Below, piece after piece: positions 1 through 11,045 of a stretch of 11,045 nt of DNA. The position numbers and the translations under genes are program-made. The stretch is from a virus (taxonomy: Duplodnaviria; Heunggongvirae; Uroviricota; Caudoviricetes): the IMG/VR virus record IMGVR_UViG_3300031902_000927; one strand, written 5' to 3'. Under the pieces are notes generated by a model that saw nothing but the letters and a program-made list of their open reading frames with translations, had not been told where the DNA came from and made no database searches. Numbering within the stretch: the stretch's first letter is position 1; every line of letters starts with the position of its first letter.

Positions 1-1263
1 AGTAAATATTTTCTTTCTCGAATATTTTCCATATTTTACTGATGGTGTTTGATAAGAAGTAGAAGCATTACTAATTAATACAACTTTATTGAAAATTTTA
101 TTAACCGTTTGACAAATAGAATTTCCATCATTATCATATGCACAGAATACAATTACATATCTACTCAATTTATCGAATTTAACTTGTGTCGTGAATAAAT
201 TTTTATCTTTAGTTAATGTTTTTGTTATTCCATCATAAGTCATAGTTACGTTTTTTACATCATTATTATCTGTTGCTAAAACTGTTATATCATTTGCTAC
301 ATAAACTCTATCTGTAGAAAATGTTATATTCTCAATTACAGGATTGATATTATCGATAACAGTTATATTTATTGGTATCATTTGAGTAACATTACCTGCC
401 GTTATATTCAAAGAAATTGAATAATTTCCAGAAGTTTGAACTGTAGGTACTTGTGCTTGAATGTCAATATAAACGTAATTTTTTCTATATAAAGTTTGAG
501 TTAATGGAATAGTAATCATACTGCTTCCAGAACCAAATTTATTTATATACAATTCTACATCAAAATTTCCTCTATTTTGAACAACAATTCTTCCAAGATA
601 TTTTCCTTCTCCAGATTTTATTGTATTTAACGACGTAAAATTGCTTAAATCAATAGTCCAATTAAGATTTTTTTGAACATTAAAATTTTTAGTCTTTTCT
701 ATTCCATTAATTAAATATCTTATACTGTAAGCACCTGTTTGAACATCATCATCTACTCTAAGTTGAGTATTTACAATATCTTGAGAACCTGTTATTGTGA
801 AATTTGTTTTAGAAAATGTTAAATTAAATCCAGTTGGTATATAACTTGTTTCTATTTTTATAGTATTATTTGTTTCTGGAGTTGCTGTTATTATAGTCGA
901 TAAAGAAGAATTTATCATCGAAGTTAAAACATAATCTCCAGTTAATGTAAAATAAAAATCAGAACCATTGACTAAAATCATCTCTTGCTGATTAGGATTT
1001 TTAATTCTAACTGAATCATTGCCGTTCCATTTCATTACATCATATCTTTGAACTGTTAAATTAGTGAATGTGCCTTTAACATAATTTGAAGGTGTATATG
1101 TTTGTGCTAAAAATAGTATATTTCCAAAATTATTATCTCCATTAATAACATCTGTTTGTAATAAATCTGTCGTAGTGTATTGTGGAAATGATGCTGAAAC
1201 CATATGTACTGAAATCATTGCTATCAATAAACTAAATATTGATAAAATACTTTTCTTATTCAT
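1..1263 (-). CDS. Secreted/surface glycoprotein with signal peptide and probable Ig-like beta-sandwich domains (partial, 421 aa in window, continues past left edge; not in ORF track)
   Basis: Hand translation from ATG 1263-1261 is open to position 1: MNKKSILSIFSLLIAMISVHMVSA|SFPQYTTT...KYSRKKIFT. It has basic + hydrophobic + VSA signal-peptide structure, 16 N-x-S/T sequons and is rich in T/N/I/V. Ig-like segments include VIDNINPVIENIT and VLATDNNDVKNVT...FCAYDNDGNSIC. GGTGA RBS lies 6 nt upstream; TAATG overlap with the upstream gene. Confidence 0.85.
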   Translation of the reverse strand, partial: MNKKSILSIFSLLIAMISVHMVSASFPQYTTTDLLQTDVINGDNNFGNILFLAQTYTPSNYVKGTFTNLTVQRYDVMKWNGNDSVRIKNPNQQEMILVNGSDFYFTLTGDYVLTSMINSSLSTIITATPETNNTIKIETSYIPTGFNLTFSKTNFTITGSQDIVNTQLRVDDDVQTGAYSIRYLINGIEKTKNFNVQKNLNWTIDLSNFTSLNTIKSGEGKYLGRIVVQNRGNFDVELYINKFGSGSSMITIPLTQTLYRKNYVYIDIQAQVPTVQTSGNYSISLNITAGNVTQMIPINITVIDNINPVIENITFSTDRVYVANDITVLATDNNDVKNVTMTYDGITKTLTKDKNLFTTQVKFDKLSRYVIVFCAYDNDGNSICQTVNKIFNKVVLISNASTSYQTPSVKYGKYSRKKIFT

Positions 1264-1463
1264 TATTCTTCACCCTTCTTTTTAAGAATCCAATCTTCAA
1301 AATCTTTACTATGTTTAGAACATAAATCTAAAACTTTTGTACTCCAAAACTTATGTAAATTTACAGTCGATTGATTTTCTCTTGCAATTCCTTCTTCTAA
1401 CTGTTTATTACAAATATCACATCGAATGATAGTTCTGGGCATTAAACCTAATGTTTCTTGCAT
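1263..1463 (-). CDS. Small putative zinc-finger protein (66 aa)
   Basis: CDIC...C-S-K-H ligand pattern (CxxC + CxxH). GGAGG RBS 7 nt upstream. Start abuts the upstream stop (TAA ATG) and the stop overlaps the downstream ATG. Confidence 0.7.
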   Translation of the reverse strand: MQETLGLMPRTIIRCDICNKQLEEGIARENQSTVNLHKFWSTKVLDLCSKHSKDFEDWILKKKGEE

Positions 1464-1658
1464 TTATTTTCCTCCACTCTTTTTGTAGAAAAGTGCATTT
1501 GCTCCATAACCGAAAATTGCGACCATAAAGAATAATAACATCATCATAAAAAGCCAATTATTCATCGCATCGATATATGCTTGAACTCTAGTTAGCCCTA
1601 ACATAATCAAAGTAACTATACAAGAAATGCACAATGCCATTATTAGATTTTTTTCCAC
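1464..1658 (-). CDS. Small membrane protein with two predicted TM helices (64 aa)
   Basis: Two hydrophobic stretches (LIMALCISCIVTLIMLGL; WLFMMMLLFFMVAIFGYGANALFY) and a basic tail. GTG start 3 nt after the upstream stop, preceded by AGGTG. Confidence 0.7.
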   Translation of the reverse strand: MEKNLIMALCISCIVTLIMLGLTRVQAYIDAMNNWLFMMMLLFFMVAIFGYGANALFYKKSGGK

Positions 1659-1661
1659 GTC

Positions 1662-2336
1662 TTACACCTTCTGTAACTTTTTCTTCATCAAATTGACAAT
1701 CTCAATGCTTGAGTAATTGTTCAATTTTATACTGAAAGATTTACATATCATATTTTTGTAATCTTCTGTACTTCCACATTTTTGAATGAATATACGATGA
1801 GTATGTGCTTTTTTATCATCATTTGAAAATATTATATCAGTATCATTTTGTTCTTTAATTATATTTTCTAGCAGCTCTTTTGTTTTTGTAGTACAATTCA
1901 AAATATCTCCAGGATATTTAATAACTAAAGCTCTTTTGTCGAGTTGTGAAGTTTGCATATTATCAATCACCACTCTGTATTTGTTATTATTTGAATAAAC
2001 TAACTTATCTTTTAAATTTTCAATTGTTTTTTTATTATCTTTATCAATTTTGAAATTAATTACAAATTCTTTAGTTTGTTTTGTAATAGTATCGATTAAC
2101 TTCAGTTTAATCTCTTGTCCATTATTAGATGTCTTAACACGACGTTTCATTAAGTTAAATTCATTCTGAAATGTTTCTTCCGATAAAAATGTTTTCGAAC
2201 CACTCAAATTATTTAAATAAATTTGAATAATAAACTTATTTCCTTTTGGTATTTCTATATTTTCTATCGTGCGCACAAAGTTAGAAAGAGAACAAGAGTT
2301 TATATAATTTTTGATTTTGGAACAACTTTTTAACAC
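1662..2336 (-). CDS. Putative degenerate (likely catalytically inactive) RecA/RadA/KaiC-fold protein (224 aa; start uncertain)
   Basis: RecA-family motifs occur in order: SLS...IPKG..IIQIY-LNNLSGSKT (degenerate Walker A), LIDTI (cf. RadA YIDTE), RVVIDN (Walker B), DIIFSND (cf. RecA LIFINQ), AHTHRIFIQKCG...ICK (cf. Rad51 AHASTTRLYLRKG...ICK). The GTG start has no clear RBS. Confidence 0.5.
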   Translation of the reverse strand: MLKSCSKIKNYINSCSLSNFVRTIENIEIPKGNKFIIQIYLNNLSGSKTFLSEETFQNEFNLMKRRVKTSNNGQEIKLKLIDTITKQTKEFVINFKIDKDNKKTIENLKDKLVYSNNNKYRVVIDNMQTSQLDKRALVIKYPGDILNCTTKTKELLENIIKEQNDTDIIFSNDDKKAHTHRIFIQKCGSTEDYKNMICKSFSIKLNNYSSIEIVNLMKKKLQKV

Positions 2337-2445
2337 TTTTGATTGGTTTTTATATAAAATTCTTGATTTTATTGATAATAAAGTTAAAAAAATTTAAATG
2401 TTCGATTTTTTAAAAAAACTAGCAATTTTTTACGTACGTATCAAC

Positions 2446-2484
2446 TTTATATAATGAGTGAACACAAAACGTGTGTTTATATAA
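2446..2484 (+). promoter_or_regulatory. Tandem archaeal TATA-like boxes (TTTATATAA at 2446-2454 and 2476-2484)
   Basis: Two identical TTTATATAA 30 bp apart with an AACACA/TGTGTT inverted repeat (2461-2477) between them. The second box lies ~25 nt before the GC-rich islet and hairpin region. The AT-rich background weakens the call. Confidence 0.3.
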
Positions 2485-2504
2485 TCAAATTTATAATAAT
2501 TGAA

Positions 2505-2812
2505 GAGTATCGCGCAACATCAGACGGCGGCGCGGCGCAATTCATAAAATTTAAATATTTGTTCAACAATTATAACTTCATACACATAGTAGTCGGCCTA
2601 ACGTCAATAAATTGTCCTGGGCAAGTTCCAATTCCCTTTGCCCAGGATTTTTCTAATCATCTATATAGAATTTTGTCGCATCCAACGATTTGAACTTTTG
2701 GGTTAGAATTGTCATATCGCAAGAATGACACACTATCAAATTTGTGATTTCATCTAATCCAAAAGTTCTTTTTGACAATCGCGAAAATGATAGTATTTCT
2801 AAGTTTGTCAGA
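2505..2812 (+). ncRNA. Candidate structured non-coding RNA (or ssDNA hairpin array) of unknown family
   Basis: 10-bp stem 2615-2624/2638-2647. 16-bp stem 2692-2707/2753-2768 with one G-U pair, enclosing a TGTCAT-A-TC-GCAA-GA-ATGACA hairpin (GNRA loop). Stem 2773-2778/2805-2810. Complementary loops ACTATCA 2732-2738 / TGATAGT 2788-2794. No family recognised. Confidence 0.35.
2615..2652 (+). terminator. GC-rich hairpin followed by T-tract (terminator-like)
   Basis: TCCTGGGCAA (2615-2624) / TTGCCCAGGA (2638-2647) perfect 10-bp inverted repeat followed by TTTTT. Confidence 0.35.
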
Positions 2813-2839
2813 TTCTTTAAAAGTTTATATAAATTCTTA

Positions 2840-2996
2840 AAATCTCAAAAATCTCAAAATGTAAAATTAAATCTCAAAATGATTTTCGTCACCATATAGA
2901 AATAATTAATTTTAATTTTCGTCACTATAAAATAATTAAAATCGTTTTGAGATTTTTTACATTTGATTAAAAGTTTTAAGCTAATATTTTGAGATT
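2840..2996. repeat. Iteron-like cluster A: 3x AATCTCAAAA then 2x TTTTGAGATT, arranged as an imperfect inverted repeat around a tandem ATTTTCGTCAC repeat
   Basis: ATCTCA at 2842, 2851, 2871; TGAGAT at 2948, 2990. Arms 2869-2886/2938-2955 pair at 17/18 positions. ATTTTCGTCAC at 2882-2892 and 2915-2925. Confidence 0.85.
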
Positions 2997-3091
2997 ATTT
3001 TTAAATTTATATAATTTATAATTTTTTAAAAATTTTACAAGCTTAAATATATAATATTATATATAATATATATCACTTTAATATATATCAA
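2997..3091. other. Extremely AT-rich tract, putative DNA-unwinding element of a replication origin
   Basis: 6 G/C in 95 nt by hand count; contains the 18-bp palindrome ATATATAATATTATATAT (3047-3064); bracketed by the two TGAGAT clusters. Confidence 0.6.
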
Positions 3092-3172
3092 TGAGATTAT
3101 TGAGATTCTTGAGATTCTTGATATCATACGTCATATGATGATTGGGTTATCTCAAGAATCTCAATAATCTCA
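3092..3172. repeat. Iteron-like cluster B: perfect 24-bp inverted repeat built from 9-bp TGAGATT(A/C)T units
   Basis: TGAGATTATTGAGATTCTTGAGAT (3092-3115) is the exact reverse complement of ATCTCAAGAATCTCAATAATCTCA (3149-3172). The 33-nt spacer contains an inner ATCATA/TATGAT inverted repeat (3123-3128/3134-3139). Confidence 0.9.
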
Positions 3173-3314
3173 AGGTTTTCTATCTTTGATAGTGGGAGTG
3201 GCTTCTGATATATACAATTTGATAGTTTTAGTTAATTTTTATGATTCTTTATATTAAATCAAAAACTATTTAAAGATGTGATTGATTTTTAATTTTGGTG
3301 TGGGATGATTGTTT

Positions 3315-3743
3315 ATGGTCGGAGAGTTAGAGGATAATAAATCTGATATTACTAAAGAATATAATACTACTAAAGATTTAGAAGATTTTACAAAAACGTA
3401 TTTTTCTAAAGACGATGATGTTAGTTATTCTGTTAGAGAAATATTTAAAAAATATACTTCTCAATATCCTAAAACATTTTGGATGATGTTTGGTCGTAAG
3501 AATTTGAATTTGTTCTATAAGTATTGGTTGCAGCATCAACAAGCAGATGTCGAGTTCGATTGGGTTGTTGAAAAAGAATTTTTTTATATCAATGAAGAAG
3601 ATTGGAAGAATTATATCAAAAGATTAGAATCATATTCTGGGCTTAAAATAAGCGAAGATAAACAATCATTTGTAATAGAAGGAGATAAAAGATTAAAGTT
3701 TGAAAAGATGTTTAAAGAAGCAATAAATTTGGAGGACCAATAA
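3315..3743 (+). CDS. Stand-alone paralog of the N-terminal domain of the adjacent MCM-like helicase (142 aa from ATG 3315; track start TTG 3309); candidate origin-binding/loader protein
   Basis: Gapless alignment of track residues 37-138 with helicase residues 15-116 gives 48/102 identities (KTFW..FGRKN, YWL, EFF..EE.W..Y..RL..YSG, QSF.IEGDK.L.F). TAATG coupling to the helicase. Function is inferred. Confidence 0.85.
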   Translation: MVGELEDNKSDITKEYNTTKDLEDFTKTYFSKDDDVSYSVREIFKKYTSQYPKTFWMMFGRKNLNLFYKYWLQHQQADVEFDWVVEKEFFYINEEDWKNYIKRLESYSGLKISEDKQSFVIEGDKRLKFEKMFKEAINLEDQ

Positions 3744-6262
3744 TGGAATCTCCCATCAATCAAATTGAGTTTTCTCAAATTGATGAAGTTAATCCTAAAA
3801 TAAGGGAGTTGTTCAAAAATTTTATTTCTAAAGATAGTAAAACATTTTGGTCTAAATTTGGAAGGAAAAATTTTCATTTGATGTTTCAATATTGGCTTAA
3901 ATATAAACAAAATAATCTTGATTTTGAGTGGATTGTAAAAAGAGAATTTTTTGGTATGGGTGAAGAAGAATGGGAAAAATATGTTGAAAGACTATTTAAC
4001 TATTCTGGAATAATAGTTAGTCCAGATTTACAATCATTTACAATTGAAGGAGATAAGAAATTAAGATTTGATAGTATTTACAATCAAGCGTTTGAGTTTT
4101 GTGAAAGAAGAGATTCCAAAGTCAAAGAATTAGATACTCAAAATGAGAGTGTAGAAGGCATAGAAGTAAATTCAGAAGGAAAATATGAAATTAAAAATGA
4201 AATTGTTACAAACAATGTTGTAGATTCTTTGATACGTAAAATTGCTCCATTTATTCCAGAGTTTAAGTTAATGGGTGATTTAACACAGATAAATTATTTA
4301 GAAGACAATTATGAATCTATACAAAGAGTTAAAACTAAAGTTCTAAAAAGAATTAGATTAAAGGTTCAAATTAAGTGGATAGCAGATTACATTTATGTTT
4401 GTCCGAGATGCAAGGTATCATTACTTAAAGAACCAGACGAGATGTCTGCGAAGTCTATAAGTCATTTCCCTTGCCCAATGAGTGGAACAACTCCTGTTGC
4501 AATATCAAGAGGAGCATACAAAGAAGGAAAAACTCTAAATCTTTATTGTTATGAAGTATATGTTTTTGATGCTAATAACAACAAAGATAAAAAACAATTT
4601 TTCAGTTTTGATAGTAATTTAGCAAGAGGATATTATATGATGGATGTAGTCAATTTTAAAGGAAGAATTGTTGCACCAGATGATAGAAATAAAAAAACTG
4701 TAATTTTAGGTGTTGAAAGAATAACTCCGAAATTAGGATTTGAATTTAATAGACTTAGAGGAATGGAACTTGCTAGAAAATATGGAGTTAAATATCATAA
4801 AATATTTGATATTCAAGCAGGTATTATTGATTATTATAAGACTAAGAATATTATAATTAAACCAGAAATGGGTGGATTAATACAACAATATTTATTGATG
4901 AGTGCTTTAATGAAAGTAGTTTTTAAACATCAATATTATTTAATTTCTGTAATAGGAGATACGTCCTTATCTAAAACATATCCTTCAAAATTGTTCTGTG
5001 AGATATTAGATACAGATTATGAATATGTTTCGAGAGATACTTTTTCAGAAGCAGGATTTTTAGGTGGTGTTAATGTTAATTACAATATTGGTGGAGTTAA
5101 TATGTCACAATTTCAAGAGGGAATTGTAACAACAGCAGGTTTATTAACACTAGATGAAGCAGAAAATTTTTATGATTTAAATGAACCTTATAATTCTTTA
5201 TTGAAGTCGATGCAGAATGAATCTTCTAATATACGTAAAATTGGTGGTGAAGAAGTACCATTGAATTGTACACCAATAATTTTGTGTAATTTATTTAAAC
5301 ATCATCGTAATGAGAATGAGAAAGAAAAATCTTATATTTCAGAAATCAAACAACTTTATTATCGTAGAATAGCCAAAGTTGATGAAACAGAGTTAGCACA
5401 ATATCATAAAAAGACAAGAATTGATTCAGATAGATATGTTATGCAGCAAGATTTATTTTTACCATTACAATTTATAGAGAATAAATATTTACAACAAGTT
5501 ATTGGATGGATAAGGAATAAGTATAAACACAATGATTTATGTTGGTACACAGGAGGAACATTAGCTGCTCAAAATAGAATTTTCTTTGATTGTATATGTA
5601 AAATTAATGAATATGTAAATGATGATGAAGAGTCATTTACAGATGTAGGTAGTGTTGGAGCACATAATCAAAATCAAACTAATTTACCAACGGAGGATTT
5701 CTGTTATAGCGTTCGAAAGTATTTGCTTGGTGATAAAGATATTGGATTAACTTATTTTGGAAGAGAAAAAAATAATTCAGATATAGAAGAGCAGATTAAA
5801 AAATTAAGTGCTAATGTTGAAAAATATCTTAAAGGAGAAGGTAAATTCATTGAAACACATTTTAAAGATGGAGCAAGAAGAGTTGATAGTAAAATACAAG
5901 AATTAATAGTTGCACTTTATATTGGTGTACAATTAATTAATGATATTGATGCAACAGATTTAGATTCAGCAACTAAAGATTATATGTCAAATGTTTTATT
6001 AAAAACAAAAAGAGGAGTTACTGTAGATGAATATAATTTTATTTCTCATACATATCATCCAAATAAAGAAATTATTGAAGCAAAAATATTAAATGAATTT
6101 GAATATTATACAGATTTTATTAATCAAGAAGCAGAGGATAAATTAAAAGAGAAAGGAAGAGAAGAAGGTAAGGCAGAAGTATTAGCAGAGTTTGGATTAA
6201 ATAAAATAATAAGTTTAGATGATGATAAAAAGAAAACTGGAAAAGACGGTGACGAAGAATGA
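3743..6262 (+). CDS. mcm: Divergent MCM-family AAA+ replicative helicase (839 aa)
   Basis: Zn-finger CPRC (220-223)...HFPC (241-244). Walker A GDTSLSKT (405-412; cf. GDPGxAKS), SEAGFLGGV (cf. SAAGLTAAV), Walker B LTLDE (468-472), MQNESSNIRKIGG (cf. MEQQTISIAKAG), sensor-1 N516, QNRIFFD (cf. SRFD arginine finger, R612), sensor-2 ARR (711-713). GGAGG RBS 7 nt upstream. Confidence 0.85.
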   Translation: MESPINQIEFSQIDEVNPKIRELFKNFISKDSKTFWSKFGRKNFHLMFQYWLKYKQNNLDFEWIVKREFFGMGEEEWEKYVERLFNYSGIIVSPDLQSFTIEGDKKLRFDSIYNQAFEFCERRDSKVKELDTQNESVEGIEVNSEGKYEIKNEIVTNNVVDSLIRKIAPFIPEFKLMGDLTQINYLEDNYESIQRVKTKVLKRIRLKVQIKWIADYIYVCPRCKVSLLKEPDEMSAKSISHFPCPMSGTTPVAISRGAYKEGKTLNLYCYEVYVFDANNNKDKKQFFSFDSNLARGYYMMDVVNFKGRIVAPDDRNKKTVILGVERITPKLGFEFNRLRGMELARKYGVKYHKIFDIQAGIIDYYKTKNIIIKPEMGGLIQQYLLMSALMKVVFKHQYYLISVIGDTSLSKTYPSKLFCEILDTDYEYVSRDTFSEAGFLGGVNVNYNIGGVNMSQFQEGIVTTAGLLTLDEAENFYDLNEPYNSLLKSMQNESSNIRKIGGEEVPLNCTPIILCNLFKHHRNENEKEKSYISEIKQLYYRRIAKVDETELAQYHKKTRIDSDRYVMQQDLFLPLQFIENKYLQQVIGWIRNKYKHNDLCWYTGGTLAAQNRIFFDCICKINEYVNDDEESFTDVGSVGAHNQNQTNLPTEDFCYSVRKYLLGDKDIGLTYFGREKNNSDIEEQIKKLSANVEKYLKGEGKFIETHFKDGARRVDSKIQELIVALYIGVQLINDIDATDLDSATKDYMSNVLLKTKRGVTVDEYNFISHTYHPNKEIIEAKILNEFEYYTDFINQEAEDKLKEKGREEGKAEVLAEFGLNKIISLDDDKKKTGKDGDEE

Positions 6263-7620
6263 TGTATGACATCAATAAACAATATTATGAAGAATATTTG
6301 AGCTTTAATTTATTTTTAGAATTTAGAATAGTGGATAAGACTAAATTTTTTAAAGATAAAAAAGGAGTAGATACAAAAAGAAATATTATGTTTTCTAAAT
6401 ATGCGCAAAATATAAATGATGTACAAGAAATATTAGATGTTTATAGTGGAGACCAATATATTATTTATGTTTCATCAAACACAAGACCAATTAAAGTTAA
6501 AACAGATTCTTCTGTAGTTTATAGAAGAACATTTTTCTTTGATATTGAAGGAAGTGGAGTAAAACCACCATTAACTAACGAAGAATATTATCAAAAGTTA
6601 TTGAATACTGCAATGTATGTTTGGAAAAAACTTCAAGATATAGGAATAGAACCAAATGTATTAAAAGAATCTGGAAGAGGATTGCACGTTGGAATAAAGA
6701 TAATTCCAATGAGTATAAAAAAGTACGATACATTATTTAAAATTTGGTGGAAACAATTTGTAACAGAGATTGAAGAGAAAAGACCTTATACAGATATTAA
6801 ATTTAGTGATAATATGTCAAATCCATCAAGAATTGAATCTGCTCCTGGAAGTCGTCATAATAAATATGAAGAAAAACCTGAAAGGAAAGTTTTAGTTTTA
6901 AAAGTACACGAAAATAATATGTTACCAATATTGAGTAAAATTGCTGTTTATCAGAAAAGAGAATCTAAATTATCTAACAAAACACTTAAATCAAAATATG
7001 TTTATGATGACGATAATATTTATATGGAATGTCCAGAATGGTTATTATTAGAAAATTATAGAAATTTACCAGAAGGAGAAATTCATAATAAAATTATTGC
7101 AATGTTAAAATGTATTGTTAGAGATAATGAGTTGGATGCCCTAAAAATGCAAACTAAGTTACAAGAAATAGGATATAACGAAGTTATTGATGTACCACAT
7201 AAAGATATGAAATATAGTCCTTTTGTTTTATTTAATTGGTGTATGAGAAACTATATTTTTTGTTGTGATAATGATGTTGTTGTAGATTTTCCAAATGCAG
7301 AAAATTATTTTAATAGTTCTTTGAAAAATATTATATCAATTACTAGATTACAATACAATACAATTTTGAATATAGAAGATAGACCAATAAATAGTTATCG
7401 TGAAATGAAGGAATTTATTAAAGAGTTTAATACAAAAACTGCGGCTTGGTATGGTGATAGATTAGCAATTTATGAGCAAGAATTAAAATTAAGACTTGAG
7501 AAGAATTGTAATAAAAAATTATATGATTATATTATAAACAAATGTCAATTATGGGATTTCATAAAAAGTGAAATAATATTGAAACAATACATCGAGGATA
7601 ATGGAATTAGGAGATTGTGA
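6259..7620 (+). CDS. Archaeo-eukaryotic primase (AEP) superfamily primase/primase-polymerase with Cys-containing C-terminal region (453 aa)
   Basis: Motif I FFFDIE (D95-x-E97), motif II SGRGLH (138-143), motif III D184...R191..PGS.H.K. C-terminal CPEW...EGEIHN resembles a PriCT/PriL-type helical domain. ATGA overlap with mcm; GGTGA RBS 6 nt upstream. Confidence 0.85.
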   Translation: MMYDINKQYYEEYLSFNLFLEFRIVDKTKFFKDKKGVDTKRNIMFSKYAQNINDVQEILDVYSGDQYIIYVSSNTRPIKVKTDSSVVYRRTFFFDIEGSGVKPPLTNEEYYQKLLNTAMYVWKKLQDIGIEPNVLKESGRGLHVGIKIIPMSIKKYDTLFKIWWKQFVTEIEEKRPYTDIKFSDNMSNPSRIESAPGSRHNKYEEKPERKVLVLKVHENNMLPILSKIAVYQKRESKLSNKTLKSKYVYDDDNIYMECPEWLLLENYRNLPEGEIHNKIIAMLKCIVRDNELDALKMQTKLQEIGYNEVIDVPHKDMKYSPFVLFNWCMRNYIFCCDNDVVVDFPNAENYFNSSLKNIISITRLQYNTILNIEDRPINSYREMKEFIKEFNTKTAAWYGDRLAIYEQELKLRLEKNCNKKLYDYIINKCQLWDFIKSEIILKQYIEDNGIRRL

Positions 7621-7626
7621 AATAAA

Positions 7627-7872
7627 ATGGTAGACGTAAAAGAAGAAAAACAAACATTTGAAGGAGTCGTAATACACATTAGAGTAGGAGATACAATCAC
7701 AAGTAAAAATGGAATTTTAACAGAGACATTAATGTTGAAGAGAAAAATTTTATATAAAAGAATGAAATATTTAGGAAATGGTGCTTGGGAAGGATTAGAT
7801 GATGGAGTAGAAATAAAAACATCAAAAGTTTTGAATGTCGAATCTAAAGTTGTTGGTGAACAAAAATGTTAA
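7627..7872 (+). CDS. Hypothetical small beta-rich protein (81 aa)
   Basis: AGGAG upstream; operonic spacing (6 nt after primase stop); A-rich codon usage like neighbours; no family recognised. Confidence 0.7.
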   Translation: MVDVKEEKQTFEGVVIHIRVGDTITSKNGILTETLMLKRKILYKRMKYLGNGAWEGLDDGVEIKTSKVLNVESKVVGEQKC

Positions 7873-8018
7873 ACTATAATAATTTAAATAAAGATGAACT
7901 TCAATTAAAAGCAGATTTTCAAAAATTAGCTGATAAATTTTTTGATAAACACAAATATTTTCCTCCAATTCAATCTGTTGGTTATAATATCAAAATGGAG
8001 CACGTGGAAGGTAAATAA
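7866..8018 (+). CDS. Hypothetical 50-aa protein (not in ORF track): MLNYNNLNKDELQLKADFQKLADKFFDKHKYFPPIQSVGYNIKMEHVEGK
   Basis: GGTGA RBS (7855-7859) 6 nt upstream of ATG 7866; overlaps the previous stop by 7 nt; its stop is 1 nt before ATG 8020, filling the operon gap exactly. Confidence 0.7.
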   Translation: MLNYNNLNKDELQLKADFQKLADKFFDKHKYFPPIQSVGYNIKMEHVEGK

Positions 8019-8019
8019 A

Positions 8020-8409
8020 ATGGTTGAAATTAAAAGAGAACAAAAATTTATATGTTTGATTATACCAATGAAAGATGTAGATGGATTTTTCAATAAACAT
8101 CCAAATAATAATAAAAAATTAGATGATGTATCATATGATTATGAAAAATATAGAGAATATTTAGGCAAAAGAACTACAAATAATTACATAATTGTCAATG
8201 AAGATGAACCTTATGCTAAAGATGTTTGGAATGTTATTTTAGAAGGAGAGAGAAAGAAACAAAAGTTGATGACTTTTACTTTTGAAATAGTTGGACCAAA
8301 GATTTTGAATGAAACAACAAAAGATGCTTTGAGAAAACATTTTCTTGAAGAGGAAATAAGAATTAATACATTTCACCCAGACATAAGAGTTCACTTGAAA
8401 GAGGATTAA
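8020..8409 (+). CDS. Hypothetical protein (129 aa; start corrected from track 7942 to ATG 8020)
   Basis: ATG 8020 preceded by GGAAGGT and abutting the 50-aa ORF stop. The track's extra 26 residues overlap that ORF in another frame. The YIIVNEDEPYAKDVW segment is reminiscent of small viral hypotheticals but not assignable. Confidence 0.7.
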   Translation: MVEIKREQKFICLIIPMKDVDGFFNKHPNNNKKLDDVSYDYEKYREYLGKRTTNNYIIVNEDEPYAKDVWNVILEGERKKQKLMTFTFEIVGPKILNETTKDALRKHFLEEEIRINTFHPDIRVHLKED

Positions 8410-8411
8410 AA

Positions 8412-8693
8412 ATGGAAGACACACAATTAACACTTGACGGAAAAGAAGCTGATAAATCATTACTACTTAAAGAAAGAGCACCATATGTTTGCGAAGAATG
8501 TGGTGGAACAGGCAGAGTTGAATGTAATGTTTGTGATGGAACTGGAGAAAATGTAGTAACTTGTAATTACGGATATGAACATACAGAAGATTGTGATAAT
8601 TGTTTCGGAAATGGTGAAGTTGATTGTATAAGTTGCGATGGACAATCAATATCAGATGATGAAGTATTAGAAGAAGACGTAGAAGAAGATTAA
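8412..8693 (+). CDS. DnaJ-type CxxCxGxG zinc-finger protein without J domain (93 aa)
   Basis: CEECGGTG, CNVCDGTG, CDNCFGNG, CISCDGQS plus a central CNYGYEH; acidic tail; GAGG RBS 7 nt upstream. Confidence 0.8.
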   Translation: MEDTQLTLDGKEADKSLLLKERAPYVCEECGGTGRVECNVCDGTGENVVTCNYGYEHTEDCDNCFGNGEVDCISCDGQSISDDEVLEEDVEED

Positions 8694-8775
8694 GAACAAA
8701 ACAAAAATTATATAAAGAACAAGTGTTTCCGAAAAGATACATTTAAAATTAGTCCGAATGGACAAGGAGGAAAAA

Positions 8776-9570
8776 ATGACTGACGACAAGAGAGTAGAAC
8801 CAAATGTGAATGTTGCCCTTAAAGATTTCTTGGGTAATAGCAACAAAGTAGCACAACAAGTGCCAACAAACATACAACATCCTAGACAGGTTGCAGCAGC
8901 ACCTACAGATGATGGTATGGAAGATGCTTCTGATGATGACTATTTAGAAGATTTACCAACGATGGATAAAGATTTTAAGCCAATTGTTTCTGATGAAAGT
9001 TTACAAGAGAAAAAAGATAAATTTGGAATTAAACCAAAGTTAGGGGAAGTAGATGGAAAAATATTAACAATTCTAAGTGCAGAATTTGGTATGCCAAAAA
9101 GAAAGGAATTAATTAATGGAACATTACAAGTCGTTGCTCCAAAACAAACTACTTCTAAAAAAGGAGAATTTTACGAAACTAAATTGAGAGTAAGATTTGT
9201 AGAAAATAATTATCTTGAGCTTGTTCCATCTGCAAAATATTGGGTTAATGATGGAATTATAAATCCAAAAGTATCTATAGATATGAATGGTAATTCTAAA
9301 GTAACACAGTTATTCAGAATGGTTATTGTTAAGTTAGCCAAAGCAGAAGGTAAAACTTTCGAATTGATTCAAACAACTATCAATGAAAAGATTGCAATAG
9401 TACCACACCCAAATTGTTATGATGATTTTAAGGCTTTTGAATCTAAAATATCTGACAAAAAGATTTTGGATTATTTGGTAGGTAAGCGAGTATTAATGAA
9501 AGATAGTACAGGAACTTACAACGGAAGACCTTGGAATCGCGCTGACATAGTAGCAATACTTGATGACTAA
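8776..9570 (+). CDS. Putative phage-type OB-fold single-stranded DNA-binding protein (264 aa; start ATG 8776 rather than 8758)
   Basis: GGAGG at 8766-8770 fits ATG 8776. C-terminal LVGKRVLMKDSTGTYNGRPWNRADIV resembles the L.GK..V....Y.G..(W/Y)N.V ending of DUF669-like viral SSBs. Disordered acidic N-terminal region; replication-gene context. Confidence 0.5.
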   Translation: MTDDKRVEPNVNVALKDFLGNSNKVAQQVPTNIQHPRQVAAAPTDDGMEDASDDDYLEDLPTMDKDFKPIVSDESLQEKKDKFGIKPKLGEVDGKILTILSAEFGMPKRKELINGTLQVVAPKQTTSKKGEFYETKLRVRFVENNYLELVPSAKYWVNDGIINPKVSIDMNGNSKVTQLFRMVIVKLAKAEGKTFELIQTTINEKIAIVPHPNCYDDFKAFESKISDKKILDYLVGKRVLMKDSTGTYNGRPWNRADIVAILDD

Positions 9571-9573
9571 ATA

Positions 9574-9600
9574 TTTTTATTTCTTTTTTATTTTTAATTT
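9574..9600 (+). terminator. Oligo-T tract, possible archaeal-type terminator
   Basis: TTTTTATTTCTTTTTTATTTTTAATTT directly after the SSB-like stop codon. Confidence 0.45.
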
Positions 9601-9615
9601 ATTAGTGGGGTAATT

Positions 9616-11045
9616 ATGAAATTTAATCTTAGTCCTAGTTCCATTGCAACATATTTAGAATCTCCTTTATTATTCTATTTTCAATATGTTATAAAAGCTC
9701 CAGAAGATACTTCTGTAGTACAATGTTATGGTATTTCTGGTTCTGTTACCCACTCTGCTTTAGAGTTTTATGTAGAAAATCGTGATTTAGAAAAGACTAA
9801 AGAATTTTTCTTATCTGAATGGGAAAAGAATAAATTAAATGAATTAAAAGGTATGAATGGTAAACCATTATCAATACAACAATATTATGATTGTATGATG
9901 TGGGGTATAAAATTAATTGATTCTAAATTTGAAGTTAAAAATTCTGAATTAAAAATTGAATTTCCATTTAGAGGAGAAATAGGAATAAAAGGAATAGTTG
10001 ATTTGGTGCAAGTCGTAGATGGTGTAAAAGAAATTTGTGATTGGAAAACTTCTTCAACGATTGACAATGATTCTACAAAATTTAGAACACAAGTTCTTAT
10101 GTATAGCTATTTATATTATAAAAAAACTGGAGAAATAATTAATAATGCAAGAATAGTATATCTTAAATTAAAGAAAGATAAAATATATTCTTTTACAGAT
10201 AGTGAAGTTATTAATTTTGAAAAAATTTTAAATGATGTTTTAGATGAAATAGAGTTAAAAGGATTAGATATTTCAAAATATGATTTAGGATATGGTTGGG
10301 AAAATAATATTTTTAATGCTCATAAAAAGAAGTTTAGACAAGAAGCACAGAGAAGAGAAAACATTCAACCTGGAAAAATAATAGCTATACGAAAAGATAA
10401 CAGATTATATTTTCAAAATATTCCAGATGAATTATTTAATTTCTTTCAAACATATTTTAGATACCATCCACTAAATTATTTTAGAGTTCCAGAGTACATA
10501 AGTGGAGAGTGGGACGGATATAAAAGATTCTTCAAATATGATAGTTTTCCTTATGCTTTCTTGTATAAAATGAATGAATTAGTTGAGGCTTATAATAAAG
10601 AGCTTGGTACTAATTATTTTATTGAAATTATTGATGAAAGAAATATGAATGTTGTAAATAAGATTTTTTCTACAAAATTTAAGGAAACAGATATTAAGTT
10701 AAGACCATATCAAAATGATGCAAATAAAGTTATGGAAGAAAAAAAATTAGGAATTGTTTTTGCAGGAACTTCGGCAGGTAAAAGTATTCTTTCAGCAGAG
10801 TTTATTAAAAAACAAAATCGTAGGACATTGTTTGTAGTTAATCGTTTAGAGCTTTCAACACAAACAAAAGAAGTTTTTGAAGATTATCTTGGTGTAGAAA
10901 TAGGTGAGATAGCAGAAGGTCAAATGGATATAACTAAGCAGATTACAGTATCTTGCATACAAACGATATATGCAATATTAAAAAGAAATGATGAAAGTTC
11001 AAAAATTTTAAAAAAATATTTATATAATGTTTCTTGTGTAATATT
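9616..11045 (+). CDS. Fusion of PD-(D/E)XK (Cas4/RecB-like) nuclease and UvsW/XPB-like SF2 helicase (partial, 476 aa in window, continues past right edge; not in ORF track)
   Basis: Hand translation from ATG 9616 has no stop to the edge. Nuclease: LSPSSIATYLESP, GSVTHSALE, E111, KGIVD129, ICD142WK144T, Q159...Y163. Helicase: GEWDGYKRFF (UvsW-like WDG), LRPYQ, motif I AGTSAGKS (383-390), Ia LFVVNRLELSTQ, Ib ITVSCIQT. GGGGT upstream. Confidence 0.85.
   Translation, partial: MKFNLSPSSIATYLESPLLFYFQYVIKAPEDTSVVQCYGISGSVTHSALEFYVENRDLEKTKEFFLSEWEKNKLNELKGMNGKPLSIQQYYDCMMWGIKLIDSKFEVKNSELKIEFPFRGEIGIKGIVDLVQVVDGVKEICDWKTSSTIDNDSTKFRTQVLMYSYLYYKKTGEIINNARIVYLKLKKDKIYSFTDSEVINFEKILNDVLDEIELKGLDISKYDLGYGWENNIFNAHKKKFRQEAQRRENIQPGKIIAIRKDNRLYFQNIPDELFNFFQTYFRYHPLNYFRVPEYISGEWDGYKRFFKYDSFPYAFLYKMNELVEAYNKELGTNYFIEIIDERNMNVVNKIFSTKFKETDIKLRPYQNDANKVMEEKKLGIVFAGTSAGKSILSAEFIKKQNRRTLFVVNRLELSTQTKEVFEDYLGVEIGEIAEGQMDITKQITVSCIQTIYAILKRNDESSKILKKYLYNVSCVI

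What the first reader, a model, noticed from the sequence alone, without database searches (positions are those of the whole stretch)
2840..3172. Bipartite palindromic iteron origin built on a TGAGAT motif
Seen: 11 TGAGAT/ATCTCA copies in ~330 bp; a rough estimate at 25% GC is about 0.2 expected. Cluster A has 3 ATCTCA then 2 TGAGAT, cluster B has 3 TGAGAT then 3 ATCTCA, so the two clusters have opposite symmetry. A 6%-GC tract lies between them, genes diverge on either side, and MCM and primase genes follow directly. Established: repeats flanking an AT-rich unwinding element are the general layout of archaeal and plasmid origins. The motif does not resemble the ORB box bound by Orc1/Cdc6, and no Cdc6 gene is in the window. 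Inference: an origin recognised by an element-encoded, non-Orc1 initiator.
Basis: partly seen in the sequence, partly recalled or inferred. Interest (0 to 1): 0.75.

Follow-up and report, generated by a model that had tools for sequence, protein, structure and literature searches.

The report
Iteron origin beside viral MCM helicase
A dense, symmetric cluster of a six-base word next to the most easily melted DNA, just upstream of an MCM-type helicase gene, is most likely where this uncultured 105-kb virus-like element starts copying its DNA; the design is known from other mobile elements and is seen here in a little-studied group.

Summary
Eleven of the 14 TGAGAT/ATCTCA copies in the window lie in 2842-3172. 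In about 44 kb of the same genome there are only 10 more copies, all scattered. No hexamer reached 11 copies per 333 nt in 1,300 shuffles (maximum 8).

Cluster B (3092-3172) has 3+3 iterons at a 9-bp period in an imperfect palindrome. Cluster A (2842-2995) has 3+2 copies with opposite symmetry. The tract between them is the most AT-rich DNA in 32 kb.

Five relatives (helicases 31-44% identical) have the same 9-bp-phased palindrome next to an AT tract, each built from a different word: GGTAWT, TGATAA, GTTAAT, TAGTRM or GTTACG. So an element-encoded protein probably reads the sites.

The 839-aa protein downstream has an MCM fold (Z 17-18) plus an extra N-terminal domain of about 125 residues. 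That domain evolves faster than the rest of the protein.

Best reading, about 0.6: a replication origin of the SaPI type, served by a self-loading helicase. No experiment supports it yet, and GC skew is uninformative.

The main rival is an operator array. This scan has noted the same kind of element before on other DNA. The finding is a new variant of a known kind and of moderate interest.

The parts
2842..2876 (-). Cluster A, left half: three ATCTCA iterons at 2842, 2851 and 2871 (spacing 9 and 20 bp)
2882..2925 (+). Two copies of the box ATTTTCGTCAC (2882 and 2915, a 33-bp direct repeat) between the opposed halves of cluster A. The 9-mer ATTTTCGTC recurs only in the equivalent cluster of L022, the other relative that encodes a free N-domain paralog.
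2948..2995 (+). Cluster A, right half: two TGAGAT iterons at 2948 and 2990
2996..3091 (.). AT-rich tract (5-10% GC in 80-nt windows), the most AT-rich DNA in a 32-kb composite. Candidate unwinding element.
3092..3172 (.). Cluster B: three TGAGATTnT iterons at a 9-bp period (3092, 3101, 3110), a 33-nt spacer with an inner palindrome, then three inverted ATCTCA copies (3149, 3158, 3167). As single-stranded DNA it folds at -25.8 kcal/mol, z -9.4.
3256..3277 (+). Promoter-like block with a TATTTAAAG box, conserved with L022 610-631. It lies about 85 nt to the right of cluster B and about 40 nt upstream of the ATG at 3315.
   Evidence: TATA reading is inference
3315..3743 (+). 142-aa protein, a free paralog (48% identity) of the helicase's N-terminal extension
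3743..6262 (+). 839-aa MCM-fold helicase. Residues 1-125 (3743-4117) form an extra N-terminal domain joined by a low-confidence linker. Residues 130-762 align with MCM N-tier and AAA+ tiers.
6259..7620 (+). 453-aa candidate archaeo-eukaryotic-type primase. Invariant D95, E97 and S138-G141 across six relatives; no family hit above threshold.
1662..2336 (-). 224-aa protein of unknown family. It is the first leftward gene and keeps this position beside the repeat region in four of five relatives whose left flank is held. It cannot be excluded as an alternative reader of the repeats.

Best explanation
The region 2842-3172 is the replication origin, or one origin, of a circular element of about 105 kb that looks like a virus and whose host is uncultured. 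The TGAGAT words are iterons read by a protein the element itself encodes. The most likely reader is the extra N-terminal domain (about 125 residues) of the MCM-fold helicase encoded about 570 nt downstream.

Inferred mechanism: N-domains of neighbouring subunits of one helicase ring occupy successive iterons spaced 9 bp apart. The 3+3 palindrome of cluster B then seats two rings in mirror orientation next to the AT-richest tract, which melts. The helicase therefore loads itself without Orc1/Cdc6. Cluster A has a looser spacing of about 10-11 and 20-21 bp and probably acts as an auxiliary binding field.

Shown: the repeat array, its conserved architecture with changed words in relatives, the AT tract, the MCM fold and the extra domain. 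Inferred: which protein binds, that DNA melts here, and that replication starts here.
For: (1) Clustering is about 145-fold above the rest of 44 kb and beyond any shuffle.
(2) Five relatives (L005, L014, L015, L016, L022; helicases 31-44% identical) keep a palindrome of 2-4 + 2-4 hexamers at a 9-bp period (9-10 bp in L015) beside an AT tract upstream of the helicase. Each has its own word. The word is enriched 8- to 33-fold in the intergenic gap, and the palindromes fold with z -3.2 to -9.4.
(3) The tract between the clusters is the AT-richest DNA in 32 kb.
(4) The neighbouring gene encodes an MCM-fold helicase. All of the top 500 Foldseek hits are MCM (E 6e-15). VIA-align gives Z 17-18 over 430-477 residues, covering model residues 130-762, so residues 1-129 are an add-on.
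(5) Between the window and L022 the add-on is 37% identical, the rest of the helicase 46% and the free paralog 56%. The add-on therefore diverges fastest, in step with the changed word.
(6) The iterons end about 85 nt or more from the conserved promoter-like block and about 480 nt from the leftward gene's start.
(7) Published precedent. SaPI origins span about 300 bp, with penta- or hexanucleotide iterons placed in opposite orientation around an AT-rich region. Their Rep helicases, one of them MCM-like, load themselves. In PriRep5 the 7-nt iterons are separated by 2 nt, a 9-bp period, and are bound by winged-helix domains of adjacent subunits (bioRxiv 10.64898/2026.10.17.759575). N-terminal DNA-binding extensions of Thermococcales viral MCMs have been proposed to recognise origins in the absence of Orc1 and ORB (PMC12934983).
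Against: There is no functional evidence of any kind. The GC-skew minimum coincides with the site, but skew follows the coding strand. In L017 all genes point the same way and there is no inversion at its repeat region.

The N-domain has only weak structural matches (best Z 4.8, Foldseek E at least 0.27), so DNA binding is not established, although winged-helix proteins dominate the hit lists. Its best-conserved helix (YWLQHK-like) is fairly similar between relatives whose words differ.

Module order and the side on which the AT tract lies are not fixed; L005 and L022 differ from the window. About 61 kb of the genome was not available to me, so a second cluster or a classical origin elsewhere cannot be excluded. 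An earlier scan note on another virus favoured gene control for a similar array.
Confidence: 0.6

Rival explanations
1. The repeats form an operator or enhancer array for a transcription regulator that controls the two divergent operons, for example an early/late switch. The reader could be the free 142-aa paralog, the 224-aa protein or the TrmB-like protein. On this reading the region has no role in initiation. It could also serve both control and initiation.
For: The array lies in the only divergent intergenic gap seen in 44 kb. Palindromic sites suit dimeric regulators, and the N-domain's weak structural matches are mostly MarR-type repressors.
Against: There are eleven sites spread over 330 bp. 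They end about 85 nt upstream of the conserved promoter-like block and about 480 nt from the leftward gene start, rather than overlapping a promoter. In relatives the palindrome ends about 100-320 nt before the helicase ATG. The free paralog is absent from four of the five relatives that keep the array. The constant association with the AT-richest tract has no obvious purpose for an operator.
Confidence: 0.22
2. The array is a centromere-like partition site (parC/parS type) of a plasmid-like element, bound by a small adaptor protein.
For: Arrays of short phased repeats in direct and inverted orientation are typical of plasmid centromeres (established knowledge).
Against: No ParA, ParM or ParB family appears in the precomputed Pfam tables for about 44 kb around the site. 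The leftward 224-aa family has no conserved P-loop. The array stays next to the helicase and primase genes in all relatives.
Confidence: 0.07
3. The array is a recombination or packaging site (attP, cos or pac).
For: A tyrosine integrase gene lies about 14 kb to the left (L027 18028-18903).
Against: The integrase is far from the array and no terminase is nearby. attP arm sites are not 9-bp-phased palindromes beside AT tracts, and the array travels with the helicase gene.
Confidence: 0.03

Closest known systems
SaPI (Staphylococcus aureus pathogenicity island) pri-rep-ori replicons with self-loading Rep helicases, including the MCM-like Rep2/Repbov1
   Same: An origin of about 300 bp made of penta- to heptanucleotide iterons in opposed orientation around an AT-rich region, next to the helicase and primase genes. 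The iteron word is specific to each element. In PriRep5 the iterons have a 9-bp period and are read by winged-helix domains of adjacent ring subunits. No separate loader is needed.
   Different: In SaPIs the DNA-binding domain is C-terminal and the origin lies downstream of rep. Here the extra domain is N-terminal and the array lies upstream, in a divergent gap. The host is unknown and not a staphylococcus, and the element is about 105 kb with its own PolB. Two lineages add a free copy of the domain and a conserved extra box. Binding is untested here.
Thermococcales viral and integrated-element MCMs with N-terminal helix-turn-helix extensions (PMC12934983)
   Same: A viral MCM carries an extra N-terminal domain that is putatively DNA-binding. 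No Orc1/Cdc6 and no ORB are present. The authors propose that the extension recognises the origin.
   Different: Those extensions are about 200 aa and the passages I read name no cognate origin sequence. The present helicase is not detectable as MCM by sequence, comes from cold wetland metagenomes at about 26% GC, and has an explicit candidate site set that changes among relatives.
Polyomavirus and papillomavirus core origins (large T antigen or E1 binding to palindromic pentamer or hexamer arrays beside an AT tract)
   Same: From my own knowledge, not tested here: inverted arrays of short words nucleate two oppositely oriented hexameric helicases through a dedicated origin-binding domain, next to an AT-rich tract, within a non-coding control region between divergent transcription units.
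   Different: Those helicases belong to superfamily 3, not the MCM group. They infect eukaryotic hosts and have fewer, more tightly packed sites.
Archaeal Orc1/Cdc6-dependent oriC (inverted ORB elements flanking an unwinding element)
   Same: Inverted repeats lie around an AT-rich unwinding element next to replication genes.
   Different: No orc1/cdc6 gene is seen in about 44 kb. The words are hexamers at a 9-bp phase and differ in every relative, rather than matching a conserved ORB consensus.

Membership tests
Iteron origin served by a self-loading initiator-helicase (SaPI type) | Clustered short iterons in opposed orientation around an AT-rich region | tested here: met
Iteron origin served by a self-loading initiator-helicase (SaPI type) | Array lies beside the gene of a hexameric helicase that carries an extra domain outside the motor | tested here: met
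   MCM fold covers residues 130-762; residues 1-129 are an add-on. Synteny holds in five relatives.
Iteron origin served by a self-loading initiator-helicase (SaPI type) | Iteron word is element-specific and changes together with the helicase's extra domain | tested here: met
   Six elements carry six words. The add-on diverges faster than the motor: 37% against 46% identity. This is a correlation only; no two elements share a word, so the test has no positive control.
Iteron origin served by a self-loading initiator-helicase (SaPI type) | The extra domain is a sequence-specific DNA binder (winged helix) | tested here: inconclusive
   The model has pLDDT 79.7 and an H-S-H-H-S-S order. The best matches are weak: MarR family Z 4.7, Cdc6/ORC winged-helix domains at Foldseek E 0.3-0.9, Pi initiator Z 3.6.
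Iteron origin served by a self-loading initiator-helicase (SaPI type) | The helicase binds the iterons, melts the AT tract and starts replication without a loader | not testable with these tools
   Needs biochemistry or protein-DNA co-folding.
Archaeal Orc1/Cdc6-dependent origin | An orc1/cdc6 gene adjacent to the origin or elsewhere in the element | tested here: not met
   No such Pfam hit in the window's ORFs or in the gene tables of about 44 kb. About 61 kb of the genome was not seen.
Archaeal Orc1/Cdc6-dependent origin | ORB or mini-ORB consensus repeats | not tested
   I had the ORB consensus from memory only. The hexamer differs in every relative, which argues against a conserved host-type box.
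MCM helicase | N-tier (OB fold with zinc site) plus AAA+ tier fold | tested here: met
   Foldseek E 6e-15, with all of the top 500 hits MCM. Z 17-18 over 430-477 aligned residues, including archaeal SsoMCM 8eag_F at Z 17.0. C220, C223 and C244 are nearly invariant.
MCM helicase | Conserved ATPase residues (Walker A Lys, Walker B Asp-Glu, sensor-1 Asn, Arg finger) | tested here: met
   K411, D471, E472 and N516 are invariant, and R591 and R612 nearly invariant, in 34 relatives. Assigning these residues to the named motifs is my reading.
MCM helicase | Match to curated MCM sequence models | tested here: not met
   No Pfam, NCBIfam, PHROG or PDB sequence hit. Membership holds at fold level only.
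Archaeo-eukaryotic primase (453-aa protein) | Catalytic motifs I-III and a match to an AEP model | tested here: inconclusive
   D95, E97 and SGRG 138-141 are invariant. LigD_Prim-Pol gives E 0.096, below threshold, and the profile finds nothing in the PDB.
Plasmid centromere (parC/parS) | Adjacent partition ATPase and adaptor genes | tested here: not met
   No ParA, ParM or ParB family in the gene tables. The 224-aa neighbour has no conserved P-loop.

The most novel reading that the evidence does not exclude
An MCM-fold replicative helicase loads itself at its own origin with no Orc1/Cdc6. Its N-terminal add-on domains read 9-bp-phased iterons, so that the 3+3 palindrome seats a head-to-head pair of rings beside the melting tract. 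In two lineages a free copy of that domain reads a separate, conserved box (ATTTTCGTC) inside the origin and tunes firing. This would be a two-reader origin built from one duplicated domain.
Probability: 0.2. Interest if true: 0.75.

Novelty: new variant of a known kind. Interest (0 to 1): 0.5.

Why it matters
How MCM rings reach DNA without ORC or Cdc6 is an open question for archaeal viruses and plasmids. A 2026 preprint proposes that N-terminal extensions of viral MCMs recognise origins, and the passages I read name no cognate sites. This family offers an explicit site set with a clear geometry (9-bp phase, 3+3 palindrome, adjacent melting tract). It also offers six natural specificity variants for swap experiments and a natural DBD-only paralog. 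The helicase N-domain and short DNA oligonucleotides would be enough for a first test. In practice, the architecture (a phased palindrome of an element-specific word beside the AT minimum, next to the helicase gene) is a usable rule for annotating origins in uncultured viral genomes where skew is uninformative.

Tried and rejected
- GC/AT skew. The cumulative minimum falls at the site in the window, L001, L014, L016 and L019. It simply tracks the switch of coding strand, and L017 (co-directional genes) shows no inversion. I rejected it as evidence.
- Whole genome. None is held, and records behind L001 and L014 could not be searched. I walked out to about 44 kb using gene look-ups.
- Viral contig collection. 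There was no relative of the helicase and no copy of the palindrome. The phage collection had no tblastn match. The metagenome scan only re-found L005.
- Rfam on 2200-3400. Only sub-threshold miRNA-hairpin hits on the palindrome, which I take as artefacts of its symmetry.
- N-domain fold search. No convincing match.
- Primase and 224-aa families. Profiles against PDB and Pfam gave nothing above threshold.
- Structural genes of the left arm. No Pfam or PHROG identification, so virus versus plasmid stays open.
- Phylogenetic footprinting. All copies of this element (L001-L004) and all copies of L022 (L022-L024) are at least 99.9% identical, so it gave nothing.
- Intergenic blastn between relatives. 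Mostly AT-rich noise.

Full report
**1. Observation**

TGAGAT and its complement occur 14 times in the window, and 11 of these lie in 2842-3172.
- ATCTCA at 2842, 2851 and 2871
- TGAGAT at 2948 and 2990
- an AT tract
- TGAGAT at 3092, 3101 and 3110
- ATCTCA at 3149, 3158 and 3167

Shuffles predict about 0.3 copies in 331 nt. As a test corrected for motif choice, I took the largest count of any hexamer in any 333-nt span. It never exceeded 8 in 300 shuffles of the window or in 1,000 shuffles of the intergenic gap alone, against 11 observed.

The window is 100% identical to parts of several metagenome contigs. By walking along them I assembled 32.2 kb around the site and a further 12.2 kb. There are 21 copies in these 44 kb, and the 10 outside the cluster are scattered. 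This is the densest hexamer cluster in the 32 kb. The AT-poorest 80-nt windows of the whole 32 kb (5-10% GC) all fall at 2952-3100, between the two clusters.

**2. Anatomy**

- Cluster B (3092-3172) is an imperfect palindrome. Three TGAGATTnT units sit at a 9-bp period, followed by a 33-nt spacer with its own small inverted repeat, then three inverted units at the same period. As single-stranded DNA it folds at -25.8 kcal/mol, z -9.4.
- Cluster A (2842-2995) has the opposite symmetry and looser spacing (9, 20 and 42 bp). It encloses two copies of ATTTTCGTCAC, 33 bp apart.
- The whole gap (2337-3314) separates a leftward block from a rightward block.
- The leftward block starts with a 224-aa protein of unknown family.
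- The rightward block encodes, in order, a 142-aa protein, an 839-aa protein and a 453-aa protein. Further on come a Cas4-like nuclease fused to an SF2 helicase, an exonuclease, a TrmB-like protein, an HNH endonuclease and a 934-aa family B polymerase.

**3. The neighbouring proteins**

The 839-aa protein has no hit in Pfam, NCBIfam, PHROGs or PDB sequences. A search of 1.84 billion representative proteins found 43 relatives.

An AlphaFold model built on 34 of them (pLDDT 81.6, pTM 0.71) is unambiguously MCM:
- All of the top 500 Foldseek hits are MCM chains, the best at E 6e-15.
- VIA-align gives Z 17-18 over 430-477 residues, including archaeal SsoMCM at Z 17.0.
- The aligned model range is 130-762.

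K411, D471, E472 and N516 are invariant in the family, and three zinc-site cysteines are nearly so.

Residues 1-125 are therefore an add-on. They join the body through a low-confidence linker (residues 122-134). The 142-aa protein is a free paralog of this add-on, 48% identical at E 1e-36.

A model of the domain (pLDDT 79.7) shows the order helix, strand, short helix, helix, strand, strand. This is compatible with a winged helix. Structural matches are weak, with Z at most 4.8 and Foldseek E at least 0.27. The lists are nevertheless dominated by MarR-type, Cdc6/ORC winged-helix and iteron-initiator proteins. I treat DNA binding by this domain as plausible but unproven.

The 453-aa protein keeps D95, E97 and SGRG 138-141 in six relatives. 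It reaches only E 0.096 against LigD_Prim-Pol, so 'primase' is a motif-level call.

**4. Comparative evidence (the main new result)**

Five related elements were fetched with their upstream DNA. Their helicases are 31-44% identical to the window's: L005, L014, L015, L016 and L022. Each has a word that is strongly enriched in the gap upstream of the helicase:

| Locus | Word |
|---|---|
| L005 | GGTAWT |
| L014 | TGATAA(T) |
| L015 | GTTAAT |
| L016 | TAGTRM |
| L022 | GTTACG (11 of 12 copies lie in nt 173-482) |

In every one the word forms a module like cluster B. It has 2-4 copies at a 9-bp period (9-10 bp in L015), a short spacer of 4-15 nt, and 2-4 inverted copies. The folding z-scores run from -3.2 to -9.4. 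An extremely AT-rich tract lies beside the module.

L014, L015, L016 and L022 also have a module like cluster A, with opposed copies spaced about 10-11 and 20-21 bp apart. Module order and the side of the AT tract vary; L005 and L022 differ from the window.

Two more distant relatives also carry element-specific repeats upstream of the helicase, in other designs. L017 has two units of about 60 bp, each an inverted GCCTGTAA pair, followed by an AT tract with AAATTTAAC repeats. L019 is the other.

A conserved architecture built from a changing word is what a DNA site looks like when it co-evolves with a sequence-specific protein encoded by the same element. The only protein with a suitable extra domain present in all five close relatives is the helicase. 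The free paralog occurs only in the window element and in L022. Between those two elements the identities are as follows:

| Compared part | Identity |
|---|---|
| Helicase add-on | 37% |
| Rest of the helicase | 46% |
| Free paralog | 56% |

So the add-on is the fastest-changing part.

**5. A second, conserved box**

The 9-mer ATTTTCGTC occurs twice in cluster A (2882 and 2915) and once in the equivalent cluster of L022 (415), on the same strand. It occurs nowhere else in the 44 kb and nowhere in the loci of the relatives that lack the free paralog. The free paralog is also the better-conserved copy of the domain. Together these suggest that the helicase domain reads the variable iterons and the free paralog reads the conserved box. 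This rests on two lineages only and is a hypothesis.

**6. Origin or operator?**

A 22-nt block with a TATTTAAAG box is conserved between the window (3256-3277) and L022 (610-631), about 40 nt before the start codon of the free paralog. It is the likely promoter. Cluster B ends 85 nt upstream of it. The leftward gene starts about 480 nt from cluster A, with a TATA-like box right next to its start codon. In relatives the palindrome ends about 100-320 nt before the helicase ATG.

The sites therefore do not overlap the promoters. They number eleven, and they always accompany the AT minimum. These points favour an origin over a simple operator. A control role, or a dual role, is not excluded.

GC skew cannot help. 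It follows the coding strand, and L017, whose genes all point one way, shows no inversion at its repeats.

**7. Comparison with known systems**

The closest characterised system is the SaPI pri-rep-ori replicon (bioRxiv 10.64898/2026.10.17.759575):
- Its origin spans about 300 bp, with penta- or hexanucleotide iterons placed in opposite orientation around an AT-rich region.
- It is served by self-loading Rep helicases, one class of which is MCM-like.
- In the PriRep5 structure the 7-nt iterons are separated by 2 nt, which is the same 9-bp period as here.
- Those iterons are bound by the winged-helix domains of adjacent ring subunits, and the AT-rich bits between inverted iterons are proposed melting points.

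Here the extra domain is N-terminal rather than C-terminal, the array lies upstream in a divergent gap, and the element is a circle of about 105 kb with its own PolB.

For archaeal-type MCMs, a 2026 preprint proposes that N-terminal helix-turn-helix extensions of Thermococcales viral MCMs recognise origins where Orc1/Cdc6 and ORB are absent (PMC12934983).

Earlier notes of this scan describe the same kind of element on other DNA several times. They also call this genome a 105.6-kb circular element, possibly of DPANN archaea. I did not verify the host.

**8. Verdict**

It is strengthened by the architecture-with-changing-word pattern in five relatives and by the MCM fold with an add-on domain. 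It still rests on comparison and analogy. I rate it a new variant of a known kind, of moderate interest.

Noticed in passing
window 2882-2892 and 2915-2925; L022 415-423: The box ATTTTCGTC(AC) occurs only inside the candidate origins of the two lineages that encode a free copy of the helicase N-domain. It is absent from 44 kb of flanks and from six other relatives. It may be the free paralog's own site.
   Followed up: partly
window 2454-2812: A GC-enriched stretch (up to 38% GC against about 26%) lies inside the gap. It holds a 79-aa ORF that gene callers did not call and a 16-bp stem (2692-2707 / 2753-2768). It has no Rfam match and I found no counterpart in relatives. It could be a small gene or an RNA beside the origin.
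   Followed up: partly
window 2960-2980; L014 5501-5532; L016 5271-5345: An AT-rich box, TGATTAAAAnTTTTA, is shared between relatives whose iterons differ. L016 has three copies at a 20-bp period, and L014 and L016 match at 94% over 32 nt. It may be a site for a conserved or host factor, or it may be AT-rich noise.
   Followed up: no
L017 4210-4560: A more distant relative has a different origin-like design: two direct units of about 60 bp, each an inverted pair of GCCTGTAA, followed by an AT tract with about seven AAATTTAAC repeats. A separate 91-aa gene sits just before a helicase that matches the family profile only from about residue 67.
   Followed up: partly
L027 18028-18903 (about 14 kb left of the repeats): A tyrosine integrase (PF00589) of 291 aa, so the element may integrate.
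   Followed up: no
L001 19359-22520 and beyond (window end +2 to +5 kb): An HNH endonuclease (phrog_99, E 7e-15) lies directly before a 934-aa family B DNA polymerase, so the replication block is not polymerase-less. Intein-like domains and a SegE-type GIY-YIG nuclease are also present in the genome.
   Followed up: partly
window 941-1037 (L001 7199-7295, - strand): ARAGORN calls a 97-nt 'tRNA-Phe' with anticodon AAA inside the 646-aa ORF. This is probably a false positive.
   Followed up: no
window 1662-2336 and syntenic genes in L005, L014, L015, L016: The first leftward gene is a conserved family of 194-236 aa with no detectable homology.
   Followed up: partly

Follow-up and report, generated by a model that had tools for sequence, protein, structure and literature searches.

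Canonical archaeal and eukaryotic MCM helicases carry an N-terminal subdomain A and are loaded by Orc1/Cdc6. As to how viral MCMs arrive at their origins when Orc1/Cdc6 is lacking, N-terminal HTH extensions have only lately been put forward as the answer. For phage P4, Yeo et al. in 2002 are said to have described the origin-binding winged-helix domain of gp-alpha and the regulator Cnr. The P4 alpha protein is an SF3 primase-helicase whose origin-binding domain is C-terminal and handles the repeats of the origin; Cnr, a small protein with a proposed winged helix, pairs with this tethered gp-alpha domain and controls copy number, is no evident paralogue of it and is not encoded directly upstream. 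The MCMs of Thermococcales viruses and integrated elements, and likewise two MCMs of T. kodakarensis, carry N-terminal wHTH extensions; those of Thermococcales are ~200 aa long and reported to resemble the DNA-recognition domain found in Orc1/Cdc6, and their role, targeting of the helicase to the origin, is a proposal only (PMC12934983). In pRN1, a BRE/TATA promoter drives an operon that opens with the small gene orf56 and goes on to orf904. The product of orf56 is a repressor that controls copy number and has no kinship with ORF904, a prim-pol combined with an SF3 helicase (PMC4234260).

The window, the whole stretch of 11,045 nucleotides analysed here (IMG/VR record IMGVR_UViG_3300031902_000927), carries a viral replication module; the virus is uncultured, AT-rich and probably archaeal. 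It encodes a helicase and, directly upstream, a free-standing copy of the N-terminal domain of that helicase (Table 1). The locus has in common with the Thermococcales viral MCMs an extra N-terminal domain ahead of the MCM body, in the window one that is weakly HTH-like, and the lack of Orc1/Cdc6 nearby. However, the domain in the window is shorter (~110 aa), acidic and without significant structural match, the MCM is unrecognisable by sequence, and a free-standing copy of the extension is not described for the Thermococcales MCMs in PMC12934983. The likeness to P4 lies in a helicase with a tethered winged-helix(-like) domain and a small separate protein, the role of the latter in the window being a proposal, whereas the domain in the window is N-terminal and Pfam Pox_D5 is unmatched. 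The locus differs from pRN1 in that the large protein has an MCM fold and the small protein is paralogous to it. The initial annotation had known of no described system with this layout; comparable ones are the P4 alpha origin-binding domain with Cnr and the pRN1 orf56/orf904 operon.

Table 1. Positions of the features of the free copy and helicase locus in the window
Feature	Position	Strand	Basis
TGAGAT/ATCTCA repeat cluster, 11 copies	2842..3172	.	motif positions
Promoter-like block with TATTTAAA TATA-like box	3257..3290	+	alignment with L009
Free copy gene, 142 aa	3315..3743	+	BLASTP paralogy (E 1e-36), structure model
Gene junction, GGAGG RBS and TAATG stop/start overlap	3731..3745	+	read from sequence
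Helicase gene, 839 aa	3743..6262	+	MCM fold from model
Fused domain copy, helicase residues 1-122	3743..4108	+	paralogy; outside MCM-aligned range
Predicted disordered linker, residues 123-134	4109..4144	+	pLDDT <50
MCM-fold body	4145..6262	+	model, Foldseek, VIA, invariant columns

The helicase (P0002) had no Pfam match at E ≤0.1 and none in PHROG, NCBIfam or PDB sequences. A PDB sequence profile search yielded nothing below E 1.6, and the MCM models (PF00493 and related N-terminal/OB models) matched none of the 26 family members at E ≤1. The MCM label of the initial annotation found no confirmation at the level of sequence, but it is supported by the predicted fold. The model (pLDDT 80, pTM 0.70) shows a body composed of an OB-fold N-terminal tier, an AAA+ tier and a C-terminal helical region. 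The top 50 Foldseek matches (E 6e-15 to 3e-13) comprised only chains of MCM2-7 and of archaeal MCM, and VIA comparisons with MCM chains gave Z values of 17-19, with 400-470 aligned residues and an rmsd of ~5 A. The MCM-aligned range of the model extends from residues 134-147 to ~760, with residues 1-122 lying outside, and canonical MCM chains match it over ~620 residues. Within the OB-fold tier, the zinc finger residues C220/C223/H241/C244 constitute a putative zinc-binding motif, in which the three cysteines are invariant in 26 sequences and H241 is invariant in the six closest. Invariant AAA+ residues (K411/T412, D471/E472, K499, N516 and R612) were accompanied by beta hairpins predicted at 441-459 and 494-506. 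On the basis of residue order and the fold match, K411-T412 would correspond to Walker A, D471-E472 to Walker B, N516 to sensor 1, K499 to the pre-sensor-1 hairpin lysine and N611-R612 to an SRF-like arginine motif; the AAA+ motifs follow the MCM order, the helix-2 insert hairpin included. The OB tier with a zinc finger, the AAA+ tier, the two beta-hairpin inserts and the SRF-like arginine motif are common to this protein and canonical MCMs. Unlike the latter, it has no sequence-level membership, bears an extra tethered N-terminal domain that is also encoded free and upstream, and has ~96 residues between the sensor-1 Asn and the arginine motif. By predicted fold the helicase is clearly of MCM type, and a very unusual one.

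BLASTP aligned residues 30-136 of the 142-aa protein to residues 10-116 of the 839-aa protein in a single stretch without gaps, with 51/107 identities, 79% positives and an E value of 1e-36. In a wider alignment, the codons differed at 15 of the 52 identical residues, and the secondary-structure elements of the free and fused copies come in the same order. The free copy is an old, well-kept duplicate of the helicase N-terminal domain. No tandem duplication of the domain was found in longer family members. Kinship with the C-terminal region of the helicase (BLAST E 2.9) was also considered, and was rejected by hhalign (probability 0.2%).

At the junction of the two genes, the TAA stop (3741-3743) shares a base with the ATG start (3743-3745), and the GGAGG ribosome-binding site (3731-3735) lies within the final codons of the small gene; the junction in L009 is almost the same. 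Read from the nucleotides, the free copy gene is translationally coupled to the helicase gene and heads the operon. The TATTTAAA box lies ~45 nt 5' of the ATG of the small gene, in a block common to the window and L009. The window contains 14 TGAGAT copies, 11 of which form a cluster further upstream, with groups ordered as 3 (-), 2 (+), 3 (+) and 3 (-) and a 9-nt spacing in the triplets, and AATCTCAA is the most frequent word of the intergenic region. The cluster, a candidate origin, sits where gene strand and GC skew switch (the skew flips sign near 3000), and the gene pair follows it as the first + strand unit. Bacterial-type signals were sought as well: in a sigma-70 promoter scan the number of sites was not above chance, and no terminators were found. 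The initial annotation had reported a gapless alignment of 102 residues with 48 identities (slightly shorter than ours), different codons for FGRKN in the two copies, a TAATG coupling and a gene pair placed first after the TGAGAT repeats, and all four observations were borne out.

The model of the free copy consists of a predicted disordered, acidic segment (residues 1-26) and a compact alpha/beta winged-helix-like domain (residues 30-142, pLDDT ~90), with a predicted order of elements, helix-strand-helix-helix-hairpin, that fits a winged helix. However, no significant match for the isolated domain was found in PDB, AFDB clusters, the ESM Atlas or BFVD; the values (Z ≤5.0, Foldseek E ≥0.1, atlas TM 0.41-0.45) were below significance. 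MarR-family chains outnumbered those of any other family in the wide VIA list and made up most of the second-look list, and the predicted domain may be described, weakly, as winged-helix/MarR-like. Mcm5 chains appeared only at a Foldseek E value of ~0.4 and outside the VIA top 50, and a Cdc6 chain (1fnn_A) only at a Foldseek E value of 1.0. The domain had been judged not to look like a typical MCM subdomain A, and its position outside the MCM-aligned region and its weak, mostly MarR-type winged-helix matches agree with this. In Orc1/Cdc6-type initiators a C-terminal winged helix comes after an AAA+ ATPase module, whereas the free copy, 142 residues long, lacks a P-loop and matched no family. 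The Pox_D5/P4-alpha winged helix (PF03288) gave no Pfam match at E ≤0.1 and no PDB profile match; the one signal came from a language model, a borderline score of 0.90 against small phage proteins with Pox_D5 (138-145 shared features as against the 170 typical of true members).

The domain (~110 residues) is aromatic-rich and mildly acidic (pI 5.0-6.3). In most copies the would-be recognition helix (residues 94-104) opens with EE[DE]W, its polar positions differ between the two copies in the window (K-N...K-R vs E-K...E-R), and Asp115 at the wing tip is invariant. In our judgement, which was made from sequence and not from an electrostatic surface, this helix and the wing appear to be without the basic or polar character expected for DNA contact. 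Basic patches are nevertheless kept in both copies at residues 60-63 and 125-128 (free-copy numbering), and DNA binding is therefore possible, given that origin binding has been proposed for other viral MCM extensions (PMC12934983).

The orphan helicase family comprises ~43 clusters, and every member appears to begin with the N-terminal domain, on a predicted flexible linker. The free copy is known in two lineages only, that of the window and L009-L011, in which its orthologue (P0041) and the helicase recur as the same small-ORF and MCM pair with the same overlapping stop/start. The sister lineage L012 has the helicase without an adjacent free copy, as do L013-L017, five lineages that are further removed but share the synteny. 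Most of the lineages devoid of a free copy keep repeat arrays of their own, which suggests that the free copy is accessory and not a replacement for Orc1/Cdc6. The repeats of the two free-copy lineages are unrelated (TGAGAT vs CGTAAC). Nothing was found in a scan of IMG/VR with the free copy (P0001) for further copies or in a metagenome scan with the helicase for further relatives, and a profile search of 5.8 billion proteins recovered only the window's own cluster and fragments.

The free copies are mutual closest relatives (52-56% identity) and were grouped in the ML tree, although without strong support (72/88). An independent duplication in L009 was disfavoured (p-AU 0.03), and the free copies of the two lineages look orthologous by sequence. 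The purifying selection on both copies invoked in the initial annotation is in line with dN/dS values of 0.24 between free copies and 0.43 between fused copies, which put the stronger constraint on the free copy, in a comparison with dS near saturation (1.0-1.7). The branches of the free copy are no longer than those of the helicase core. Co-evolving copies might share rates, yet the fused copy evolves ~2x faster than the free copy, a counterpoint to a partner role. Conserved positions were free-specific in 25 cases and fused-specific in 13, and only one position was the same within a genome and different between genomes. These class-specific residues are kept despite unrelated repeats, suggesting that the free copy tracks something conserved and not the repeat sequence; with only two lineages carrying it, few sequences underlie these comparative signals. 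The region is fully identical between the window and eight contigs from different samples, and there are therefore zero polymorphisms from which a population-level selection signal could be drawn.

The initial annotation inferred that the domain may read TGAGAT, in which case the free copy would mark the origin and bring in the helicase by free-fused contact, in place of Orc1/Cdc6. This would fit the location of the pair as the first unit after a symmetric repeat cluster where strand and skew switch, the winged-helix-like topology, the conserved basic patches and the fact that no Orc1/Cdc6-like gene was called within ~10 kb. It would also be in keeping with the origin recognition proposed for the wHTH extensions of Thermococcales viral MCMs (PMC12934983), and both the repeats and the fast-evolving N-terminal domain vary between lineages. 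However, the free copy is missing in L012 and L013-L017, several of which have repeat arrays, and a repeat-reading specificity common to both copies finds no support, with a single genome-specific position against the many class-specific ones. The would-be recognition helix differs between the copies in the window and has an acidic start, the wing-tip Asp is invariant, the pI is ~5-5.5, and no DNA-binding domain gave a significant structural match. We therefore consider an initiator of this kind unlikely, and it is quite unlikely that the free paralogue is an origin-marking loading factor that binds the repeats and hands them to the MCM via the tethered copy. If true, the latter would represent an Orc1/Cdc6-independent route of MCM loading that arose when the helicase duplicated the domain by which it is targeted. 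The alternative raised in the same annotation, a regulator or copy-number control, fits the data better. In one form of it, the small protein would bind DNA and repress the promoter of its own helicase operon, like ORF56 of pRN1, whose small gene likewise comes first in one transcript with that of the replication protein (PMC4234260). Both free-copy lineages have a conserved promoter block immediately upstream, the best fold matches are MarR-type repressors, and loss of a regulator in a relative would be easily tolerated. These matches are, however, below significance, the would-be DNA-contact surfaces are acidic, and the TATA-like box is not overlapped by TGAGAT, the nearest copy of which ends at 3172, ~95 nt upstream. 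Autorepression also leaves unexplained why a repressor would copy the helicase's own domain, and we regard it as doubtful.

It is improbable that the free domain has been neofunctionalised towards a separate target, such as a host replication or defence factor. In polyomaviruses, small t antigen and large T antigen have their N-terminal domain in common, and the 25 free-specific conserved positions, the disordered acidic N-terminal tail peculiar to the free copy and its slower evolution would be consistent with a similar outcome here, but the tight coupling to the helicase, conserved in both lineages, points to a shared task. The rarity of the free copy and its loss in one close relative could also suggest a functionless duplication remnant or a mis-called ORF; this is very improbable, as the frame is intact in two lineages despite near-saturated synonymous sites, the free copy is better conserved than the fused one (dN/dS 0.24), and its ribosome-binding site and promoter are conserved. 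We tentatively favour a free copy that is translated together with the helicase and regulates its tethered domain or partners with it. Of the readings considered, an optional aid to helicase loading, or a regulator of it, is the likeliest, and not a new kind of initiator. The N-terminal domain was duplicated long ago in one subclade, where the free copy has been retained at the head of the helicase operon and would be made alongside the helicase. We infer that it may act on the tethered domain, by pairing of the copies, or on the conserved partner of that domain, and may thereby control when the six tethered domains of the hexamer can engage the origin region; it would not itself be an origin reader, and would be dispensable in relatives. 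A complex prediction for the whole helicase and the free copy scored 0.00 and, having been run without controls, weighs neither for nor against binding.

The analysis brings out a sequence-orphan family of MCM-fold helicases (~43 clusters) that is missed by standard annotation. To the known extensions of viral MCMs, the locus adds a natural split form, in which tethered and free domains are encoded in one operon. With both forms of the domain located by a clean repeat array, and with relatives that have no free copy, the role of the extension becomes directly testable.

The small protein P0001 and the helicase P0002 share a duplicated domain, as the initial annotation had proposed: residues 30-136 of P0001 align without gaps to residues 10-116 of P0002 (BLASTP, 51/107 identical, 79% positives, E 1e-36), and this paralogy is real and far beyond chance. 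The genes are consecutive, the stop codon TAA of the first (3741-3743) sharing a base with the start codon ATG of the second (3743-3745), with GGAGG 8 nt upstream. The pair is the first plus-strand unit downstream of the TGAGAT cluster, in an AT-rich window (GC about 26%) in which both GC skew and gene strand change over near position 3000. Also overrepresented is the word TGATAGT, with 10 copies across the window versus 2.4 expected, a count reached in 0 of 200 shuffles; two of these copies lie between the TGAGAT cluster and a promoter-like box, TATTTAAA. The block of about 35 nt carrying this box is nearly identical 5' of the small gene in the window and in the related locus L009, despite synonymous sites of the genes near saturation; it is probably an archaeal-type promoter with its leader.

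Features of the window and of related loci (L009, L012-L015)
Feature	Position	Strand	Remarks
Open-ended ORF	1-1263	-	signal-peptide-like N-terminus, many N-x-S/T sequons
TGATAGT, intergenic copies (n=4)	2732, 2788, 3187, 3220	- (2732)	
TGAGAT cluster	2842-3172		11 of the 14 window copies; groups of 3, 2, 3, 3; triplet spacing 9 nt
Block with promoter-like box	3257-3290; L009:610-650		5' of small gene
P0001 gene	3315-3743	+	142 aa
P0002 gene	3743-6262	+	839 aa, next ORF
453-aa gene	6259-7620		3' of helicase; syntenic in all lineages (429-453 aa)
93-aa protein	8412-8693		weak matches to CXXCXGXG zinc-finger repeats, DnaJ/BSD2 type
PD-(D/E)XK nuclease fused to SF2 (ResIII/DEAD) helicase	9616-11043		runs past window end
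Window repeat AATCTCAA			intergenic, 9-11 copies
L009 repeat AAGTTACG			intergenic, 7-11 copies, partly 9-nt spacing
CGTAAC/GTTACG	L009:190-480		intergenic, 5' of helicase
AATACCT	L012:1820-1930		intergenic, 5' of helicase
ACTTTTGA	L013:4491-5320		intergenic, 5' of helicase
AAGTTACA, 17 copies	L014:3979-5290		intergenic, 5' of helicase
TAGTGAAA	L015:3089-4000		intergenic, 5' of helicase

The label MCM, given to P0002 in the initial annotation, held at the level of the fold but not at that of the sequence family. P0002 had no matches in Pfam, PHROGs or NCBIfam, searches of PDB sequences with P0002 alone or with a 26-member profile yielded no match, and none of the 26 family members matched the Pfam MCM models. 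Searched exhaustively, 1.84 billion representatives contained only 43 relatives, and the family comprises about 43 clusters at 50% identity. A Foldseek search of the PDB with the AlphaFold model built from the family alignment (pLDDT 80, pTM 0.70) gave MCM2-7 or archaeal MCM chains at all of the first 50 ranks (E 6e-15 to 3e-13), and VIA-align gave Z values of 17-19 across 400-470 residues. Invariant residues in the alignment were C220, C223 and C244 (H241 in the closest six), K411-T412, D471-E472, K499, N516, R591 and R612. Two beta hairpins are predicted, at 441-459 and 494-506, where we would place the MCM helix-2 insert and pre-sensor-1 hairpin; the NR(I/L)FFD motif (611-616) would likewise correspond to the SRF arginine-finger motif. 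The model thus presents P0002 as a structurally very divergent MCM.

The MCM-matched part of this model starts at residue 134-147 in every VIA alignment, and residues 123-134 are predicted to be disordered; residues 1-122 would therefore be a tethered extra domain, outside the MCM body as far as the VIA test can tell. P0001, modelled alone, had a pLDDT of about 90 for residues 30-142, with residues 1-26 disordered, and its predicted topology is winged-helix-like with flanking helices (three helices, strand, short helix, helix, beta hairpin, long helix). In the wide VIA list the most frequent family was that of the MarR repressors, which also made up most of the second-look list (Z at most 5.0). 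Foldseek searches of PDB, AFDB and BFVD gave E values of 0.1 or worse, and Atlas TM values were 0.41-0.45. In a language-model search, small phage proteins, some of them with Pfam Pox_D5, scored 0.90, a borderline similarity that we regard as no more than a lead. With a pI of 5.0-6.3 the domain is mildly acidic, and Trp, Phe and Tyr make up about 20% of its residues; its would-be recognition helix starts with EE[DE]W, the wing tip bears an invariant Asp, and two basic patches are conserved (free-copy residues 60-63 and 125-128).

The whole family appears to carry the tethered domain, judging from profile matches in the closer clade (E 1e-31 to 1e-36) and across 79 colinear columns of the distant-clade N-termini (hhalign, E 1.6e-4), the two profiles being linked by the family protein P0029 and by P0041; none of the family members has the domain in tandem. 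The free copy is much rarer. The window lineage carries it as identical DNA on eight further metagenome contigs compared, and the protein is also recorded on contigs as long as 105.7 kb. The small-ORF and helicase pair recurs in a second lineage (L009-L011), in which P0041 (130 aa) lies directly upstream of an 836-aa helicase with the same TAATG overlap, GGAGG and conserved promoter-like block. The helicase-core tree was (window,(L009,L012)), with support of 97/98; the L012 helicase retains the tethered domain, and neither a free copy nor a remnant was found near it. None of five more distant lineages (L013-L017) with the same synteny (divergent gene block, intergenic region, helicase, gene of about 450 aa) has a free copy.

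Comparisons of free copies thus involve two lineages only. Each free copy has the other as its closest relative, at 52-56% identity, against 34% between the fused copies of these two lineages. The free copies grouped in the ML tree with support that was not strong (72/88). Independent duplication in L009 was disfavoured (p-AU 0.03), and monophyly of the three fused copies was not rejected (p 0.26). The simplest history is a single old duplication with a later loss in L012; the free copy may conceivably also have been transferred from one lineage to another. Nei-Gojobori estimates, rough because dS is near saturation, were dN 0.32 and dS 1.30 between free copies, 0.61 and 1.40 between fused copies, and 0.43 and 1.04 for free versus fused within the window. 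By these values the constraint on the free copy is no weaker than that on the helicase core and stronger than that on the tethered domain, in agreement with the selection initially proposed, and a functionless remnant is highly improbable.

The free copy had been proposed as an origin-marking initiator replacing Orc1/Cdc6, with a domain that might bind TGAGAT. Intergenic repeats differ by lineage, with weaker arrays in L012, L013 and L015. In some lineages the repeats share the 9-nt spacing found in the window, and the L009 word resembles that of the distant L014. Since arrays exist in lineages lacking the free copy, it is not an obligatory reader of the repeats. Moreover, shared reading predicts residues common within a genome and different between genomes, and only one such position was found, a conservative R/K change, versus 25 free-specific and 13 fused-specific positions across lineages with unrelated repeats. 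This pattern points to free and tethered forms that have diverged in function, and to a target of the free copy that is conserved rather than lineage-specific, possibly a protein surface, for example that of the helicase. The initiator model is accordingly unlikely in our judgment. An autorepressor of the operon, similar to ORF56, is comparably doubtful, the MarR-like fold matches notwithstanding, and a neofunctionalised factor directed at the host is less probable again. We tentatively favour a co-translated accessory regulator or partner, dispensable in relatives, that would target the tethered domain or a conserved partner of that domain, and would thereby modulate helicase loading; throughout, any binding by either form is our inference.

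Among the other genes, the product of the 453-aa gene showed a faint LigD prim-pol match (E 0.096) and none among PDB sequences; it is possibly a highly diverged primase of the archaeo-eukaryotic type. The nuclease-helicase fusion is full-length (733 aa) in L001, and a B-family DNA polymerase gene begins about 4 kb further downstream there. The open-ended ORF looks like a gene for a glycosylated surface or virion protein, and the zinc-finger matches of the 93-aa protein (E 1e-4 to 5e-4) are below Pfam cut-offs. TATA-like promoters and gene content, the only basis for a host assignment, suggest an archaeal host, possibly DPANN.

Phage P4, in the work of Yeo et al. 2002, reportedly has a primase-helicase with a tethered winged-helix origin-binding domain, with which the small regulator Cnr is said to have been proposed to pair. 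The MCMs of Thermococcales viruses are extended at the N-terminus by helix-turn-helix regions about 200 aa long, proposed to join origin recognition with helicase activity without Orc1/Cdc6 (PMC12934983); the architecture is of the same kind, and no free copy is described there. In pRN1, a small copy-control gene precedes, and is co-transcribed with, that of the replication protein (PMC4234260). What is new here is the true paralogy between the small upstream protein and the N-terminal domain of its own MCM-fold helicase. The family formed by P0002 and P0008-P0040 has a confident MCM fold, yet standard annotation would call its members hypothetical.
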